DNA from: a virus
DNA length: 64,000 nucleotides
IMG/VR virus record: IMGVR_UViG_3300045988_121434
Location: 1-64,000 of that record
Direction: 5' to 3' (one strand)
A model generated the notes under the pieces. The model saw only the letters and a list, made by a program, of their open reading frames with translations, had not been told where the DNA came from and did no database searches. Shown here piece by piece: positions 1 through 64,000 of this stretch; within the stretch, counting starts at the first letter, position 1; the number at the start of each line of letters is the position of its first letter. Position numbers and translations under genes: made by a program.

Positions 1-115
1 CATGTTGGCACGGATGGAGTATTACGCCCGTGTGTCATTTGCGCCCGCTGGTGCCTCCATGTTGGCACGGATGGAGTATTACGCCCGTGTGCCATTTGCG
101 CCCGTCCTGGTGACC
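1..115. repeat. tandem direct repeat, two ~57-bp units at the window edge
   Basis: CATGTTGGCACGGATGGAGTATTACGCCCGTGTG(T/C)CATTTGCGCCCG at 1-47 and 58-104, one mismatch; more copies may lie upstream of the window. Confidence 0.8.
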
Positions 116-134
116 ACTTTGTTACGTTATACAC

Positions 135-226
135 TTATAGTAAATCACAGATTTTAGAGTTTTTGCAGCGGTGCAACACTCCTGGCAGCTCGTTATAGAC
201 TTTATAGCATATCACAGAGATTAGGG
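135..226. repeat. two copies of a ~25-nt motif TTATAG.A.ATCACAGA.ATT.AG.G
   Basis: ttatagtaaatcacagattttagag (135-159) and ttatagcatatcacagagattaggg (202-226) in a non-coding leader region. Confidence 0.6.
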
Positions 227-322
227 AATTGTAAACAAATGTAAATAATACATATTATAAATACATACAATTGTATATAAACGTTAAAACAAATATATAT
301 GATAACTTTTTTAATTGAAAAA

Positions 323-354
323 TTTGGTTATTACAATTATATGTAGTACCTTTG
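323..354 (+). promoter_or_regulatory. Bacteroides-type promoter (-33 TTTG / -7 TACCTTTG)
   Basis: TTTG 323-326 and TACCTTTG 347-354 with 20-nt spacing; matches the TTTG/TAnnTTTG consensus; followed by conserved leader AGATCGGGTGGCAACCGTAA (385-404). Confidence 0.6.
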
Positions 355-420
355 CAACTGTAAACAAGAAACAAATAACAATTTAGATCGGGTGGCAACC
401 GTAAATTCAGCTTATAGATT

Positions 421-696
421 ATGGCACGTATCACTAAAAAACAGGAGTTCGACGAGCTTTCAAAGTTTGGCTGCGCTTTCCTTCAGACAAACAATTATGG
501 CGGTTATTGCATCGTTATAGACGATGGCGGGGAAGGGGTATTGTGGCGCGACTGCACCAGCAGAAACGAGCACACGGCACAACGATGGCAGCGCATCAAA
601 TATACTTGCCCGCGTGATCCTGAAGCTGAATGCCGTCCGTATTTTACAATATACGGAACGCGTTATTATCTGGACGACTTCATGCGCTGCGCCTAA
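421..696 (+). CDS. hypothetical protein
   Basis: 91-aa ORF directly after TTTATAGATT-ATG start context; first gene after promoter. Confidence 0.6.
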   Translation: MARITKKQEFDELSKFGCAFLQTNNYGGYCIVIDDGGEGVLWRDCTSRNEHTAQRWQRIKYTCPRDPEAECRPYFTIYGTRYYLDDFMRCA

Positions 697-772
697 CCAT
701 ACCGGGGAGGCTCCGGCCTCTCCTATTATAAATAACATATAAAATTACAACATTAAAAATACTTTATAGATT

Positions 773-1447
773 ATGAGTACACCGAATTTTGCATTAAAGA
801 ACGCTTCACGATTTTTCGTTTTTGGTATGCCTGTTTATTATACACAGGAGGATATCGACGAGTGTGAGCTGGATCAGGACCTTTTGGGTAAGTATGACGA
901 ACTGGACACAGAGGCTAATTATGTAGCCGACAAGGCCAACGTGGCCGGCGAATTGAAGGCGAAGGGCTGGCACGATATAGAGGAGTATGACGGGGACCGC
1001 AGCTACCCTACAACTCTTTTTTCAGAGAAGACTAAAACCATCTGTTTTGGCGACACTGAGGTATATGTTACCATGCAAGCCGGTTGCACGTCCGGCTATT
1101 ACGAGGCAGCTACTTTTGACTGGTCCGCAAAAGTAGAGGTTAGCGGCATGATAGAAGGATGGCACGAGACTTTCGAGTATGAGCACGACGAGCTGGAGGC
1201 CGACGACGTGATCCGCGACAACTGGTACGACAACAAAGGACTCAGCAAGATTCACGCTGCGCACGTCATCCGCAAAATCGAGGCTATTATAGACGACTTG
1301 AAAAATGAGGCTGAGCTTGCATTCTCAATGTATTGCGACGAGGAAATGTATTGCACGTTCCTGGCTTTTAACGGCGAGGCCGGCTACAGCAAAATCGGTA
1401 AGCGCCTGTGGCAGGAAGTAGAAGAACAGAATAAGAAAACCGCTTAA
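773..1447 (+). CDS. hypothetical acidic protein
   Basis: 224-aa ORF, TTTATAGATT-ATG context, no recognisable motif. Confidence 0.65.
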   Translation: MSTPNFALKNASRFFVFGMPVYYTQEDIDECELDQDLLGKYDELDTEANYVADKANVAGELKAKGWHDIEEYDGDRSYPTTLFSEKTKTICFGDTEVYVTMQAGCTSGYYEAATFDWSAKVEVSGMIEGWHETFEYEHDELEADDVIRDNWYDNKGLSKIHAAHVIRKIEAIIDDLKNEAELAFSMYCDEEMYCTFLAFNGEAGYSKIGKRLWQEVEEQNKKTA

Positions 1448-1458
1448 ATCATATCATC

Positions 1459-1716
1459 ATGGCACCAACTATCACAATATCACGCACAGCGGGCACACGT
1501 GCCCTTCTGACGGCTTTATTTGCCATCGTCGTATTGCTCGTCACCCGCACAGTTAAAAACGTTCTGACGGCCCTTAAAACGTCCCGTCAGTGGCTCCGGA
1601 CTCAGCACAGCTTTTATGGCGAGGATGGCGACCCCATCCAGTGCACCGGCTGGCAGTTCGTCGGCTACAACATCATTGCAGTAGTAGTGGCAATTTTGCT
1701 CTGCATCGAGTATTGA
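1459..1716 (+). CDS. small membrane protein
   Basis: 85 aa with two hydrophobic segments (ALLTALFAIVVLLV, IIAVVVAILLCI). Confidence 0.5.
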   Translation: MAPTITISRTAGTRALLTALFAIVVLLVTRTVKNVLTALKTSRQWLRTQHSFYGEDGDPIQCTGWQFVGYNIIAVVVAILLCIEY

Positions 1717-1774
1717 TAAACGCCTTATTATAGGCAGATAAAAATATCACCAACTTTTAAGACTTTATATAATT

Positions 1775-2164
1775 ATGGCACAGATAGTATTATTCAACGT
1801 TACCAACGACGAGAAGTATTTTCCCCAGCGTCGAGACATGTTCAACGATGCACGATGGAGCGAGGCTAAGCGCCTCCTGGCACAGGCCCTGAAACTGACA
1901 AGCAAGGAGGCGGACCTCCACTCGTCGCGCTTCCTTCAGGACAGGATGGTAGCCGGGGACTTTCCGGCACCGGCTGGAGGCTATCACAACGGCATCACAT
2001 GTATAGCAAACAGCGGCGAACACAGCCAGCAGCGAGGCGAGTTTACGGTGTACGATATTATAGGCAGCTCTTATATTTACGAGGCTCCCACGGGCGATCT
2101 GTGTATTGCCAACATTCCGGAGGATGGCCAAACGGAGTATTACCGCATCGTATTGTCTTACTAA
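1775..2164 (+). CDS. hypothetical protein
   Basis: 129-aa ORF in same-strand operon. Confidence 0.55.
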   Translation: MAQIVLFNVTNDEKYFPQRRDMFNDARWSEAKRLLAQALKLTSKEADLHSSRFLQDRMVAGDFPAPAGGYHNGITCIANSGEHSQQRGEFTVYDIIGSSYIYEAPTGDLCIANIPEDGQTEYYRIVLSY

Positions 2165-2186
2165 ATCATCTAAAATTGAGAATATT

Positions 2187-2993
2187 ATGAACCAGATATT
2201 TGTTGAAGCAAAAAATCTTATTTGCAACGATGGCGAGGTGTGGCTGTGGAAGTCTGAAAGCATGGAGATGGTACGCCATTTCGCAACCAAAGAGGACGCA
2301 CAAAAGTATATAGACCTGTATCACCAGTTGAGCCGTGAAAAAGGATGGAAGGAAGAAGCCTACAGCATCGGCACGGAGGATGATTTTATGGCGGCCGCGA
2401 AGAAGTTTGAAGCCGACAAGAAGACCAACGAGGTGAAGGAGTACGGCAAACACGTTGACGCATTAATAGAGCGCCGACAGCTCGAAATTAAGGCCCTGGA
2501 CGGACTTATTCAGGTGTGTCGAAAGTTCGATGGAAAAGTGCTGAATAAACGCTTTCATGATGCCATACATGAAGCTACGGGCTTTTATAGTTCGTTTGGA
2601 GAATACCGCTTCGAGCTGAATTGTTACGACTATTGTCAAATTGTAGAATATCGCCCTAACGTCTCATTGTCCGCCGACTGGAGCCACGGCATCAACCGTT
2701 ACACCGGCAAGAAGAAGGACGTGAATCCGAACGTATGGCAATGGGACACAGGCGACCGTTTGGAGGCAGAAAAAGCCGTTGTCGTTATAGAGCACTATAA
2801 AAACGACCGTCTGGAGAAGATTGAGAACCTCAAGGCATCAAAAAGGAAGTATGCGGCATATCTGAAGCTGGCACGAAAAGCGGAGGCGATAATGAAAGAA
2901 ATGGAAGGCTACGACTACGAGATCCGCGAGTTTGCAAAGGAGAAGGCATTAAGCCAGTATAGCCATCACTCTTACTTCTGGAAGGGCTATTAA
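2187..2993 (+). CDS. hypothetical protein
   Basis: ORF track 2106-2993; start moved to ATG 2187 (MNQIFVEAK) to avoid overlap with the previous gene. Confidence 0.6.
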   Translation: MNQIFVEAKNLICNDGEVWLWKSESMEMVRHFATKEDAQKYIDLYHQLSREKGWKEEAYSIGTEDDFMAAAKKFEADKKTNEVKEYGKHVDALIERRQLEIKALDGLIQVCRKFDGKVLNKRFHDAIHEATGFYSSFGEYRFELNCYDYCQIVEYRPNVSLSADWSHGINRYTGKKKDVNPNVWQWDTGDRLEAEKAVVVIEHYKNDRLEKIENLKASKRKYAAYLKLARKAEAIMKEMEGYDYEIREFAKEKALSQYSHHSYFWKGY

Positions 2994-3064
2994 ATCAACA
3001 TCACGGGCTGCACCTGGCAGCAGGGCAGCCCCTATTATAGAACACATAAAATTTTGAGAAAATC

Positions 3065-3751
3065 ATGGACAAGAAGAAATATATCGACGTGTTGACCGAA
3101 CAGGCAAGCAAGCATCACAGACCGCTGGAAATGGCCCTGAGCGACTTCTGCGACTACCTTATAGAGTTCTTTAGTATTGAGGCATTTAAAGCTGGCACCG
3201 TTGAATATAGCCAGCACGTCTTGAGCTGCACAAATAAAAATCCCTACTTTGCGGGATTAGCCTTCCAGTGGCTCGACGATGTGGCAACGGCGATGGAGCG
3301 TGGCCAATGGCTTGACGTGTTCGGCATACTGTACGAAGAAATGTATCTGAGTCGCGGCAAAGCATCGAAGACAGGCCAGTTCTTCACTCCTCAGAGCGTG
3401 TCGGAACTTATGGCACAGATCAGCGGTCTGGGAGCCGGCGACCACGGCAGGGTGAATGACTGCGCAGCAGGTAGCGGACGTTTGCTCCTGGCTCACTACA
3501 TGGAGAAGAGCAAACTGGACCATTCAGCTGGCAGACGTTTCGAGTATGTGGCACAAGATAGCGATCCTATTGTTTGCAAGATGTGCGCCCTGAATTTTAT
3601 GGTACACGGCATGTATGGCCGTGTGGAGTGTCGCGACACATTGCGTATGAACGAGCCGACGGTGGTGTACGTCATTAACGAAGTGAAATATCCGTTTAAC
3701 ACGCCTTATTATAGCGTAAGAACAGTATTAGCGAAAAATCAGAAAAAATGA
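3065..3751 (+). CDS. HsdM/N6-adenine-methylase-like protein lacking the catalytic NPPY/F motif
   Basis: GQFFTPQSVSELM (motif X) and NDCAAGSGRLLL (SAM motif I) present; the ORF ends without NPPY/F. Confidence 0.6.
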   Translation: MDKKKYIDVLTEQASKHHRPLEMALSDFCDYLIEFFSIEAFKAGTVEYSQHVLSCTNKNPYFAGLAFQWLDDVATAMERGQWLDVFGILYEEMYLSRGKASKTGQFFTPQSVSELMAQISGLGAGDHGRVNDCAAGSGRLLLAHYMEKSKLDHSAGRRFEYVAQDSDPIVCKMCALNFMVHGMYGRVECRDTLRMNEPTVVYVINEVKYPFNTPYYSVRTVLAKNQKK

Positions 3752-4110
3752 AAACATCCAGCACAATTCACTCTTTCCTGCTTAGTGAGCAGGAAGGACA
3801 CACACTCCTCACGGCTCAGGAATATCCCTGGAGCGTGTTGCAGGTGATACCGACCACTCCGGCAGACTTCGACCGCACAGTGGCAGTTCTCAAACAGCGA
3901 GGCATGGTAGCCTATCACGACATCGACCGCACATTCTGCATCATCCACCTGGCAAGCGGCGACCACGACGGACAACACCCGGAACGGCATATCATCATCA
4001 CTCAGAACCACATGCAGATTATCGAAGACTTGAAGGACGTGATGGCACAGGCCGCAGTGTGGTACGAGACGAATATTATAAGAACCCTTAAAAACGACAG
4101 AAGATTATGA
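3748..4110 (+). CDS. hypothetical protein
   Basis: 120-aa ORF, ATGA overlap with the upstream gene. Confidence 0.55.
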   Translation: MKTSSTIHSFLLSEQEGHTLLTAQEYPWSVLQVIPTTPADFDRTVAVLKQRGMVAYHDIDRTFCIIHLASGDHDGQHPERHIIITQNHMQIIEDLKDVMAQAAVWYETNIIRTLKNDRRL

Positions 4111-4340
4111 AATTCAAAACAGTGAAAACGATATTGATGGCTGCTCAGAGCAATCAGCAGCACGGAGTAATCAAGACACACAACAATGACGTGTGCTTCA
4201 GCTTCGTGAACGGCGACAGCGGCGAGGACGACATCATCGGGTATGACAGTGATACGGAGATAATTTCGGTGTTGGGCAAGGCTTGCAATAGCTACATTGA
4301 CTGCGAGGCAATAGAGACCATTGAAGTTTACAAACAATAA
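4107..4340 (+). CDS. hypothetical protein
   Basis: 77-aa ORF, ATGA overlap with the upstream gene. Confidence 0.5.
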   Translation: MKFKTVKTILMAAQSNQQHGVIKTHNNDVCFSFVNGDSGEDDIIGYDSDTEIISVLGKACNSYIDCEAIETIEVYKQ

Positions 4341-4352
4341 GTCCTCCCCCAT

Positions 4353-4521
4353 CCCGCGCCCGGCACGGCCTTTCGCGAAGGTTCGACCTCTTCGGCGGGA
4401 ACGCATAATCATAATCTGAGTATTTTTTGTTTAGCTGTTGGCGGTTCGTGAGGATAGCCACAGCACAATGCCCACCACGGCAAGGCGTGGCACCAGGTTC
4501 GAACTCCTGGATGGGCGACCG
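4353..4521 (+). other. structured non-coding segment with tRNA-like pieces (not a complete tRNA)
   Basis: Hairpin CCCGC(4353-57)...GCGGG(4395-99) encloses the T-arm-like GAAGGTTCGACCTCTTC. CCACGGCAAGGCGTGG (4475-90) plus CCAGG-TTCGAACT-CCTGG (4493-4510) plus ATGGGCGACC resemble the variable arm, T arm and acceptor 3' half. Confidence 0.3.
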
Positions 4522-4565
4522 AAAATAATAAAATACGCATTAATGCACAATTTATGCGTCGTTTA

Positions 4566-4597
4566 TTTGGTAGTTATAAATATTATTGCTACCTTTG
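4566..4597 (+). promoter_or_regulatory. Bacteroides-type promoter, paralogous to the one at 323-354
   Basis: TTTG 4566-69 and TACCTTTG 4590-97, 20-nt spacing; same downstream leader AGATCGGGCGGCAACCGTTAA (4629-49). Confidence 0.6.
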
Positions 4598-4696
4598 CAA
4601 CAGATAAAAGAAACAATATTAATCATTAAGATCGGGCGGCAACCGTTAAGCGGCGTTACAATTATGAATACTACAATCTTAGAAGAGGCTTAGAAC

Positions 4697-5299
4697 TTGA
4701 AGGTACGTTTCCACATTGGACGTGGCGGACAATTCCACAACGCAGGTTACAAGACTTATGAAGGCACCGTTAATGGTCTATCAGATTGCTTCGGCGATGC
4801 TTTCGTTATTAGTGAAGACGAGAATGACAAAACTCTGCCTGATAGCGAGTGGCAGCTGGTGGATGGCGGCGGAAATGTCATCCTTGCTGGACGTGACGAG
4901 ATTGAGAGCGAGACGGGCATTCTGGATTGGGATGGCGAGTACGATACCGACATCGTTCGCAATCTGTCGGAGTGTGACGATGACGAGTACCAGATGATAC
5001 TCGACGTTGCGGAACGTGGCGGGTATGTAGAGAAGGCTGTACTGGCATACGTTTGCAGCACGCTTGAAAAGTTGATGGCAACCCAAATTAAGGTATATCC
5101 TTCTAATATGGAAGTGTTCACTCAGGAGGGCTGCGTGAGCTTGATGCGCGACGACTTCTCTGTATATACTAAGGACGAAGAAGATGAGGTGCGCGAGCTG
5201 TTGGCAGACAAGGGCTTTATCTCGGAGTCTATAGACGAGATCATTGTTAGAATGGAGATAAACGAGTGGTTCAGTGATGAAGAGGAAGAGAAAGGATAA
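4697..5299 (+). CDS. hypothetical acidic protein (TTG start)
   Basis: 200-aa ORF with a very acidic C-terminus (SDEEEEKG); start codon uncertain. Confidence 0.55.
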   Translation: MKVRFHIGRGGQFHNAGYKTYEGTVNGLSDCFGDAFVISEDENDKTLPDSEWQLVDGGGNVILAGRDEIESETGILDWDGEYDTDIVRNLSECDDDEYQMILDVAERGGYVEKAVLAYVCSTLEKLMATQIKVYPSNMEVFTQEGCVSLMRDDFSVYTKDEEDEVRELLADKGFISESIDEIIVRMEINEWFSDEEEEKG

Positions 5300-5364
5300 T
5301 TATTATAGACATTTTCACAAATTACATTATTCAGCCCTACGTATCACGGTGAAGCGGAAATAAT

Positions 5365-5616
5365 ATGAAAAAAGAAAACCTGAATATAGTAAACAATGAA
5401 GTTGAGAAAGTGTACGAGCTAATCAATGAATTGATTAGTAATCATAGCTTAGATATGTTAGACTTGGCTTATCCCAAGCACGATGGCGAGCAAGACGCTG
5501 ACGCTGTAGCAGACATGATGCTTCTTCGCCAGAGCGCAAACGGATTGTCTAAGGCTTGCAACATTCTTGTAGAAAAACTCACAGATGCTATTGGAGATGA
5601 AAATGAAGTAAAATAA
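5365..5616 (+). CDS. hypothetical protein
   Basis: 83-aa ORF preceded by the leader motif. Confidence 0.55.
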   Translation: MKKENLNIVNNEVEKVYELINELISNHSLDMLDLAYPKHDGEQDADAVADMMLLRQSANGLSKACNILVEKLTDAIGDENEVK

Positions 5617-5654
5617 ATCTATTCAGCCCTCGACATCACGGTCAAGTCAGAAAT

Positions 5655-5855
5655 ATGAAGATAAATGCAAAAGGTAGTGATATATTTCGCAACAAGATGG
5701 CTATTACGATGTACGATAATATGCGTGATAATAGCGATGTTTACGAAAGCGGAGTAGATAAATACGGGATGATATATTTCGCTTACCTTAATGGCAACAT
5801 TAAACGATATAAGAGAAATGAATTTCTCAAAATGGCAAAAGAAAACGAAGTTTGA
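5655..5855 (+). CDS. hypothetical protein
   Basis: 66-aa ORF preceded by the leader motif. Confidence 0.5.
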   Translation: MKINAKGSDIFRNKMAITMYDNMRDNSDVYESGVDKYGMIYFAYLNGNIKRYKRNEFLKMAKENEV

Positions 5856-5892
5856 CAATTAAGCCCTCGCTATCACGGATAAAGCATTAGAT

Positions 5893-6168
5893 ATGAAATT
5901 ACAAGACTCTACAGAAAAAATAATAGATAGAAGAAAGGTGTATTACGTAACTATCTATAATAGCAGACACATGATTGTTGCATTCTTAGGCAGTAGTTTG
6001 CATTACGTTTCATCAAGAACTGATGCTGCTTTGTTTGATACGAAAGAGGATGCAGAGGAATTGATGAAAAATGCGGAATCAAACGGAATCTGTAACACGA
6101 TACCAGATTTCGCAAAAATGACGGTTTCATCTGATACGCAAGTCTTACTCCAACATTGGCATTTCTAG
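5893..6168 (+). CDS. hypothetical protein
   Basis: 91-aa ORF preceded by the leader motif. Confidence 0.55.
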   Translation: MKLQDSTEKIIDRRKVYYVTIYNSRHMIVAFLGSSLHYVSSRTDAALFDTKEDAEELMKNAESNGICNTIPDFAKMTVSSDTQVLLQHWHF

Positions 6169-6245
6169 CCATACAATACCCATAACAAAAATTAAGCCCT
6201 CGACACCACGGTTAAGTCAGATAAAGTAACCACAATATAGGCAAG

Positions 6246-6470
6246 ATGGAAAAAGACCAAATAATTTATGACCAGCGTAAGGCCATGGGTGAGAGCATCC
6301 GCGCGATGCGCACCGCCCAGGGTTGGGAGCAGGAGCAGCTCGCTCAGATCGCGGGCATCACCACCGCAAATGTTCGCAGCGTGGAAGCCGGTAAGTATGC
6401 CGTGAATATCGACGTGCTGAACAAGATAGCGGGCGCACTGGGCGCAGAGCTGAGAATGATTGAAAAGTAA
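6246..6470 (+). CDS. XRE-family helix-turn-helix protein
   Basis: ESIRAMRTAQGWEQEQLAQIAGITTANVRSVEAGKYAVNIDVLNKIAGALG fits the HTH_3 pattern; preceded by the leader motif. Confidence 0.75.
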   Translation: MEKDQIIYDQRKAMGESIRAMRTAQGWEQEQLAQIAGITTANVRSVEAGKYAVNIDVLNKIAGALGAELRMIEK

Positions 6471-6489
6471 AAGAGTAAAAAGAAATATT

Positions 6490-7113
6490 ATGGCAAAAGA
6501 AAGATTTGAGTTGACATCGGGTAAGAATCTGATGTGGACTGTTACGGACAACGAGAACGGCATCGCGATTGAGTTCCGCGAAGGTTTGTTTAACGAGACC
6601 CAGGAGGTAAAGCTGATTGCTGAGTTCACTTATGGCGACGCTCCGAGAATGGCACGTATCATGCGCGAGATTGGTGACTGGATGGCAGAGAACCATGTGG
6701 AGGTGGCTCTCAGCGACTGGAAGGCTCGACGCTCGGCAATCTGGAAGCTGTCTAACGAAAAATACTGGTTGGCTATGGCAGCAGCTACCAACAGCCTGAT
6801 GTTGTCGGATATGGATGCGGAGCACGCTGCGTGCATGTTGTTTGCCGAAGTGTGCGACTGGGCAGAGCTCGAGAAGAACGTGGATCTGACAGCAGCCGAG
6901 GAGGAAAATCTGAAGGGCGTGTTGTCGGAGCTGACGGATAGCGAGGCGTGGGAAGTGTTCAAGATGCTGCACGTGTTTTGGAACTACAAGAAGGACCAGG
7001 GAGACATGATGCAATGGGCAATGGACGTGACTTGGTGGCCGGCATGGTTGCCGGAGGAGTTGAAGCGTTCGGAGCTTGCTGAAGACGATGACGATATTAT
7101 AGAAGAGAATTAA
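6490..7113 (+). CDS. hypothetical acidic protein
   Basis: ORF track 6460-7113; ATG 6490 (MAKERFEL) chosen as start. Confidence 0.6.
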   Translation: MAKERFELTSGKNLMWTVTDNENGIAIEFREGLFNETQEVKLIAEFTYGDAPRMARIMREIGDWMAENHVEVALSDWKARRSAIWKLSNEKYWLAMAAATNSLMLSDMDAEHAACMLFAEVCDWAELEKNVDLTAAEEENLKGVLSELTDSEAWEVFKMLHVFWNYKKDQGDMMQWAMDVTWWPAWLPEELKRSELAEDDDDIIEEN

Positions 7114-7125
7114 AACGACGAAATT

Positions 7126-7686
7126 ATGGAAATTATAAAGAGTGGAACACCGAAGGCAGGCAGGCCTGCCATCGGTGGCAAGAGACGACAATATGTAGTG
7201 ACAGACGATGTGCACGAGTGGATAATGTCGCACGGTGGAGGTAAGTACTTGACGGAGACCATGCGCTGTGTGCGCACTACGAGCGGAGGTAAAGGTGCTG
7301 TGACAGATTATGCGATGTGCATTCTTCGCGCTGCCACTTGCTTCGATTTTGAGGTAGACCTTACCGAGCCTTATGCTGACTTAGGATTGAAAGCCCGCGA
7401 CATGATATTGTCGGAGGTAAAAGAGCCTGAGACTTACCATGTTTACAAGGACGGAACGTGGAAAGATGGTGTTTTCAATAATAACATTGGCTCCCTTGCT
7501 ATCAGTTCATCGTCAGAATGCCCTGAAGACGAAAGCAAGCGACGTTATTACAGGCCGTCGGGAGACTTCGGGGATTATAAGCGTATTCCTTACAAGCGGG
7601 TGAAGGCAGGAGACTATTGTTTGGTTAATCGGTATGTCGACGACAAAGCACGAGTCGTAGGAGTATTGGCACAAGTAGAGAAGTGA
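7126..7686 (+). CDS. hypothetical protein
   Basis: 186-aa ORF with a basic N-terminus (KAGRPAIGGKRRQ). Confidence 0.6.
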   Translation: MEIIKSGTPKAGRPAIGGKRRQYVVTDDVHEWIMSHGGGKYLTETMRCVRTTSGGKGAVTDYAMCILRAATCFDFEVDLTEPYADLGLKARDMILSEVKEPETYHVYKDGTWKDGVFNNNIGSLAISSSSECPEDESKRRYYRPSGDFGDYKRIPYKRVKAGDYCLVNRYVDDKARVVGVLAQVEK

Positions 7687-7720
7687 AAATAAATAATAAC
7701 AATAATAAAAACAAGGTGTT

Positions 7721-8038
7721 ATGACAACAAAGAAGGTTTATCCGTTTATTTATGCAGAGATGTTCGACCTTGAAGACAACAACGACAGAAAGAACGTGAC
7801 GTTTGACGCGCGAGAGGTCGAGAGCTACGAGTCATGGTCAAGTAAAGATGATGAAGAAGGGAACGAGTGCGTACAAGTCAATTTCAAATCGGGAAGGAAA
7901 ATGTGTCTATACATGGAACTCGATCAAGAGCTTTACCCTGGCAACAATCTGATTACTGCAATCGACATGGTGCAGTACTCTCACTTCTGGCACGACAACG
8001 AGGACTCTACGTCGGACGAGGAAGAGGAAGAGGACTAA
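7721..8038 (+). CDS. hypothetical acidic protein
   Basis: 105 aa, C-terminal SDEEEEED tail. Confidence 0.55.
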   Translation: MTTKKVYPFIYAEMFDLEDNNDRKNVTFDAREVESYESWSSKDDEEGNECVQVNFKSGRKMCLYMELDQELYPGNNLITAIDMVQYSHFWHDNEDSTSDEEEEED

Positions 8039-8056
8039 CATTAAACTATGTAACTT

Positions 8057-8185
8057 ATGAAAAAGATTATCAAGTATATTATAGCTGCATTGGCAGTCGT
8101 AGCCGTAGGCGTGGTGCTATTCTCGTTATTAGGTGCAGGCGTTTTCCTTTTGCCATTGATTGGTGGAGCATTCACAGCAAAATAG
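8057..8185 (+). CDS. small membrane peptide (42 aa)
   Basis: MKKIIKYIIAALAVVAVGVVLFSLLGAGVFLLPLIGGAFTAK; below the ORF-track cutoff. Confidence 0.4.
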   Translation: MKKIIKYIIAALAVVAVGVVLFSLLGAGVFLLPLIGGAFTAK

Positions 8186-8259
8186 ATACTCACGTTATGG
8201 GGATGGTGAAATTTCACTATCCCCAGGACGAAACAAAAACATTTTAATACGTTCGGATT

Positions 8260-10104
8260 ATGACAGACAAAGAACTGAATATGGCGATATTGGAGCAGTT
8301 GTATAACATTGCTCTTCGTGAGTGGGCGTTGATGGAAAAGAATATCACTGGCAGTTTTACTGCTCGCGAGATAACAAAGCATATTGGCAAAGAGTTAAAA
8401 TGGGGAGGGTTTGATGTATTGCGGGTGCATAAGGTAAGCATCGGTTCGTTTAGTTGCAAGTTTACAAACAACGTTTTGTTTGATATTGTAGCTCGTTTCG
8501 AGGTTCTGGCAGGTATTGGCAGCAAGCGACGCTTGTTTGTAGCCGAGGAAAAAGGCGAGGAAGTGGGGAGTGTTACGTTTACCGTTGATAAGCAAATCCG
8601 CGAAATATGCAATTTTGTTGGCGATGATAAAGACTTTTATCAGTATATCTTTATAGACGCTGTACGAAATTGCCTTGTTGCGACCAACGGTTATAAGTTG
8701 ACGGCACAGCCTATAATGATAACAGAAAAGGTCGGTGACACCTCGGAGATGCTTATCAGTGCAGCAGACTTCAAAAAGATGTGCTCAAAGATGAAAGGTA
8801 AGACCGAGTATAAGATGATGGCACGTAAAGAGCATGTTTATTTGGATTACGTTACAAAGATAGAGTTTGATGGTATATTATCAAGCGTAAAAAGTGATTA
8901 TCGCTATCCGGAATGGGCAAAGATATTTGAAAAGACAAGCCGCGATTTGTGCGTGTCTGTTACAGGCTGGCAAGCGGTGCGTAAGTTTGCTAAAACAAGG
9001 GATGCGGAGTTTATAGGCATCAAAGGAAAACAGGGGGATGACTTCGTTATGTTTGAAGCGGACGGAGCAATTATGAAGGCTTCAGTTTGTGATGAAATTA
9101 AGCATAGTTTTAGTGTGCTATTAGCAAAGGATGTTGTTATGTCGGCAGAAAAAGCAGGCATTATGAATTTGTTTTTTGGCAAAGATGCTTCGCAGACTAT
9201 TCAGGCACACGATGAGTCCGGCACGATATATATCTTTGTTCCCGGACGAGTTGACAAAGGTATTTATATAGGCGAGTATGTTGGCGATACGATTGTCGTT
9301 CCGCAGGTTGATTTTGATTTCGACTTGTTACAGTGGCTCGCACCTATCACTGATAATACATCAGAGAAAAAGCCTGAGCCTATCCAGGTAAAGGAAAGCG
9401 ACAAACCGAAGGCACAGCCAACGGAAAATAAAAAGAACGCTCGAAAACGAACAATGGATGATAGTCGAAAGTTTACCTTTGCGGCTGTCGGCGTGAAGTC
9501 AGGCGACAAGATCACGTTTGTGGATGGCACGGAGGTTGTGGCAGCCGAGGACAACAAGGTGGCGTACCTGGGCAAGGAATATACCTTATCCGGATTCTGT
9601 AAACAGTTCATGCCGGAGGAAAAGCGCAATAAGTCAAATAGTTATCGTGGCTGTGTGTTCTTTTATAAAGATGGTGTGAAATTAGAAAAAATATTCAAAG
9701 ATACATTGAAGGACAAAGAATGTGAGGCCGAGCAGGTGGCAATCGTCGAGATTGAAACAAAAGATATTGTCGATGTGGCAGCCGTTAAGACAGAGCCGGA
9801 TGTTGTGGAATTTCCGCAGGTAGTGGAGCATTGTTCTAATGTGTCGGCAGATGTTAGTAATACGCCCAGGCTTGTTTCCGTAGTTTGTGCGGCACGTTCT
9901 GTTACTGACTGGCTAATTGCACATCCCGGATATGTGACACCGAGAGAACGCAAAAGAATGGGGTATCTGTCCCTATGCCAATCTCGGTTGCGTGGACTGG
10001 AGCGGAATACTGGCTCCGTGGGGATGAAGACTGTCGATAGTGTCCCGGCTTCGGATGCGCAGGTAGTGCATACTATGGCATTGCCGCCACCATGGGCAGT
10101 ATGA
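8260..10104 (+). CDS. large protein with a sliding-clamp (DnaN)-like central region
   Basis: CLVATNGYKLTAQP resembles DnaN ATDGHRLA and DYRYPEWAKIF resembles FPDY..VIP; N- and C-terminal extensions are unrelated. Confidence 0.45.
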   Translation: MTDKELNMAILEQLYNIALREWALMEKNITGSFTAREITKHIGKELKWGGFDVLRVHKVSIGSFSCKFTNNVLFDIVARFEVLAGIGSKRRLFVAEEKGEEVGSVTFTVDKQIREICNFVGDDKDFYQYIFIDAVRNCLVATNGYKLTAQPIMITEKVGDTSEMLISAADFKKMCSKMKGKTEYKMMARKEHVYLDYVTKIEFDGILSSVKSDYRYPEWAKIFEKTSRDLCVSVTGWQAVRKFAKTRDAEFIGIKGKQGDDFVMFEADGAIMKASVCDEIKHSFSVLLAKDVVMSAEKAGIMNLFFGKDASQTIQAHDESGTIYIFVPGRVDKGIYIGEYVGDTIVVPQVDFDFDLLQWLAPITDNTSEKKPEPIQVKESDKPKAQPTENKKNARKRTMDDSRKFTFAAVGVKSGDKITFVDGTEVVAAEDNKVAYLGKEYTLSGFCKQFMPEEKRNKSNSYRGCVFFYKDGVKLEKIFKDTLKDKECEAEQVAIVEIETKDIVDVAAVKTEPDVVEFPQVVEHCSNVSADVSNTPRLVSVVCAARSVTDWLIAHPGYVTPRERKRMGYLSLCQSRLRGLERNTGSVGMKTVDSVPASDAQVVHTMALPPPWAV

Positions 10105-10239
10105 CGTGAAGAAAAACATGGTAACGATATGAATATGTCTCCGGCTGGGTATCTATATTATAGGCGATTGGAAATATCATTACCATTTCCGTGAAAAAGA
10201 AAAAGAAGTGAGCATTGTTTAATCCGATCTTAAATCATT

Positions 10240-11090
10240 TTGACTAAAAATCTATTGTTTGCAGCCCTGCTGGTGGCTGCTGGAGTGAGTGTTACATCGT
10301 GTGGTAACGACCGTGAGTTGGAAGAACAGACTACTGGTCAGACAACCGCCAAGGGAAAGGCGCATGTGCGCCTGGTGTGCGGTATGGATGTCGGTATGGA
10401 TCAACAGCCGATGGCACGGCATGCACCGATGCGTGCGACCCTCAAAGCCAACGACCGGGAGTTGACCGACCTCTATATCATGGACTATGATAAGGCGACG
10501 CGCAGCGCGTCCCCTACCCTGCTGGATGCTGCATCGGCTCCATGGAACGTGGCGGCCAACGTGCTCACGCCCATTGACACCTCGCAGCCAGTGATGCTGA
10601 CCGCCGACAAGACCTCGGACACCCTCGGCGCACAGAAGGATGTTTCGGTGGGCGTTGGACAGTCGCAGACGATGATTATCCAGTCGTTGTTTTTGACGGC
10701 AAGGATGATGACGGCACGTTGTCGGAGGTGTTGATAGCCACCAACGACACGGCACGCTTCTACCTCTCACCCATTGAGATTAAGGGCGTGATGTTGTTCG
10801 ACTATCCTACCCCATCGGTCTTGATTAAGGACTCACGTTATAGGTTGCCTCGCAAATTAGAAGTTTCTGACGTATTGAAAAACGCCGACCTGCCCACTGG
10901 CTATTGGCAGAGCCGACAGCGCATCCTGTGTCACGACGACGAAAAGGGAGGCTATTACACCTATGTGCCCCACGGCAATATCACTCAGGCTGGTTACAAG
11001 ACTGCCTATTGCATCCTGCCTATCCGCTCAGAGCGGCTGCCACGGCAGGATGGTCATGTAGATATTATGGTGGATGATGAATGGAAATAG
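10240..11090 (+). pseudogene. GC-rich lipoprotein gene, apparently frameshifted (or two ORFs)
   Basis: Signal peptide plus lipobox LLFAALLVAAGVSVTSCGND. The frame of ORF 10240-10734 is replaced by a frame open from 10578 to 11090 (..DDYPVVVFDGKDDDGTLSEVLIATNDTARFYL..). GC is visibly higher than in the flanks. Confidence 0.45.
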
Positions 11091-11520
11091 AAATATATTT
11101 ATATACTTTCGTACTTTAGTATCTTCATACTTTCGTATATATATAGATACGTTCATACGTTTGTATTTTCTTTCTTATTTACCTATTTATAAATCTACTT
11201 ATGTATCTATTTATGTTTTTATCTACGTTCTTACTTTCTTATCTACCTAAGTAGTCTCTTATTTACGTTCTTAGATTAATAAGTTTGTAGGTAGATAAGA
11301 ACGTATGTTGATAGGTAAATTTTTAGGTAGATATGAAAATAATGACGCTAAAATTTGGATATATGGATTATAAATTTTAATTTTGTAACCGAATGAAAAA
11401 GTATTGATATACCAACGTATTTTTGTACTTATGTGCTTTGATACGTTCATACATATTTACTTTCGTAGATTTGTATGTTGGTACGTTGATATATAGTTAT
11501 AAACCATTTTAATATTTATA
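11091..11520. repeat. AT-rich repeat field upstream of parA (candidate parS/operator)
   Basis: ATACTTTCGTA three times (11103, 11127, 11458); GATACGTTCATAC twice (11147, 11440); inverted CTTATCTACCTA (11238) / TAGGTAGATAAG (11288); ACGTTCTTA and its complement. Confidence 0.6.
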
Positions 11521-11524
11521 GATT

Positions 11525-12367
11525 ATGGCAGAAAGATTAAAAGAAGTGCTCGCCATTGTGAACGACAAAGGTGGAGTAGGTAAGAGCACAACAGCTCACA
11601 ACTTGGCTTGCGGGCTGATTAAGCTGAAACCTGAATATCGTGTACTAATTATCGACCTGGATGCGCAGGTGGCTAACGTGTCGTTGCTGTGCGGATGGCG
11701 TGACCGTACCGACAAGCATGGTACCATGTATGAGGCGTTGATAAACAAGTCGGCATTGCCCGTGTATCAGGTAAAGGTAGACGAGCAGGACTATAACGGC
11801 AATTTGTATCTTGCTCCATCTTCAGAGGATATGCTGAATGTGGATCCGTTCTTGCTTCGTGAGTTGAACCCGCTGAAAGTATTGTGCAAGTTGTTTGCCA
11901 TGCCCGTTACCTTGGCACCAGAGCAGGGTGGTGAGCAGAGCGTGATAGAGGCTTTCGACTATGTTATCATCGACTGTCCTCCGGCCATGAACCTCGTAAC
12001 GAAAAATGCCATGTCGGTGGCAACTGGCATCATCATCCCCATGCAGCTCGAAGCCCTGCCTACATTCGGCTCGTCAAGCGTGATACGTTGGGCTGAGGAA
12101 GTGAAGGCAGAGATAAATCCTAATCTTGATTTGCGCGGTCTTCTGAAAGTGATGGTAGACAAGCGCACGAAGGCGAGTGCAGGCTTCTCGCAGCACATTG
12201 ATGATGAGTACGGTGATTATGTGTTCAAGACCGAGATACCGCGACGTACAAAGATTGTGGAAGCCCAGGCGATGATGCAGGATATTTTCACCTATGCGCC
12301 TGAAAGCGATGCTGCAAAGAGTTACGAGGCGTTTGCGCAAGAGATTATTGATACCTATGAGGAGTGA
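11525..12367 (+). CDS. parA: ParA/Soj-family partition ATPase
   Basis: Deviant Walker A VNDKGGVGKSTTAHNLA and Walker B-like YVIIDCPP; 280 aa. Confidence 0.9.
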   Translation: MAERLKEVLAIVNDKGGVGKSTTAHNLACGLIKLKPEYRVLIIDLDAQVANVSLLCGWRDRTDKHGTMYEALINKSALPVYQVKVDEQDYNGNLYLAPSSEDMLNVDPFLLRELNPLKVLCKLFAMPVTLAPEQGGEQSVIEAFDYVIIDCPPAMNLVTKNAMSVATGIIIPMQLEALPTFGSSSVIRWAEEVKAEINPNLDLRGLLKVMVDKRTKASAGFSQHIDDEYGDYVFKTEIPRRTKIVEAQAMMQDIFTYAPESDAAKSYEAFAQEIIDTYEE

Positions 12368-12429
12368 TTTGCTCCTTATAGGCATGTAGAATTATTCACC
12401 GATTGTATGGATTTATAGATTTGTGAGTT

Positions 12430-12825
12430 ATGGCAAAAGAAAAGAAGTTTAATTTCGGTGCAACGAAGGTTGCCCGGATGTCGGAAGATATAAGAGATAA
12501 TAATGTTGTGACTGTTGAGCAGTCCCAGCCAGTCATTACTTCTACAGAGCAGACTGCGGTGGAGGCGGACGCTCCAGCCAATCAGCATGTGCCTGCGCCT
12601 GTCTTGACAGAAAATGTCAATGACGAGCAGCCGAAGCCGACGGTAAGGAGAAAATCATCGACAAGTCTGCAAGCGTCGAAAGCAAAGAAAAGTAAAAACG
12701 GCATCGTGATTGACGTGCCCATTGATGAATATCTGGAATTGATGCGCCTGAAGGTGATGACTGGCAAGACGCTCAAGGAATTGGCGTTGCAAGCGGTGCA
12801 TGAGTTCGTGGAGAGAAATAAGTGA
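12430..12825 (+). CDS. small centromere-binding-type protein with a C-terminal ribbon-helix-helix (ParG-like)
   Basis: Disordered basic N-terminal part, then IVIDVPIDEYLELMRLKVMTGKTLKELALQAVHEFVERN (RHH-like); immediately downstream of parA. Confidence 0.55.
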   Translation: MAKEKKFNFGATKVARMSEDIRDNNVVTVEQSQPVITSTEQTAVEADAPANQHVPAPVLTENVNDEQPKPTVRRKSSTSLQASKAKKSKNGIVIDVPIDEYLELMRLKVMTGKTLKELALQAVHEFVERNK

Positions 12826-12833
12826 GGTGAAAT

Positions 12834-13152
12834 GACTATTAATGTTTTTTACCTTTATAAATTTTCCTTATGGAAATATTAGCAAAGGTAAAACGACTAC
12901 TAAAGTTTTTTACCTTGGTAAAACAGGTACTAAAGTTTTTTACCTCAAATAGTGCAGAGAGAGTAAACAGGTACTAATGTTTTTTACCTATACTTTATAA
13001 TATAAATAAGAAAACTATTTCATTATATTATATTAGGATGAATGATTTATCTAAAAAACTGTTGATTATGAATGATTTAGATTTTATCGCGGTAAAAAAC
13101 ATTAGTACCTAAACGTCCTAAAAGGCATACTCGACGTAAAAAATATTAGTAC
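12834..13152. repeat. iteron array (candidate oriV) upstream of rep
   Basis: GGTACTAA(A/T)GTTTTTTACC-type 19-20-mers, direct at 12834, 12895, 12926 and 12970, inverted at 13091 and 13135; also ATGAATGATTTA twice (13039, 13068). Confidence 0.8.
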
Positions 13153-13175
13153 CAAACGGTTTAAATGTGATATTT

Positions 13176-14342
13176 ATGGAAAAGAAAACATTGCCGCAAC
13201 AATATATAAATACCCCTTTTGCTTATACAAGACTATCGAAGAACCTGTCGTTGCTTCAGCAGTCGATGCTCAACAAAGTGAGTGAGCATCTGCAAAGCTA
13301 TGTGCAGAAGTATTTTGGTAGCGATCTTTGCAAGTCGCGGGATATTCCTCGGCCATTGTTCTCTGACGCGGAGAAACATAATGGTATGCCGATATTCACG
13401 GTATCGTATGCAGAACTCGGTGTAAGTATTAACAATTATAGCAGTGCGAATGCCGCCGTAAAAGAAGTGCTTGCACTTACTCTTGATGCTCCAGGCGTAG
13501 ACAAGGACGGTAATCCGGCTATTGTGAAATACAACATATTCACGCAAGCGAATATGTCTTCAGACGAAAGCAACGGTGTTACATTCAGTTTGAATACCGC
13601 TGTTGTAGATTATGTGTTCGACATGAGCCAGGGATATGTAAGACATCCCGCGAATATAGCCAGAATAGGACAGGTAGAACGTATGCCTATGATGTATTAT
13701 CTGTTGTTTAAGTATTCGGAACGATGGAAAATGCGCGAGGTGCATCTTACGGTGTTGGATATAAAAGACTATCTCGGTATGCGTTCTAAGGTTAAGGAAC
13801 AAGATGATGATGGCGAAAAGAAAAGAGCTGGGCGTCCAATGAAGACTGGGGATGTAATCAAAGAGGCCTATCCTAAGTTCTCTCAATTCCGAAAGATGGT
13901 ACTTGATACAAGTATCAATGATATTAATCGACTAAAAAAGGAAGGTCTGCTTGATGTATGTGTGTCGTATGAACCAGTTTACAATGGTAAGCGGAAGGTT
14001 GGTAATCCCGCATTTATCAAGTTCTGTATATACGATTCTATCGAGGAAATGCAGAGAGCAAATATGCCACAGCAACAAAGCATGATCTTTAGCGACGACA
14101 AGACAGGCGCGAAAGAATGGAAGGCGTTGGTTAATGATTACCAAGGTGTCTTGCGTGAATATCTGAAAGGTTTTTATGTCGATTCCTACGACGGCGTTAC
14201 GCTTGTGTTGAATGGCAAGCGAGAGCAGATAGAGGCGTTTGAAAGCAAGTTAAATAGCAATGAGATAATTTCATTAAATGCTTGCCTTGAAAAGGCTTTT
14301 GGGAAAAAGGTTAAATGGAAATATCGAGTCGTGAAAGAATAA
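13176..14342 (+). CDS. Rep_3/RepB-like plasmid replication initiator
   Basis: Layout and length typical of iteron-binding initiators (YTRLSKNLSLLQQSML.., ..PAFIKFCIY); directly follows the iterons; the ORF track starts at GTG 13167. Confidence 0.65.
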   Translation: MEKKTLPQQYINTPFAYTRLSKNLSLLQQSMLNKVSEHLQSYVQKYFGSDLCKSRDIPRPLFSDAEKHNGMPIFTVSYAELGVSINNYSSANAAVKEVLALTLDAPGVDKDGNPAIVKYNIFTQANMSSDESNGVTFSLNTAVVDYVFDMSQGYVRHPANIARIGQVERMPMMYYLLFKYSERWKMREVHLTVLDIKDYLGMRSKVKEQDDDGEKKRAGRPMKTGDVIKEAYPKFSQFRKMVLDTSINDINRLKKEGLLDVCVSYEPVYNGKRKVGNPAFIKFCIYDSIEEMQRANMPQQQSMIFSDDKTGAKEWKALVNDYQGVLREYLKGFYVDSYDGVTLVLNGKREQIEAFESKLNSNEIISLNACLEKAFGKKVKWKYRVVKE

Positions 14343-14347
14343 CATCA

Positions 14348-14388
14348 AGCACCGCTTTACCTCGGTTGGGGTAGGGCGGTGCTTTTTC
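14348..14388 (+). terminator. rho-independent terminator after rep
   Basis: AGCACCGC (14348-55) pairs with GCGGTGCT (14376-83), followed by TTTTT. Confidence 0.7.
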
Positions 14389-14481
14389 CATGTCCTTATG
14401 GTTTGTTTGATATTACGTATCTTTGCATCAGAAATTCATGATTAGTAGGCTTGACAGCATAGCCACCGTAGGGGGAATTAC

Positions 14482-14652
14482 ATGACGCATTGGGCGAAGA
14501 ACGACAGCGTGAGCAAGGTGAAGGAACATGACGGCGTTGTCGGTGGTCAGTCGTTTCGCGAGAGTATAGAGAACATCATGCTGTTTCTGTTGTTCCTGTG
14601 CGGAATGTTCACGATATGGTATTTCATATATTACAGAAAACACGAAAAATAA
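14482..14652 (+). CDS. small membrane protein (56 aa)
   Basis: MTHWAKND...IMLFLLFLCGMFTIWYFIYYRKHEK with a C-terminal TM; preferred over the antisense track ORF 14428-14817. Confidence 0.4.
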   Translation: MTHWAKNDSVSKVKEHDGVVGGQSFRESIENIMLFLLFLCGMFTIWYFIYYRKHEK

Positions 14653-14665
14653 ACATTCGGGATTT

Positions 14666-14965
14666 ATGGGCAAGAAGAAAAGAAAGGACTTTGTGGATAT
14701 GGACGGCGACCAGCCGGAGGTAACGCTCGACGACTTCGTTATACCGTCGAAGATAGAGGCGTTTTGTAATAAGTACAAGCCGCAGGACCATTGGGCGGAA
14801 GACTGCGACACGTTCACCGACTCGCAGCTAAGAGCTTACTTCAAGGCTGTGGTATGTCCGTTGGGTGATCCGCTGTCGATATACCTTCGGGAGTTGGCAT
14901 GCAAGGGATTCAAGATGCGCGATGATGAGTGCGGAGAGCCTGTGATTTACGCAAAACTAAAATAA
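14666..14965 (+). CDS. hypothetical protein
   Basis: 99-aa ORF. Confidence 0.55.
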   Translation: MGKKKRKDFVDMDGDQPEVTLDDFVIPSKIEAFCNKYKPQDHWAEDCDTFTDSQLRAYFKAVVCPLGDPLSIYLRELACKGFKMRDDECGEPVIYAKLK

Positions 14966-14978
14966 AAATATAGAGAAT

Positions 14979-15503
14979 ATGAAAAAGCCACACCATTATT
15001 ACAAGTTTGCTGCAATGTCCACCGTTGGTGGGCAGTTGCAGGGGTTTATGAACCGATGCAAGGATGCGGAGGAAACAGCCCGTCAGTGGGCAGAAAAACA
15101 AGGCGCAAGCCAATATTACGAGTCGGTCGACGGAATGGCCGGCGGTGTGAGTGCCGTGGAGTTTGCCGACACTACGGCCAAGGACGGCTGGGACAAGGTT
15201 GTAACGTCAGACGGCAGAGTGTTCTATCTGCCGATGGAAGACACCGACCTCGAAAAGGAGATGTACGGACTGCCAGTGGTGAGCGAGGCGGAGCTTATCA
15301 CCATACTCAACCTCATTCCGCAGAAGACGGCAAAAGGTCTGCCTCTGCCGTTCACCTTTGGAGATACCACGCCTGTAGTGTTCCAGCATTATGGCTATTG
15401 GTACGTTGATGTGCCGTATGTGAGTGCCGACATATCGGCGCAGCATATCGAAGAGAAGGAGTTTAACCGCAGGAAAATGGCAGCGACAAATGAAAGGTCA
15501 TGA
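14979..15503 (+). CDS. hypothetical protein
   Basis: 174-aa ORF. Confidence 0.6.
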   Translation: MKKPHHYYKFAAMSTVGGQLQGFMNRCKDAEETARQWAEKQGASQYYESVDGMAGGVSAVEFADTTAKDGWDKVVTSDGRVFYLPMEDTDLEKEMYGLPVVSEAELITILNLIPQKTAKGLPLPFTFGDTTPVVFQHYGYWYVDVPYVSADISAQHIEEKEFNRRKMAATNERS

Positions 15504-15583
15504 TTTAGTTAAGTTAATTATAGTTTAGTTTCAACGTAAGTTGTAGTTGTCGGTTGGGTTTTCAAGACTTTTCCAACTGTACA

Positions 15584-15626
15584 GGCAGTTACCAGTCCGC
15601 GAGGGATAGGTAACTGCCTTTTTTTT
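15584..15626. terminator. bidirectional terminator between convergent genes
   Basis: GGCAGTTACC (15584-93) pairs with GGTAACTGCC (15609-18), followed by T8. Confidence 0.8.
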
Positions 15627-15632
15627 GTGTGA

Positions 15633-16271
15633 TTATTTGCCCGGCTTTGGCTCTGCAGCCATGTCGATGGTGTAGTCTTGTGGCGTGTTGTATCTCGTTG
15701 ACTTCTTCATCGAAAGAAGTTGGTGGGTAAGCTCGGCTATCTGCTTTTGTTGCTCAGCGATGATGTCGAGCAGGTTGTCGCGTTGCAGGCTGTGCTTTGT
15801 TTCCAGTTCTATCAACGCCTCCATGTCCGTGGTTGTGGTGGTTGACATGTGGGTGTTGTTGGCTCTCTCAGGCTCTGGCGTTTCCTCTTGCTGTGCGGGA
15901 GCCACAAAGCCAGGAACCGTGGACGGGATGGTTTGAACGTCCAATGGGTCATACAGTCCTCGGCTCCCTTGCTGTCGTTCTTTCACATAGCCACCATCCG
16001 GCTCGAATTGATCGTTTGTGTCCGGCTTGATACATGGAGCCGGATTTTCGTTGTCGGCATCCATGTCGCAGAAGAATGCCGAGATAGGCACTTGAAACGT
16101 GTTGCAGAACCGCATGATGCTCGTTACGGGCATGGGGCTCTTGCCCTTTTCCCACAGGCGCAGACTGTTGTTAGAAGTTGTGCCGATAGCTTGCAGAATG
16201 GTGTCGATAGAGATTTTTCTATTCACCTGCATCCACTTTCCTAAAAAGGAGTAATTGTATTGTATGCGCAT
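15633..16271 (-). CDS. CI-like repressor (XRE HTH N-terminus, coiled-coil C-terminus)
   Basis: KISIDTILQAIGTTSNNSLRLWEKGKSPMPVTSIMRFCNTFQVPISAFF matches the HTH_3 pattern; only minus-strand gene in this block, divergent from 16401. Confidence 0.7.
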   Translation of the reverse strand: MRIQYNYSFLGKWMQVNRKISIDTILQAIGTTSNNSLRLWEKGKSPMPVTSIMRFCNTFQVPISAFFCDMDADNENPAPCIKPDTNDQFEPDGGYVKERQQGSRGLYDPLDVQTIPSTVPGFVAPAQQEETPEPERANNTHMSTTTTTDMEALIELETKHSLQRDNLLDIIAEQQKQIAELTHQLLSMKKSTRYNTPQDYTIDMAAEPKPGK

Positions 16272-16366
16272 AGTCTAAATTATTTATGAATAACTGAATT
16301 ATGTTAAAGTCTGTAAAATATCGAAATAAAACGTAAGTAAGTTATGATTATATGTATTTTAATTAT

Positions 16367-16374
16367 TAAATTTG
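16367..16374 (+). promoter_or_regulatory. candidate -7 box TAAATTTG of the rightward promoter
   Basis: Matches TAnnTTTG, 27 nt upstream of ATG 16401; no clean -33 TTTG. Confidence 0.4.
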
Positions 16375-16400
16375 CAACAAATATAACTAAATTACGAAAG

Positions 16401-16904
16401 ATGACAAAGGAAAACTTAGAAAAAATCTCTGTCCCCAGCTCCTTTTGGGCTGGCGAGGATATTTCTGTGGAGGAAAAGAAACTTTTGGCAGATTATCTGT
16501 CAAAAAAAAGCTTCACTTCTTCCACATTTTACCTTCGCTTTTTCCAAAAGGGATTTTCAGCCTGGGAAATTTCTGGTATCAAGAATTGTAAAAAGCAATT
16601 TTTAGATATGCCGGAAGTATCTCAATTATTATTGGCGTATCAAGACACCAAAGATGATAATGGAGATAGGGGTTATCTATATACGCTTGCCCATAGTGAT
16701 GCGCCAGGTGTGTTCTACGACTGCCTAAAGAAGGTGAACGGAGGCTTGTGCAACAAGTTCTTTTCGTTTATGGGCGAGAGGGGCATGAGCATGGCTACCG
16801 TTGTCAAGCGTTTCACTTCCGACAACTGGAAGGCATGGGAGGCAGACGGCATCCGCGAAGTACTTTGTCAGTATATGAACGAAAAATCCAAGTGTAATGA
16901 TTGA
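16401..16904 (+). CDS. hypothetical protein, first gene divergent from the repressor
   Basis: ORF track 16344-16904; ATG 16401 (MTKENLEK) chosen as start. Confidence 0.55.
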   Translation: MTKENLEKISVPSSFWAGEDISVEEKKLLADYLSKKSFTSSTFYLRFFQKGFSAWEISGIKNCKKQFLDMPEVSQLLLAYQDTKDDNGDRGYLYTLAHSDAPGVFYDCLKKVNGGLCNKFFSFMGERGMSMATVVKRFTSDNWKAWEADGIREVLCQYMNEKSKCND

Positions 16905-17565
16905 TATTACTTTTGATTTTGAGACTTGCGCCCTTTGCCCCACGGCTGCCGTGATGAGCATTGGAGCAGTGGCGTGGAACCGTAATGCCGATGGCGATCC
17001 TTTCGGTCAATGGCAGGAAGGCAAGGAGCCGATGTACAAGACTTTTGCCATGCACGTTGACTTGCGCAGCTCATTTCTCGACGGCTTTACTTTCGACAAG
17101 GCCACCTCGGATTGGTGGGCAAAGCAGAATGACGAGGCGAAGCGAGCCGTGCTTGAAAGCGATAATGAGAGTAGTCCGTGCTCGCCTGTGCAATATGTTG
17201 TGAGCAACTTCTTCGATTGGATAATTGACGTTCAGCATGACACGGATTTCGACGATGTGAACCTGTGGAGCCAAGGCACCGATTTTGACGTTGCCATACT
17301 CCGCAACATCTGTGATAAGTACAACATGGAGATACCTGTCAACTACAGGAATTTCCGTGACCATCGTACCTTCTTCATGGAGGGTGCAAGATTGCTTTGC
17401 GACAAATCGGGAGCGGAGTTTGACCCAGAACGTGCATATTTGCTTGTTGACCAATACGAGGGAGCTGGCGAGGCGCATGACCCGATATTCGACTGCAAAA
17501 AAAGTATCTACTCCACATGGCAGATGATGAAACATCTGCGGTGTTTTGGAAACAATAATGAATAA
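16897..17565 (+). CDS. DEDDh 3'-5' exonuclease (DnaQ/Rv2179c-like fold)
   Basis: Exo I FDFET, Exo II WSQGTDFDVAIL, Exo III HDPIFDC. Confidence 0.75.
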   Translation: MIDITFDFETCALCPTAAVMSIGAVAWNRNADGDPFGQWQEGKEPMYKTFAMHVDLRSSFLDGFTFDKATSDWWAKQNDEAKRAVLESDNESSPCSPVQYVVSNFFDWIIDVQHDTDFDDVNLWSQGTDFDVAILRNICDKYNMEIPVNYRNFRDHRTFFMEGARLLCDKSGAEFDPERAYLLVDQYEGAGEAHDPIFDCKKSIYSTWQMMKHLRCFGNNNE

Positions 17566-17571
17566 AAGATT

Positions 17572-17991
17572 ATGCAATATCGTGATTTGTTGGCTTACCC
17601 CTACATCCTTAACCGGCAGGACATCAAAAGGGACGGGCGCACTTCTACTCATAGTTACTTGCATCGTGTAGCCTACACCGAGGCTTTGCGTGGCGACAAC
17701 TACGACGAGCCGTATCTGCTTTTCCATGCTCCGTTTGCTTTGGTAAAAGATGCTTGCCAGTTTATCTTTACTGCGATGAACGGCAAGATAGGCAACATGA
17801 TTATCAGCAACGAGCACTCCTGCCGACGGCGCAACGGAAAGATATACTGGCGCGTGGCGGTGCAAATCATCGGACTTGACGAGTTGTTTATATCGCTCAA
17901 GGAGTTAACGCTGTTACTGATAAGCCGGATGAAGAGGATAGCCAACTGCACCGTGAGGCATTATCGAACAGAAGCATTCCTCAATCTATAA
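17572..17991 (+). CDS. hypothetical protein
   Basis: 139-aa ORF. Confidence 0.5.
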   Translation: MQYRDLLAYPYILNRQDIKRDGRTSTHSYLHRVAYTEALRGDNYDEPYLLFHAPFALVKDACQFIFTAMNGKIGNMIISNEHSCRRRNGKIYWRVAVQIIGLDELFISLKELTLLLISRMKRIANCTVRHYRTEAFLNL

Positions 17992-18286
17992 AGACATAAT
18001 GACCAGTGGCGATGGTGACAACCGCAAGGCTCACACATGGAATAAGCGCGAGGTTCGCAACCACATAAATGATGAAATCCATAAAAAGCTTGAGAACTTT
18101 TTAGCGATCTAAGCGTGAAAGGCGTTGGACATCGACACTTGGTCATTACATAGGCTGGTGAGGGTATCGGCAACGACCCTTCTAAGCGAATAATAGTCCC
18201 TTCAGGTAGAAAAATCCTCGAAAGATGAAAAATCGTGAAGTTTGGCGCACCAGCCTTTCCTTTTAACAAAATAATAAAACAATATA

Positions 18287-21200
18287 ATGCTCTTTCATCC
18301 TATCATAAACCGACTTGCTAACATCGACCTGGCTTACCTTGTTAAGCCAGCCAATGAGCAGCGCATCGAAGGTCAGACAGCCTGTTTCTGCCCCTTCTGT
18401 GAAAAGAGGGGCGCAATGGCTGATGACGCATCGGCTGCGGACGGCAAGAAGAGCGCACAGACACCCCACTTCATCATCTACAACAATGAGCGTGGCGGTC
18501 TGTACAATGGGGTAGGAGTGGATGATAACCGACAGGCGGAGCATGGTGCCGTGCGCTGGATGTGTACCAAGACAGGCAAGCATGGCTACGGCGCGATAGA
18601 GCTGTATGCAGCTATACACAACTTGCCTATGCACGGGCAGAGCCTTTTGCGTATCTGCAAGGCGTTGGTGGTGAAGGTGTATGGAGACAACGAAAAGACA
18701 CGCGAGGTATTCCCGATGTTGTTCGGCAAGATGGATTACCGCACCATTGCACCACAGACGATAGAAACATTCTCTTTCCAACCTAAGACGGATTTTAATC
18801 CGCAGGAGTTAGCTGCACTCGGCTGTGAGGTAACGCTTCAAAAGGGTTTGCCTGTGTTCGGCTTTGGCAAGGATTTTTCCCCGGCTATGCTGAACAACGA
18901 TTTCCGCATATATTCGGTTGAGAGAGTTACGTTGCCAAATGTGATACGCGACGGCAAGCAGGTGAGCGAGATAATCTACGGCACACCGTGGAATCCTCTC
19001 TTCGTGTGCTTTGCCACCGACCAAAAGGGGCCGCAAGGCTCATGCGGATGTTTCTTCCGTCCGGCTATGCAGTCAGACCCGATAGTATTCTCCACTGCCG
19101 AGGAGCACAGCGTGCGCAAGGTGAGCAAGTGGCTGATGGGTGATCCTGTATTCAACTATGCCGTGGAGCACCGCGATAGTTCAACTACCGCCGTTCATGC
19201 TGCCATAGAGAAATTCGACCCAGAGGAACAATACACCAAGGAGAAGGATATTTGGGTAGAGAATGAGACCAAGTCGGGTGAAGGCAAAGGCACTTACCAC
19301 CTGGAACAAGAACCGATAAAGACCTCCGACATCAAGGCTCGGCAGGTTGTATTTTGCCGAACACCCGAAGATGCACTAAGCGTGTATTATGCCATGCGTT
19401 CCCTGCGCTTGGAAAGACCCACCGACCAGCACTTTCAGAAATATTGTTGGTATCATGTGGCATTCTCTATTGGGCGCAGAAATTTCTGGTATATCGAACG
19501 CGGAAAATGGGAATTGGAAAAGATAGATTTTAAAGCTGTTCAATATCAGAAAATGACCCGCTTTGCCGAGCGTATCGTGTTGCTATATCCTAACGATATA
19601 GCCTCACAACGCACCTGTGGACTGATAGCCATCAAGTATAGCGATATGTGTTATGCCATGCTGCCCGACGCTTTCCATTCTCATTACAACCAACGCTGGA
19701 CCTGGATATATGGGTGTTCACCAAGAAGTGTGCGCGACTACATGATTACTTTCCGTATGACCGATGAGGAGAATTTCCGTTTTGACCATGACATCCGCCT
19801 ACCGCTTTATTCTCGTCTGCGCTCGGCACAAAATACCGACCCGTTTGAGATAGAATATCCGCGTGATCCTCGCAGTGGAAAACCGAAACCGCCAACGTGT
19901 AAGGTATCGCCCACAAAGGTATGGCTTTATATGAGTTGCTTGGGATATTACCGACTGTTGGAGCCTTACGGCACAGACTTGATGGGACAGTATTTTCATC
20001 TTGACCGCTGCTTTGTGGAGTACATCAAACGCACCGATGTGATACAGGCAGTGAAGACAAAGCTCTTTGATTTTATAGAAAACTGCTGGCGACACAGCGA
20101 TAACGAGCGTAAGCTCATGTCGGATTGTGCTAACCTCGTGGATAAGACCTTCACCAAGGACAGCGCAGGAGGTTTGCAATCGATGGTAGTGGACTTCACT
20201 GAGGGCTTCGACGCAAACAATGAATACTTCTTCTTCAACAATGTGGCTTTGCGGATTACGCCTACGAGTATAACTACGGTTGATTACAACAAGATAACAT
20301 TCTTTGTCCCCGTTCTTGCCCGCAAGCCATACGATTTTCACATGCCTACCGATAAGCCGTTTTCCATTATGGAGAATGAGGAATATCAGAAACGAATAGC
20401 GGACATCAATGCAAAGGAGAATATGTGTAACGAGGATGGTTCGCCCGTGTTCGACATGACTGAAATCCAGCAGATGAAAGCCGACCTGCAAGAATGGTCG
20501 CAGACATACCGATGGAAGGTAGACTGGCTTGGCAAGAAAGAACGCAAGTTGTGGCCTATCGTGCGCTTCATCCGTGGCTGTTCTAATGTGTTGTGGCAAG
20601 CCGAGATGGATGCTAATCGTGCAAGAAAGGAATTGTCCGAGGATGATAAGTTTGTCATAAACGCCCATTTTGCCAATATGCTGTCGTGCATAGGTCGTTT
20701 GTGTTATCGTTCATGGAATGGTATGCAGCCTATCTGCCCTTACCTCCTTGAGGATGATATTCCTGACGAGAAACAAGCTACTGGAGGGTCCGGCAAGTCG
20801 ATGATTGTAAAAATGGTGGTCGGGTCTGCCGTGAATGTCTACGACATAGACATGAAGGATGCCGAGAAGGTAGCTGACCTCAAATTCTCCTTGGCCTTTC
20901 TTGATGAAGAACCTGGCAAATATCGGGTTATTCATTATGAGGATAAGTCGAAGGGATTTTCAATGAAGTACTTTTATAATAAAGTAACATCAGGAGTCAC
21001 ATCGGAGCGCAAGGGTGTGGATGCAACAAGACTGTCGCTTGAGGAGTCGCCTAAGTTGGTTATCACTTCCAACTATCCATTGTCGGATGATGATGACTCA
21101 ACCATCGGCCGTTTTCCTTTAGTGTCGTTCTCCGATCGCTTCTGTCGCGCCAACGCACAAAAGCGAAAGTTGGAGCGGTCGCCCAAGGATGTGATGAAGG

Positions 21201-21970
21201 ATATTGACAGCATACCCGAAAACCTTACCGACACCGATCGTAACCAGACGATATATGTTTGCGCCCTGGCGGTGCAGTTTATGATGCGCTATCATACGTT
21301 TGCGCTGGCACCCCAAAAGAATGTGCGTCGCCGTCAGATGGTACAGAAACTCACTGAAGCTATCGTGCGTTACTTTGAGTGGTTCTTCTCTCGTGATGAA
21401 GTGTATGCCGCTCCGATATGCACCGATGATATGTTCAACGAGTTCATGCGCGACTGGGCTGATGCCTCTGAGGGCAAGAGCAAGGAGTACAGCCGTGCTA
21501 CCTTCAAGAAGAAGATATACGACTACTGCGAAAATATGGGAATTGCCTGCAATCCGCCGCACCTGTTTCAGAACGACCGCGACAAGCAGCGCAAGTGCTT
21601 TAAACTCCAGGCATGGGTTACGCAGGAATACTTTGTGGGCCGTGAATGGGAGAACGACAACACCATTGAGCCGAAATATATACGCTATATGCAGACCTCC
21701 TGCCATGTGTTCTTCTTCTTCCGTCCCGGCAAGGACGAGATACCGAAGGACTATAAGGAGCTGAAGAGACTTGCACGTGAGTATGCCGAGCGTCCCGACC
21801 CATTGCCATACCGTGATGATGACGGAAACATCGTAACGCTTACCGACGAGGAGAAGGAACGGTGGGAGAATAACAAGACGCGCAAGCAGGGTAGGCGAAT
21901 GGTAGCACTTGGGGCAACCACGGCGACTACGGCTGTGCCGGATATAAAAGAAGAGAACATGCCGTTCTAA
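18287..21970 (+). CDS. primase/helicase fusion (DnaG-type zinc finger N-terminus, P4/D5-type SF3 P-loop C-terminal part)
   Basis: CFCPFCEKRG..TPHFIIY..WMCTKTGKHGYGAIELY resembles zf-CHC2; Walker A QATGGSGKSMIV; 1227 aa. Confidence 0.7.
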   Translation: MLFHPIINRLANIDLAYLVKPANEQRIEGQTACFCPFCEKRGAMADDASAADGKKSAQTPHFIIYNNERGGLYNGVGVDDNRQAEHGAVRWMCTKTGKHGYGAIELYAAIHNLPMHGQSLLRICKALVVKVYGDNEKTREVFPMLFGKMDYRTIAPQTIETFSFQPKTDFNPQELAALGCEVTLQKGLPVFGFGKDFSPAMLNNDFRIYSVERVTLPNVIRDGKQVSEIIYGTPWNPLFVCFATDQKGPQGSCGCFFRPAMQSDPIVFSTAEEHSVRKVSKWLMGDPVFNYAVEHRDSSTTAVHAAIEKFDPEEQYTKEKDIWVENETKSGEGKGTYHLEQEPIKTSDIKARQVVFCRTPEDALSVYYAMRSLRLERPTDQHFQKYCWYHVAFSIGRRNFWYIERGKWELEKIDFKAVQYQKMTRFAERIVLLYPNDIASQRTCGLIAIKYSDMCYAMLPDAFHSHYNQRWTWIYGCSPRSVRDYMITFRMTDEENFRFDHDIRLPLYSRLRSAQNTDPFEIEYPRDPRSGKPKPPTCKVSPTKVWLYMSCLGYYRLLEPYGTDLMGQYFHLDRCFVEYIKRTDVIQAVKTKLFDFIENCWRHSDNERKLMSDCANLVDKTFTKDSAGGLQSMVVDFTEGFDANNEYFFFNNVALRITPTSITTVDYNKITFFVPVLARKPYDFHMPTDKPFSIMENEEYQKRIADINAKENMCNEDGSPVFDMTEIQQMKADLQEWSQTYRWKVDWLGKKERKLWPIVRFIRGCSNVLWQAEMDANRARKELSEDDKFVINAHFANMLSCIGRLCYRSWNGMQPICPYLLEDDIPDEKQATGGSGKSMIVKMVVGSAVNVYDIDMKDAEKVADLKFSLAFLDEEPGKYRVIHYEDKSKGFSMKYFYNKVTSGVTSERKGVDATRLSLEESPKLVITSNYPLSDDDDSTIGRFPLVSFSDRFCRANAQKRKLERSPKDVMKDIDSIPENLTDTDRNQTIYVCALAVQFMMRYHTFALAPQKNVRRRQMVQKLTEAIVRYFEWFFSRDEVYAAPICTDDMFNEFMRDWADASEGKSKEYSRATFKKKIYDYCENMGIACNPPHLFQNDRDKQRKCFKLQAWVTQEYFVGREWENDNTIEPKYIRYMQTSCHVFFFFRPGKDEIPKDYKELKRLAREYAERPDPLPYRDDDGNIVTLTDEEKERWENNKTRKQGRRMVALGATTATTAVPDIKEENMPF

Positions 21971-22012
21971 AGTAAATTCAGAATGTTACAACATTTTTAA
22001 ATCATATAGATT

Positions 22013-22855
22013 ATGGAAAAGATAATAATGCGTAAGGATTACACTACAAGAGTAGTGCCAGTAGAAGAATCTATTGGTCATTATTTGGCAAAAAGAGCAG
22101 TCCGTACATGGGCTGAAGACTTCATTGACGAGGACACAAAGGAAACGGTAACAATTGACCGTTGTGAGGTATTGCTGGAGCGAGGAAAACTCATCACCTA
22201 CGAGTTGGCTAACGGACTGAAAGAGGATGGCGTTAATGAGGTTGAAATCTCCGACTGTCCTTTCCGTGCGAAAGAGCAAACAGACTTTAATTCTCTCGCT
22301 CACGTGAAAGTGACTGTTCGTAGTAGCAATAACGAGAAAGCTGTGCTTATTGTACGTAGCGACTCTCTGCGTGGAGCACAAGATTGCGCTATTGACTATG
22401 CGGAGGGAGCTGTAAATAAAATCTTCAGTACTCCCGAAGCCAGTTATGTGTATATCACCAAGTCAGAGATAATTGGAAAATTCCATTTTGTCGGTCGTAC
22501 CAATGCCGACATTGAGGAGGAAGAAGAACAGCTGGAAAAAGACCCTGATGCGCTCGTAAAAGAGCCGTTTAAGGTAAAGGCCAACTTTATAGATACAGAT
22601 GTCTACGACCCAGAAGACCGTTCTCAGTATGGAGTACATAAGAACGAGTTGTTCGTTGTATGGGCTTACGACGTAGTGACAGCAAAGAATATCGTATTCG
22701 ATTATCTCAAGCATAAGTTCCATACCGTATATAACGACCGCGAGACTTTGCGTATTGTGGGAGCTACGCAGTTCTATGCACATACCTATGTCCCTGCTGA
22801 GTACTGCAATGAGTATATCAAGCAGGATAATTTGAAGTTGGCGGTGGAGGAGTAA
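22013..22855 (+). CDS. hypothetical protein
   Basis: 280-aa ORF, CATATAGATT-ATG context. Confidence 0.6.
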   Translation: MEKIIMRKDYTTRVVPVEESIGHYLAKRAVRTWAEDFIDEDTKETVTIDRCEVLLERGKLITYELANGLKEDGVNEVEISDCPFRAKEQTDFNSLAHVKVTVRSSNNEKAVLIVRSDSLRGAQDCAIDYAEGAVNKIFSTPEASYVYITKSEIIGKFHFVGRTNADIEEEEEQLEKDPDALVKEPFKVKANFIDTDVYDPEDRSQYGVHKNELFVVWAYDVVTAKNIVFDYLKHKFHTVYNDRETLRIVGATQFYAHTYVPAEYCNEYIKQDNLKLAVEE

Positions 22856-22859
22856 GCGT

Positions 22860-23093
22860 ATGCGAACATTCACCCCCCCTAAGTGCGAAAACTGCATTTC
22901 TTACGACCACATAAAATGTAGTTGCAGGGAGCAGAGTTCCCCGCTGTTCGGCGGCAACATCAGTCCGCTGCACCTCGCTTGCAGCAGCTTTATCGGGCTT
23001 TCAAAGGTGTATGCGCCGAAGAACCGTGTGAAGAAATGGTACAAGGTGCGCACGATGGACGATATGAGCGATAGCAGGGCGAGATTGTATTAA
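22860..23093 (+). CDS. Cys-rich small protein with a C7 tract at codons 5-7
   Basis: MRTFTPPKCENCISYDHIKCSC..; C7 at 22873-22879. Confidence 0.45.
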   Translation: MRTFTPPKCENCISYDHIKCSCREQSSPLFGGNISPLHLACSSFIGLSKVYAPKNRVKKWYKVRTMDDMSDSRARLY

Positions 23094-23138
23094 ACGGTAA
23101 ACATAAATAACAAACAAAAACAATAAACAATAAACAAA

Positions 23139-23747
23139 ATGGCAAGTTACAACGGCAACATCGACCTACTATCTCTAAACGGTGCGCAGGTGTTCAAGGG
23201 TATTGATAAGAACAATCCCGATCGAGTGTACGTCTGCATTCCGGCAGACTTGAACGAAATAAAAGTGGTGCAACATCCGCAGAAACCCGACCGCACATTG
23301 GCTAAGATGCGTGTGAACATCTGGCCTCTGAACGAGAACTACAAAAACACAGTGCGTCGTTCGGCAATGGAGCGTGGTGACACATACGTTACTGTTCCAA
23401 CACACGAAATGCAGATGTCCTTCTCTGTAGATTTCGTCAAGGTAGTGGTAAAGAATTACCCTAAGCTCGTTGAGCAGGTGAAGGAGGCAAACAAGGATCG
23501 TGACCCCGACATCGTAAACCAAGACCCTACCGACGAGAATACCCACCTCTTTAAGGCTATCCGTCTGCGTCTGAACAAGCGTCTGGCTATGCTCTATCAA
23601 CCGCAGCCCACACAGCAGCCTTCACCTTACGCTACACCGAATGTAGGCGTGGCAGGCGCAGCCACTGGCTATGTGGCACCGGCAGAAGCAAGCGGCGTAG
23701 ACCTCGGCGGTTATAATCCGGCTGAAGACGAGGATTTGCCGTTCTAA
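23139..23747 (+). CDS. ssb: single-stranded DNA-binding protein (non-canonical)
   Basis: Pro/Gln/Gly-rich linker and an acidic C-terminal tip AEDEDLPF, as in the SSB D-D-D-I-P-F tail; sits next to the clamp gene. Confidence 0.65.
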   Translation: MASYNGNIDLLSLNGAQVFKGIDKNNPDRVYVCIPADLNEIKVVQHPQKPDRTLAKMRVNIWPLNENYKNTVRRSAMERGDTYVTVPTHEMQMSFSVDFVKVVVKNYPKLVEQVKEANKDRDPDIVNQDPTDENTHLFKAIRLRLNKRLAMLYQPQPTQQPSPYATPNVGVAGAATGYVAPAEASGVDLGGYNPAEDEDLPF

Positions 23748-23937
23748 GAGTTTTGATTTTTGAGTTTTGAGTTTTGAATTGTCGCCTTTGGCGATTAGGA
23801 ATTGTTCAATGTTGATTTGAGAATTGTTAATTCAAGACTCAAAAACTCAAAATTGCCAATGGCAATAATTCAAAACTCAAAAATGAATAACTCAAAATCG
23901 GCGAAGCCGAAAATTCAAAACTTAAAATTCAAAACTC
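23748..23937. repeat. palindromic repeat field between ssb and dnaN
   Basis: GAGTTTTGA three times (23748-77) faces five or more ACTCAAAA copies (23837-23936). Three internal hairpins: GTCGCCTTTGGCGAT (23781), ATTGCCAATGGCAAT (23852), TCGGCGAAGCCGA (23898). Confidence 0.8.
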
Positions 23938-25122
23938 ATGAAGTTACAAGCTCAATCATCCCGCGCCCTCCACTCTGCCCTCAACAAGTCGGTCAAGTGT
24001 ATCGCCTCGAAGAATACGATGGCTATACTCGACAATGTATTGTTGTCGCAAAATGCGGAAGGCAAGTTCTTTTTCACTTCCGCTACTACCGACTCGCAGC
24101 TCACCATTCCTGCACCTCTCAGTGTAGTGGAGGGCAAGTTTGACAAGCCGATAGCCCTGCCTGTGCAGACCATTTCAAAGTTCCTATCCACACTTCCCGA
24201 CTGCACCATTACCTTCGACTTCATCGACGACAAGAATGTGTCCTTGGAGTATTGCACCACGATAGGCGATAAGACCAAGAGCGGCAAGGTATCGATGGTG
24301 TATTTCAAAGGTGAGGATTTCCCGAAGATGGCAAAGCCTACGGTGGATACCCTGCACATATCCCTGCCCGGCTCACTGTTCATCAACGCCATTGAACAGG
24401 CACGCAATTTCTGCGCCACCGACGAGCTGCGCCCAGTGATGAGCGCAATATGCATCGATGTGGTGGAAGACCTATCCGAGGTTATCTTTGTGGCCACTAC
24501 CGGCCATATCCTCTACAAGCAGGTAGTCTCCAACGACCCGGCAAGAGGTGGTTGCGATTTCTACCGTGGCGGCACATGGGGCAAGGTGCTCCTTCACGTG
24601 TCGTATTTCCGTACCGTTGCTGTGCTTGCCGGACTGGAGCAGGTTGATGTTGAGAGCGACGGCCACATTATCCGCATATCGTCGGGCGACACCGAGTTTA
24701 TGTGCAAGGCATTGGAAGGTCGTTATCCCAACTACAACTCAGTTATCCCCCGCAACAACCCATACGCAATATGCTTCGACAAGAAAGAAATGCTTTCGGT
24801 CATCAAGCGCGTGGCGATGTTCAGTAGTGAGAGCAGTAACCTTGTCGAACTGAAGAAAGACGGAATGTTCCTGCGCGTGTCTGCCCAGGACATTGACTTC
24901 GGACTGAGTGCCGACGACCAGGTAATCATTACCGATGCTAATCTGCCCGAGAATTTCCGTATCGGTTTCAAGGCTTCGGCTATGATAAACTCCATCAACG
25001 CCATTGAGGGCGACAACATTCGCATGACGCTTGCCGATCCGTCTCGCGCCGGAGTGATAACCGCTGACGAGCCTTCGCCAAGCATTTTGACATTGCTCGC
25101 ACCGATGTCGTTTAACGATTAA
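23938..25122 (+). CDS. dnaN: DNA polymerase III beta-subunit-like sliding clamp
   Basis: 394 aa with the typical N-terminus ..KNTMAILDNVLLSQNAEGKFFFTSATTDSQLTI.. and three-domain length. Confidence 0.8.
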   Translation: MKLQAQSSRALHSALNKSVKCIASKNTMAILDNVLLSQNAEGKFFFTSATTDSQLTIPAPLSVVEGKFDKPIALPVQTISKFLSTLPDCTITFDFIDDKNVSLEYCTTIGDKTKSGKVSMVYFKGEDFPKMAKPTVDTLHISLPGSLFINAIEQARNFCATDELRPVMSAICIDVVEDLSEVIFVATTGHILYKQVVSNDPARGGCDFYRGGTWGKVLLHVSYFRTVAVLAGLEQVDVESDGHIIRISSGDTEFMCKALEGRYPNYNSVIPRNNPYAICFDKKEMLSVIKRVAMFSSESSNLVELKKDGMFLRVSAQDIDFGLSADDQVIITDANLPENFRIGFKASAMINSINAIEGDNIRMTLADPSRAGVITADEPSPSILTLLAPMSFND

Positions 25123-25145
25123 TCTAAATAGAAAGGAAACAATAC

Positions 25146-25829
25146 ATGGATGACACTCTGCTTTTTATTCCGCCTTGTTGTGTAGACAAAAAACTGCCCA
25201 AGGCCATCTTGCAGGCACCATCAAGGGTGTTGAATTTCTATACTCACGGCGACGTGACGATGGAGAAGTTCTATCGTGCCGTGAGTTTCCTTGTCGTCGA
25301 CCCTCATGTCATGGTTCTCGCCATGCCTAACTTGAAAGTCGGCACGATGGCATTTCTCTGCCAGTGCTTTGAGCGTGGCTGGATTTCCCACCTCGTGCTT
25401 TCTTCTTGTGTGGATTGCGGGGCTTTGCTTGAACGGTATCTTCCCAATTATCTCAATCGTGTTCTGTTTGTCCAATCAGAGGATGTCTCGGATGTTAATT
25501 CTCACATGGTGCTCTACAACGACAGCAAGGCGTTGATGATAAGTGGTCCAATGCTTGATCGCCCATGTGGAGAATTGACCAGTTATGTGATGACGTTCTA
25601 CCCTCGTTACGTGTCCTTTACCGATGAGAACGACTGGGGGCACCCTTTGCGCAACATACTATTCCCTGATGTGCTCAGGCATCGTCAGCAGGCATTAAAG
25701 AAAAAAAATAAACTGCATTCGGCAACCCTTGATCATTTCCTTCACATGGAGTTTCCACCTTACGCTGGAGTGGGAGACGAGGAGAAAAACAAGGACTATT
25801 ACAATTTCTCGAATCTAAGCATTAGGTAA
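25146..25829 (+). CDS. hypothetical protein
   Basis: 227-aa ORF. Confidence 0.55.
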   Translation: MDDTLLFIPPCCVDKKLPKAILQAPSRVLNFYTHGDVTMEKFYRAVSFLVVDPHVMVLAMPNLKVGTMAFLCQCFERGWISHLVLSSCVDCGALLERYLPNYLNRVLFVQSEDVSDVNSHMVLYNDSKALMISGPMLDRPCGELTSYVMTFYPRYVSFTDENDWGHPLRNILFPDVLRHRQQALKKKNKLHSATLDHFLHMEFPPYAGVGDEEKNKDYYNFSNLSIR

Positions 25830-26146
25830 TGGAAGACAGGAGATACAGGCAGAGCTATACGAGTTTGCGCGCCTTTTGCGAGAAGTGGCAGTGGATAGAC
25901 CCTCGCACTGGCCAGCAGGTAACTGGTTATGTGCATCCGCAGACGGCACGCAAGGTGGAGCGGGCACCGTTCTACATCAAGTTTCTCACCAAGACCGGGC
26001 ATATCGACGAGGGCCGTTGCGTCTGCCTCTCGGTGGACACGGACAGACATCAACGAAAGGTGCAGTTTGTGGCGAGCGGTGAGATTCGGGTAGTGAACGA
26101 CATACTGGTGTTGGAGGTGGATGGCACAAGGTTTATAACACACTAA
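25829..26146 (+). CDS. hypothetical protein
   Basis: 105-aa ORF abutting the previous stop. Confidence 0.5.
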   Translation: MEDRRYRQSYTSLRAFCEKWQWIDPRTGQQVTGYVHPQTARKVERAPFYIKFLTKTGHIDEGRCVCLSVDTDRHQRKVQFVASGEIRVVNDILVLEVDGTRFITH

Positions 26147-26159
26147 AAAACAGAAAACT

Positions 26160-26714
26160 ATGTGGAAGATTTTTAAGAAAAAAAAGAATAAGCAGTTGAA
26201 GGAACTGAACCAGTTGACTACGGCTTTCGCTATCATCAACGAGTTCAACCGCTGCGGCTTGGTCCACTGGCAGACGAAAGACAAGATACTGCTGATAGAG
26301 GAGTCGCTTGCTGTGGTGCAGTTGGCTCAGGGGGAGGAAGGCTTCCGCAATTTCCTCGACCATGCCGCACAGTGGCAGAACTACCAGTTCATCCGCGACG
26401 CCTATGAAGCCAAGCGCATTGACATTGAGACGAAAGCCGTGCGTGAGGCACAAAAGCAGGTGGGTAACCTTACCAAGACCGACATCCTGCGCATCCGTCA
26501 GAACGCACGCGCAAAGATGGAGGTGATACCGCCCGAAAAGTTGGACATGATACGCGAGTTTGATATTATGGTGATACGTGCCAACGCCATATCCCCACAG
26601 ACCGCCAAGGAGGAGAACGGTCAACTTCTTGCCCTTGGACATTACGATGGCAGCAAAGTGGAGATGGCGATGTACGATGACATCAAGCATAACTTACACA
26701 ATGAGGAGGAGTAA
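26160..26714 (+). CDS. hypothetical protein
   Basis: 184-aa ORF. Confidence 0.55.
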   Translation: MWKIFKKKKNKQLKELNQLTTAFAIINEFNRCGLVHWQTKDKILLIEESLAVVQLAQGEEGFRNFLDHAAQWQNYQFIRDAYEAKRIDIETKAVREAQKQVGNLTKTDILRIRQNARAKMEVIPPEKLDMIREFDIMVIRANAISPQTAKEENGQLLALGHYDGSKVEMAMYDDIKHNLHNEEE

Positions 26715-26774
26715 AGCCGATGAATATATTTTTCAGCATACTTGCCGCAGCATCAAAAACAACAACCTGAGATA

Positions 26775-26900
26775 ATGAACATCAAGATAATCAAAGAGAG
26801 TGCCGATCTCTATCACCTCTACATCAAGGACAAAGACATTTGGCTTTCTCGGATGGGCATGATAGAACTGAGGCGCAACATAAATGAGGAACGATTATGA
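26775..26900 (+). CDS. small hypothetical protein (41 aa)
   Basis: MNIKIIKESADLYHLYIKDKDIWLSRMGMIELRRNINEERL; ATGA overlap with the next ORF. Confidence 0.35.
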   Translation: MNIKIIKESADLYHLYIKDKDIWLSRMGMIELRRNINEERL

Positions 26901-27139
26901 AACGATTGAAGAACTGGTTCATTCATAAACTTGGAGGGCTTACGGTTTCCGAGGGAATGAAGCGTGAGCATCTTGCTTATGAGCAAGGGTCTTATACTGC
27001 ATATATTTGTATGAGATGTACTGCCGAAAGAATGTATGGATTGTCGGCTGAAGAATGGTGCAAAAATATGTACGAGATGCTTGATTCTTCTATAAAGAAT
27101 ATTGAATACAGACAGGAACTTAATTCCGAAAACAAGTAA
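26897..27139 (+). CDS. hypothetical protein
   Basis: 80-aa ORF. Confidence 0.5.
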   Translation: MKRLKNWFIHKLGGLTVSEGMKREHLAYEQGSYTAYICMRCTAERMYGLSAEEWCKNMYEMLDSSIKNIEYRQELNSENK

Positions 27140-27142
27140 TTT

Positions 27143-27253
27143 ATGAACGCTAAAGAGAAACGCCAGGAGGAGCAAGAACTTCAAAAGGCCGTACCTGTGC
27201 TCCGCGCCACGCTCCGCGTCTTGATAAACTCCTACCTCCCCTGCCGCAGATAG
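27143..27253 (+). pseudogene. truncated duplicate of the 5' end of gene 28092-28322
   Basis: MNAKEKRQEEQELQKAVPVLRATLR.. matches MNAKEKRQEEQELQKAVSVLRATLR.. of the downstream gene; about 74 nt of DNA identity with a few mismatches. Confidence 0.5.
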
Positions 27254-27381
27254 CCGAGGTGTTCCCTGAATACGCTTACGAGCAAGTCTACGGTACCGTC
27301 CTTGTAGACAAGGAACTCCCCCCCCCCTACCGCAAGCACGGACAGAAGAAAGTCAAGAAGAAAAAAATAAATACATCAATT

Positions 27382-28095
27382 ATGAACATAGCGGAAATAC
27401 TTAAAGACAAGCCCAAAGGCACAAAGCTGTACTCCATCCCATGGGGTAAATGCACCCTGGAAGAAGTTGATACATCCTTGCCATTGCTCCCGATAACTGT
27501 GCGCAATTGTCTTGGTGGCCTGCAAAAAAGATATACGAAGAAAGGCACTTATCTCCCAAGTCTGGACGAGTGCCTCTTGTTCCCCTCCAAGGAGATGCGC
27601 GACTGGTATAAGTTCGTATGGAAGAAAGGCGCGATACTCGTAAGCAACGACGGGGAAACCGTGGTCATGTTCTTCGACTGGGCAAACGGTGCCTACACGG
27701 AGTTTTTCGGAGCGAAGTTCTCCGTCAAGAAAGAAGAAGGCAAGTCCACTTTTAACACCTGCGATTTCGAGTCTTGTTGCCAGAGCTACAACATAGTCCC
27801 CTGCATCAACCCCACGACAAGAGAGTTCTCCGTAAAGACAGTTAGAATCACGGTAGGTAACTCTGAGCCCAACGAGCCTAATATGCCCATTGAGCCTAAG
27901 TATAGCTTCAAGCCATTCGACAAGGTGCTTATCAGGGATCATGATGACGAAAAGTGGAGTTGTGATTTATTCAGTTATATGGAAGATGGTAAAGCTATTT
28001 GCGTTGGTACCTATGGTTTTCAATGCCTCCCTTACAATGAGGATACTGCAAAGCTGGTAGGAACTACAAAATCATTGGAGGATATAACAAGATGA
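27382..28095 (+). CDS. hypothetical two-domain protein (EPNEPNMPIEPK linker)
   Basis: The track ORF starts at GTG 27259; ATG 27382 (MNIAEILKDK) is more plausible; a C10 tract at 27318-27327 lies upstream of it. Confidence 0.55.
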   Translation: MNIAEILKDKPKGTKLYSIPWGKCTLEEVDTSLPLLPITVRNCLGGLQKRYTKKGTYLPSLDECLLFPSKEMRDWYKFVWKKGAILVSNDGETVVMFFDWANGAYTEFFGAKFSVKKEEGKSTFNTCDFESCCQSYNIVPCINPTTREFSVKTVRITVGNSEPNEPNMPIEPKYSFKPFDKVLIRDHDDEKWSCDLFSYMEDGKAICVGTYGFQCLPYNEDTAKLVGTTKSLEDITR

Positions 28096-28322
28096 ACGCC
28101 AAAGAGAAACGCCAGGAGGAGCAGGAACTTCAAAAGGCTGTGTCGGTGCTCCGCGCCACGCTCCGCAGTATTGCTAACCGCAAGGCATGCCGCTATGAGC
28201 AGGAGTTTCTGCATCGTGTCCGCGACATGATAGACCAAGAGATAGGCGACCAAGCCATTGCCAACGAACTATCCGCCGACTTCATGGCACGCAAAGTGAA
28301 GCAAGAGATAACCAAACAATAG
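28092..28322 (+). CDS. hypothetical coiled-coil protein
   Basis: 76-aa ORF, ATGA overlap with the previous gene. Confidence 0.55.
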   Translation: MNAKEKRQEEQELQKAVSVLRATLRSIANRKACRYEQEFLHRVRDMIDQEIGDQAIANELSADFMARKVKQEITKQ

Positions 28323-28520
28323 TATGAACATTTTAATTTAACAAGAAAGGATTTATAGATATATTATCGCAATCAAGTGTTGCAAGTGTCGCTCGACAAT
28401 GACGACCGTCAGAATATCGCCACTTACTACATCCCTACTTGGGAGGATATATTTGCCGATGACTGGGTTTGGTCAGATGTTAAAGAATAAAAACATTTTA
28501 ACCGTAAAACAATAGAAACA

Positions 28521-29072
28521 ATGAAAACAAAAAACATCATTATGGCATCCATATTGCTTTTGGTAGCCATCGTTATCGGCTCATTGGTAGCCACTTACTT
28601 CAGTTACAACAACCGCGAGATTGCGCTGCGCCAACAGGCAGAGGCACAGCGTGGAAAGATTGAGGGCGTTCACGATAAGATGTGGAAAATCATCCAGCAG
28701 AAGGCGCAGGTTACGGACGAGTATAAGCAGACCTTCGAGAAGATTTATCCGCAGCTCATTGCCGGACGCTATCAGAACGACCAGGGCACGATGATGAAGT
28801 GGATAAAGGAGAGCAACCCTAACTTTGATGTGTCGCTCTACCGCGACCTCATGCAAGCCATCGAGATACAGCGCACCGAGTTTCAGACCTCGCAGGAACG
28901 TATGCTCGACATCATCCGTGAACACGAAACACTCACTCGCACCTACCCTGCCCGATGGTTTGTGTCTAACACCATGCCTATCGAGTATAAGGTTATCTCT
29001 TCGTCGCGATCCAAGGAAGTGATGACGGAAGGCGAAGACAACGACGTTGACTTGTTCGGCAAGAAACAGTAA
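28521..29072 (+). CDS. LemA-like membrane protein
   Basis: N-terminal TM, then YNNREIALRQQAEAQRGKIEG.. and C-terminal ..TYPARWF, loosely like LemA; assignment tentative. Confidence 0.45.
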   Translation: MKTKNIIMASILLLVAIVIGSLVATYFSYNNREIALRQQAEAQRGKIEGVHDKMWKIIQQKAQVTDEYKQTFEKIYPQLIAGRYQNDQGTMMKWIKESNPNFDVSLYRDLMQAIEIQRTEFQTSQERMLDIIREHETLTRTYPARWFVSNTMPIEYKVISSSRSKEVMTEGEDNDVDLFGKKQ

Positions 29073-29078
29073 AGGCTT

Positions 29079-30176
29079 ATGGAACTACTCGTTTTCCTTA
29101 TCCCCTTTTTCGTGTCGGCTGTGCTGCTGCTGTTCTTCCGCAAGCAGACTACATGGTGGGAGCACGCCGTGCTTATCATCCCCTCGCTCCTTGTGGGCGC
29201 AGCGATGATATGGGCGTTTGAGCGCGTAGAGTCGAGCGACACCGAATACTTGGGCAGCTACGTCACGAAGATACGCTATTATGAGCCGTGGAACGAGCAA
29301 GTGATGCGTACCGAGACATACACCGACTCAAAGGGAAATTCTCACACTCGGACCTACTATGAAACGGAGAACCACCCCGAATATTGGACCTATTACGACC
29401 ATTCGGGACGTGAGCGAGAGTGTTCCAATGAGGAGTTTTCGGCAATGAAAGACCGCTTACAGGCTCCGTCGGTGTTTGTGGATATGCACCGCAACTATTA
29501 CACCCGTGATGGCGATGCCTACGAATATCAGTGGAACGGACAGATCGCCCAGCTCTACACCGTGACCCGCAGTCATGAATACGAGAACAAGGTGAAGGCT
29601 TCGCACTCGGTGTTCAAGTTTGAGGACATCAGCAAGAAGGAGGCTCGGCGCATCGGACTTTACGACTATCCCGACATTCATCTGCGCGACCAATGCCCTA
29701 TCATCGGAGCCAAGTTTTCTGCCCGTCAGGAGCGAGCCATCCGTGTGCTCAATGCCCAGTACGGCCCGAAGAAGGAGTTTCGCCTCTATCTGCTCTTCTA
29801 TCGCAACAAGCCGCTATCCATTGCCGACCGCCAACGCTCCTACTGGCAGGGTGGCAATAAGAACGAGCTTGTGGTGTGCGTAGGTCTTGACAACCGTAAC
29901 CGCGTGGTGTGGAGCGATGCCTTCTCTTGGTGTGACTCGCCGGTGCTTTCGATAAAGAGCCGCGACTGGTTTATGTCGCACCGCCTCGACCTCTGCGCCT
30001 TTGCCTCGTACATAAAACCTATCGTGCAGAAGGAATGGAAGCGCAAGAACTTCGCCGACTTCAAGTATCTCTCGGTAGAACTGAGCGACAAGCAATATTG
30101 GGGCATCATCATCCTCATGCTCCTGCTCAACATAGGACTGAGCGTGTGGGTGGTGAGGAATGATTTTAGGAATTGA
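29079..30176 (+). CDS. membrane protein
   Basis: Two N-terminal TMs and one C-terminal TM (YWGIIILMLLLNIGLSVWVV). Confidence 0.6.
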   Translation: MELLVFLIPFFVSAVLLLFFRKQTTWWEHAVLIIPSLLVGAAMIWAFERVESSDTEYLGSYVTKIRYYEPWNEQVMRTETYTDSKGNSHTRTYYETENHPEYWTYYDHSGRERECSNEEFSAMKDRLQAPSVFVDMHRNYYTRDGDAYEYQWNGQIAQLYTVTRSHEYENKVKASHSVFKFEDISKKEARRIGLYDYPDIHLRDQCPIIGAKFSARQERAIRVLNAQYGPKKEFRLYLLFYRNKPLSIADRQRSYWQGGNKNELVVCVGLDNRNRVVWSDAFSWCDSPVLSIKSRDWFMSHRLDLCAFASYIKPIVQKEWKRKNFADFKYLSVELSDKQYWGIIILMLLLNIGLSVWVVRNDFRN

Positions 30177-30199
30177 CAACAACACGGATTCTAAGACGA

Positions 30200-30268
30200 A
30201 TGATTGAACTGAATAAGATATATAATGAAGACAGCTTCGAAGGAATGAAGATAAGCTTGGTAAATTAG
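30200..30268 (+). pseudogene. N-terminal remnant of an N4/N6 DNA methyltransferase
   Basis: MIELNKIYNEDSFEGMKISLVN* matches MVELNKIYNEDCLEGMKRIPDG.. of the gene at 45650-46423. Confidence 0.55.
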
Positions 30269-30291
30269 CAAAGTAATAAATTCTAACAATT

Positions 30292-30765
30292 ATGGAAGAA
30301 AAACAGAGAGTTTATATTAGAGGAGACAAAGGTCATGGCAGCGAAGTTATAGACTTCCTGACAAGGCTCGGAGCAACAGCCACAGAGAGTATATGCGACG
30401 ACGACGACCATATCTATTTTATCAATCACGACAACAAGATTACTTATGCTCTTATTGGTTCAGAAGTTGCGCTGATTGTCATGGACAACTACAAAGAGAT
30501 AGAGCTTTCATGGCCACAGTGGAAGGATGGCGATGTACTCGTCTCTAACTACTTTACAGATCGCTATGCCGTGTTCAAGAAACTCTGTGGCGACCGTCGT
30601 TTCGAGGCCTACCTCCTCTTTCAACAGAATGCGGCGCAATTCAATGCAACGGCATTTGTGGGAACTTTTCACCTCGCCAACGAAGAGGAGAAAAGAAAGA
30701 TTTCCATGGAGTGCTATTCCATGCTGCAAAATCTTATCAAAGTTGACGAGAAATTGACGAAGTAA
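30292..30765 (+). CDS. hypothetical protein
   Basis: 157-aa ORF. Confidence 0.55.
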   Translation: MEEKQRVYIRGDKGHGSEVIDFLTRLGATATESICDDDDHIYFINHDNKITYALIGSEVALIVMDNYKEIELSWPQWKDGDVLVSNYFTDRYAVFKKLCGDRRFEAYLLFQQNAAQFNATAFVGTFHLANEEEKRKISMECYSMLQNLIKVDEKLTK

Positions 30766-30847
30766 AGACACTCCCTTTGAGGAGGTGCTTAGTGGGGTAT
30801 GGGCTAACGTTCCCTGATACGGGCACAACTTCCAACAACAAAACACT

Positions 30848-31747
30848 ATGACACAGCAACAGCAAAGCATAAACACAAGACCCACCTCTCACATCCGGCT
30901 GACAGTCTCTCAACACACCGAGGATGAATACGACAAGTGGCTGCAAGCCGTCGTGCAAGCTTCCTCTCTTGTCAAGCTCATCGACGGCTGCGCCAACAAC
31001 GCGGCGTGGGCGGCGTGCCTCGACGCTTACGAACACCTAAAGCCTTTGCCTCGCTTCCGTCAGCAGGTAAAGGGAGGCGATACCGCTGGCTATGGCTACA
31101 AACGAGCGTTCAAGGCATTCAAAAACTACCAGCGCAACCTTATCTACACATCCTCAAACCGCTTCTTCCATGTCGCCGACATGACCGAGGAGACACGTAG
31201 CTTCTACGCTAAGGACATGACCGATGAACAGTACTACGACTTCTGGGCATCCTTCGGATTCAAGGCGTATCAAGAAAATAAGTCATTCCTCACCTGCCTT
31301 ATCAACAAGCTCCGCATCGTCTACGAGAAGAACGTCATCCGAAACGCCGAGGCCGCGGCGTGGAGCATGGGAGCGTTCATGTCGCTCAACGTGGCCACCG
31401 AGTGCCATGCCGACGCTATTAAGGCCGTGGCGAGGCAATGGGGAGGCCGGCTATCCGAATGGCAAAGCCTTTTCCGCGCCTTCGACCTCACAGCAGTGGA
31501 AAAACTGTGGGGCAGCGCGCACAAGGACTTCTTCCCAGAGCTTGCCCGTGTGGAGTTCACCGACGATGAATTCGAGAACATCAAGATGTCATTCAATCAA
31601 TGGGCCGAACGTCTCGTCCGTGGCAAGACGCTCATCAACAGCCGTGTCGCCACCGTCAACGACTTCGCCGACGACATCTTCCGCACCAAGGGATGCGCCA
31701 AGAAAGCCATCCGCGAGCTCACCGACTCTGGGTTTAGCGAGATGTAA
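30848..31747 (+). CDS. hypothetical protein
   Basis: 299-aa ORF in a GC-richer stretch; overlapping alternative-frame ORFs treated as shadows. Confidence 0.55.
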   Translation: MTQQQQSINTRPTSHIRLTVSQHTEDEYDKWLQAVVQASSLVKLIDGCANNAAWAACLDAYEHLKPLPRFRQQVKGGDTAGYGYKRAFKAFKNYQRNLIYTSSNRFFHVADMTEETRSFYAKDMTDEQYYDFWASFGFKAYQENKSFLTCLINKLRIVYEKNVIRNAEAAAWSMGAFMSLNVATECHADAIKAVARQWGGRLSEWQSLFRAFDLTAVEKLWGSAHKDFFPELARVEFTDDEFENIKMSFNQWAERLVRGKTLINSRVATVNDFADDIFRTKGCAKKAIRELTDSGFSEM

Positions 31748-31833
31748 CCACACCGCCCAATGTGCCCCCAACGCCCATTGAGCCCCCAAAAAAATTACAA
31801 CCAACATAATCAACTCACAAAACAACAACAATC

Positions 31834-32124
31834 ATGTATCAAGACATTCTCAACAAAAAGTGCATCGTGCGAAGCTATGACGCGGGTGTGTATTTCGGGA
31901 CCGTCACAGAGGTCGATAACGACATCGTGCGCGTGGAGAACGTGCGCAACATCTGTATATGGAAGGGCGCTTCTTGCCTTTCTCAAATTGCCAACGATGG
32001 CATCAAAGACGGTCGTGTCAGCCCCGTGGTGGCCTCCATGGTGCTTAACCGCTGTTGTCAGATAATTCCTTGCACTGACAAGGCTATTGAAAATCTTGAA
32101 AAAATCGAGGTATGGGAGTATTAA
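31834..32124 (+). CDS. hypothetical protein
   Basis: 96-aa ORF. Confidence 0.5.
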   Translation: MYQDILNKKCIVRSYDAGVYFGTVTEVDNDIVRVENVRNICIWKGASCLSQIANDGIKDGRVSPVVASMVLNRCCQIIPCTDKAIENLEKIEVWEY

Positions 32125-32885
32125 CGATAAAACAAGTTAAGTCTTTTCTATCGGTGGATGACAGTCAAGACACCGACTATGAAGTTTCCGATGGCAGTGG
32201 CTATGGCAGTGGCAATGGCTATGGCAGTGGCAGTGGCTATGGAAGTGGCAATGGCTGTGGCAGTGGCAGTGGCTATGGAAGTGGCTGTGGCTATGGAAGT
32301 GGCTGTGGCAGTGGCAATGGCTGTGGCGATGGCAGTGGCTATGGCAAAGGCAACGGCTGTGGCAATGGCTATGGCGATGGCAGTGGCAATGGCAAAGGCG
32401 ATGGCTGTGGCGGCGTGAAAGAAATCAATGGGCACGCGGTGTATGTGATTGACAACACGAGAACCATTATAACCTCCACCCATGGCAATGTAGCGCAAGG
32501 CTTCATCCTTGAACATAACACGAAATTGGTGCCGTGCTATATTGCCAAGGATAATAATCACTTCGCTCACGGGAAAACATTGCGTGAAGCTTTCGCGTCC
32601 CTTCAAGAGAAGCTCTACGACGACAGCACCGAGGAAGAAAGAATACGGGCGTTCAAACGAAAGTTCCCCTCTTACGACACGAAGTACAGCAATCAAGACC
32701 TGTTCGTTTACCATCATGTGCTCACGGGCAGTTGCCGCATGGGCAGGGAGTCGTTCGCGAATAGCAGGGGCATCTCGCTTAGCGACAAGACCACCGTCCG
32801 AGAGTTCGTCCAGCTCACCAAGGACGCTTACGGTAGCGATATAATCAAAAAGCTGCCAAAGGCTTATGGTCTATCTTGTCTATGA
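32112..32885 (+). CDS. protein with an N-terminal (G-S/C-G-Y/N/C)n repeat and a globular C-terminal domain
   Basis: DGSGYGSGNGYGSGSGYGSGNGCGSGSGYGSGCGYGSGCGSGNGCGDGSGYGKGNGCGNGYGDGSGNGKGDGCGG, followed by about 170 aa of non-repetitive sequence. Confidence 0.65.
   Translation: MGVLTIKQVKSFLSVDDSQDTDYEVSDGSGYGSGNGYGSGSGYGSGNGCGSGSGYGSGCGYGSGCGSGNGCGDGSGYGKGNGCGNGYGDGSGNGKGDGCGGVKEINGHAVYVIDNTRTIITSTHGNVAQGFILEHNTKLVPCYIAKDNNHFAHGKTLREAFASLQEKLYDDSTEEERIRAFKRKFPSYDTKYSNQDLFVYHHVLTGSCRMGRESFANSRGISLSDKTTVREFVQLTKDAYGSDIIKKLPKAYGLSCL
32190..32414 (+). repeat. in-frame 6/12/18-nt tandem repeat (GGCAGTGGCTATGGA/C-type) encoding the Gly-rich region
   Basis: About 225 nt of near-periodic GGC-NNN-GGC units. 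Confidence 0.85.
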
Positions 32886-32933
32886 TAGTCTATCACATCC
32901 ATAAAGTCTATTTAGTTTATAACAAAAAAGAAA

Positions 32934-33170
32934 ATGGAAATATCCGACGACATACAGTTAGGCACGCGCATCACCTTGCAGGTCTCCGAGGGAGGCTGCG
33001 ACGATTGCTTCTTCGCCAAGCTTGACTACGACCTCCGCGTAGATTGCTGCTACCGCATAAAATGCCAGGCCACGCGTCGCAATGATAAAAAAAACGTGGC
33101 ATTCAAATTGGTCGAGGGCAGTGCCACCGAGCCCAACATGCCCATTGAACATAAAAAAACAAAGCCATGA
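32934..33170 (+). CDS. hypothetical protein ending in the EPNMPIE linker motif
   Basis: 78 aa, ..VEGSATEPNMPIEHKKTKP. Confidence 0.5.
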   Translation: MEISDDIQLGTRITLQVSEGGCDDCFFAKLDYDLRVDCCYRIKCQATRRNDKKNVAFKLVEGSATEPNMPIEHKKTKP

Positions 33171-33406
33171 ACAGTAAAAAGCACAATAATAGGGAACAGG
33201 CGATACAAGGGTTCTTGAGGGACTTATGGCATCCCGCCAATGAGCAACCGAAACATTCCAAGTGGATTATGACACAGTTTCTCGACGATGACAATGATAT
33301 TGCCTTTGAGATAGACATTGCCGGGCCTCTTATAGAGTGGAGGGAATATGTCAAGAAGTACAGAATCGTAAAGTGGCTATATGTCGATGACATCTTGCCA
33401 CAGTAA
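33167..33406 (+). CDS. hypothetical protein
   Basis: 79 aa, ATGA overlap with the previous gene. Confidence 0.5.
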   Translation: MNSKKHNNREQAIQGFLRDLWHPANEQPKHSKWIMTQFLDDDNDIAFEIDIAGPLIEWREYVKKYRIVKWLYVDDILPQ

Positions 33407-33450
33407 GGAGATAAGAAGTTTAACGCCTTCGGGCATAAATGTAAACAATT

Positions 33451-34110
33451 ATGGCATGGTTAGCGGTAGACAAGGACGGTACGGAAAAAGTTTTCGATGT
33501 ACGGCCGTTTAGAGGCAACACGCAGGAAGACAAAGACCACGTGTGGGGGTTGTATGCTGGGGAAGAATACGATAGGTGGTATCCTCAACATGACGAACGC
33601 GAGGATGACACAGGCTATGCTTATTACCGTGGCTACTCGGTAGAGCTGCCCCACGGTACGATAGGCACGCTTATCGGGAAAAAGCTGTCATGGGCGGATG
33701 AACCCGTAGAACTTAAGGAAAAAGCCACAGGCAACAACAAGGTACAATATCAAAAGTGGTTTTGGAGCGACCACATACTCATAACTGATAGCATCAACAA
33801 CGCATCCGTGCAGGTAGCCGTGTTCAACCAGCAGGAGCTAAAAGACGAATATCACGCGGACGCCCTTATTTACGCCCTTTACGTTGACGAATCCTGCCGC
33901 AAGCGCGGCATCGGCAAGGGACTTCTCGAACAGGCCGAACGGCTCGCACATGACCATCACTGCCGCGTGGTGGCTCTCGAATGGGAAGAACAGGCAACCC
34001 CACGATGGACGCTCGAATGGTATCTTAGACAAGGCTATAAAGACACACGGTTAGGGACTGATTGCACCCTGCTTGTTAAAGACCTGCGGAAAGGAGGCAA
34101 CGATGGATAG
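33451..34110 (+). CDS. GNAT-family N-acetyltransferase with an extra N-terminal domain
   Basis: ALYVDESCRKRGIGKGLLEQAERLAHDHHCRVVALEW (acetyl-CoA motif A, R-x-x-G-x-G). Confidence 0.7.
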   Translation: MAWLAVDKDGTEKVFDVRPFRGNTQEDKDHVWGLYAGEEYDRWYPQHDEREDDTGYAYYRGYSVELPHGTIGTLIGKKLSWADEPVELKEKATGNNKVQYQKWFWSDHILITDSINNASVQVAVFNQQELKDEYHADALIYALYVDESCRKRGIGKGLLEQAERLAHDHHCRVVALEWEEQATPRWTLEWYLRQGYKDTRLGTDCTLLVKDLRKGGNDG

Positions 34111-34324
34111 TAACGCGTGTGATAATACCTTAGTTTTCGGTAGTTGCTACATAAGAAGCAGCATCGAAGTTCCCTCTCTGACCGCTGGAAGAGCCAAATG
34201 GAAAGCCTTTTACAGGAAGTTCCCTTGGCTCAAAGGTCAGCCTTTTTACCTCAGACGCTCATGTTACTGGGCAGGTGGCGAGAGGCATCTAAAGGCAATA
34301 AAGATTAAACTCAAAAAGATATAG
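34103..34324 (+). CDS. hypothetical protein
   Basis: ATGGATAG overlap with the GNAT stop; 73 aa. Confidence 0.35.
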   Translation: MDSNACDNTLVFGSCYIRSSIEVPSLTAGRAKWKAFYRKFPWLKGQPFYLRRSCYWAGGERHLKAIKIKLKKI

Positions 34325-34360
34325 TTATGGCAAAACCTTACAGAATCAAACACAAGGCAA

Positions 34361-34570
34361 GTGGATATTGCGACGATGGACAAGATTAGCGAATTGTCAT
34401 ACCTCCACCTCATAGCACAGCTCGAAGAAGAAAACAAGCTCTTGCGAGACGAGGCAAAACACCTACGCCTCACGATTAAGGATTACTTAAACAAAAAAAC
34501 GCATGAAAATCAGACTGGCAAAGAAAATAATGAACACGAGGACAGACCGCCTTGCCCCCTATTGGTATGA
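34361..34570 (+). CDS. hypothetical coiled-coil protein
   Basis: 69-aa ORF; its 3' end overlaps the next ORF. Confidence 0.4.
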   Translation: MDIATMDKISELSYLHLIAQLEEENKLLRDEAKHLRLTIKDYLNKKTHENQTGKENNEHEDRPPCPLLV

Positions 34571-34676
34571 CAGGTTGGTTGATACCTTGGTAACTCAAAC
34601 AAGAATAGACCATCGAATCAAAAAGGCGGCAATGCTAATAAGCAAGTACAATTACAGAAAATTCAACAAGCAGTAA
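34503..34676 (+). CDS. hypothetical protein (57 aa)
   Basis: MKIRLAKKIMNTRTDRLAPYWYDRL..; below the track cutoff. Confidence 0.35.
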   Translation: MKIRLAKKIMNTRTDRLAPYWYDRLVDTLVTQTRIDHRIKKAAMLISKYNYRKFNKQ

Positions 34677-34731
34677 ACTACCTACAGGCTAAAGACCTAT
34701 GGGTTTTACGGCGCTCAATATAAATGATAAT

Positions 34732-35136
34732 ATGAGAACAATTAAATTTCGTGGCAAAGACATCTTTACTGATGCTTGGCGATATGGTGACTTGGTTCAC
34801 AACCAGAAAGTAACAGCAACTGGCTTAGAGCCTCGTACAATGGTTGGTGGGTATGAGGTTGACCCAGAGACTGTTGGCAATAACACTGGACTGAAAGACA
34901 AGAACGGCAAGGAGATATATGACGGTGATATACTCGCCCACAATGGCAAGGTTATCGGTCATGTTGTTGACGGTGTGCGTGGTTACTGCTTCGATGTGGT
35001 GTATGCCAACCCTGTAAGCGAAAGCACATGGTCGTTATATGGAGTCGTTTTTTACGATTATAAAGGCGATGTAGAGATTGTAGGCTCCATCCACGATAAG
35101 GAATGGCAGGAGAAGTTGAATTTACCATCTGTATAG
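34732..35136 (+). CDS. YopX-family protein
   Basis: MRTIKFRGK.., NTGLKDKNGKEIYDGDIL, VEIVGSIHDKEW fit the YopX pattern; track ORF from 34699. Confidence 0.7.
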   Translation: MRTIKFRGKDIFTDAWRYGDLVHNQKVTATGLEPRTMVGGYEVDPETVGNNTGLKDKNGKEIYDGDILAHNGKVIGHVVDGVRGYCFDVVYANPVSESTWSLYGVVFYDYKGDVEIVGSIHDKEWQEKLNLPSV

Positions 35137-35140
35137 TCCT

Positions 35141-35380
35141 ATGAAAGCAAGAATTAGAAACAAGGTTTTTCGCAATCGGTGGCGAATGAATTACACGCTT
35201 GGGCAGATATTCGAGGCTGCAAGAGGAACGACTCTTTGGATTTATCCGGGCAACGGATATATGTATCATTTGAACTACCACAACGGAAATGTATATAAAA
35301 CCGCACAAGACGACTATGACCATGGTCGTTTTGTGATGGTTAACCGTCGCCCTAAACGTAAGTCTAACCGTCGAACATAA
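35141..35380 (+). CDS. hypothetical protein
   Basis: 79-aa ORF. Confidence 0.5.
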   Translation: MKARIRNKVFRNRWRMNYTLGQIFEAARGTTLWIYPGNGYMYHLNYHNGNVYKTAQDDYDHGRFVMVNRRPKRKSNRRT

Positions 35381-35394
35381 CAGTATTTATAGAT

Positions 35395-35481
35395 ATGAGA
35401 ACAATTAAGTTTAAGGCTAAGACATTGAAGGATGGCGAATACTTTAAGACTGAAGAAGAAAAGGAGGCCGACAATGATTAA
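35395..35481 (+). pseudogene. YopX N-terminal fragment (28 aa)
   Basis: MRTIKFKAKTLKDGEYF.. parallels MRTIKFRGKDIFTDAWRY.. of 34732; ends on an ATGATTAA overlap. Confidence 0.4.
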
Positions 35482-35935
35482 AGCAGAAGACCTTAGAATA
35501 GGCGACATTGTGCAGACAAACAAAGACTGCATGTTTCCGAAAGACACATTGTGCATCGTTACCGAAATCCATCCCGACCGACAGTTTAATGACAAAAAGG
35601 GAGTCGTCAGTCTGAAGGCTGTCAACGACGAAGACGACGGTCCCTGGGGGACATGGTGCTGCAACATCGATGGCGTGCCCATCACGCCCGAAATACTTCG
35701 CAATAATGACTTTAAGGAAGAAGTCGAAGGCAAATACTTCACAAGGCCAATCAAAGTCAGAGCAGGCAGTTCCCTTGCCAGATATTTGGCTGTAGAACGA
35801 AAAAAATACGCTTGGGCAATATTCATAAAGTATTACAACGTGACAGGCTATGCACTCTTATGTCATGTAAAGTACGTTCACGAACTACGGCTCGCCCTTA
35901 AAATAGTAAAATTTAATCCGGAAATGAAAGTATAA
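35474..35935 (+). CDS. hypothetical protein
   Basis: Track ORF 35432-35935; ATG 35474 (MIKAEDLRIGD) sits in an ATGATTAA stop/start overlap. Confidence 0.5.
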   Translation: MIKAEDLRIGDIVQTNKDCMFPKDTLCIVTEIHPDRQFNDKKGVVSLKAVNDEDDGPWGTWCCNIDGVPITPEILRNNDFKEEVEGKYFTRPIKVRAGSSLARYLAVERKKYAWAIFIKYYNVTGYALLCHVKYVHELRLALKIVKFNPEMKV

Positions 35936-35963
35936 TGTGGATGAATAAGTAAGTAACAAAACA

Positions 35964-36098
35964 ATGACTGACATTAAGATTTCGGTGCATCCGTTTGGCC
36001 ATAAGCTCGAATGGCGAGGATGGGGGGGTAACTTCTCGCCTGCTCTACGAGCCACCGACTACAAATGCCCTCACTGTATAATGATTGAATATGACTAA
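35964..36098 (+). CDS. TRD-like mini-ORF 1 (44 aa)
   Basis: ..WRGWGGNFSPALRATDYKCPHCIMIEYD*; G7 at 36022-28 is in frame; stop overlaps the next start (ATGACTAA). Confidence 0.6.
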   Translation: MTDIKISVHPFGHKLEWRGWGGNFSPALRATDYKCPHCIMIEYD

Positions 36099-36225
36099 GC
36101 AACACCCATTCGATGATTTTCATCAGCGCATTCATTGGGACGGCAACTCCATCGGAACCGTTACCCAGCAATGGGGCAATCCTGCGCCGAGGCACGGATG
36201 GCGAATAATGACAGAATATGATTAA
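36091..36225 (+). CDS. TRD-like mini-ORF 2 (44 aa)
   Basis: ..RIHWDGNSIGTVTQQWGNPAPRHGWRIMTEYD*; ATGATTAA overlap. Confidence 0.55.
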   Translation: MTKQHPFDDFHQRIHWDGNSIGTVTQQWGNPAPRHGWRIMTEYD

Positions 36226-36547
36226 CCCTCACACGCCCCGCTACAAGCGCGGCACCATCACCAAGGACGGCAAGCTATACGGACGCTATCCCGACGGTTC
36301 GCTCTACCGCATCTACTCCACCTCTGACCGACCCTTCCTTCAGATTGTTGACCGCAAGGGCGAGACGTTCCTTCGCATACGCCAAGCCACCGAGCAGGGC
36401 TATACCGACTGCCCTTGCCCTGGTGCTGCCGACCTCAGCTATTCCTCCTCGGCTCTAAGGCGCAGCAGGACGGTTGGGGGGGGGGGTAAGCTGGTGAACG
36501 CTCTGACCGCAGCAAGCGGAGGGGCGTGCGTGTTTGTTGAATTATGA
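36218..36547 (+). CDS. TRD-like mini-ORF 3 (109 aa)
   Basis: ..RQATEQGYTDCPCPGAADLSYSSSALRRSRTVGGGGKLVNALTAASGGACVFVEL*; G11 at 36476-86 is in frame. Confidence 0.7.
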   Translation: MINPHTPRYKRGTITKDGKLYGRYPDGSLYRIYSTSDRPFLQIVDRKGETFLRIRQATEQGYTDCPCPGAADLSYSSSALRRSRTVGGGGKLVNALTAASGGACVFVEL

Positions 36548-36554
36548 CTTGAAT

Positions 36555-36731
36555 ATGCTTAGAGCAAAGGCAATATCAATAATGGTGAAAAAGGTGGAGC
36601 AGACCATGGTGTTTCAGAACATGCAAGCCAAAGGTCTGATAACGCCTCGCTCGCTTGATGGCGAATGTTTTACTCTTACGTCTGCAATGGGATTAGGGGG
36701 GGCAAACGCCTGTAATAGTAAAGGTATATGA
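36555..36731 (+). CDS. TRD-like mini-ORF 4; family tail out of frame after a G7 tract
   Basis: ..DGECFTLTSAMGLGGANACNSKGI*; with one G fewer at 36696-36702 it reads ..GLGGQTPVIVKVYD* ending at 36735. Confidence 0.5.
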   Translation: MLRAKAISIMVKKVEQTMVFQNMQAKGLITPRSLDGECFTLTSAMGLGGANACNSKGI

Positions 36732-36859
36732 CTAAATACGACCTCTACCAATATCCTCGTGGCTACAACGACGGAGGTAGATTAGGCACTGACGTTTGCC
36801 CGACCTTGACAATCAATTCGTGGCAGCAAAATGTATTTCTGATTGAAGAATATGAATAA
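36728..36859 (+). CDS. TRD-like mini-ORF 5 (43 aa)
   Basis: MTKYDLYQYPRGYNDGGRLGTDVCPTLTINSWQQNVFLIEEYE*; ATGAATAA overlap. Confidence 0.6.
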   Translation: MTKYDLYQYPRGYNDGGRLGTDVCPTLTINSWQQNVFLIEEYE

Positions 36860-36871
36860 AGCAAAGACAAT

Positions 36872-38200
36872 ATGATCACAAAACTCAATTTCACCGACCG
36901 CACCATCAAGAGCTATGCTATCCGTAAGCTCACGCCAAAGGAGTGTTTCCGCTTGATGGGCGTTCGCGACAACGTAATCGGCACGATGCAGAGCAGCAAT
37001 GCCCAAGCAGCCGAACGTTTGCCCGACTGGAAGGGCAAGGGCAAACCCGAAGACATGGCTATATCTGCCTCACAGCAGTACAAGCAAGCCGGAAACTCAA
37101 TCGTGGTGGACGTGTTGGCCCACATCTACGAGCAACTTTTCTATCCCGCACCGCCCAAGCCCCGCAAGCAGGAACAGCTCACGCTCTTCGCCGACCTTGA
37201 TGACTCGCTGCCCGCCATGCCACCAACAGCCGGAGAACGTGGTAAGGAAAATCTTTTCCTCACCACGTTCTCCGGCTACGACTCGCAGCTCATGGCAGCC
37301 GACGTGCTATGCGAGTGGCATCCCGACTTCCGATGGACATGCGTAGGATGGAGCGACATCGACAAATACGCCTGTCAGATGCACAACCTCGTCTTCCCTC
37401 AGTTTGCCGACTGCGCCCTTGGCGACATCACCAAGATTGACTGGCATGAGGTGAAACGCTCGCTCCATGGGCGCGAGGTTGACATCTTCACCTATTCCTC
37501 GCCTTGCCAGGACATCAGCCAAGCCGGAAAGCAAATGGGACTGAAAGAGGGCAGCGACACACGAAGCGCCCTGCTTTGGCGAGTGGCAGATGCCGTGGAG
37601 GTGTTGCGCCCGAAATATCTCTTGCAGGAGAACGTGGCGGCACTGGTAAGCTCGAAGTTCATGCCCGACTTTCAGAAGTGGCTCGACAAACTCTCCTCGC
37701 TCGGCTATGTGAGCCGTTGGGCGCGACTCAACGCAAAGAACTATGGTGTGCCACAAAACCGCGATCGTGTGTTCTGCATTTCCATGCGCAAAGACGTAGC
37801 CTTCGACTATCAGTTTCCCGAACCCTTCGAGCTGCGCACCCGACTGGAGGACGTGTTGGAAAATGAGGTAGCCGACCGTTATTTCCTAAAAGACGATGCC
37901 GTGAGCAAGTTTCTCAAGGCTAACGACTCCGACAACGCCCTATTCATGCAGTTCGACCTGCCACCGACACACGAGGCAGCGATGTTCCTCAAGACCGTGC
38001 TTCAGATATTCATGGAGCGTCACGACGGATGGGACGAAGGCATTGAGTGGAACGAGAAGGAGCTGAGCTATCGTCGCCCAACCATCGCCCGTCTCTACGA
38101 AAAGTTCAAGGAGAACCCAAAGAAACTGGACGTGGAATATTGGCGCGGCTTTTACAAGATGTTTAAGGAGAATATGGAGAGGAATAAGGATGCGAACTGA
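36872..38200 (+). CDS. DNA (cytosine-5)-methyltransferase core, circularly permuted (motifs IX-X precede I-VIII)
   Basis: IX IRKLTPKECFRLMGV, X YKQAGNSIVVDVL, then I LTTFSGYDS, IV YSSPCQDISQAGK, VI LLQENV, VIII YGVPQNRDRVFCI, then the start of a TRD (ADRYFLKDDAVSKFL). Confidence 0.9.
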   Translation: MITKLNFTDRTIKSYAIRKLTPKECFRLMGVRDNVIGTMQSSNAQAAERLPDWKGKGKPEDMAISASQQYKQAGNSIVVDVLAHIYEQLFYPAPPKPRKQEQLTLFADLDDSLPAMPPTAGERGKENLFLTTFSGYDSQLMAADVLCEWHPDFRWTCVGWSDIDKYACQMHNLVFPQFADCALGDITKIDWHEVKRSLHGREVDIFTYSSPCQDISQAGKQMGLKEGSDTRSALLWRVADAVEVLRPKYLLQENVAALVSSKFMPDFQKWLDKLSSLGYVSRWARLNAKNYGVPQNRDRVFCISMRKDVAFDYQFPEPFELRTRLEDVLENEVADRYFLKDDAVSKFLKANDSDNALFMQFDLPPTHEAAMFLKTVLQIFMERHDGWDEGIEWNEKELSYRRPTIARLYEKFKENPKKLDVEYWRGFYKMFKENMERNKDAN

Positions 38201-38381
38201 CAACCCACCCGACCGTGTAATCCATATCATAGCTGATATGATTATGGGTGGCAGGTTGCTCACCTGCCCTGCCTCGATGTTCAGTGCAGAACGCTGCAAC
38301 GGAGCCTTTCACGGCATAGCAATAACCATCATGTCGCGCACCGATTGCAGCGACGTGTTCTTTGTAGCAGTAGAATTATGA
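38190..38381 (+). CDS. TRD-like mini-ORF 6 (63 aa)
   Basis: ..GAFHGIAITIMSRTDCSDVFFVAVEL*; start overlaps the core stop, end is an ATGA overlap. Confidence 0.5.
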   Translation: MRTDNPPDRVIHIIADMIMGGRLLTCPASMFSAERCNGAFHGIAITIMSRTDCSDVFFVAVEL

Positions 38382-38526
38382 AGAAAACCAACCCGTGTCA
38401 CGCAATACAAAATGGGGGGGTACGATTGCGCCTGCAATTACTTCCCACTATTTTAAGGCTGGTGTGCGAGACTTCCTCTTTGCCCTTGCCATACCACATT
38501 GTTGTTTGATAGTAGAATATGAATAA
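38378..38526 (+). CDS. TRD-like mini-ORF 7, frame broken at a G7 tract
   Basis: As sequenced it stops at 38509 (MKKTNPCHAIQNGGVRLRLQ..). With one extra G at 38414-20 it reads ..NGGGTIAPAITSHYFKAGVRDFLFALAIPHCCLIVEYE* ending at 38526. Confidence 0.5.
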
Positions 38527-38671
38527 CAACCCTCGCCCTATCATCCTCGGCTCTTACAGTCCCTCGCAGAACGGCATCATCGTGTCACCACACGGCATAG
38601 CCTTGTGCATAGCCGGGGGAGGTAAGGGTCACGATGTGGATAAACCGAAAATACTGATAGAGTATGACTGA
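38519..38671 (+). CDS. TRD-like mini-ORF 8 (50 aa)
   Basis: ..SQNGIIVSPHGIALCIAGGGKGHDVDKPKILIEYD*; ATGACTGA overlap. Confidence 0.6.
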   Translation: MNNNPRPIILGSYSPSQNGIIVSPHGIALCIAGGGKGHDVDKPKILIEYD

Positions 38672-38843
38672 CAAGTATTACATTGGCTGGGTACGCAGCG
38701 GCAAGGACGGCAAGGGCCTCGTAAAGAGCAGACCGCGCAAGCAGATAGCCAATGCCGTGACGACAATGGTCGGAAGAGGTATTGCCGACCCTCGCGACGG
38801 ACTCGGCAACACCACACCGCATATAGTATATGAATTTGAGTAA
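38664..38843 (+). CDS. TRD-like mini-ORF 9 (59 aa)
   Basis: ..RPRKQIANAVTTMVGRGIADPRDGLGNTTPHIVYEFE*. Confidence 0.55.
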   Translation: MTDKYYIGWVRSGKDGKGLVKSRPRKQIANAVTTMVGRGIADPRDGLGNTTPHIVYEFE

Positions 38844-38860
38844 CCCATAAAACAAAAAAA

Positions 38861-39241
38861 ATGGAAAAAGACAAAAACGTAGAGATAGGCCGTGCTCTCG
38901 CCAATTTTGATATGGCCTGTCGCAATTTGGTCAACCTTGTCAACGACCAACTCTTCGAGACCTCCCGCTCACCCTACTGGGTAGCCGACGAGGTAGGAGG
39001 CATCTGCGACTTCGGCGATACCGACTTCCTCACGCCCGAAGAAATGGTGCTCATTCTCGAACACGGCGTCAGCTACGACGACTATGTAGAGTGGCGCGAA
39101 GCCAACATCAAGTATGGCGACACCAAAGGCTACATCAAACTCAAGTCATGGCTCCGCGGATGCCGACACGACCGTGTGGAGGGTGCAAATACCAAGACAA
39201 ACTGCATCGCCCCAGTCCGTGGCCGTGGAGTAATTCGATAA
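38861..39241 (+). CDS. hypothetical protein inserted in the TRD array
   Basis: 126-aa ORF, not TRD-like except the C-terminal ..CIAPVRGRG, which resembles the start of mini-ORF 10. Confidence 0.55.
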   Translation: MEKDKNVEIGRALANFDMACRNLVNLVNDQLFETSRSPYWVADEVGGICDFGDTDFLTPEEMVLILEHGVSYDDYVEWREANIKYGDTKGYIKLKSWLRGCRHDRVEGANTKTNCIAPVRGRGVIR

Positions 39242-39266
39242 CAACAGTAACAAAAGACAACCTCCT

Positions 39267-39440
39267 ATGCTACACTTTCGCATAGCAGCCTTTCGAGGCC
39301 GTGACCCCGACAATCCGTCCGACCGCAAGCATCCCTCCTGCGGTCGTTTCCGTCAGCGCATGGAGATAAATGCGTTGGGTACGACCAACACGCTTACGTC
39401 AGTAGGCAAGGATAATATGGCATATATAGAGTATGAATAA
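39267..39440 (+). CDS. TRD-like mini-ORF 10 (57 aa)
   Basis: ..IAAFRGRDPDNPSDRK..RQRMEINALGTTNTLTSVGKDNMAYIEYE*, the classic Dcm-type TRD pattern. Confidence 0.7.
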   Translation: MLHFRIAAFRGRDPDNPSDRKHPSCGRFRQRMEINALGTTNTLTSVGKDNMAYIEYE

Positions 39441-39582
39441 TCAAACCCCATTCGTGCAACGCCTCTCTCGCCTCTGCCCACGTCGGGGGTACTCCACCGC
39501 CCTGTCCGCACGCTACGACGGATGGGCAGGGCTCTACGACGAGCACGGACAGCACACCATTGTATTGATAGAGTATGAATAA
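39433..39582 (+). CDS. TRD-like mini-ORF 11 (49 aa)
   Basis: ..CPRRGYSTALSARYDGWAGLYDEHGQHTIVLIEYE*. Confidence 0.6.
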   Translation: MNNQTPFVQRLSRLCPRRGYSTALSARYDGWAGLYDEHGQHTIVLIEYE

Positions 39583-39715
39583 GTACATACAAAATTGTCC
39601 GTCAGGTATCTGTTGCGTTCTGACCTCTCATTACGCAAGAGAAGGATGGGCGAACATAGCAAGCAATACAACATCACAATGCAAAGCACCCACAATATTG
39701 ATAGAGTATGAATAA
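39575..39715 (+). CDS. TRD-like mini-ORF 12 (46 aa)
   Basis: ..GICCVLTSHYAREGWANIASNTTSQCKAPTILIEYE*. Confidence 0.6.
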   Translation: MNKYIQNCPSGICCVLTSHYAREGWANIASNTTSQCKAPTILIEYE

Positions 39716-40202
39716 AAATGTAACAAACCCCATAAAAACAACAGAGACAATGAAACCAGAAGAAAACAACCGTATGGAGGCACTTGCCTACATCATAGCC
39801 GACCTAAAGGCAGAGAACATAGAGCTGGTGCAGCGTGTGCATCAGCTTGTGGAGGATTACAACGACGTAGCACGTCAGTTGCGTGGAATGGAGAAGCGTA
39901 AGGACGAAGACCAGTCAAGGCAGACGCTCGGCGAAATGATGCAGATGCGCGACCATTGCGACAAACTGGAGGTTGAAAACAACAATTTGAAGACGTGCTT
40001 GATAGCAGTCAGCTCGTTTCTGCGAGACAAAAATCTGTATATGGCTAATGGCACATTATGTTCTTATGGGTCTGGCAATCCAGAAGTATGTCCTGAGTAC
40101 TGCAAAAAATGTAACTCCTACCTAAGTACTTTAAAGGATGTTGGTGTGGTTTGCAGCAGAAGACTTGCAGAAGCTTCCGTAATTTTTGCGAAGAGTAAAT
40201 GA
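39708..40202 (+). CDS. coiled-coil/Cys-rich hypothetical protein inserted in the TRD array
   Basis: 164-aa ORF; starts on an ATGAATAA junction and ends on an ATGA overlap. Confidence 0.55.
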   Translation: MNKNVTNPIKTTETMKPEENNRMEALAYIIADLKAENIELVQRVHQLVEDYNDVARQLRGMEKRKDEDQSRQTLGEMMQMRDHCDKLEVENNNLKTCLIAVSSFLRDKNLYMANGTLCSYGSGNPEVCPEYCKKCNSYLSTLKDVGVVCSRRLAEASVIFAKSK

Positions 40203-40360
40203 CACCAACAAAAACCCTCGTAGTCGGCATGATGCAGACGCCACCCTATGACCGCATGTTTGAGCAGAGCCGCCGCGTGTACTCCGCTCAGGGAATATCG
40301 CCCACGCTGCATACACAAGGGGGGGGTGATAGAGAGATTAAGGTATTGGTGGAGCTGTAA
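40199..40360 (+). CDS. TRD-like mini-ORF 13 (53 aa)
   Basis: ..YDRMFEQSRRVYSAQGISPTLHTQGGGDREIKVLVEL*; G8 at 40319-26 is in frame. Confidence 0.7.
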   Translation: MTPTKTLVVGMMQTPPYDRMFEQSRRVYSAQGISPTLHTQGGGDREIKVLVEL

Positions 40361-40390
40361 GAATGTCCGCTCCATATCGCCGACAACACC

Positions 40391-40398
40391 TATCTTTG
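40391..40398 (+). promoter_or_regulatory. candidate -7 box TATCTTTG
   Basis: Matches TAnnTTTG upstream of the GNAT gene. Confidence 0.35.
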
Positions 40399-40476
40399 CA
40401 CATATCACTGAACGAATGAGACTAACATCGTTTTCATTTGTTTCGTCTGGTGACAAACAAAAACAACATTTCATCT

Positions 40477-40830
40477 ATGATACAACATCAGCATTGGGAA
40501 GACTCCACTCACATACTCATTACCGACGAGCAGCATCATGGCAGCATACAGGTGTTCATCCCCAAGCGCACCGAAGACAAGCCCTTGGATGGCGAGGCTG
40601 ACGCTCTCGTCTATTCGCTGTGGGTGGGCGAACGGCACCGTGGCCGTGGGGTGGCAAAACTCCTGATGGAGACAGCCGAAAGGGAACTGAAGCGCTGCGG
40701 CATAGCGACCGTCGCTATATCGTGGGATGGACGCGACTCTCCCCAATGGGTGTTGCAATGGTATGAAAGGTTGGGCTACGAAGGAAAAGCGTTCGACTAC
40801 CGCTGCTGCACGCTTCTTAAACGGTTGTAG
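40477..40830 (+). CDS. GNAT-family N-acetyltransferase (paralog of the C-terminal half of 33451-34110)
   Basis: SLWVGERHRGRGVAKLLMETAERELKRCGIATVAISW; parallels ALYVDESCRKRGIGKGLLEQAERLAHDHHCRVVALEW. Confidence 0.7.
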   Translation: MIQHQHWEDSTHILITDEQHHGSIQVFIPKRTEDKPLDGEADALVYSLWVGERHRGRGVAKLLMETAERELKRCGIATVAISWDGRDSPQWVLQWYERLGYEGKAFDYRCCTLLKRL

Positions 40831-40998
40831 CCAAACAAAAAAACTCATTCCGAAGGCCAAAGGACCGTACTCAGTGTGTCGCATGTCGCCACTCCGTCCA
40901 ACGTATTTAACGGGCTCTGGTGCAGACGAGCGAGGAGAAGGAAAACTCAACCACTGCACATTTCTTTTTATTAACGGATTTATAGAGAATAACGAACA

Positions 40999-42174
40999 AT
41001 GAGCGACTTAAAGATTTTTGCAAAGACCATTGAACCTGAAGCCCAGGAGCAAGTAAGGCAGATGGCAGAGAGCGAGGCTTACCGCGACTGTAAGATTCGC
41101 ATTATGCCCGATTGCCATGCCGGAAAGGAATGCACCGTAGGCACCGTGATTGAGACCCGCGGCAAAGTGGTGCCCAACACCGTGGGCGTTGACATCGGTT
41201 GCGGTATGCTCGTGTGGGATTTAGGCTTTGCCAACATTGATATGGAGATTCTCGACCGTATCATCAACGACAACATTCCAAGCGGATTCAATGTGCATGA
41301 GAAGCGTTTGTCGTCAGAGATGGTTTCCCTTATGCACAATGAAATATGGTGTTTTTTGCCTCCGTGGAAGCAATATTTTGACCTCGACTATGTACTGCGT
41401 TCGCTCGGCACCCTTGGCGGTGGCAGCCACTTTATTGAGGTTGACGTGGACGACGAAGGACGCAAGTATCTTGTAGTACATTCGGGTAGCCGCAATTTAG
41501 GCGTAAAGATATGCCGACATTTTCAGCAGTTGGCATCAAGACAATGCAACAACAGTGAGGAACGTGGACGTATCATTTCCGAACTGAAAGCTCAGGGCAG
41601 ACAGAGCGAGATAAACGATGCGCTGCGCCGGTTGAAACCCGTTTCTAAAGACATGGCCTACATTAGCGGTACCACGCTTGGCGATTACTATGATGCCATG
41701 CGCTTGTGTCAGCATTATGCCGACTTGAACCGTTTTCTTATGGCGCAAACCATAATCAAAGGTCTTGAACTAAAGTCTACAGGTCGTGTGTTCACCACCA
41801 TGCACAACTACATCGACACCTTCGGCATTATCCGCAAGGGAGCTGTGAGCGCAAAGAAGGGCGAGCCTCTGATTATCCCTCTGAACATGCGCGACGGTTC
41901 GCTGCTGTGTACTGGCAAGGGCAACAACGACTGGCTTCAGTCGGCTCCCCACGGCGCAGGCAGACTAATGTCGCGCTCGGCTGCCAAGAAGCAGCTCAGC
42001 ATGGACGAATACCGCCAACAGATGCACGACATCTACTCTACATCGGTATGCGAGGCCACAATCGACGAAGCTCCAATGGCGTATAAGTCGGCAGAGGAAA
42101 TAGAAGCGTTGATAGGCGACACCGTGAACATCGTGAAGCGCATTAAGCCGATATATAACTTTAAGGCGAAGTAA
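40999..42174 (+). CDS. rtcB: RtcB-family RNA 3'-phosphate ligase
   Basis: MPDCHAGKECTVG, GGGSHFIEVD, VHSGSRNLG, TMHNY, APHGAGRLMSR (conserved RtcB metal/GMP-His motifs). Confidence 0.85.
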   Translation: MSDLKIFAKTIEPEAQEQVRQMAESEAYRDCKIRIMPDCHAGKECTVGTVIETRGKVVPNTVGVDIGCGMLVWDLGFANIDMEILDRIINDNIPSGFNVHEKRLSSEMVSLMHNEIWCFLPPWKQYFDLDYVLRSLGTLGGGSHFIEVDVDDEGRKYLVVHSGSRNLGVKICRHFQQLASRQCNNSEERGRIISELKAQGRQSEINDALRRLKPVSKDMAYISGTTLGDYYDAMRLCQHYADLNRFLMAQTIIKGLELKSTGRVFTTMHNYIDTFGIIRKGAVSAKKGEPLIIPLNMRDGSLLCTGKGNNDWLQSAPHGAGRLMSRSAAKKQLSMDEYRQQMHDIYSTSVCEATIDEAPMAYKSAEEIEALIGDTVNIVKRIKPIYNFKAK

Positions 42175-42213
42175 TAACAAATAATATTATTAACAATTAA
42201 AACAAAAACAATT

Positions 42214-42609
42214 ATGACATCAATTATTTCAGCGTTAATCATCATTCTGCTTATCCTGCTGTTTACAATCTTTGCAGCATGGATTGACAAGTTCGGTGCA
42301 AAGCATAAGGAGGAGTTTATCGACGAGACCATTGAGAAGGTCATCGACAAGGTTTCGACAGTTGCTACATCCAAGATAGCAATGGTGTTGGAGAAGTATA
42401 TGACCGGTCCTTGGTATCTTGTGGTCTATACTGCAGCAGAGGGCCAGCCTATCTGGATCTCGAACAATAATATCCGTTCGGTGCACCCCGATGCTGAGAA
42501 ACGCCGACTCGTTGTGAAGCAATTTAATGGCGAGGACATGGTGATTGAAGACGTGGAGAGTTATGACCTCCAGGCTGCAAACGAAATGGCAGACTTCGAT
42601 TTTATGTAA
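42214..42609 (+). CDS. membrane-anchored small protein, paralog A
   Basis: N-terminal TM; GPWYLVVYTAAEG.. shared with the next gene. Confidence 0.55.
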   Translation: MTSIISALIIILLILLFTIFAAWIDKFGAKHKEEFIDETIEKVIDKVSTVATSKIAMVLEKYMTGPWYLVVYTAAEGQPIWISNNNIRSVHPDAEKRRLVVKQFNGEDMVIEDVESYDLQAANEMADFDFM

Positions 42610-42667
42610 CGATACGCTCCAACTATAGACTTATGGAACATTCAACTATTGGATTGACTTTTTTATT

Positions 42668-43051
42668 TTGGCCGTGGCGCTTTTTGCTATCACGCACCTC
42701 TATTGCGTGTGCAGAGTTTTCAGAAACAAGCGATCACCGCTTCATCAGCAGCAGTTTGCTTCGCCCACGCCGCCTGCACCATGGAACACAAGAGCCGAGC
42801 AAGACCTAACGGGGAATAATGACCCGTGGTATCTTGTTGTGTATGCCGATGTGAACGAAAGAAACTACACAGTTGTTGCAGCAGAGGATATTCTGGATTT
42901 TCAGTTCAGCGGCAAAAGAGGAGAAATGAGAATCCACTGCAAGAAATACAACGGTTTCCCCGACAACACTATGAACTTTGAAAACATACACCATTATGAG
43001 TTTCAGCAGGCTTCGCAGCTTGGAGATTTTTGTTTAGAAGGAAAGGAATGA
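42668..43051 (+). CDS. membrane-anchored small protein, paralog B (start uncertain)
   Basis: DPWYLVVYADVNE..; TTG start, or a frameshift at the T-run 42659-64 from ATG 42633. Confidence 0.5.
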   Translation: MAVALFAITHLYCVCRVFRNKRSPLHQQQFASPTPPAPWNTRAEQDLTGNNDPWYLVVYADVNERNYTVVAAEDILDFQFSGKRGEMRIHCKKYNGFPDNTMNFENIHHYEFQQASQLGDFCLEGKE

Positions 43052-43261
43052 ATGATGAAACGAGATACAGCGAAACTTCTTCAAAAAGCCAACGAGGTGC
43101 TCACGGTGCTTCAGAAAGATGGAGCGATGCGCCCAGCAGACTATGCCGTGGTGCTCGGACTGGTGGCAAACAAAATCACGGAGGCTTGCGTCAGCTATGG
43201 TGAAGATAGGCAAATGGTGGTGGATGACCTTTGCATGGTCGTGAGGAAAATGTGTAAGTGA
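43052..43261 (+). CDS. hypothetical protein
   Basis: 69-aa ORF. Confidence 0.45.
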   Translation: MMKRDTAKLLQKANEVLTVLQKDGAMRPADYAVVLGLVANKITEACVSYGEDRQMVVDDLCMVVRKMCK

Positions 43262-43313
43262 GAACGATTTTAGGATGAATACAATATAGTATGGATTTAA
43301 GTTTAATAAGTAA

Positions 43314-43357
43314 GAGGGATAGCCGTTGCGATAACGCCTATCCCTCGTTTTTCTTTT
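43314..43357. terminator. bidirectional terminator between convergent operons
   Basis: GAGGGATAG (43314-22) pairs with CTATCCCTC (43338-46), followed by GTTTTTCTTTT. Confidence 0.75.
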
Positions 43358-43370
43358 CATTGTTCGTTGT

Positions 43371-45365
43371 TTATCTGCCGCTCGGCAGCACAAACCAACC
43401 GCCACCGACACGGAAGAACTTGCAACCTAAGTACAGCGTATCGAAGGCATCCGTGAAGTCGGTACGTTGCTGCAGGGGCAGCGTGTCCTCGCTTTCGGGC
43501 TTCTTCTCCTGACTCTTGTCTTTGTGGAATCCCTTGTACGAAATCTGCACCTCACAGAGCTGCATGGCGATGATAAGGTCGGGGTTGTTCGGCTGGTTGA
43601 TGCGGATGGCAGGGTAGGAGAGGTGAGCCAAGCCGTCGTTGATGATCTTGTGCTTTACCTCGTGCTTCTCAGGAGCGCCCATATCTATGGCCGTCACGTT
43701 CCACCCGTGCTTCTCCAACTCTTCAATCACGGTCATATAGAATCGCTCGTCTGACGAAGCGTAGGATGCTCCCTGCTTTGCCGTAGAATCATAGAAATAC
43801 GTCACGTCGCGGTTGATGGCCCGCTTGGGAGCATAATAATCCGAAAAATCGGCTATCAGTTCGCGCAGCTTTCGCTCGTTCTTCACATAAAAACTCTTGA
43901 TAACGTTCAGACATTCCATGCCGTCACGCTCATACATCTGGCCAACCACCAACGTATTAATATTGGCATTATAGTCGAGGGCTATATATAAAGGAAGGGA
44001 GTTGATGCAGTCGGAATCCTGGCGCGAGTCGTTTCGCTCGCCCAACTCCTTGAAGTCGGGTTGATAACTCTCGCTCGTGACTTTCTTTCCACCGATGATG
44101 CCCGACACCTTTTGCGTGGAAAATTTTGCAGACGATAAGGGGTCTATCTCGTCGGGGATATATCCGTGAACATGATCGATGTCGAGGTTGGAGTAAAAGC
44201 CATCGTTTGACTTCTTTACTTTGACGTTGAGAATTGAAATGGCGAAGGTCATCGGAGGCAAATCGCGGCGCATCTGCCTTATGTAATCCTCACCCAAAAT
44301 GTCCACATTGTCGAGCGATGACGCACGGCGCACACAGAAAGCCACACGGCGCAGTTCACGCAGATAGTTTTCAGAGAATTTCTTTGAGCGCTGGAACATC
44401 TGCATCTCGAAATCCTCTTCCGGCGTAATAAGGTATTCGTAATCGTAAATCAGTTCGGCATCCTCCTGCGGAATGAGTTTATAGTTGACAGCCATCTCCA
44501 CCATGCCTTTCGTGACGTGTTGGCCATGGTTGGGCATAATGCGGAACTGCCCCTCATGCTTCATCATCTTCAGAGCCACGGCACGGATCATCGTGCGCAA
44601 CTCCTTCGGTACCACACGCACCGAGTGACTGTTTTTCTTGGCGTTATACAGCAGGTCGTTGTAGCGTATCACCTTGTTGGCGTAATCTTCCAACTGCTCC
44701 TGCACCCATCGGTAGGTCTTGCCTTTGAATGGACCCGTCTCCACCGTCATGTCCAGTTTCTCCTCCTCCTTCTCCAACCACGAACCTTTGGCAGTGAGCG
44801 AGGCATCCGAGAGGAAGCGTGTACTTTTGTACATTGGGTTGTGGTCGGAGAAGTTGATGTCGCCCAAGGGGTGCGTCTGTCCTGAAAGCGCCGGCATCAA
44901 CTCGTCGGTCACTTTCTTGTAAGGAAAGAATCTCGCCTCGTCGCCCACCATGGCCGAGAAGGTGTAAGAGTTGGCAGAGGCGGTCTGCGAGAGGGAGATA
45001 AGCACCCATCCCGCACCATTCGCCAACCAGATGTAGTTGTCGTAGTTCTTGGGTTTGAAGATACTCTCGCGAGCGTGCTTCGGTGGTCGTCCCCAACCGA
45101 AGTGAATGCCCTGCGTAAAGCCGAACATTCGCTCCATGGCCGCCATCGTACTCGGTATGGTCTTGCCGAAGCCCTGCTGGCGCGACACTGCCACCCATGC
45201 GCCGAGCATACCAGGCATGGAGTTGCTTGCCGTCCATACGTAAGGAGCCACCAATCCGTCGGTCTTACCCACACGGCGGGCAGCAATCACTCGCTCATCC
45301 TTGGCTCCCATGTATAGCGACTGCTGCTGGAATTTAGTTAAGTAAATGTTATGTGCTTGCTGCAT
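43371..45365 (-). CDS. terL: terminase large subunit
   Basis: 664 aa; Walker A-like VIAARRVGKTDG, Walker B-like MVGDEARFF; size and layout typical of TerL. Confidence 0.8.
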   Translation of the reverse strand: MQQAHNIYLTKFQQQSLYMGAKDERVIAARRVGKTDGLVAPYVWTASNSMPGMLGAWVAVSRQQGFGKTIPSTMAAMERMFGFTQGIHFGWGRPPKHARESIFKPKNYDNYIWLANGAGWVLISLSQTASANSYTFSAMVGDEARFFPYKKVTDELMPALSGQTHPLGDINFSDHNPMYKSTRFLSDASLTAKGSWLEKEEEKLDMTVETGPFKGKTYRWVQEQLEDYANKVIRYNDLLYNAKKNSHSVRVVPKELRTMIRAVALKMMKHEGQFRIMPNHGQHVTKGMVEMAVNYKLIPQEDAELIYDYEYLITPEEDFEMQMFQRSKKFSENYLRELRRVAFCVRRASSLDNVDILGEDYIRQMRRDLPPMTFAISILNVKVKKSNDGFYSNLDIDHVHGYIPDEIDPLSSAKFSTQKVSGIIGGKKVTSESYQPDFKELGERNDSRQDSDCINSLPLYIALDYNANINTLVVGQMYERDGMECLNVIKSFYVKNERKLRELIADFSDYYAPKRAINRDVTYFYDSTAKQGASYASSDERFYMTVIEELEKHGWNVTAIDMGAPEKHEVKHKIINDGLAHLSYPAIRINQPNNPDLIIAMQLCEVQISYKGFHKDKSQEKKPESEDTLPLQQRTDFTDAFDTLYLGCKFFRVGGGWFVLPSGR

Positions 45366-45395
45366 TGTTGTTATCCTGATTTTGTGTTGTGTTCC

Positions 45396-45626
45396 TTATT
45401 CGCTGTGCGTCTTATGTCCTACATGCCATTTCTGGCACGTTCTGCACCGGTACACTGTCATGCCCTGCGCCAGTAGCTTCGGGTTCTGGTTGAGATATTC
45501 CCAAGCATCATCCTCGGTCTCGTAGGCCTCCTTCGCCTTCCACGAGTGCTGCTTGCGTGTGTAATGTTCGGGGTCCGGCTTGAACGGCGGCACCTTGTTG
45601 AAGTATTTGTGTCGGTTGTTACTCAT
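45396..45626 (-). CDS. small Zn-ribbon-like protein
   Basis: 76 aa, ..VYRCRTCQKWHVGH.. Confidence 0.5.
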   Translation of the reverse strand: MSNNRHKYFNKVPPFKPDPEHYTRKQHSWKAKEAYETEDDAWEYLNQNPKLLAQGMTVYRCRTCQKWHVGHKTHSE

Positions 45627-45649
45627 GTGTTGTTTTTGTGTTGATTATA

Positions 45650-46423
45650 TTAAAATAGAGAGAGTTGTGCCTGCTCCAACTTGATGCGCTTGCAAGCCTT
45701 GTTGTAATACTCCTTATTGAGCTCGAAGCCGATGAAATTGCGTTTCTCTTTTATACAAGCAATGGCAGTGGTGCCGCTGCCCATGCAGTTGTCTAATATG
45801 GTGTCACCCTCGTTGGAATAGGTACGGATGAGGTACTGAATAAGAGCGACTGGCTTTTGTGTGGGGTGGAAGGTGTCGGCTGAATGTTCCTTATCGAAGC
45901 AGATAATGCTCTTTGGAAATTTTTCGTCTGATACGATAGTAGGCACTTCTTTATGGTCGCCGTAACACCCCCGCTTCAAACTATGAGAACCATCACCCTT
46001 GTGATGGTTTCGTTTATGTGGCGCACATTTTACCATCTGAGGGTTGTAGATAGGTTGCTTCCGATAGAATACTGCAATATCCTCATGCGAGCGCAGAGGC
46101 ATCTTGTTGACATTCAAAAAGCCCGTTGCTCTGTTTTTGCTCCAAATAAGATTATATTTCCAAAGTTTCGGCTGCGACACCATAAGTTGTGCAGTGAACA
46201 TACCTTGACAGAAAAGAATAATCGCTGCATTGTTTTTTGCTATGCGTAGATATTCTTTCCATAATGACTCAAGCGGAATAATGCTATCCCATTTCCCTCC
46301 TTCACTCTGTTTGTTGAGAACACCATACGGCAAATCGCACACGATGCAATCCACGCTCCCGTCTGGAATCCTTTTCATCCCTTCCAGACAGTCTTCGTTA
46401 TATATCTTATTCAGTTCTACCAT
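45650..46423 (-). CDS. beta-class N4/N6 DNA methyltransferase (N6_N4_Mtase type)
   Basis: Motif IV CDLPYG precedes the SAM motif HPTQKPVALIQYLI..DTILDNCMGSGTTAIAC. Confidence 0.85.
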   Translation of the reverse strand: MVELNKIYNEDCLEGMKRIPDGSVDCIVCDLPYGVLNKQSEGGKWDSIIPLESLWKEYLRIAKNNAAIILFCQGMFTAQLMVSQPKLWKYNLIWSKNRATGFLNVNKMPLRSHEDIAVFYRKQPIYNPQMVKCAPHKRNHHKGDGSHSLKRGCYGDHKEVPTIVSDEKFPKSIICFDKEHSADTFHPTQKPVALIQYLIRTYSNEGDTILDNCMGSGTTAIACIKEKRNFIGFELNKEYYNKACKRIKLEQAQLSLF

Positions 46424-46445
46424 GCTTTGTTATTTTGTAAATCTA

Positions 46446-47054
46446 TCAGTTAAACCATTTTATAGCTGTTTCGCCCTTATACCCTTTCTTCCATACGAAC
46501 CATGCGTATGCCGCTGCGCTGCCAACAATAGCATTGAAATCTCCGTTGGGAGCACATTTCAGTCGTGACGAACTTACCCAAACACGAATGGGGGGAGTAG
46601 AACGGAAGAGAGCGCGTCGCGCCTTGCCTTCAAGGAAAGTCAGTTTCAGGAACATCGCCACCTTCTTTCCTTCGGGAATGATGCTCAGAGCCTTCTCCAC
46701 AAACTGCTGCGCATACTTGTAGGGCGGATTGGTCACGATGTTTCCGTCCCACGCCAAGTTGTCTATTGCGAGAAAGTCGGCCACCTCGCCGTAACCTCTA
46801 TCCACAAGGTCGCGGCTCACCACCTCATACCCCGCCTTTTTCAGCACCTCGCTCATGTGCCCCTCGCCACACGAAGGTTCCAATATCCTGCCTTCAAACC
46901 GCTCCAGCTTGCACAGCCATTCCGTCGCTTTCGGCTCTGTAGCGTAATAATCCTCACGCTGCCTATCCGCATCCGTATGGTTGCTTGCGCCCAACGTCTT
47001 GAACACAGCGGCCGAACCGCCTACCCAGTCCTTTCTTTTTATGTTGTTATTCAT
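46446..47054 (-). CDS. N6-adenine DNA methyltransferase (NPPY)
   Basis: ILEPSCGEGHM (motif I) and IVTNPPYKY (motif IV). Confidence 0.75.
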   Translation of the reverse strand: MNNNIKRKDWVGGSAAVFKTLGASNHTDADRQREDYYATEPKATEWLCKLERFEGRILEPSCGEGHMSEVLKKAGYEVVSRDLVDRGYGEVADFLAIDNLAWDGNIVTNPPYKYAQQFVEKALSIIPEGKKVAMFLKLTFLEGKARRALFRSTPPIRVWVSSSRLKCAPNGDFNAIVGSAAAYAWFVWKKGYKGETAIKWFN

Positions 47055-47095
47055 GTTGTGTAGAGTTTTTGTTGCTTATAATGAAAGTTCCAGTC

Positions 47096-47377
47096 TTAGA
47101 AGAATTTTGCGGGCTGACATTCATCGATTAACTTGCGTGTTTCTTCAGCACAAGCAGCCACGCATTTTTCTACTGCTTCTGTGATGTCTTTGATTTGATC
47201 CTCACGCATATTGTTGTATTTATCACAAGTGTCCTCTATTATTTGGTAGAGAGTCTGTTTTTGTAAAGCCTCCATATAGTCCACATACTCCTTGCACGTC
47301 TTGCGCCCTGGCTCCTTTACCCAATCGATGAAGTCCTTCTTCCTGTCCTTCCATGTCTTGATTTTTATTGTTATCAT
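47096..47377 (-). CDS. hypothetical protein
   Basis: 93-aa ORF in the minus-strand operon. Confidence 0.5.
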   Translation of the reverse strand: MITIKIKTWKDRKKDFIDWVKEPGRKTCKEYVDYMEALQKQTLYQIIEDTCDKYNNMREDQIKDITEAVEKCVAACAEETRKLIDECQPAKFF

Positions 47378-47383
47378 TGTCGC

Positions 47384-47803
47384 TTACATTTTGAATTGTT
47401 TTTTCAAGAAAGTGTTGCTTTTAATAAGCTCTATCATTTCCTCCTCGGAGTGTATTCCTTCCCAAAATACTTCAGTATGCGACCCACGCCTTTCATCATC
47501 TACGGAGAACGGCACGGCATAGTTGGTATATACAACACCGTGATGTTTTATCAAGTGACGACCTGGATTCTTGTAGATGTTATTGATCCACGTCTCGTTG
47601 TCACATTCAGTCCATATTTTACATTCTTTGTGGGTAAGATTTTTGTCGATACCCATAGGATAGTGACCTGCCTTGCCGTTACTTTTGTTCCGAAATAAAT
47701 GATCTTTGCCATATCGTGATTGTTTTATAATTCGCCAAAGTCCAGTTTCATCTGTTGGAATTTCTCGGCATACCATTGTTTGTATGATTTGCCCGAAATC
47801 CAC
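47384..47803 (-). CDS. hypothetical protein (start uncertain)
   Basis: 139-aa ORF; overlaps the 3' end of the upstream gene by 79 nt. Confidence 0.45.
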   Translation of the reverse strand: MDFGQIIQTMVCREIPTDETGLWRIIKQSRYGKDHLFRNKSNGKAGHYPMGIDKNLTHKECKIWTECDNETWINNIYKNPGRHLIKHHGVVYTNYAVPFSVDDERRGSHTEVFWEGIHSEEEMIELIKSNTFLKKQFKM

Positions 47804-48882
47804 CAGTCGTAGATATTTTCCGCTATTTCGTTTTCTTGCTCCTCCGTCAAGCGGTCAGAAGAGGAGCTGGACGAAAACCCTGGGGCTGCGATATTCCGTA
47901 CACCTCTGTTTTGTCTCCAATGTTCCGGGTCTGGATGTTTGATGTAGCCGCCTGTGTCCTGAGCAATCCTCTGACGTTTCTGAGAGGCATCCAGTCCTTG
48001 CGGATGTTCCACCAAATATATTCTCTTTTGAATACCCCCCCCGTTTCGGATAGCCTTAATAGCCTTTATCCAGTTGCGCTTGATATGCGGATAGCGTTCA
48101 TTCTCGATGCGTTTCTGCTTTGCAGACGACATAGGGCAGCCGATGCAGCCGATGCGATGCCATCCCTCGTCGTAGAGCGAGCAATGCGGAACCTTCACCA
48201 CATCGTTAAGAAACTCCCATACGTCCTTTTCCGTCCAATAAATGATGGGTGAAATAAGCAGACTCTCTTTGCCGTGGATGCAGCTTAATGTCTGTTCTTC
48301 ATCAGCATTAGTGATATTCACGCCTTGCTCCTTGGATTTACGGCGAGCACGTTTAGCCTTCAGCTCCTGACGATATTCGTCCAGACCGTCAAGATTGCCA
48401 CTAAACTTTCGGTTATTTATTTCTACCTCATTTCGTTTGGCTCGGCGTGCGCTCTCTGCCTTGCGGATGCCGATTAGCGTTACCTTGCCAGCACCTGCCG
48501 TTTCCTTATATTCAGCGCAACACCAGCGCACACGCATAGTGGGCAGAATCTGCTTTTCTACGGCAATCTGAAAGATAGATTTGCCAGGCTTTAGCAGTTC
48601 CACCTCGGGATAGTTCTTCTTAACGAAACGTATCACTTCGGGTGGATCAACGCTCGTAAGATTCATGTGACCGCGAAATTTCACCCCCGCCAACTGAGTC
48701 ATGTGGAAAAGAGCTTGAGAATCCTTTCCACCACTAAACGCCAAGTAATATCCATTCTCGGCATCATAGTTGAGGGCTATCTTCTCTGCTTTTTGCAGCA
48801 GCTCCACCGAGTGAAGCATCTTTTTTCGCAGTCCTTCCGAAGCTCGCTCCAATGCTTCGGCAAGCGTAATGTCTATATTCAT
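47725..48882 (-). CDS. PAPS-reductase-fold PP-loop protein (DndC/IbrA-like)
   Basis: YYLAFSGGKDSQALFHM (SGGKDS PP-loop) and Cys cluster IGCIGCPMSS; G8 tract (C8 on plus strand, 48035-42) is in frame. Confidence 0.75.
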   Translation of the reverse strand: MNIDITLAEALERASEGLRKKMLHSVELLQKAEKIALNYDAENGYYLAFSGGKDSQALFHMTQLAGVKFRGHMNLTSVDPPEVIRFVKKNYPEVELLKPGKSIFQIAVEKQILPTMRVRWCCAEYKETAGAGKVTLIGIRKAESARRAKRNEVEINNRKFSGNLDGLDEYRQELKAKRARRKSKEQGVNITNADEEQTLSCIHGKESLLISPIIYWTEKDVWEFLNDVVKVPHCSLYDEGWHRIGCIGCPMSSAKQKRIENERYPHIKRNWIKAIKAIRNGGGIQKRIYLVEHPQGLDASQKRQRIAQDTGGYIKHPDPEHWRQNRGVRNIAAPGFSSSSSSDRLTEEQENEIAENIYDWWISGKSYKQWYAEKFQQMKLDFGEL

Positions 48883-48909
48883 GTCTATTCTTAAAAATAT
48901 TGTTGTTAT

Positions 48910-49929
48910 TTATATTCCGTACTTCTTCAGATACCCCTCACACTTGAATCCCTTTCTTGGCATGAAGTCCTTGAAGTCGGTGGTGCAGAATATCATTCGC
49001 TTGTTGCACCATCGGGCCATATCCTTTTGCCATTCGGGGATGACGTGATTTGGATTTGTAGGGTTGCGGTATGGTTGTGCGTAGGCATACACGGCTCTGC
49101 CTTCATGGTTCTTGCGGAAGCGTTGCAGTCGCTCCCACCAGTAGTGTAGACGGTGGTAACATTCTCGGAAGTCGTTCTTTCCGCCTATCATGGTATAGAG
49201 AAAGTATTCGCCACGGAATCCTGCATCATTGATTAGCTTCATGGCTCGTTCACATTCCGCTATCTGTGCCGTGGTGTCGCAACCGAAGCGGATGCGAGAG
49301 TCTATCCATTTCACTTTGCCTAACAGCTCGGCATATTCGGGAGTAACAAGCCGTGCGTCCATCGCCTGATTGAAGTCGATATGCAGACCGAGGTCGATTA
49401 TCTTCTGAAACTGCTTCTTGGCATAGTCGCCCGCCGCAAGAATGTTGTTGTCCATCAGCACAACGTGCGTTTTGCCCTCGATGGCTATCTCCTCTATATC
49501 CATGTACGGGCGGATGAACCCTTCCTTCTTTGGCACCACACACCAGAAACACTTGTTGGGACAGCCCTCGGTCAGTTTGCCGTAAGCATGGTTCTTTGGC
49601 ACCCATGGGAACAACTCGTATAGCGGTTGCAGTCGGTCTATTTCGTCGGGAAGACGCTTATAGATGTCGTAGCCAGTGCCACCCTTCTCCAGTCGGTCGT
49701 ATGAGAACTGGCGAAAGTCGATGTCTGGCGAAAAGTTAAAAACCTTGCTGGCATACAGTATGTCGTAATGAGCATGACAGAAAAGGTCGATAGGTTGCGC
49801 CCATTCCACTTCATCGCCTTGCATCGTGTGTCAACGGGCAATCTTGCCGAGAGCCACGTTAGGGTATATCGTAGCTCCCCATTTCTTTTTGCCGTGTCGT
49901 CCGTCCACGTCTATGAGTCCTATTTTCAT
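48910..49929 (-). CDS. radical SAM protein interrupted by an in-frame TGA
   Basis: CPNKCFWC (CxxxCxxC) in the track ORF 48910-49824. Upstream, in the same frame, MKIGLIDVDGRHGKKKWGATIYPNVALGKIAR-TGA(49831-33)-HT-MQGDEVEW. Confidence 0.65.
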
Positions 49930-49951
49930 CTCTATTCTGTTTTGTTTTCAC

Positions 49952-50758
49952 TCATTCCGCATCATCCGTCTTTTCCGAATCCGTCAATTCGCTTTCTTTC
50001 ATGTACCCGTGTCTAATCACATCCTTATCGTCCTTCTGCTCCATGTACTCGAAGTAGTCCGGCTCAGTGTCTTTGCCTACAGCCTGCAGGGATTCCTCTT
50101 CGGCTATATCCCGCATATCCTTTGCCGTAAGACCATACTTGCGGGCCAGACGCAGCTTCTCCTCCTCGGTGTAGTTGATGCGGTCGCGCTTCACGATGCT
50201 CACATCCTGCGTGATGGCAATACGGCTCATATCCGGCATCTCATCGGTAGCGTCCTTCTCTTCCTGAAAGTTGCCATACACGTTGGCTAAGGCTTGCATA
50301 CCCTTATCCACCGCACGATCGTTGTTTTGCTGCTTGCCCGTGCGTATCAACCATTCGGCAGACGAGAGGTACATCGCCTTGTGGCGCGGACTCTCATCGG
50401 TGGTGAAAAAGCGTATCAAGTAGTTGCACACCGTCACATCGTTATTCAACTCCGTCACGGTGCGCGGCTTGATGTTTCCCTCATCATCAATGGTGATATG
50501 CAACGCAAGCACCATGTCTTGCGCCTCTTTGTTGCCCTGTGCCGCCTGATTCATAAACAGCTCGTAGTCGCGTCGAGCAATGTTGCGGCAGACGGTACGC
50601 GGATCAATGTCCTTGTTTTGAGTCCATCGTTTGTAAAACTCGGCGCATACCTGCATACGGTAGCGTTGCTCCAGCTTGGGGAAAGCCGTTTCAATGCTTG
50701 TGCCGTAGGATAGCCATTTGTTGATGCGGGCAAGTGTATTTTCGGTTATTGCTGACAT
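49952..50758 (-). CDS. hypothetical protein, first gene of the minus-strand operon (possible small terminase, unsupported)
   Basis: 268-aa ORF with an acidic C-terminus. Confidence 0.55.
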   Translation of the reverse strand: MSAITENTLARINKWLSYGTSIETAFPKLEQRYRMQVCAEFYKRWTQNKDIDPRTVCRNIARRDYELFMNQAAQGNKEAQDMVLALHITIDDEGNIKPRTVTELNNDVTVCNYLIRFFTTDESPRHKAMYLSSAEWLIRTGKQQNNDRAVDKGMQALANVYGNFQEEKDATDEMPDMSRIAITQDVSIVKRDRINYTEEEKLRLARKYGLTAKDMRDIAEEESLQAVGKDTEPDYFEYMEQKDDKDVIRHGYMKESELTDSEKTDDAE

Positions 50759-50867
50759 AATAGTTTCTTATTTTTCTTCTCCAAAGTTACTTAATTCACA
50801 ATCCCCCATAAGGACAACCCCCGAACCCCTCACTCTTGTTTGTCCTTACTCCGCACAAGAAACACCG

Positions 50868-50875
50868 TACCTTTG
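50868..50875 (+). promoter_or_regulatory. candidate -7 box TACCTTTG for the structural operon
   Basis: Matches TAnnTTTG, 55 nt upstream of ATG 50930; the -33 TTTG spacing is not ideal. Confidence 0.4.
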
Positions 50876-50929
50876 TTGTATAATCAAAACAGGATAACAA
50901 CACAAAAACAAAACTAAGGAGGAGCAGAA

Positions 50930-51508
50930 ATGACCATAAGCAACATCCTTGAACACTGGGCAACGATATACAAGCCCCTGTCGCACAAACCCGAAAGTGG
51001 ACGATTGGAAGATCAGTCGTTTTTCCGCATACGCTATATCGACCTCGAAAACATTTTTTCGCGTAATGCAAATGTTATCCATTCGCCTTGTATGCTGCAA
51101 AGCGTTACCACCACGGGCGAACTCCGCGACGCAAAGAAAGTGGAGGTGTCGCACCAGGTGTGGATGCTATCCAAGGTGAAAGACTCGGCACAGACGCTTG
51201 GCCGTTTCGACGGATTGAAGTTGGAACAGGCGGCCAACGATCTTGTGGAGTATTGCGAGGATTTGGTGTCGTGGTTGCTGGAGGTGAAGCGCACGGGAAA
51301 GTGTCCCAGAACCAACCGATCGTTTGCCGACGACGCGCAACTGCTTGCCGAACTGAAGGCGATTGACGCAGACAGCATTAGTTATGGCGTGGTGCCCGAC
51401 CTCTATTCGGGGCAGTGGCTTATCGCCGGCGTTGACTGGCGCAGCACCAAGCCGCTCTATCGCTTTGGTTGTAACGGCAACGGCAAATACATCACGTCTA
51501 CGGAATAA
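50930..51508 (+). CDS. hypothetical structural-module protein
   Basis: 192-aa ORF upstream of the tape measure gene. Confidence 0.55.
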   Translation: MTISNILEHWATIYKPLSHKPESGRLEDQSFFRIRYIDLENIFSRNANVIHSPCMLQSVTTTGELRDAKKVEVSHQVWMLSKVKDSAQTLGRFDGLKLEQAANDLVEYCEDLVSWLLEVKRTGKCPRTNRSFADDAQLLAELKAIDADSISYGVVPDLYSGQWLIAGVDWRSTKPLYRFGCNGNGKYITSTE

Positions 51509-51601
51509 GCGACATAATTGTATCACGACAACGCTACGCCCTATCCTTTATATATATAAGCGAGGGTAGGGCGGTTGTCTTTCATGTAAGGAGAAAGGTA
51601 T

Positions 51602-52129
51602 ATGGGTAAGCCTATCAAAAATCCGATGTTCCCTTTTAGTAGGGTAGCGGCACGTTTCTTCCAACAGACCATCAATCAGTTGGAGGTGAACACCATGACA
51701 CAGTGCATCTATCCCAAGGAGGTGTATAATGGCTATGCCGTGGTGAATCAGAAGCGCAAGGAAATGGGAATGTGGCACTCCACGGGCGAAGGTGTGAAGT
51801 CGTTTGCTGGAAAGATTATTGAAGCCGGAGAAAGCGGCAAGGTAACAATGGCTTTCAACTTCAACGAGTATATGCGATTTGCTGAAATGGGTGTCGGTAT
51901 GGGTACGAAATATGAGGATGTGCAGAACACGAAGAAGGCTCGCTTTCAGTCGCGCTATATCAGCAAGTGGAACAGAAAGGAGGGAAGGTCGCATCGCCCG
52001 GCCATCATGATGGAACTTCGACACCTGCAACAGCGCATAGCCAACTATCTTGTGGCCTTCTATGGCTACGAGGGTCAGGTGCGCATGATCAATACCTTTG
52101 AGGAGTGCAGTCCTATCAAAATCATTTAA
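51602..52129 (+). CDS. hypothetical protein (position of a tail assembly chaperone)
   Basis: 175-aa ORF immediately upstream of the tape measure gene; assigned by position only. Confidence 0.5.
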   Translation: MGKPIKNPMFPFSRVAARFFQQTINQLEVNTMTQCIYPKEVYNGYAVVNQKRKEMGMWHSTGEGVKSFAGKIIEAGESGKVTMAFNFNEYMRFAEMGVGMGTKYEDVQNTKKARFQSRYISKWNRKEGRSHRPAIMMELRHLQQRIANYLVAFYGYEGQVRMINTFEECSPIKII

Positions 52130-52153
52130 CACGAAAACAACACAAATACGAAT

Positions 52154-55100
52154 ATGGCAACAGCTAAAAAAACTCAAATCGTCATTACTGCCAATGCAGC
52201 CGTAGCCAAAAAGGTGATGGACGAACTGCAACAGCGCATTGACGGCATCAAGCAGAAAATGGCTGGTCTTGATGTTACTACCAAGCAAGGACAGCGGGAG
52301 TTTAAGAAACTGGAGAAAGAACTGGTTTCGTATAACTCGGCCGCATCACAAAACGTAACCAACACGGAGCGTATCAGCAAGGCAATGAAAAACTTATCGG
52401 GCACGTCGCTCAACGAACTGAAGCGCGCTCTTTCGGCTGCAAAAAGCGAAATCGGCAAGATGTCTGCCAACGACAAGGGACTGAAACAGATGCAGGGCAA
52501 CGTAAAGGCTCTGCAAGGACAGATAGATAAGCTGACTGGCTCTGTGCATAAGCAGGGTGGGGCATGGCAGACCGCTATGAAGAACCTTACTGCATACGTC
52601 GGTCTTTTTCAAGTTTTCAATGCTATCAAAAATACGGTTACTTCTGCTATCAAGAAGAACTTTGAGTTTTCCAGCTCTCTGACCGATATTCGTAAAGTCA
52701 GTGGCTTGGCGATGGAAGATGTCAACAAGCTTGCTACGGAGTTGGCTAAGATTGATACCAGGACTTCTATCGACGGACTCGCCCAGCTCGCCTATCAGGG
52801 CGCAAAACTCGGTATGGGTAAGTATGGCGTTGAAGGTATGAAGCAGTTTGTAGCTGCTGCCGACCAGATCAATGTAGCCATCGGCGAGGAGATGGGAGAG
52901 GAGGCACTGCCTGCTCTTTCTAAGTTGGTGGAAACAATGGGTCTTATCCCGAAGATGGGTATCGAAAAAGCGATGCTTGCTACGGGGTCCGCCATGTTCA
53001 AGTTGGCATCTACCTCTACGGCCACATCTGGCAATATCGTAGAGTTTGCCAAGCGACTAACGGGTGTATCTCGTACTGCAGGTATCACTACCGACCAGTT
53101 GTTGGCACTTGGTTCTGCATCCGACTCCCTTTTTCTGATGCCGGAAGTAAGTGCTACGGCGATGTCTAAGTTCATTGTAGCCTTGCAGAAGAACCATAAC
53201 CTTATCGAAAAGGATTTGGGTATTCAGCAGGGTACCATCAAGAATATGTATGCCGCAGGTCATGCAATGGATGCTATCGTGATGGTTCTTGAAAAGATGC
53301 GAGATAAGGGTAACATGAATGCCCTGGGTGGTATCTTTAAGGATTTGGGTTCTGATGGCCAGCGACTCGTTACCGCTATGGTAACTATGTCGAAGAACGT
53401 AGATGTGCTGAAGGATCATCTTTACGAGTCGCAAGAGGCATTCGAGGAAGCTACCGCCGTAACAAATGAGTATAAGATGCAGCAGCAAAGTGCCATCGGT
53501 ATTCTCGATAGAGCCAATAACCTTTGGGAGAAGGCTTTTGTCAATCCTGATGGTGTGGAAAGCGTAAAGGCTATGGCACAGGCATGGTACGATATGTCGC
53601 AGATGATATTGCAAAGCCCGGTATTCAAGAATACACTTCAGGCAGCTCTGTGGAGTGTGATTACTGCTTGCAAGGTTTTTGTAACACTTCTCCCTCTTAT
53701 CGCTAATTATGTGGCTGGTCTTGGCATTTATAAAGCCGTCACGTTTCTTTGGGAATTAGGTAAGGCCATAAAAGCTGCTGCAACGGCTCAAATCGCATTC
53801 AACTCTGCTGCAAAAGTAAATCCTTATGTAGCCATTGCAAGTGCGATTGTTACCGCCGTAGGTGTGGTTTGGTCTTTTGTGAAAGCGGATAAAGAAGCTG
53901 CTGCTGCGGAAGCAGAGGCAGCACGCAAAGCTAATGCCTGGAAAGACAAGTTGAAGGAGGCGCAATTACAAACCGATACGCTTACCCGAAAGCTCCACTC
54001 TTATAAAACAACCCTCGAGGCCCTGAATGTATCGCAGAATGCCCGTAATACTCAGATAGCCCGATTCAATCGCGATTTCCGTCAGTATATCTCTAAGTTG
54101 GGTATCGAAATCAAGAGCGTGGGCGATTTGAAGAAGCATTATTCAGAGTTGGCGCAGGAAATTCAGCGTGCTACTTATTATCGTCTTCGTGAGGAAGCCA
54201 AGCAGAATGTAATGCCATCCTATCAGATGGATCGTCTGAACGCAGCTAACCGTATCAAGAAGGAACTTGATAAGCTCGGTTTGTTTGCAGGTGGTTTCAC
54301 CCAGAAGACCGTGATGGATATGTTCAATAAGGGTGCGGGCGCAGGTTGGATATGGCAGCAGATTATCAAGGCAAACGAAAAAGATGCCAAGCAGAATAGT
54401 TTCCGTTTCAACATGAAGACCGGAAATTATACCTATATAGATAAAAATGGAAAGACTGTTAAGGTTAACCCTATTGGCTACAAAGGATTGCTGTCTTCGC
54501 TCGCTCATTTTCAGAACGCAACCAAGCGTGAAACGAATAAGGATAAGGAAATCAATGATTATTTCAATCAAGTAGTTAATCTTGATGGCTATACTCCTTG
54601 GGTAGAAGATACTCCTGGTACACTCGAAAATGAGGCACCCGATAAGGATGCTATCGCTGCTGCAAAGCAGGAGGAGCGTGATCGAAAACGTGCTTGGCGC
54701 GAGGAATTGAAGCAGAAGCAAGACCAGGCGAAGGCTATCATGGACGACGTAGATAACTACTACGACCGTCAGATTAATGCTAAGTTGGCCCAAGCTATAT
54801 CTCTTAATATGGATGAAACCGAGCAGAAGCAGTTTGTTCTTTCTTTGAAGCAAAACAAAGAAACAGCCCGTTCGCAGGTGCGCCTTGCTGTTGCAGGAAA
54901 ACCGAACAAGTGGGAGGATGCAAAGAAGATGATGGTTGCTGATAAGGTGGAACAAGCGGACGAGACGGGTATAGACCTTTCAAAGGATCTGCTTGACGGT
55001 ATATTGAACAACAACATTGAAGGTCTGCGTAAACTTATGGCGGATTTGGGCAAAAATTTAGGCATGTCCATGAACTCCATCACAGCGCAGATTTTTGCTA

Positions 55101-57526
55101 AAGCCACTCGCAGCGAGCAGGAACTTCTGAAGATGCAACTCAAGCAGCAGGAGGCCCGTCGTAAGATTGTAATGGAGCATGATTATACGGGCGTTGTGCA
55201 GCAGAACTCGTATGACAACTTCAACGAAATGGGGTATGCCGCGCCTACGAAGGAGGAGACCACTGTCACAAAAAAGATGGTTGACGGCAAGAAGGTTCTT
55301 GATACGTCAGCTTTTGACAAGCGTAGGAAAGCCATCAAGGACATGTACGAGACAGCTCGCAAGAGTCTTGCCCAGCTCTATACCATTGATGTTTCAACAA
55401 CGGATGGCAAAGGCGTTTTGATGAAAATGCTGTTCGGGAATGACCCTGACGGTATGGCAGCTCGAATAAAGGAGTCGTTGGGCAAAAACGAAGAGAGCTG
55501 GAAGGCTTTTTATCTGAACCTTATCCAGTACTCGGATGAGTATGCCGCAGCCGAGAAGAAGAAGTATGATGAAGCTAAGAAGATCACTGATTTCTGGTGG
55601 TCGTCAAACAAGCGCAATCTTGCCCAACAAGAACGCATACGCAAAATACAGAATGAGAGCAATCTTTTCGGCAAGCGTACAAACCTTCTCTCTAATCTCG
55701 GTCTCGCCAATCTTACAGCCGACCCTGAGATAGAGTTGATGAAGGCCCGTATGCAAGCTGCTGAAGACTATTACGCTTTTGTGGAACGTAATACAAAGAA
55801 CAAGCAACTCATTGACGAAGCCGAGCGAGCTCGCCAGGAGGCAGAGCTGGCTTACGCCAACCAAATGGCAACCGCCATGAGGTCGCGCCTCTCACAGATG
55901 AAGGAACTTGTGCAGCCTATTGAGGATTTCGGTGCAGCCGTTGGTCAGGCACTTGCCGACATGAAAAACGATGCCGACAGCGCGAACGAGGCAATCAAGA
56001 ATGCTCTCAAATCTATGCTTGAGTCGTGGGGTAAGATGGCTCTCAACGATGTGAACACACAGATGTGGAAAGCCATCAATGATGCAGGAGCGAAGAAGGG
56101 TCGCAAGGATGCGCAGCCTGACATACAAGCCGCACGCGATAATGCCAAAAACAACTACACAGACTTTTCTGGTATCGATTGGCATAATTTTGGTACGGAG
56201 AATAGTCCTTTGTGGGTACGCTGGGCAGGCGACCATTATGAGGACAAGTCGGGTTATGCAGTCTATACCAAGGAGGAAGGCACACCCCTGCCTAATCCAG
56301 ATGGCAGTACACCTCAGGCAAACGAGCCGCCAGCCGCCTGGAAAAAGCGTCATCCCGATGGAACGATGGATGACTATAATCGTGAGGTGCAAGGAATAGC
56401 CGGACAGACAGGCGCGGCCGTTGCCGATGTTGCCACTGGTCAGTCGTCACTCGCTGAAGCTGGTGCAGGCGTGCTTGCCGCTGGTGCAAATGCCGCGCTT
56501 AACGCTCCTATTGGTGGAAAGTCGAGCGAAGCCAAGGAGAAGGTAAAGCAACTTAAAGAAGAGAGAAAGCACCAAAGGGAACTTTCCAAGGAGGTAAAGA
56601 GGGGTTCCAAGGAACGCGAGAAAGAAAACAAGAAAGGTGTCGATAACATTACAAAGGACTCGTCAGAAGCCGGCAAGGAGCAAACGAAATTGGAAGAGGT
56701 GAAGCAGAACACCACCAACGCCATTGTTGAAGCTGGTTTAAACACTGCCTTCCAAAAGAAACAGGAGAATGATGCTGCCGTTGTTGAGCAGAGCAAGGAC
56801 ACGGCACAAGCCGAAAATACATTCTCTATCGTTGGCGCTATCGGCAAGTGTTTTGAGTTTCTTGGCCCTATCGCTGGTCCTATCGCCGCCGCTTCTGTCA
56901 TGGCTATCCTTACTGGCTTGATGCAGTGGGGTTTGAATGCGGCCTTTGGCAGCAAGAATAAAAAGAGCAGTTCAAGCACCAGAAATACCAAACTCGTATC
57001 TGGTATGCTTACCTACGACGATGGTAACGTGCAAGACCTGAAGCCGTTTGTCGCCGACAATGGTGAGGTATATTGGGCGGAGGAGCAAAGCGGTGTACCG
57101 CAATCCGGCGTAAACCTCCTAACCAGGCCAACCGCCACCACCATCAACGGGCAGCCATCTCTCGTAGCCGAGCGTGGTCCCGAACTTGTAATAGGCCGTG
57201 AAACCACCAAGGCTATGATGATGAACAATCCGTCCCTCCTGAAAGCCCTTGTCAATTACGACCGCAACTATTCGGGGCGCAACGCGGCCCGCAGAGTATT
57301 TGATGAAGGCAACATTGGCGAGGTTGTCGGTAATCTTTCGTCTGGTGCGTCAGCGACAGACGAGCTTATAAGTAACGCCACCGCAAGCAATGCGGCTCTC
57401 CTGCAAGCCGTAACCGCACTCCTTGCGCGTCTTAACGAACCTATCTCGGCCAAGATTGATATGTATGGTCGTGGCAACCTCTACGACAGCATGACAAAGG
57501 CTAACCAGTTTATGAAGAACAAGTAA
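52154..57526 (+). CDS. tail tape measure protein
   Basis: 1790 aa, long coiled-coil stretches and hydrophobic/Gly-rich segments (e.g. FLGPIAGPIAAASVMAILTGLMQWGL), typical of a TMP. Confidence 0.85.
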   Translation: MATAKKTQIVITANAAVAKKVMDELQQRIDGIKQKMAGLDVTTKQGQREFKKLEKELVSYNSAASQNVTNTERISKAMKNLSGTSLNELKRALSAAKSEIGKMSANDKGLKQMQGNVKALQGQIDKLTGSVHKQGGAWQTAMKNLTAYVGLFQVFNAIKNTVTSAIKKNFEFSSSLTDIRKVSGLAMEDVNKLATELAKIDTRTSIDGLAQLAYQGAKLGMGKYGVEGMKQFVAAADQINVAIGEEMGEEALPALSKLVETMGLIPKMGIEKAMLATGSAMFKLASTSTATSGNIVEFAKRLTGVSRTAGITTDQLLALGSASDSLFLMPEVSATAMSKFIVALQKNHNLIEKDLGIQQGTIKNMYAAGHAMDAIVMVLEKMRDKGNMNALGGIFKDLGSDGQRLVTAMVTMSKNVDVLKDHLYESQEAFEEATAVTNEYKMQQQSAIGILDRANNLWEKAFVNPDGVESVKAMAQAWYDMSQMILQSPVFKNTLQAALWSVITACKVFVTLLPLIANYVAGLGIYKAVTFLWELGKAIKAAATAQIAFNSAAKVNPYVAIASAIVTAVGVVWSFVKADKEAAAAEAEAARKANAWKDKLKEAQLQTDTLTRKLHSYKTTLEALNVSQNARNTQIARFNRDFRQYISKLGIEIKSVGDLKKHYSELAQEIQRATYYRLREEAKQNVMPSYQMDRLNAANRIKKELDKLGLFAGGFTQKTVMDMFNKGAGAGWIWQQIIKANEKDAKQNSFRFNMKTGNYTYIDKNGKTVKVNPIGYKGLLSSLAHFQNATKRETNKDKEINDYFNQVVNLDGYTPWVEDTPGTLENEAPDKDAIAAAKQEERDRKRAWREELKQKQDQAKAIMDDVDNYYDRQINAKLAQAISLNMDETEQKQFVLSLKQNKETARSQVRLAVAGKPNKWEDAKKMMVADKVEQADETGIDLSKDLLDGILNNNIEGLRKLMADLGKNLGMSMNSITAQIFAKATRSEQELLKMQLKQQEARRKIVMEHDYTGVVQQNSYDNFNEMGYAAPTKEETTVTKKMVDGKKVLDTSAFDKRRKAIKDMYETARKSLAQLYTIDVSTTDGKGVLMKMLFGNDPDGMAARIKESLGKNEESWKAFYLNLIQYSDEYAAAEKKKYDEAKKITDFWWSSNKRNLAQQERIRKIQNESNLFGKRTNLLSNLGLANLTADPEIELMKARMQAAEDYYAFVERNTKNKQLIDEAERARQEAELAYANQMATAMRSRLSQMKELVQPIEDFGAAVGQALADMKNDADSANEAIKNALKSMLESWGKMALNDVNTQMWKAINDAGAKKGRKDAQPDIQAARDNAKNNYTDFSGIDWHNFGTENSPLWVRWAGDHYEDKSGYAVYTKEEGTPLPNPDGSTPQANEPPAAWKKRHPDGTMDDYNREVQGIAGQTGAAVADVATGQSSLAEAGAGVLAAGANAALNAPIGGKSSEAKEKVKQLKEERKHQRELSKEVKRGSKEREKENKKGVDNITKDSSEAGKEQTKLEEVKQNTTNAIVEAGLNTAFQKKQENDAAVVEQSKDTAQAENTFSIVGAIGKCFEFLGPIAGPIAAASVMAILTGLMQWGLNAAFGSKNKKSSSSTRNTKLVSGMLTYDDGNVQDLKPFVADNGEVYWAEEQSGVPQSGVNLLTRPTATTINGQPSLVAERGPELVIGRETTKAMMMNNPSLLKALVNYDRNYSGRNAARRVFDEGNIGEVVGNLSSGASATDELISNATASNAALLQAVTALLARLNEPISAKIDMYGRGNLYDSMTKANQFMKNK

Positions 57527-57676
57527 CGCTTGTTTCTTTACCTTGTTTAGAAACGTCTGTTCCGTCTGTTTCATCTGGTGACAATAAACATATACCATCG
57601 GATGATGTAGATGAGACAGACGCTTTCCTATTGGTATTCTTTCCTGGAGGTGACGTCCGAGTGCATTTCTCCATTT

Positions 57677-58213
57677 CAAAAGTGCAAACTATGCACTTTT
57701 TGTAACTCGTTGTTTTTATGCACTCTAACCTATCGCTTCGCGCCAAAAGTGCAAAGTTTCGCCTAAATCGGCTACTATGTATATAGTTTTTCGGGTATTC
57801 TTTTATTTCTCCAAAATCAAAATCCCCGAACCTCAAATATAAAGTTAGTAGCATTAACGGCATAGCCTTAAACTATTGATTTTCAATTAATAAAGTAATA
57901 GTGAAAAAAAGCAAGGAACTGCAAAAACGCTGATTTTTGGCTTAAAATGAATACATCTATTTATATGTTTGTTGTCTTTACGCTCCACGTATTTATAAGA
58001 AATAATTAAATTTTTGCACTTTTAATAAGTAAAGAGTTGAAAATCAGAAGAAAAATGCAATTTCTAAATTGCACAAATATGGTACAAAGCATACATTTCT
58101 GTTGCACTTTGGAGAGTGTTTTTGCACTTTGAAGGAAAAAGAATCCTGAAGGTGATTTTCATTTTTGCACTTTTGAGGTGTGTTTTGTACTTCTGTGAGC
58201 CAAAAGTGCAAAG
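57677..58213. repeat. array of eight or more TTTTGCACTTT / AAAGTGCAAA motifs in an 830-bp AT-rich intergenic region
   Basis: Forward copies near 57692, 58013, 58102, 58121, 58164; reverse near 57679, 57746, 58203; identical 18-mer GCCAAAAGTGCAAAGTTT at 57743 and 58199; palindrome TGCAATTTCTAAATTGCA at 58056. Confidence 0.75.
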
Positions 58214-58357
58214 TTTTCTTTCGTGGTTTTTCATCTTCTTATTTCCATATAATAATTATTAAAAACATAACTAACATATAAAAAATATAACCCAACTATT
58301 GTTTATATAAGTTTTAATTATTAATTTTGCGATACTTAATTGATAAAGTAAGTATTT

Positions 58358-59455
58358 ATGTTCGATGAGTTATGTTCCATATATGCCGATGCGCTTGACA
58401 ATGAAGGTCGATATATAGATCAGGAGACTGGCGAGCGTATCCAGCAAATGACTATCCGGGAGTTTTGTCTGTCGGACAGATGGAAGCCTTGCGTTGAGAA
58501 ACTTCGCGCCATGCGGCAGGAGTTTGGCGACAAGGCGAAGAAGATGCCGGAGTACATAGATACAAAGAAACGGTTGCCCGGAGCCACGTTGAGCGGTCTC
58601 TTCGCATTGTATGATGATGAGTGCATCGCCAAGGATGGCCGCAAGTACATCAAGAAGGTGAGTCGCCGCGAGACCCACCTCCAGCAACACACTGGATGGT
58701 TGGCTATCGACATCGACCTTGCCGACAACAAGCACCTCACCAATTTTGAGAATGTGCGGATGGTGTGTCAGTTTCGTCCGGAAATAGCGTTGCTCATGCG
58801 GTCGTGCTCGGGCGTAGGTTACTTCGGACTTGTGCGGCTTGCTTATCCCGATAGGCACAAGGAGCAGTTCAAGGCATTACTCAAAGAGTATGCAGCTATT
58901 GGCATAATGCTCGACAAGCAATGCGGCAATATCGGACGTGTGCGCTTTGCGTCGTGGGACGAGCAAGCGCATATATACATTAATCCGCAGGCTGTGGCTT
59001 ATAAGGGTGTGGAAACTGAGACACCGCAAATAACACCACGAAGCACAATGGGGTGTTATTCTTCAAATTATATCCGTCATGGTCTTAACCTTGGGAATAA
59101 TCCTTTTGGCAGAAGAGAAACGGGAGTCTTTTGGGAAGATCCGCGAGTGCAAGACCGTTTGATTGAGGTTGTCGTGAAGGCTATGGTCAGTCGCAGGGTG
59201 AATATCACTGAGGACTATGATGATTGGTGCAAGGCAGGTTGGGCGTTGAAAGGACATCCATACGGTGAGCGGTTATTCCATGAGCTTTCGGCTTGCAGTC
59301 AGAAATATAATGCAGTCAATACCACATTGAAGTGGCGGCAACTCGGACAGAGTAACACCGTAACCGGCAATTACTTAATCCACGCTTGCAAGCAGAGCCT
59401 CGGAGAAGGCACTTACAGAGAACTTTGCCGTCAGGTGTGGAATGAACTAAAATAA
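58358..59455 (+). CDS. primase-like protein (BT4734/VirE-N-like N-terminus plus PriCT-2-like C-terminus)
   Basis: ..TGWLAIDIDLADNKH.., ..RSCSGVGYFGLV.., ..GNIGRVRFASWD.. and DYDDWCKAGWALKGHPYGERLFHELSACSQKYN..KW. Confidence 0.55.
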   Translation: MFDELCSIYADALDNEGRYIDQETGERIQQMTIREFCLSDRWKPCVEKLRAMRQEFGDKAKKMPEYIDTKKRLPGATLSGLFALYDDECIAKDGRKYIKKVSRRETHLQQHTGWLAIDIDLADNKHLTNFENVRMVCQFRPEIALLMRSCSGVGYFGLVRLAYPDRHKEQFKALLKEYAAIGIMLDKQCGNIGRVRFASWDEQAHIYINPQAVAYKGVETETPQITPRSTMGCYSSNYIRHGLNLGNNPFGRRETGVFWEDPRVQDRLIEVVVKAMVSRRVNITEDYDDWCKAGWALKGHPYGERLFHELSACSQKYNAVNTTLKWRQLGQSNTVTGNYLIHACKQSLGEGTYRELCRQVWNELK

Positions 59456-59462
59456 ATGAGAT

Positions 59463-59975
59463 ATGCAACTGATAACCATAACAGGCTCCAGTGGGGTAGG
59501 CAAGGACACCGTGGCGCGTATGCTGTCGGAAATGACGGGCATACCTGTGCTGTGTTCCTATACCACACGTTCGAAGCGTGATGGTGAGATGAACGGCAAA
59601 GAGCATTACTTTGTAAAGGAGTGCAATGTGCCACAAAGCGAGATGCTTGCCTATACCAAGTATGGAGGCTATGAGTATTGGACGTGTGTAGACCAGATAA
59701 ATGACTCGGCTATTTATGTGATAGACGAGGACGGAATGCGTGAGTTATACCGTAGGTTTCCACAAATGCCCACCGTGCATATATATGTCAATGCCACTGC
59801 GGAGGACTTACAAGCGCGAGGCATATCGGCGGAGCGCATAGCGCGAGACGCGGACAGGCAGACACTGCCCGAAAGTTTCTATCAATACACCATTCATAAT
59901 GTAGGCACGAAAACGGAACTTAAACGCATCGTGCGCTGCTGTGTGGATTGGATGAAAATGAAGGGATTTTTATAG
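59463..59975 (+). CDS. guanylate-kinase-like (d)NMP kinase
   Basis: P-loop ITGSSGVGKDT and SYTTRSKRDGEMNGKEHYFV. Confidence 0.75.
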   Translation: MQLITITGSSGVGKDTVARMLSEMTGIPVLCSYTTRSKRDGEMNGKEHYFVKECNVPQSEMLAYTKYGGYEYWTCVDQINDSAIYVIDEDGMRELYRRFPQMPTVHIYVNATAEDLQARGISAERIARDADRQTLPESFYQYTIHNVGTKTELKRIVRCCVDWMKMKGFL

Positions 59976-60063
59976 GTGAATCGCAAGGTATCATGCGGGA
60001 TGAGTACGATATAAGTACGACGTGAGTACAGCATGAGGGGTTATCCACGAAATACAAATTACA

Positions 60064-60420
60064 ATGGCAAAAGCAAGACCGACACCAACCATATCTTCCA
60101 TATCTGGTAAGCTCAGCCGCAGGGACAGGATGTATATCCGTACTAACAGACATACAGGAAGAATTTTTATCGTGTGTGTGGAGAATTCTCATAAAGGTCC
60201 GTGGAGTGAGGCACAGGTTGCCAACCGCAAGCATTTTGCCCAAATCAGTAAGACGGCTTCGCAATGGTTGAAAGACAATGATCCGAAACGCAATGGCGGA
60301 ACCTGCACGACTGAGTACAAGGCTATGCTCCGCAAGTATAATGCACAACACAGGATTGGCAATATATTCGCTTTCGTGGCGAAGCATTATCGTGATGGAG
60401 AGATAATTTCTTTTTTATGA
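60064..60420 (+). CDS. basic hypothetical protein
   Basis: 118-aa ORF, Lys/Arg-rich. Confidence 0.5.
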   Translation: MAKARPTPTISSISGKLSRRDRMYIRTNRHTGRIFIVCVENSHKGPWSEAQVANRKHFAQISKTASQWLKDNDPKRNGGTCTTEYKAMLRKYNAQHRIGNIFAFVAKHYRDGEIISFL

Positions 60421-60456
60421 TTTACACCCTAAACAATAAATTAAGATATACGAGCA

Positions 60457-61356
60457 ATGAATTTCATACAACCAAAGGTAGAGTGGTGGCAGCAGCAGAC
60501 GATGGCGCAGCACATAGCGCGTGTCGGCAGAATATGCTACAAGAGCCGGGGCAAGGAGCCCGACCCCGAAATGAGCGAGGAGGAACGTGTGGCGTTCATC
60601 AAGAAACGCGACGAGGACAGATGCAAGTCGTTCTGGGAGTCGGGCCATAGGTCGATGTACCGCCATGGCGCGGCATACTTCTTCGTGCCCAACGAAAAGA
60701 AGTTGTATGTGATATATGTGTGGTCGCTGTTGCAGGCCTCGCCATACGTTGATTATGCCGTGGAGGAAAACAAGGTGTGGATAAGTACCAATTTGCAGTT
60801 TCTCAGCGAGCGACCGCAGGTGATGCAGTTGCTCATGCCGTTTGGCGTGAGCGAGGAGGAGTTTATCAAGAAGGCACTGAAGTACAAGTGTGATGATGCA
60901 CTTTGGATATTGCGTATGACCTTCGTTGTTACCACACAGATAAGCACCTCGCGCGAGTTGAACCGCACATCGCCCAATGCCATTGCCGAGCAGAGCACAC
61001 GCTACTGCAACTTAGAGAAGAAAGACGGCGTGCAGATAGCCGAGCCGTATTGGTATGAGACAGGCACACGCTGGCAGCGTTTTCTCTTTAAGGCAGGGTG
61101 CGGCTTGGCATCGTGGATTTACGGCAGACTGCTCAAAGCCGGACTCCGACCGCAGGATGCACGCGGCATTCTCCCGCTTGACACCTATACCGTGGTGGCA
61201 TACACTTACAACCTCTTGGAATGGAAGCATATCCTTGAATTGCGCTTTCACGAAAAGACCGGCAAGGCACATCCCAATGCCCGTTTTGTAGGTGGTGAGA
61301 TACGCCACGCCATTACGGAGCGGATGAAAGAATACATCAAAGATTTTGAGATTTAA
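60457..61356 (+). CDS. thyX: ThyX-like flavin-dependent thymidylate synthase with a divergent signature motif
   Basis: TSRELNRTSPNAIAEQSTRY in place of the ThyX RHRxxSxxxxSxRY, plus DARGILPLDTYT..EWKHILELR..AHPNARFVGGEIR. Confidence 0.6.
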   Translation: MNFIQPKVEWWQQQTMAQHIARVGRICYKSRGKEPDPEMSEEERVAFIKKRDEDRCKSFWESGHRSMYRHGAAYFFVPNEKKLYVIYVWSLLQASPYVDYAVEENKVWISTNLQFLSERPQVMQLLMPFGVSEEEFIKKALKYKCDDALWILRMTFVVTTQISTSRELNRTSPNAIAEQSTRYCNLEKKDGVQIAEPYWYETGTRWQRFLFKAGCGLASWIYGRLLKAGLRPQDARGILPLDTYTVVAYTYNLLEWKHILELRFHEKTGKAHPNARFVGGEIRHAITERMKEYIKDFEI

Positions 61357-61385
61357 ACCAAATAGTTGAACGTAAAGCTAAAAAT

Positions 61386-61778
61386 ATGGAACAACTTACA
61401 TTGAACGAATACCAGCAGAAGGCAATGACCACCTGTATGCCCACCTGCAACAACATCGCCTACATGACCATGAACCTCTGCGGAGAGGTGGGCGAACTTC
61501 ACTCCAAGCTCGCCAAGGCTATCCGCAAGGGCAAACTGTTTATCGGTACAAGCGACCGCGACAAGAACGGTGAGCGTATTATGACGCAGACCTTCTACAA
61601 TATGAGTGAAGAGGAAATCAAGGACATTGAGAAAGAGTGTGGTGATGTGATGTGGCAGATAGCCGGTGTGTGCTCCGTGCTTGGTTTTAACCTGGAGAAA
61701 ATTTGCCTACAAAATCTTGAAAAGTTGCAGTCGCGCCAGCAGCGCGGAGTTATTGACGGAAACGGAGACAACCGCTGA
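61386..61778 (+). CDS. mazG: MazG-like nucleotide pyrophosphohydrolase
   Basis: LTLNEYQQKA.., NLCGEVGELHSKLAKAIR, ECGDVMWQIAGVCSVLGFNLEKI. Confidence 0.75.
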   Translation: MEQLTLNEYQQKAMTTCMPTCNNIAYMTMNLCGEVGELHSKLAKAIRKGKLFIGTSDRDKNGERIMTQTFYNMSEEEIKDIEKECGDVMWQIAGVCSVLGFNLEKICLQNLEKLQSRQQRGVIDGNGDNR

Positions 61779-61933
61779 TGGCACGCCGCATCTACAAAAA
61801 AGACTGCCTATTCACAACCGAAGAAATAGACGAGTTCCACGCTATGCTGTATAGCGTGAACACGTCTTCCATTGCCCCTTCTGTGCCTGTTTCGTGGCTA
61901 AAAGGCTACCAAAATTACAGTAGCAAATATTGA
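61778..61933 (+). CDS. small hypothetical protein (51 aa)
   Basis: TGATG overlap with the mazG stop; below the track cutoff. Confidence 0.35.
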   Translation: MARRIYKKDCLFTTEEIDEFHAMLYSVNTSSIAPSVPVSWLKGYQNYSSKY

Positions 61934-62023
61934 CAATAATAATGATTATGATAAATAAGCCCTTTTACCCATGAGCAAGAAGAATTACACTGAAATAAAC
62001 AAAAAGAAATAACCGTACATACT

Positions 62024-62758
62024 ATGCCCAATATCTATCTGCGCCTTCCCATGAGTCGCTGCCAGTATTTTCGCCACCGCGACCCGTGCCATACGCTTGC
62101 CAAGAACGAGCCTGTGGTGTTCAATGCGTATATGCCGGAATACTTCGCCATGCGCAACTCGCTCACCAATGCCGGGGCTGTTGCGCAGAAGGTGAACATG
62201 CAATGCTTCTCTCACCAGCAATGGCAGAACATGCTGAACGGGCGGCATCCGTTGGGCAGTAACGTAATATTGAACCGCAATCCGAAAGATTATCTTACCT
62301 TTGCGGAGGTGCAGTATCTCAACGGAGCCACCGAATACAGCAAGAGCGACAACGAGGATTATCTTTGCGTGAAACTGCCCACGGAGATAGAGGTGGTTGA
62401 CACCGTGCGAGTGATTACTCCTACGTGGAACCTCGACCGCCACGGCATATACAAGTTGATTGAATTGCTCAACAACGACTTCAAGCGCAGTGTCGTGGAA
62501 TGGGTGCTGTCTACCTTCGATTATTGCACTGCCAACGGCAAGATTATCGCCCGGAGTAAGGCGGCAATGCTGGAGCGTTTTCTTATGCGCTACGGCATAG
62601 ACCCGTCTACGGAGGAGAAGGACAACATGCGCCGCGTGATAGAGCGATGGCTGAAGTCTGAGCACAGTTTCTTCCGCTCATATTCGTGCTTGGATATGCA
62701 GTATGAGGATGGTGGCGAGCGACAGCACCATATCGACGAAATACAATGGTTAAGTTAG
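62024..62758 (+). CDS. hypothetical protein
   Basis: 244-aa ORF; the antisense track ORF 61985-62665 treated as a shadow. Confidence 0.6.
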   Translation: MPNIYLRLPMSRCQYFRHRDPCHTLAKNEPVVFNAYMPEYFAMRNSLTNAGAVAQKVNMQCFSHQQWQNMLNGRHPLGSNVILNRNPKDYLTFAEVQYLNGATEYSKSDNEDYLCVKLPTEIEVVDTVRVITPTWNLDRHGIYKLIELLNNDFKRSVVEWVLSTFDYCTANGKIIARSKAAMLERFLMRYGIDPSTEEKDNMRRVIERWLKSEHSFFRSYSCLDMQYEDGGERQHHIDEIQWLS

Positions 62759-62824
62759 ATATTGTATATGAATGTTAATCATAAGATTAAAGCATGTTAA
62801 AACATATCCCAAATTAGAAATTAT

Positions 62825-63322
62825 ATGATTTTACCCGAAAACTGCAAGGAAATATTCCTCGAAGGCGTGACAGATGCCTATATCTACCCCACGGCAAATG
62901 CCGTGTTGCCTGTGCCGTTTGCCGTGGCGCAGATACTCAGCATGAACAACTGCAAGTTGGGCGATGCGCTCCTGCATATCGCCACAGCCGGAGAAATCTA
63001 CGTTGTGGCGGATACGCTATCGGCGAAGTCTACCTCGGCGAGAAACGGCAATGGCATCGTCTTTTCCCTCGAAATAAGCGCGACAATAATCGAAGACAAA
63101 GAAAATGTGCGTGAAACACGACGAAAAATCGCCATTGAGGGCGATGATTACTATGTTGTGCTGAAACGTGAGGATGGCACTCTCTATCTGTGCTACACCC
63201 TGCCCGGCACATTCGTCTTCAATGCAAGTAACAGCATAACGCAGACGAGCGAGCAAGTGTCGCTCACAATATCCATGAAGTCGATGTCGGACTTCATTCC
63301 TATAACAATACAGGAGAGCTAA
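62825..63322 (+). CDS. hypothetical protein
   Basis: 165-aa ORF. Confidence 0.55.
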   Translation: MILPENCKEIFLEGVTDAYIYPTANAVLPVPFAVAQILSMNNCKLGDALLHIATAGEIYVVADTLSAKSTSARNGNGIVFSLEISATIIEDKENVRETRRKIAIEGDDYYVVLKREDGTLYLCYTLPGTFVFNASNSITQTSEQVSLTISMKSMSDFIPITIQES

Positions 63323-63347
63323 GAACTTCTTTTGAATATATGTACGG

Positions 63348-63382
63348 AATGCCGTTACTCGCGAAAGTGGCGGCATTTTTTT
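63348..63382 (+). terminator. rho-independent terminator
   Basis: AATGCCG (63348-54) pairs with CGGCATT (63371-77), followed by a T-run. Confidence 0.7.
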
Positions 63383-63492
63383 GTCCCTATTTGCGCCAGT
63401 TGCTTTGTTACTTTTGCAGAAGACAATTTTAGGACATTTCCCACAGGTAAAGGGATTGTATTTGGGATAACAACATAAACACAAGTTTAATA

Positions 63493-64000
63493 ATGAAAGG
63501 TCTTTATGAGATATTAACTGAAAAGACATGGATGGTCCGTCCCGATTTTGTTCACGGCATACGCAAGGCTTTGGAACAGAACCTGAACACCCATGCGGCT
63601 TTCAGCAAGCCCGAAAAGCAGTGCGGCTTCGTTACTGCCGTGGCTGCTGACGGCACGGTGTACTACCCGGAGGAATATCAGATTTCCGAGGATGGCAAGC
63701 AGGTGAAGGGCAACTGGGCTTTGGGCTATGAGAAGGAGCAGACATTTCCTTTCGTTTCGGTCTTGACTATCGACGGCCCGATTACCCGCAATGGTGGGGG
63801 ATGCTCGTATGGCTCTATCGATCACCGCGACATGATGATGCGTGCAGCCGACCATCCGCTTTGCTGCGGTCACGTGTTCATCATCAACACACCCGGTGGT
63901 TCGGCATGGGCAAAGAACGACTATCAGCAGGCTATTGACTATGCACATTCCAAGGGGCAGAAAGTTTTGGCTTTTATTGACGGCATGTGCGCCTCGGTTG
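63493..64000 (+). CDS. S49/ClpP-type head maturation protease, 5' partial (runs off the window)
   Basis: MKGLYEILTEKTW..VLTIDGPITRNGG..HVFIINTPGGSAWAKNDYQQAIDYAHSKGQKVLAFIDGMCAS fits the SppA/S49 pattern; open to the window end, so absent from the ORF track. Confidence 0.7.
   Translation, partial: MKGLYEILTEKTWMVRPDFVHGIRKALEQNLNTHAAFSKPEKQCGFVTAVAADGTVYYPEEYQISEDGKQVKGNWALGYEKEQTFPFVSVLTIDGPITRNGGGCSYGSIDHRDMMMRAADHPLCCGHVFIINTPGGSAWAKNDYQQAIDYAHSKGQKVLAFIDGMCASV

What the first reader, a model, noticed from the sequence alone, without database searches (positions are those of the whole stretch)
35964..40360. Thirteen free-standing TRD-like mini-ORFs flank a single C5-cytosine methyltransferase core (candidate trans-acting multispecific methylation system)
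Translating below the 60-aa cutoff of the ORF track reveals 13 short same-strand ORFs of 43-109 aa. Five lie upstream (35964-36859) and eight downstream (38190-40360) of the core. Each carries only the signature of a C5-MTase target-recognition domain: GNFSPALRATDYK; GNSIGTVTQQWG; ATEQGYTD..DLSY..RRSRTVGGGG..ALTAASGG; ECFTLTSAMGLGG; DVCPTLTINSW; GIAITIMSRTD; TIAPAITSHYFKAG; GIALCIAGGGKG; ANAVTTMVGRG; AAFRGRDPDNPSDR..QRMEINALGTTNTLTSVGKDN; YSTALSARYDG; CCVLTSHYAREG; RRVYSAQGISPTLHTQGGG. Only one ORF (36872-38200) has catalytic motifs. There is partial precedent. Multispecific MTases of Bacillus phages (SPR/phi3T/rho11s type) fuse a few TRDs in one chain, and M.AquI works as two chains split in the TRD region. 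I do not know of a described arrangement with one core plus about 13 separately encoded TRD peptides. It would let one catalytic subunit be reprogrammed in trans, much as HsdS does in Type I systems, to pre-empt many host restriction systems.
Basis: partly seen in the sequence, partly recalled or inferred. Interest (0 to 1): 0.9.

Follow-up and report, generated by a model that had tools for sequence, protein, structure and literature searches.

The report
Split multispecific phage cytosine methyltransferase
A gut phage encodes one DNA cytosine methyltransferase that lacks its DNA-reading module, surrounded by about 13 tiny genes that each encode one such module; this undescribed, widespread layout probably lets one enzyme methylate many different sites to escape host restriction.

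Summary
Window 35964-40360 (+) contains 13 short ORFs around a single C5-MTase gene (36872-38200).

- **ORF state.** Eleven ORFs are intact. Two (#4, #7) are out of frame at G7 tracts.
- **Core.** It is circularly permuted (IX-X, then I-VIII) and carries all catalytic motifs but no TRD module.
- **The mini-ORFs are real genes.** I found 493 such ORFs in 81 related loci against 5 on the opposite strand. dN/dS is 0.10-0.35, and stop and start codons overlap at GAATATGAnTAA.
- **They are true TRD homologues.** All 106 localisable profile hits in canonical relatives fall between motifs VIII and IX. Several relatives are classical fused multispecific enzymes whose tandem modules match different window mini-ORFs. 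ORF #13 matches the variable region of M.Phi3TI.
- **Fused forms exist.** Some relatives carry a natural TRD-core fusion (…ILIEYE-TNDNI-MIAQIN…).
- **It is not confined to one lineage.** A second, distant phage clade has the same architecture.
- **New finding.** The mini-genes are packed with coding-strand poly-G tracts, and about 64% of tract-bearing copies are out of frame by ±1 G. This suggests each module can be switched on or off independently.

Activity in trans is inferred, not shown. I found no description of this layout in the literature searched. I rate it a new variant of a known kind, of high interest.

The parts
35964..36098 (+). Mini-TRD gene #1 (44 aa, ...SPALRATDYKCPHCIMIEYD). 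It contains a G7 tract at 36022-36028.
   Evidence: ORF. Family 8 has dN/dS 0.18. Its HMM hits the variable region of P0267, P0314 and P0378 (best i-E 1e-13).
36091..36225 (+). Mini-TRD gene #2 (44 aa). Its ATG overlaps the stop of #1 by 8 nt.
   Evidence: Family 10 has dN/dS 0.10. It hits P0289 residues 404-438, just before motif IX (i-E 1e-10).
36218..36547 (+). Mini-TRD gene #3 (109 aa, the large TRD type ...ATEQGYTDCP..SALRRSRTVGGGG..LTAAS..VFVEL). It contains a G11 tract at 36476-36486.
   Evidence: Family 3 has dN/dS 0.11. It hits the TRD regions of P0299, P0349, P0386 and P0378 (i-E down to 8.5e-14). All 120 listed clusters of homologues in the 5.8-billion-protein set are small free-standing proteins of about 86-154 aa without a Pfam domain.
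36555..36731 (+). Mini-TRD gene #4 (58 aa as read). It is out of frame after the G7 tract at 36696-36702. With one G fewer it ends ...GGQTPVIVKVYD* at the canonical junction.
   Evidence: Sequence. The corrected frame matches ...TLTSAMGQGGGQTPMLT in the TRD of P0301.
36728..36859 (+). Mini-TRD gene #5 (43 aa, ...CPTLTINSWQQNVFLIEEYE). It is in frame with the core, separated by one TAA and 12 nt.
   Evidence: Family 4 has dN/dS 0.27. It hits the TRD regions of P0261, P0289 and others (i-E 8e-12). The junction resembles the natural fusion in P0395.
36852..36875 (+). Seven-codon bridging ORF (MNKAKTI*). Its ATG lies inside the end of #5 and its TGA overlaps the core ATG. It is a possible termination-reinitiation relay.
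   Evidence: Read directly from the sequence. Its function is inferred.
36872..38200 (+). TRD-less, circularly permuted C5-cytosine MTase core (442 aa). Motifs IX-X lie at residues 15-90. Motifs I (FSGYDS), IV (SPCQDIS), VI (ENV) and VIII (QNRDR) lie at residues 130-330. The conserved start of the variable region (LEDVLE..YFL) follows, then a helical C-terminal tail.
   Evidence: PF00145 at E=2e-51. PDB sequence hits to M.MpeI, M.HhaI and M.HaeIII in two pieces in permuted order. AF2 pLDDT is 75. Foldseek top hits are M.MpeI and HhaI. It is the only core in the window.
38190..38381 (+). Mini-TRD gene #6 (63 aa, ...GIAITIMSRTD..FFVAVEL). Its start overlaps the core's stop.
   Evidence: Family 1 has dN/dS 0.31. 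It hits the N-terminal fused TRD of the permuted relatives P0297 and P0366 (i-E 2e-8) and canonical TRD regions.
38378..38526 (+). Mini-TRD gene #7 (...TIAPAITSHYFKAG..CLIVEYE). It is out of frame at the G7 tract at 38414-38420. The ATG at 38378 is in one frame and the TRD part is in another.
   Evidence: It is intact in L030 (MKKINPCHAIQNGGGTIAPAITSHYF...). It shows weak TRD-region hits.
38519..38671 (+). Mini-TRD gene #8 (50 aa, ...GIALCIAGGGKGHDVDKPKILIEYD).
   Evidence: Family 0, found in 55 loci, dN/dS 0.23. It hits TRD regions (P0314 at 3.8e-6).
38664..38843 (+). Mini-TRD gene #9 (59 aa, ...IANAVTTMVGRG..TTPHIVYEFE).
   Evidence: Family 9 has dN/dS 0.23. It hits P0272 at the N-terminus and P0314 residues 612-641.
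38861..39241 (+). Non-TRD ORF (126 aa, function unknown) inserted in the array. Its 3' end and the stretch 39215-39285 carry a degraded TRD remnant (VRGRG... / NSITTVTKDNLL in another frame).
   Evidence: There is no significant Pfam hit.
39267..39440 (+). Mini-TRD gene #10 (57 aa, AAFRGRDPDNPSDR..QRMEIN..TNTLTSVGKDNMAYIEYE).
   Evidence: tblastn gives 57-61% identity to the TRD of the C5-MTases of Streptococcus phages Javan179, Javan141 and others and of Dulem virus 39 (E about 3e-8). The HMM best hit is i-E 1e-14.
39433..39582 (+). Mini-ORF #11 (49 aa, ...YSTALSARYDGWAG..IVLIEYE). It has the same tail and junction, but no TRD homology was detected.
   Evidence: Family 2, found in 46 loci, dN/dS 0.15. 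No hit.
39575..39715 (+). Mini-TRD gene #12 (46 aa, ...CCVLTSHYAREGW..ILIEYE).
   Evidence: Family 6. It hits P0349, P0307 and P0314 (three tandem copies) in the variable region.
39708..40202 (+). Non-TRD coiled-coil ORF (164 aa, function unknown) inside the array.
   Evidence: Searches gave only weak coiled-coil-type hits. It is present in 44 related loci.
40199..40360 (+). Mini-TRD gene #13 (53 aa, ...RRVYSAQGISPTLHTQGGGDREIKVLVEL). It contains a G8 tract at 40319-40326.
   Evidence: Family 5 gave 39 domain hits in TRD regions. It hits M.Phi3TI residues 300-328 at 29 bits, and also SPbeta mtbP and phage H2.

Best explanation
This is a multispecific C5-cytosine DNA methyltransferase taken apart into subunits.

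The 442-aa protein is a complete catalytic scaffold. It carries motifs IX-X and I-VIII plus the conserved first part of the variable region, in circularly permuted order. It has no target-recognising module.

Each mini-gene encodes one TRD module of 43-109 aa: the T-L/V-T...G-G loop region plus a final hydrophobic strand ending in E-Y-E/D or V-E-L. The genes are co-transcribed and translationally coupled through overlapping stop and start codons.

In the cell, one TRD peptide at a time is proposed to dock on the core. Its C-terminus would lie next to the core's N-terminal hairpin before motif IX, and its N-terminus next to the core's C-terminal TRD stub. This would rebuild the small domain. 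Each complex would methylate a different short motif, so phage DNA is pre-protected against many host restriction enzymes.

Poly-G tracts inside the mini-genes probably let single modules be switched off and on without touching the catalytic gene.

**Shown:** gene structure, selection, TRD homology, the single permuted core, fused relatives, and tract enrichment and variation.

**Inferred:** translation of the peptides, non-covalent assembly, one motif per peptide, the anti-restriction role, and reversible switching.
For: - **Real genes.** 493 tail-bearing small ORFs on the coding strand of 81 loci against 5 on the other strand. dN/dS is 0.10-0.35 in 17 families. 320 of about 480 have the next ATG overlapping the stop by 8 or 4 nt.
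- **TRD homology.** 106 of 106 localisable HMM hits lie between motifs VIII and IX, and 3 more lie at the N-terminus of permuted relatives.
- **Fused multispecific relatives.** They carry tandem modules, each matching a different window mini-ORF: P0314, P0349, P0386 and P0289. 27 of 81 relatives have variable regions longer than 250 aa.
- **Fused permuted relatives keep the same junction.** P0395 reads ...ILIEYE-TNDNI-MIAQIN, and P0297, P0366 and P0422 are similar. The window reads IEEYE*SKDN-MITKLN.
- **The core.** It has all catalytic motifs and is the only C5-MTase in the window.
- **Breadth.** The same architecture occurs in a second clade about 45% identical in the core.
- **Precedent.** C5-MTases tolerate splitting in the variable region and circular permutation (PMC5944983).
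Against: - There is no direct evidence that the peptides are made or bind the core.
- The closest engineered analogue failed. An isolated TRD fragment plus a permuted IX-X-I-VIII fragment of M.MpeI or M.SssI gave no activity (PMC5944983 section 15).
- AF2 models the TRD part of #3 alone with pLDDT below 50. This fits folding on binding, but is not proof.
- #11 has no detectable TRD similarity.
- 92 of 144 G-tract-bearing copies are out of frame, and 9 of 81 cores are broken. The system is therefore often at least partly off.
- The conserved Y-D/E or L-stop ending can be explained by the embedded ATG of the next gene rather than by docking.
Confidence: 0.65

Rival explanations
1. The mini-ORFs are joined to each other or to the core during expression, by stop-codon readthrough, programmed frameshifting or RNA cut-and-ligate with the neighbouring RtcB ligase. 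The active enzyme would then be a conventional fused TRD-core or multi-TRD protein.
For: - #5 and the core are in frame across a single TAA and 12 nt.
- Natural fused relatives have an almost identical junction.
- RtcB is encoded at 40999-42174.
Against: - Successive ORFs sit in different frames, and each has its own ATG overlapping the preceding stop.
- All three stop codons are used.
- I saw no slippery heptamer at the junctions when reading the sequence, and nothing is conserved downstream of the stop.
- The ORF just upstream of the core is in frame in only 7 of 16 loci.
- There is no suppressor tRNA, and the in-frame stops seen in some cores are ordinary nonsense mutations of five different codons.
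- RtcB lies within 6 kb in only 23 of 80 loci.
Confidence: 0.06
2. The array is the decaying wreck of a formerly fused multispecific methyltransferase. The mini-ORFs would be non-functional fragments, and the core would be inactive or non-specific.
For: - Many copies are frameshifted at G tracts.
- 9 of 81 cores carry nonsense or frameshift mutations.
- A TRD remnant lies at 39215-39285.
- The engineered isolated TRD did not complement.
Against: - Purifying selection acts in every family.
- The start/stop architecture is conserved in two clades whose cores are only about 45% identical.
- More than 7,900 related cores and hundreds of clusters of the 105-aa peptide exist as free-standing genes.
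- Strand asymmetry is 493 to 5.
Confidence: 0.1
3. The TRD peptides are made but do not programme the phage core. They might act as DNA-binding decoys or competitors that shield restriction sites, modulate host C5-MTases, or regulate the core.
For: Nothing directly. It is allowed by the lack of any evidence for a core-peptide complex, and by the low-confidence fold of a peptide alone.
Against: - The peptides are tightly linked to the core, all within -2 to +4 kb of it, in 81 loci and in a second clade.
- Fusion to the core in relatives occurs at exactly the topologically correct end.
- A 45-aa TRD loop is unlikely to bind DNA specifically without the catalytic domain. This rests on established knowledge of the M.HhaI and M.HaeIII complexes.
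Confidence: 0.08
4. The short ORFs are artefacts of homopolymer or indel sequencing errors in one or two long genes.
For: Long homopolymers of any base vary between assemblies: G of 7 or more at 10 of 11 sites, A of 7 or more at 5 of 12. #4 and #7 are restored by a change of 1 G.
Against: - ORF boundaries are not at homopolymers but at conserved GAATATGAnTAA stop-start overlaps.
- The same boundaries recur in 81 independent contigs and in thousands of database proteins.
- Two independent samples give identical tract lengths (L082 and L083).
- Most flanking genes are rarely broken: 1 of 21, 1 of 15 and 1 of 31, though one was broken in 7 of 27 loci.
Confidence: 0.02

Closest known systems
Multispecific C5-MTases of Bacillus phages (M.SPRI, M.Phi3TI, M.Rho11sI, M.H2I, SPbeta MtbP)
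   Same: One catalytic framework serves several short, independent TRD modules. It is phage-borne and presumably acts against restriction. ORF #13 is homologous to residues 300-328 of M.Phi3TI. The core's closest canonical relatives are such multi-TRD enzymes.
   Different: There the TRDs are fused in tandem between motifs VIII and IX of one chain, usually 2-4 of them. Here each module is its own gene, up to 13 per genome, and the core is circularly permuted.
Naturally circularly permuted C5-MTases, type H (M.BssHII, M.Alw26I, M2.Eco31I, M.Esp3I, M2.BsaI)
   Same: Motifs IX-X precede motifs I-VIII (PMC5944983). Fused relatives of the window core (P0252, P0297, P0366, P0395) have exactly this TRD-IX-X-I-VIII order.
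   Different: In those enzymes the N-terminal TRD is part of the chain and there is one specificity. The window core starts about 15 residues before motif IX, without a TRD.
Heteromeric C5-MTases (M.AquI alpha/beta; M.EcoHK31I alpha/beta)
   Same: Activity is reconstituted from separately encoded polypeptides split in or near the variable region (PMC5944983, PMC3404938). Streptococcus phage Javan179 shows an AquI-like split, with I-VIII plus TRD1 in one chain and TRD2 plus IX-X in the other.
   Different: Those splits divide the conserved motifs between two chains and give a single enzyme. Here all ten motifs are in one chain, and only the recognition module is detached and multiplied.
Type I restriction-modification HsdS specificity subunits, including phase-variable hsdS loci
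   Same: The functional logic is shared: interchangeable specificity subunits programme a common methyltransferase, and genetic switching of subunits diversifies the methylome.
   Different: The proteins and chemistry (m6A) are unrelated. Switching there is by recombination or inversion, not by homopolymer tracts. No sequence relationship was tested or is expected.
Simple-sequence-repeat phase-variable methyltransferases (phasevarions: modA and modH of Haemophilus, Neisseria, Helicobacter)
   Same: Homopolymer tracts sit inside methyltransferase-system ORFs, and their length changes put the ORF in or out of frame.
   Different: Those are bacterial Type III mod genes in which the whole enzyme is switched. 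Here the tracts sit in individual TRD mini-genes of a phage, and occasionally as poly-C in motif IX of the core. Switching has not been shown experimentally.

Membership tests
C5-cytosine DNA methyltransferase (Pfam PF00145), core ORF | Conserved motifs I, IV (PCQ with catalytic Cys), VI (ENV), VIII (QxRxR), IX (RxLTxxE) and X (GNS[IV]) | tested here: met
   FSGYDS, SPCQDIS, QENV, QNRDR, RKLTPKE and AGNSIV are all present. PF00145 at E=2e-51. PDB hits to M.MpeI, HhaI and HaeIII.
C5-cytosine DNA methyltransferase (Pfam PF00145), core ORF | A target-recognition domain within the same polypeptide | tested here: not met
   The core runs from about 15 residues before motif IX to the conserved start of the variable region. 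No mini-ORF family HMM lies within it, and the TRD modules are all in separate ORFs.
Circularly permuted C5-MTase, type H (M.BssHII type) | Motifs IX-X precede motifs I-VIII | tested here: met
   phmmer against PDB aligns query 15-49 to M.MpeI 333-367 and query 190-329 to M.MpeI 113-255.
Circularly permuted C5-MTase, type H (M.BssHII type) | TRD at the N-terminus of the same chain | tested here: not met
   Not met in the window. Met in relatives P0252, P0297, P0366, P0395 and P0422.
Multispecific phage C5-MTase (SPR/phi3T type) | Several distinct TRD modules serving one catalytic framework | tested here: met
   12 of the 13 mini-ORFs match TRD regions (10 by family HMM, #4 and #7 weakly by single-sequence search); one core. 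#13 matches M.Phi3TI residues 300-328.
Multispecific phage C5-MTase (SPR/phi3T type) | TRDs fused in tandem between motifs VIII and IX of one polypeptide | tested here: not met
   Each module has its own ATG and stop, in varying frames.
Multispecific phage C5-MTase (SPR/phi3T type) | Each TRD confers one methylation specificity | not testable with these tools
   Needs methylome mapping or restriction-protection assays.
Heteromeric C5-MTase (M.AquI, M.EcoHK31I) | Conserved catalytic motifs divided between two polypeptides | tested here: not met
   All ten motifs are in the 442-aa ORF.
Heteromeric C5-MTase (M.AquI, M.EcoHK31I) | Activity requires association of separately encoded chains | not testable with these tools
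   Inferred from the absence of a TRD in the core. An engineered analogue failed (PMC5944983).
SSR phase-variable methyltransferase locus | Homopolymer tract inside the ORF, enriched beyond codon usage | tested here: met
   205 poly-G runs (6 or more) against 23 poly-C runs in the arrays, and 35 (G or C) in 404 kb outside them. The first codon of Gly-Gly pairs is GGG in 41.6% of cases, against 6.5% in long ORFs.
SSR phase-variable methyltransferase locus | Tract length differs between close relatives and changes the frame | tested here: met
   92 of 144 tract-bearing mini-ORFs are restored by a change of 1 G. 10 of 11 G tracts with a modal length of 7 or more vary between loci with identical 20-nt flanks. 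A tracts of 7 or more also vary (5 of 12), so sequencing error is not fully excluded.
SSR phase-variable methyltransferase locus | Reversible switching within a population | not testable with these tools
   Needs read-level tract-length distributions or passage experiments.

The most novel reading that the evidence does not exclude
The enzyme was split so that every recognition module can be switched independently. Each TRD mini-gene carries its own slippery poly-G tract, which encodes the conserved Gly-Gly-Gly. A phage population would then be a combinatorial library of up to about 2^13 methylation patterns made by one catalytic subunit. That would hedge between methylation-sensitive restriction (Type II and similar) and methylation-dependent restriction (Type IV) in Prevotella-like gut hosts. 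This would be the first phage 'phasevarion' and the first C5-MTase with exchangeable, HsdS-like specificity subunits.
Probability: 0.3. Interest if true: 0.92.

Novelty: new variant of a known kind. Interest (0 to 1): 0.85.

Why it matters
**Enzyme architecture.** If the peptides programme the core in trans, this is a new quaternary architecture for a textbook enzyme family. It would be the first C5-MTase with detachable, exchangeable specificity subunits. It would also be a natural solution to something protein engineers tried and failed to do with M.MpeI and M.SssI.

**Multispecific enzymes.** No structure of a multispecific enzyme turned up in the PDB searches made here. How several tandem TRDs take turns at one active site could be tested with 45-aa modules.

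**Gut phage biology.** The layout would explain how abundant gut phages cope with the dense and variable restriction repertoires of Bacteroidales. It assigns a function to hundreds of clusters of 'hypothetical' 40-110-aa proteins that carry no Pfam domain. Thousands of related cores exist in human-gut metagenomes.

**Tools.** It offers a compact toolbox for programmable 5mC writing.

**Phase variation.** The poly-G tracts raise the possibility of phase-variable methylomes in viruses.

Tried and rejected
- **PDB sequence searches with #13 and #3**. No meaningful hits. The peptides are too short and TRDs too divergent.
- **Large-database search with the #3 family profile**. All 120 listed hits were free-standing small proteins, so it did not prove TRD homology by itself.
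- **tblastn of #3 and #1 against GenBank phages**. No match. megablast of the whole region also found nothing, and no GenBank phage core exceeds 60% identity.
- **Structure prediction of a #5-core chimera or readthrough product**.
- **AF2 of #3 alone**. Confidence was too low for a fold search.
- **Alternative genetic code or stop recoding.** Rejected. There are no tRNAs. The in-frame stops in six related cores replace E, Q, W, Y and W codons with different stop codons, so they are ordinary nonsense mutations.
- **RtcB-mediated mRNA splicing of modules.** No support. Nothing is conserved beyond the coding constraint at the junctions, and RtcB is not consistently linked.
- **Readthrough fusion of the upstream ORF to the core.** The two are in frame in only 7 of 16 loci.
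- **Sigma-70 promoter and intrinsic terminator scan**. Counts were no higher than in shuffled sequence. The scan is uninformative for a Bacteroidales-type host.

Full report
**1. What is in the sequence.**

Between 35964 and 40360 on the + strand lie 13 short ORFs (43-109 aa), one 442-aa ORF (36872-38200) and two unrelated ORFs (38861-39241 and 39708-40202).

Eleven of the short ORFs end in three or four hydrophobic residues followed by E-Y/F-E/D or V-E-L. In the whole 64-kb window, 11 of 22 small + strand ORFs inside the region have such a tail, against 1 of 452 elsewhere on both strands (P about 4e-24).

Nearly every junction reads GA(A/G)TATGAnTAA or GAATTATGA, so the ATG of the next ORF lies inside the end of the previous one. 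A 7-codon ORF (36852-36875) bridges the stop of #5 to the ATG of the long ORF.

The two ORFs without a proper tail are frameshifted in G7 tracts.
- Removing one G from #4 (tract at 36696-36702) gives ...GGQTPVIVKVYD* with the canonical junction (my reading of the sequence). That frame matches ...TLTSAMGQGGGQTPMLT in the TRD of a canonical relative.
- #7 (tract at 38414-38420) is intact in locus L030.

A degraded TRD remnant lies at 39215-39285.

**2. The long ORF is a permuted, TRD-less C5-MTase.**

It matches PF00145 at E=2e-51. Against PDB sequences, residues 190-329 align to M.MpeI 113-255 (motifs IV-VIII), while residues 15-49 align to M.MpeI 333-367 (motif IX). The order is therefore IX-X-I-VIII.

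All catalytic signatures are present: FSGYDS, SPCQDIS, ENV, QNRDR, RKLTPKE and AGNSIV.

After motif VIII comes the conserved beginning of the variable region (LEDVLE..YFL), then a helical tail. AF2 models the tail with low confidence. The catalytic domain and an N-terminal beta-hairpin (residues 2-15) are modelled with fair to high confidence (pLDDT 75 overall). Foldseek's best matches are M.MpeI, M.HhaI and M.HaeIII.

This is the only C5-MTase core in the window. An unrelated N6/N4 methylase lies at 45650-46423 on the other strand.

**3. The mini-ORFs are genes.**

The core has more than 7,900 homologues in metagenomic protein sets. The scan of IMG/VR viral contigs matched 142 stretches and kept 80 loci, mostly from human-gut contigs up to about 110 kb.

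In the 81 loci (the window plus these 80), 493 small + strand ORFs carry the tail, against 5 on the opposite strand. They fall into about 18 recurrent families. Pooled dN/dS is 0.10-0.35 in all 17 families tested.

Each genome has 1-12 tail-bearing mini-ORFs (median 6). The window, with 11 intact plus 2 frameshifted, is near the top. All lie between -2 and +4 kb of the core start. In 320 of about 480 cases the next ATG overlaps the stop by 8 or 4 nt.

All 120 listed clusters of the #3 family are free-standing proteins of about 86-154 aa (most near 105 aa), named 'hypothetical' and without a Pfam domain.

**4. The mini-ORFs are TRD modules.**

I built HMMs of the families and searched them against 150 representative relatives of the core. 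All 106 domain hits with i-E of 1e-3 or better that could be placed relative to the motifs lie between motif VIII and motif IX. About 58 were expected from region length. Three more lie at the N-terminus of permuted relatives, and none lie elsewhere.

Ten of the window's 13 ORFs have such hits. #4 and #7 have weaker hits in the right place. #11 has none.

Independent searches agree:
- tblastn of #10 finds the TRD of Streptococcus phage C5-MTases at 57-61% identity.
- #13 finds residues 300-328 of the classical multispecific M.Phi3TI, inside its variable region, and also SPbeta MtbP and phage H2.

Many relatives have very long variable regions, up to 549 aa, with 27 of 81 above 250 aa. They contain tandem modules that match different window mini-ORFs. 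P0314 carries modules matching #13/#8, #12 three times, #1 and #9. P0349 carries #13, #12 and #3. P0386 carries #13, #10 and #3. P0289 carries #6, #5 and #2.

The window array is therefore the 'exploded' counterpart of a fused multispecific enzyme.

**5. Fused and split forms interconvert.**

Some permuted relatives carry one or two TRDs fused N-terminally:
- P0252 has two modules followed by IX-X-I-VIII.
- P0297 and P0366 read ...ISLE / ...VTLE + linker + MIAQIN....
- P0395 reads ...AILIEYE-TNDNI-MIAQIN....

This is the type H permutation known from M.BssHII and others (PMC5944983). The P0395 junction is almost the same as the window's ...IEEYE*SKDN-MITKLN..., with a sense codon in place of the stop. 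It fixes the topology: the C-terminus of a TRD module belongs next to the N-terminus of the core, as in canonical enzymes where the TRD precedes motif IX.

Most members of that second clade are also TRD-less (starting MIAQIN...). Their genomic loci again show arrays of tail-bearing mini-ORFs rich in G tracts (L082-L084). The architecture is therefore not a peculiarity of one lineage.

**6.

The arrays contain 205 coding-strand G runs of 6 or more, against 23 C runs. Only 35 runs of either kind occur in 404 kb of flanking DNA. Of the 205, 52 lie in intact tail ORFs. Another 92 lie in ORFs that a change of 1 G restores to a full-length tail ORF.

The first codon of Gly-Gly pairs is GGG in 41.6% of cases in mini-ORFs, against 6.5% in long ORFs.

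At sites with identical 20-nt flanks, 10 of 11 G tracts with a modal length of 7 or more differ in length between genomes. A tracts of 7 or more also vary (5 of 12), so sequencing error cannot be fully excluded. Two observations argue against a pure artefact:
- Two independent samples gave identical tract lengths (L082 and L083).
- Three of four flanking genes are rarely broken, in 1 of 21, 1 of 15 and 1 of 31 loci; the fourth (orf167) is broken in 7 of 27.

Three related cores are frameshifted in a poly-C tract in motif IX, and six carry ordinary nonsense mutations.

My reading is that individual modules, and sometimes the core, are switched or lost frequently. Splitting the enzyme means a frameshift in one module no longer destroys motifs IX-X. 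This is inference.

**7. Mechanism proposed.**

The operon is co-transcribed. Neither promoters nor terminators are enriched inside it, although the scan does not cover Bacteroidales promoters.

Translation is coupled through overlapping stop and start codons. This suits a host group that, from general knowledge, makes little use of Shine-Dalgarno sequences. Two of the related proteins carry source labels from Prevotella and Alloprevotella.

A TRD peptide completes the small domain of the core non-covalently. Each complex then methylates its own motif, and phage DNA becomes resistant to many restriction enzymes.

Against this, an engineered isolated TRD plus a permuted core of M.MpeI or M.SssI was inactive (PMC5944983 section 15). 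AF2 gives low confidence for the TRD part of #3 alone. The natural system may therefore need extra docking elements. Candidates are the hydrophobic-E tail, the core's N-terminal hairpin, and the beta-strand plus helix after FLKxN(E/D) that is conserved in both TRD-less clades.

Part of the tail (Y-D/E or L-stop) is also explained simply by the embedded ATG of the next gene.

**8. Rivals.**

- **Fusion by readthrough, frameshifting or RNA ligation.** Unlikely, given varying frames, own ATGs, all three stop codons, in-frame placement in only 7 of 16 loci, and no conserved RNA element.
- **Pseudogene debris.** Contradicted by selection and by conservation across clades.
- **Sequencing artefact.** Contradicted by identical boundaries in 81 contigs.
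- **A decoy or regulatory role.** Cannot be excluded, but has no positive support.

**9. Comparison and novelty.**

The system works like the multispecific Bacillus-phage enzymes and shares homologous modules with them, but it fails their defining feature of fused TRDs. It shares the permutation of M.BssHII-type enzymes but lacks their in-chain TRD. It is heteromeric like M.AquI and M.EcoHK31I, but all ten motifs sit in one chain. It resembles Type I HsdS and phasevarions only in logic.

Six full-text searches found no description of free-standing TRD arrays. Database names are only 'hypothetical protein' or 'cytosine methyltransferase'.

**Verdict.** This is a new variant of a known kind. Action in trans and switching await experiment.

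Noticed in passing
window 36022-36028, 36476-36486, 36696-36702, 38414-38420, 40319-40326; loci L001-L084: Coding-strand poly-G tracts of 7-11 G sit inside the TRD mini-genes and encode the conserved Gly-Gly(-Gly). Across 81 loci, 92 of 144 tract-bearing mini-ORFs are out of frame by exactly 1 G. This looks like phase variation of single modules.
   Followed up: partly
L030, L061, L065 (about 6050-6090 in locus coordinates): In three related phages the core itself is frameshifted in a poly-C tract (ACCCCCCC) that encodes Thr-Pro-Pro of motif IX. This may be an on/off switch for the whole enzyme.
   Followed up: partly
L024, L038, L051, L054, L055, L075 (core genes): Six related cores carry single in-frame nonsense mutations: TAA for E, Q or Y; TAG or TGA for W. 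These are ordinary loss-of-function mutations, not stop-codon recoding. They suggest the methyltransferase is sometimes counter-selected.
   Followed up: yes
window 39215-39285: A degraded TRD of the #10 type lies here. ...IAPVRGRG is at the end of the 126-aa ORF and NSITTVTKDNLL is in another frame. This points to deletion and recombination within the array.
   Followed up: partly
window 38861-39241 and 39708-40202: Two non-TRD ORFs (126 aa; 164 aa, coiled coil) are interspersed in the array. The 164-aa ORF recurs in 44 related loci. Their function is unknown.
   Followed up: partly
window 45650-46423 (-): A second, unrelated DNA methyltransferase of the N6/N4 amino-methylase family (PF01555, E=7e-32).
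   Followed up: no
window 40999-42174 (+), 40438-40830 (+), 34699-35136 (+), 47725-48882 (-): An RtcB RNA ligase, a GNAT acetyltransferase, a YopX-family protein and a PAPS-reductase-like protein flank the array. RtcB lies within 6 kb of the core in 23 of 80 related loci.
   Followed up: partly
L081 (Streptococcus phage Javan179, MK448694.1 12603-13881): This C5-MTase is annotated as two CDSs split like M.AquI. The first carries I-VIII plus one TRD and ends ...AVIELIE*. The second carries a second TRD of the #10 type plus IX-X.
   Followed up: partly
L084 6248-6430: In the second clade, a tail-bearing TRD-like mini-ORF is encoded in another frame inside the insertion between motifs IX and X of the core gene (P0278).
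   Followed up: no
P0246 (329 aa): This relative matches only residues 129-442 of the core (I-VIII plus the C-terminal tail) and lacks IX-X. The core itself may be further split in some genomes.
   Followed up: no

What the first reader, a model, noticed from the sequence alone, without database searches (positions are those of the whole stretch)
36022..40326. G7-G11 homopolymers inside five TRD cassettes; two cassettes are out of frame by one G
The G runs sit exactly at the Gly-rich part of the TRD motif. They are G7 at 36022-28 (cassette 1, in frame), G11 at 36476-86 (cassette 3, in frame), G7 at 36696-702 (cassette 4), G7 at 38414-20 (cassette 7) and G8 at 40319-26 (cassette 13, in frame). 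Cassette 7 as sequenced reads ..NGGVRLRLQ.. and stops at 38509. One extra G gives ..NGGGTIAPAITSHYFKAGVRDFLFALAIPHCCLIVEYE*, which restores both the TRD motif and the family tail. Cassette 4 as sequenced ends ..GLGGANACNSKGI*. One G fewer gives ..GLGGQTPVIVKVYD* with the family tail. This is the pattern expected for slipped-strand ON/OFF switching of individual specificities, as in the phase-variable methyltransferases (phasevarions) of Helicobacter, Neisseria and Haemophilus. Here it would act per TRD in a phage. Homopolymer sequencing error is the main alternative.
Basis: partly seen in the sequence, partly recalled or inferred. Interest (0 to 1): 0.75.

Follow-up and report, generated by a model that had tools for sequence, protein, structure and literature searches.

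The report
Poly-G switches in phage methylase modules
A human-gut phage carries a row of tiny genes that each appear to give its DNA-methylating enzyme a different target sequence, and runs of G inside several of them change length so easily that single targets are switched on or off between otherwise identical phage genomes.

Summary
The five runs (G7, G11, G7, G7, G8) are where stated, and they are the only G runs of 7 or more in the 64-kb window. Cassettes 4 and 7 are each one G out of frame. In 80 related phage loci, orthologous G tracts of 6 or more vary from 6 to 11. Interrupted G5 alleles and A/T runs of equal length stay fixed. Two independent assemblies match the window with 0 substitutions over up to 11.3 kb and differ only at the G11 tract (G10 and G8). 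Of 148 unique tract-bearing cassettes, 53 are in frame and 95 are one G off. The sequence after the tract stays under strong purifying selection even in off alleles (dN/dS about 0.07). GGG is the rarest Gly codon in this genome, at 6-9%, yet it encodes 43% of Gly-Gly starts in cassettes. The cassettes flank a circularly permuted C5 methyltransferase that lacks the TRD's C-terminal half. A natural core-cassette fusion exists. Switching within a population and the methylation outcome remain untested. I found no published description.

The parts
35964..36098 (+). Cassette 1 (44 aa, tail ..IMIEYD*), in frame. The G7 tract at 36022-36028 encodes W-G-G.
   Evidence: Orthologous tract in relatives: G6 x3, G7 x7, G8 x13, G10 x1. 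G7 and G10 are in frame; G8 stops at once at TAA.
36091..36225 (+). Cassette 2 (44 aa from the ATG, tail ..IMTEYD*). No tract.
   Evidence: Its start overlaps the stop of cassette 1 (ATGACTAA junction).
36218..36547 (+). Cassette 3 (109 aa, tail ..VFVEL*), in frame. The G11 tract at 36476-36486 encodes V-G-G-G-G-K.
   Evidence: The same phage in other assemblies has G10 (L081, 92-aa truncated product) and G8 (L082, 108 aa) with 0 substitutions around it. Public gene calls hold both full-length and tract-truncated forms.
36555..36737 (+). Cassette 4. The G7 tract at 36696-36702 puts it out of frame: the sequenced ORF ends at 36731 (..GLGGANACNSKGI*), while G6 or G9 gives ..GLGGQTPVIVKVYD* ending at 36737.
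   Evidence: G7 in all three same-phage assemblies. L043 has G9 in frame, and 7 relatives have a fixed interrupted allele, GGGGGAGGA.
36728..36859 (+). Cassette 5 (43 aa, ..CPTLTINSWQQNVFLIEEYE*). No tract in the window; relatives carry G6-G8 at RGG.
36852..36875 (+). Seven-codon mini-ORF (MNKAKTI*). It links the stop of cassette 5 to the start of the core gene through two ATGA-type overlaps.
   Evidence: Read directly from the sequence. A role in translational coupling is inferred.
36872..38200 (+). Circularly permuted C5-cytosine methyltransferase core (442 aa). Motifs IX (IRKLTPKECFRLMG) and X (QAGNSIVV) come first, followed by I (FSGYDS), IV (SPCQ), VI (ENV) and VIII (QNRDR). There is no TL/Gly-rich TRD segment.
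   Evidence: Pfam PF00145, E 2e-51, in two stretches. Residues 190-329 align to M.MpeI 113-255 and residues 15-49 to M.MpeI 333-367.
38190..38381 (+). Cassette 6 (63 aa, tail ..VAVEL*). No tract in the window (ATGGGTGGC); relatives carry G6-G9 at the same Gly-Gly(-Gly).
38378..38526 (+). Cassette 7. The G7 tract at 38414-38420 puts it out of frame: the ATG frame stops at 38509, while G8 restores a 49-aa product ending ..CCLIVEYE*.
   Evidence: G7 in three same-phage assemblies and G9 in L047 with identical 60-nt flanks. G8 in-frame orthologues are L030 and L059, and full-length proteins are P0241 and P0243.
38519..38671 (+). Cassette 8 (50 aa, ..CIAGGGKGHD..ILIEYD*). It has an interrupted run, GGGGGAGG, at 38615.
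   Evidence: This interrupted allele is G5 in 33 of 35 relatives, while uninterrupted alleles of the same family vary from 6 to 10.
38664..38843 (+). Cassette 9 (59 aa, tail ..IVYEFE*). No tract.
39267..39440 (+). Cassette 10 (57 aa, ..TNTLTSVGKDNMAYIEYE*). No tract in the window; relatives have G7-G8 at INGGG.
39433..39582 (+). Cassette 11 (49 aa, ..CPRRGYSTAL..VLIEYE*). It has G5 at 39485.
   Evidence: Among relatives the site is G5 in 26 of 36 and G6-G9 in the rest, where the product reads RRGGYSTAL.
39575..39715 (+). Cassette 12 (46 aa, ..CCVLTSHYAREG..ILIEYE*). No tract.
40199..40360 (+). Cassette 13 (53 aa, ..SPTLHTQGGGDREIKVLVEL*), in frame. The G8 tract is at 40319-40326.
   Evidence: tblastn places it on the TRD region of annotated C5 methyltransferases of Bacillus phages phi3T, SPbeta, H2 and rho11s. 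Relatives have G7-G11; L101 and L104, at about 98% identity, have G9, which is out of frame. A homologue is fused to the core in P0001.

Best explanation
The G runs are hypermutable homopolymers. They gain or lose a G by slipped-strand mispairing during phage DNA replication, and each slip moves one small cassette gene in or out of frame. The cassettes are most likely the C-terminal halves of target recognition domains (TRDs). They would work in trans with a single, circularly permuted C5-cytosine methyltransferase core that has all catalytic motifs but lacks that half of the TRD. Each tract would then switch one methylation specificity on or off, independently and heritably. A phage population would carry a mixture of methylation patterns, hedging between protection from the host's restriction enzymes and exposure to methylation-dependent nucleases, or limiting competition of modules for one core. 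SHOWN: the tracts and the frameshifts; G-specific length polymorphism between near-identical genomes; off alleles that are one step from the on length with a conserved downstream frame; rare-codon bias that maintains the tracts; the permuted core without the TL/Gly segment; homology of cassette 13 to known TRDs; a natural core-cassette fusion. INFERRED: switching within one population, assembly of cassettes with the core, the change of methylated motifs, and the benefit to the phage.
For: (1) Clustering. All five G runs of 7 or more in the window lie in the 4.3-kb array, and 7-mer G runs are about sixfold over the shuffle expectation.
(2) Family-wide feature. 80 related loci carry 224 G runs of 6 or more on the coding strand around the core gene.
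(3) Length polymorphism specific to uninterrupted G tracts. With identical 60-nt flanks on both sides, 17 of 32 groups with G of 6 or more are polymorphic, against 1 of 35 for G5, 3 of 91 for A of 6 or more, and 0 of 43 for T of 6 or more. A G7 inside the core gene is fixed in 11 of 11 relatives.
(4) Same phage, different tract. The window, L081 and L082 share 0 substitutions over 6.8-11.3 kb and differ only at the G11 tract (G11, G10, G8). L041 and L042 show 0 mismatches in 13.3 kb but 3 poly-G and 1 poly-C differences. Over 83.8 kb of near-identical pairs there are 13 mismatches against 8 poly-G indels.
(5) On/off pattern. Of 148 unique tract-bearing cassettes, 53 are in frame, 50 need -1 and 45 need +1. 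G8 is mostly on (32 of 56), G7 mostly needs +1 (27 of 41) and G9 mostly needs -1 (15 of 16). Identical restored peptides occur with G7, G8 and G9.
(6) Off alleles are not decaying. dN/dS after the tract, read in the on frame, is 0.076; for variants private to off alleles it is 0.069.
(7) The tracts are maintained. GGG makes up 8.6% of Gly codons in window genes and 6% in long genes of the loci, yet it is the first codon of 43% of Gly-Gly pairs in cassettes.
(8) Public gene calls hold both tract-truncated and full-length forms of cassette 3, and full-length forms of cassette 7.
(9) TRD role. The core is permuted and lacks the TL/Gly segment. Cassette 13 hits the TRD region of known multispecific phage methylases. 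Inserting a cassette into the de-permuted core turns two Pfam stretches into one continuous match covering positions 23-322 of 324 and adds 2-9 bits. P0001 is a natural fusion of the core with a cassette-13 homologue.
Against: No reads were available, so heterogeneity within one population is not shown. Four of the five window tracts have the same length in all three same-lineage assemblies, so the G7 and G8 tracts may switch slowly, and cassettes 4 and 7 may be stably off in this lineage. The in-frame share, 53 of 148, is what random phase would give, and tract lengths peak at 7-8 whatever the in-frame length. There is therefore no sign that selection favours the on state. G/C runs elsewhere in the genome also vary, so hypermutability belongs to G/C tracts in these phages generally and is not special to the array. 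TRD homology was detected only for cassette 13; cassettes 3 and 7 gave no tblastn match. The Pfam gain is small. The structure model was unusable, with pLDDT 35.
Confidence: 0.75

Rival explanations
1. Recoding. The tracts are sites where RNA polymerase or the ribosome slips, so cassettes are expressed at some level whatever the genomic tract length. On this view the DNA frame is largely irrelevant, and DNA length changes are tolerated noise.
For: The phase of the tracts is close to random thirds (53:50:45), and the length distribution does not follow the in-frame length. Even so, the downstream frame is conserved in off alleles. Many tracts are followed by TAA or TAG in one frame, for example GGGGGGGTAAC in cassette 1. 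A stop codon after a slippery run is a context that favours P-site slippage (own knowledge).
Against: Well-documented bacterial transcriptional slippage involves A or T runs of about 9 or more, not G7-G8 (own knowledge). Nothing here tests RNA or protein. DNA-level switching is directly visible and explains the same conservation. Locked, interrupted alleles coexist with tract alleles, which is typical of on/off contingency loci.
Confidence: 0.1
2. The tracts are mutational hot spots with no adaptive role. They are a by-product of Gly-Gly-Gly motifs in a replication system prone to G/C slippage, and the out-of-frame cassettes are simply damaged genes in a redundant array.
For: About two thirds of tract-bearing cassettes are out of frame. 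G/C runs outside the array also vary. Cassettes 4 and 7 are off in all three assemblies of this phage. Arrays differ in content and order between relatives, so single cassettes look dispensable.
Against: GGG is the rarest Gly codon, yet it dominates Gly-Gly in cassettes at 43% against 6%. Under pure mutation pressure with purifying selection, the stable interrupted alleles should have replaced the tracts. Off alleles show dN/dS of about 0.07 after the tract and carry no secondary lesions. Tracts occur in 15 or more unrelated cassette families and at different positions.
Confidence: 0.1
3. Sequencing or assembly artefact. Homopolymer length is miscalled, and the frameshifts are not real.
For: Homopolymers are error-prone, especially at 10 or more, so G11 versus G10 could be a miscall. 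L047 has a G22 run 66 nt from a contig end, which looks like an artefact or an assembly break. No reads could be inspected.
Against: Three assemblies from different samples and assemblers agree on G7, G7, G7 and G8 at four tracts, including both frameshifted ones. A/T runs of equal length and a G7 in the core gene are stable. Differences of 2-3 bases occur (G8 versus G11; C7 versus C9). Codon bias and the on-length pattern are properties of the genomes, not of the reads.
Confidence: 0.05

Closest known systems
Phase-variable DNA methyltransferases of bacteria (phasevarions): Type III mod genes of Haemophilus, Neisseria and Helicobacter; the poly-G tract in the Type I hsdS of NgoAV (PMC9577141); the Campylobacter jejuni Type IIG enzyme (PMC4889913)
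   Same: A simple repeat lies inside the coding sequence of a methylase or specificity gene. Slippage shifts the frame. On and off alleles are found among close relatives.
   Different: Here the switch is in a phage, not a cell. It acts on small separate recognition modules of a C5-cytosine enzyme rather than on mod or hsdS, and there are several independent switches per enzyme. No regulated gene set is implied; the likely purpose is escape from restriction.
Hypermutable poly-G tracts in Campylobacter phages (Sorensen et al. 2021, Cell Rep 35:109214; cited as reference 58 in PMC12823448)
   Same: Poly-G tracts in phage genes create phenotypic diversity within phage populations.
   Different: The published tracts are in receptor-binding protein genes of Campylobacter phages. 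The tracts here are in methylase recognition modules of gut phages probably infecting Prevotella. Prevotella is not known for poly-G phase variation (own knowledge).
Multispecific C5 methyltransferases of Bacillus phages SPR, phi3T, rho11s, SPbeta and H2 (own knowledge; records seen)
   Same: One phage-encoded catalytic core serves several TRDs, each giving one target sequence, to protect against many restriction enzymes. Cassette 13 is homologous to their TRD region.
   Different: In the Bacillus phage enzymes the TRDs sit in tandem within one polypeptide with motifs in the normal order. Here the core is circularly permuted, the TRD pieces are separate 43-109-aa ORFs chained by overlapping stop/start codons, and many carry a frameshift switch.
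Split and permuted C5 methyltransferases: natural M.AquI, M.EcoHK31I and M.BssHII (own knowledge); engineered fragments and circular permutants of M.SssI and M.MpeI (PMC3404938, PMC5944983)
   Same: They show that C5 methyltransferases tolerate circular permutation and can assemble from separate polypeptides. The window core is most similar to M.MpeI among solved structures.
   Different: The known natural cases have two fixed partners and one specificity. None has a library of interchangeable recognition subunits or repeat-based switching.

Membership tests
Repeat-mediated phase-variable methyltransferase (phasevarion-type switch) | A simple sequence repeat lies inside the coding sequence (or promoter) of a methylase or specificity gene | tested here: met
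   G7-G11 inside five cassette ORFs. A poly-C tract lies inside the core gene of some relatives.
Repeat-mediated phase-variable methyltransferase (phasevarion-type switch) | Repeat length differs between very close relatives and shifts the frame, with both on and off alleles present | tested here: met
   G11, G10 and G8 with 0 substitutions in up to 11.3 kb. 17 of 32 identical-flank groups are polymorphic. 53 alleles are on and 95 off.
Repeat-mediated phase-variable methyltransferase (phasevarion-type switch) | Switching is reversible: off alleles stay intact | tested here: met
   Off alleles are one step from the on length. dN/dS after the tract is 0.07 for variants private to off alleles.
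Repeat-mediated phase-variable methyltransferase (phasevarion-type switch) | Length heterogeneity at high frequency within a clonal population | not testable with these tools
   No reads or cultures were available; only consensus assemblies were compared.
Repeat-mediated phase-variable methyltransferase (phasevarion-type switch) | Switching changes the methylated motifs and thereby the expression of a set of genes | not testable with these tools
   No methylation or expression data. A regulon is not expected for a phage anti-restriction enzyme (inference).
Multispecific phage C5 methyltransferase (SPR / phi3T / rho11s type) | A single polypeptide with motifs I-X in the canonical order | tested here: not met
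   The core has IX and X before I-VIII.
Multispecific phage C5 methyltransferase (SPR / phi3T / rho11s type) | Several TRDs in tandem between motifs VIII and IX of the same protein | tested here: not met
   The TRD-like pieces are separate ORFs of 43-109 aa on both sides of the core gene.
Multispecific phage C5 methyltransferase (SPR / phi3T / rho11s type) | The recognition modules are homologous to known TRDs | tested here: inconclusive
   Cassette 13 matches the TRD region of phi3T, SPbeta, H2 and rho11s (E 5e-4 to 2e-3, 65 records; the listed hits all lie under methylase genes or in unannotated records). Cassettes 3 and 7 gave no match. Their TL-type motifs are seen by eye only.
C5-cytosine DNA methyltransferase (Pfam PF00145) | Catalytic motifs I, IV (PCQ), VI (ENV), VIII (QxRxR), IX and X are present | tested here: met
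   PF00145 at E 2e-51. The motifs were read in the translation. There are alignments to M.MpeI and M.HhaI.
Split (multi-subunit) C5 methyltransferase such as M.AquI | Separate polypeptides assemble into one active enzyme | not testable with these tools
   Indirect support only: the natural fusion P0001 and one continuous Pfam match after inserting a cassette into the de-permuted core. The structure model failed.

The most novel reading that the evidence does not exclude
These abundant gut phages run a combinatorial, phase-variable methylation system. One permuted, TRD-deficient C5 methylase core draws on a library of about 8-15 trans-acting mini-TRD subunits. Roughly a third of these carry their own poly-G switch, and some lineages add a poly-C master switch in the core, so a burst of progeny carries many different methylation patterns. 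The same tracts may also act as joints where halves of different TRDs recombine (hybrids P0178 and P0249), creating new specificities.
Probability: 0.35. Interest if true: 0.9.

Novelty: new variant of a known kind. Interest (0 to 1): 0.78.

Why it matters
Repeat-driven switching of methylases is a classic bacterial strategy. Multispecific methylases are a classic phage counter-defence. This locus would combine the two in a phage, with one switch per recognition module. That would give a virus a cheap way to diversify its epigenetic coat across hosts that differ in restriction and methylation-dependent defence systems. The family is large: thousands of protein clusters from human-gut metagenomes. 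It could therefore affect phage host range in the gut, host assignment from methylation motifs, and the annotation of small phage ORFs, which currently looks like frameshifted junk. The modular core-plus-mini-TRD design, if confirmed, would also be a natural toolkit for programmable m5C methylation.

Tried and rejected
- Structure prediction. AlphaFold2 on the natural fusion P0001 with a 31-sequence alignment gave pLDDT 35 because the alignment is too shallow. It was not used, and no fold search was run.
- megablast of the array against GenBank phages found no match.
- tblastn of cassettes 3 and 7 against phages found no match. phmmer of cassette 13 against PDB gave only a spurious hit to a designed repeat protein.
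- A pattern scan of JGI metagenome contigs for the G11 site found nothing. The IMG/VR scan for the cassette 7 site only re-found L047's contig.
- An apparent 1058-bp deletion in L081 relative to the window turned out to be a run of N, that is, a scaffold gap. It is not evidence of cassette loss.
- G-quadruplex or regulatory roles were considered and dropped. A single G run cannot form a quadruplex, and all tracts are coding, on the sense strand, and in Gly codons.
- DNA inversion or shufflon-type switching was considered and dropped, because all cassettes lie in one orientation. I did not run a repeat or recombinase search.
- Eight full-text literature searches found no description of this system.
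Full report
OBSERVATION

All five runs are at the stated coordinates on the + strand:
- G7 at 36022-36028
- G11 at 36476-36486
- G7 at 36696-36702
- G7 at 38414-38420
- G8 at 40319-40326

They are the only G runs of 7 or more in the 64-kb window, and all fall within 4.3 kb. On both strands, GGGGGGG occurs 17 times against 2.77 +/- 1.96 in dinucleotide-preserving shuffles. If five runs were dropped at random into 64 kb, the chance that all land in one 4.3-kb span is about 1e-4 (inference).

The frame statements are right. Cassette 7 needs one more G to read ..NGGGTIAPAITSHYFKAGVRDFLFALAIPHCCLIVEYE*. Cassette 4 needs one fewer to read ..GLGGQTPVIVKVYD*. Cassettes 1, 3 and 13 are in frame.

WHAT THE REGION IS

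From 35964 to 40360 the + strand carries 13 small ORFs of 43-109 aa. Most are chained by overlapping stop/start junctions (..GAATATGAnTAA.. or ..TTATGA..). They share a tail..[ILV]IEY[ED]* or ..VEL*.

In their midst lies a 442-aa C5-cytosine methyltransferase at 36872-38200 (Pfam PF00145, E 2e-51, matched in two stretches). The enzyme is circularly permuted. Residues 15-49 align to motif IX of M.MpeI (chain residues 333-367), and residues 190-329 align to motifs IV-VIII (chain residues 113-255). All catalytic motifs can be read in the translation: FSGYDS, SPCQ, ENV, QNRDR, RKLTPKECFRLMG and GNS. The TL/Gly-rich second half of a target recognition domain (TRD) is absent.

Four results point to the small ORFs supplying that missing piece:
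- Several cassettes carry TL-type motifs (CPTLT, SPTLHTQGGG, NALTAASGG, APAITSHYFKAG).
- Cassette 13 matches the TRD region of annotated C5 methylases by tblastn. The hits include the classical multispecific enzymes of Bacillus phages phi3T, SPbeta, H2 and rho11s (65 records, best E 5e-4).
- Placing a cassette between the two halves of the de-permuted core turns two Pfam stretches into one continuous match over model positions 23-322 of 324 and adds 2-9 bits.
- One relative, P0001 (489 aa, locus L099), is a natural in-frame fusion of the core with a cassette-13 homologue at its C-terminus.

This part is inferred, and no structure supports it. The AlphaFold model was unusable.

The phage has no close GenBank relative. 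The core family, however, is very large in human-gut metagenomes: 7972 scored proteins at E of 1e-10 or lower, the best of them named only 'MAG TPA: Cytosine specific methyltransferase [Caudoviricetes sp.]'. Whole-phage contigs are binned with Prevotella MAGs, which is weak evidence for the host.

ARE THE TRACTS HYPERMUTABLE?

I fetched 80 related loci from IMG/VR, with the core 70-95% identical to the window's. I also fetched exact-protein matches from ENA and Logan assemblies.

1. Tracts are a family-wide feature. The 80 loci hold 224 G runs of 6 or more on the coding strand around the core, with lengths 6-11.

2. Only uninterrupted G tracts vary. Orthologous sites with uninterrupted G of 6 or more range from 6 to 11. 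For the cassette 1 site the counts are 6 x3, 7 x7, 8 x13 and 10 x1. For the cassette 3 site they are 5 x1, 6 x3, 7 x5, 8 x10, 9 x3 and 11 x1. Interrupted alleles such as GGGGGAGG are fixed at 5. With identical 60-nt flanks on both sides, the polymorphic groups are:

| Run type | Polymorphic groups |
|---|---|
| G of 6 or more | 17 of 32 |
| G5 | 1 of 35 |
| A of 6 or more | 3 of 91 |
| T of 6 or more | 0 of 43 |

A G7 inside the essential core gene of one subgroup is fixed in 11 of 11. This also argues against a general G-run sequencing artefact.

3. The same phage carries different tracts. Two assemblies from other samples (L081, L082) encode the identical core and have 0 substitutions against the window over 6.8 and 11.3 kb. 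Their only difference is the G11 tract. It is G10 in L081, giving a 92-aa truncated product, and G8 in L082, giving a 108-aa in-frame product. L041 and L042 have 0 mismatches in 13.3 kb but differ at three poly-G tracts and one poly-C tract. Over 83.8 kb of near-identical pairs there are 13 mismatches, 8 poly-G indels, 1 poly-C, 1 poly-A/T and 2 others. Per site, tract changes are on the order of a thousand times more frequent than substitutions (rough inference).

4. The two out-of-frame cassettes are not errors. They are G7 in all three assemblies. L047 has G9 at the cassette 7 site with identical flanks.

ON/OFF PATTERN

For each tract I asked which of L-1, L or L+1 gives an ORF of 30-135 aa ending in the family tail. 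Among 148 unique tract-bearing cassettes, 53 are in frame, 50 need -1 and 45 need +1. By length:
- G8: in frame in 32 of 56.
- G7: needs +1 in 27 of 41.
- G9: needs -1 in 15 of 16.

Most off alleles are therefore single-step neighbours of an on length of 8 (GGG GGG GGT). Restored peptides are often identical across G7, G8 and G9 alleles, for example L051, L054 and L055.

The segment after the tract, read in the on frame, has dN/dS of about 0.076. For variants found only in off alleles it is 0.069. Off alleles are therefore not decaying pseudogenes.

Public gene calls show the same picture. For cassette 3 there are large clusters that end at the tract, alongside full-length forms and forms locked by an interrupted or replaced tract:

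| Cluster | Product at the tract | Member sequences |
|---|---|---|
| P0170 | ..RTVGGG* (truncated) | 348 |
| P0172 | ..GGVSS* (truncated) | 326 |
| P0186 | ..GGGVNW* (truncated) | 593 |
| P0198 | truncated | 179 |
| P0121 | full length | 379 |
| P0127 | GNG (locked) | 823 |
| P0135 | RRG (locked) | 818 |

For cassette 7, full-length in-frame proteins exist (P0241, P0243), and so do locked alleles (P0245 with NEVG, P0246 with NEGG).

ARE THE TRACTS SELECTED FOR?

GGG is the rarest Gly codon. It makes up 8.6% of 916 Gly codons in window genes and 6.4% in long genes of the loci. In intact cassettes it is the first codon of 43% of Gly-Gly pairs, against 6.3% in long genes. A Gly-Gly-Gly motif does not need a homopolymer. 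The stable interrupted alleles show that. The uninterrupted runs are therefore maintained.

NUANCES AND OPEN POINTS

- The in-frame share (36%) is what random phase would give, and lengths peak at 7-8 whatever the in-frame length. The cassette 1 family is on at G7 but is mostly G8. This fits fast switching with fluctuating or weak selection. It equally fits slippage at the RNA or ribosome level that makes the DNA frame less important, and I cannot exclude that.
- Many tracts are followed by TAA or TAG in one frame. This may simply reflect GGT-A.. codons.
- G/C runs outside the array are also polymorphic. Slippage is therefore a general property of G/C tracts in these phages; what is special is their concentration and maintenance in the array.
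- Four of the window's five tracts did not differ among three same-lineage assemblies, so the shorter tracts may switch slowly.

COMPARISON WITH KNOWN SYSTEMS

The switch works like repeat-driven phase variation of bacterial methylases. Examples are Type III mod genes, the poly-G tract in hsdS of NgoAV (PMC9577141) and the C. jejuni Type IIG enzyme (PMC4889913). It also works like the poly-G tracts of Campylobacter phages (Sorensen 2021, cited in PMC12823448).

The enzyme design recalls the multispecific C5 methylases of Bacillus phages, but it fails their defining layout of one polypeptide, canonical motif order and tandem TRDs. Natural split or permuted C5 methylases (M.AquI, M.EcoHK31I, M.BssHII; own knowledge) and engineered ones (PMC3404938, PMC5944983) show that such assemblies can work. 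None of them has a library of exchangeable recognition subunits.

'Phasevarion' in the strict sense, meaning a phase-variable regulon, is not supported and not expected here. Eight full-text searches found no description of this arrangement.

VERDICT

I rate it a new variant of known kinds. The main missing pieces are read-level heterogeneity and a methylation read-out.

Noticed in passing
window 48035-48042 (C8 on +, which is G8 on the coding - strand of ORF 47725-48882): A PAPS-reductase-like gene (PHROG 424) carries a G tract that is G7 in six near-identical contigs (378-aa product) and G9 in one. The window has G8 and a 385-aa ORF, so its C-terminus appears frame-shifted. This is another candidate switch. 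The gene sits near the N6/N4 DNA methyltransferase at 45650-46423; I did not test what it does.
   Followed up: partly
window 22873-22879 (C7): The poly-C sits at codons 5-7 (T-P-P) of a small Cys-rich ORF starting at ATG 22860. Near-identical contigs have C7, C7, C7 and C9.
   Followed up: partly
window 27318-27327 (C10): The poly-C lies 55 nt upstream of the called start of gene 27382-28095, or encodes LPPPY in a longer GTG-started ORF from 27259. Relatives have C8 (x3), C10 and C11. It could be a switch in a 5' region or an N-terminal extension.
   Followed up: partly
L030, L057, L059, L061, L065 at locus position about 6062 (core gene nt 62); absent in the window at about 36933: Some relatives have a poly-C tract inside motif IX of the core methylase (RKLTPPECF). 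C8 is in frame. The C7 alleles (L030, L061, L065) lose the frame at the tract: L061 and L065 stop after about 27 aa, L030 after 47. This is a possible master on/off switch for the whole system.
   Followed up: partly
proteins P0178 and P0249 (public gene calls): These are hybrid cassettes joined exactly at the Gly/G tract. P0178 has the cassette 3 N-part and the cassette 11 C-part (28 member sequences). P0249 has the cassette 10 N-part and the cassette 7 C-part. This suggests recombination between tracts that swaps TRD halves. Assembly chimeras are not excluded.
   Followed up: no
P0001 / L099 5001-6470: A natural fusion of the permuted core with a cassette-13-like module at its C-terminus (489 aa). 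None of the called neighbouring genes is under 90 aa, so no cassette array is evident, and the Gly run is interrupted (QRGGD).
   Followed up: partly
window 36852-36875: A seven-codon mini-ORF (MNKAKTI*) bridges cassette 5 and the core gene with overlapping ATGA junctions on both sides. The whole array looks translationally coupled. In cassette 4 the out-of-frame product also ends exactly on the ATGA of cassette 5.
   Followed up: no
L101 and L104 against window 38517-39711: Cassette order and content differ between phages that are about 98% identical elsewhere. The block at window 39169-39711 precedes the block at 38650-38871 in L101 and L104. This indicates cassette shuffling, perhaps through the conserved junction sequence.
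   Followed up: no
L047 66-87: A G22 run lies 66 nt from the end of a contig. It is either a poly-G read artefact or an assembly break at a long tract. I excluded it from all conclusions.
   Followed up: no
window 40999-42174, 45650-46423, 33451-34110, 40438-40830: The array's neighbours are an RtcB-type RNA ligase, an N6/N4 DNA methyltransferase and two GNAT acetyltransferases. This resembles the counter-defence neighbourhood (methyltransferases plus a tRNA ligase) described for Quimbyviridae gut phages in PMC8008677. I did not test whether this phage belongs to that family.
   Followed up: no
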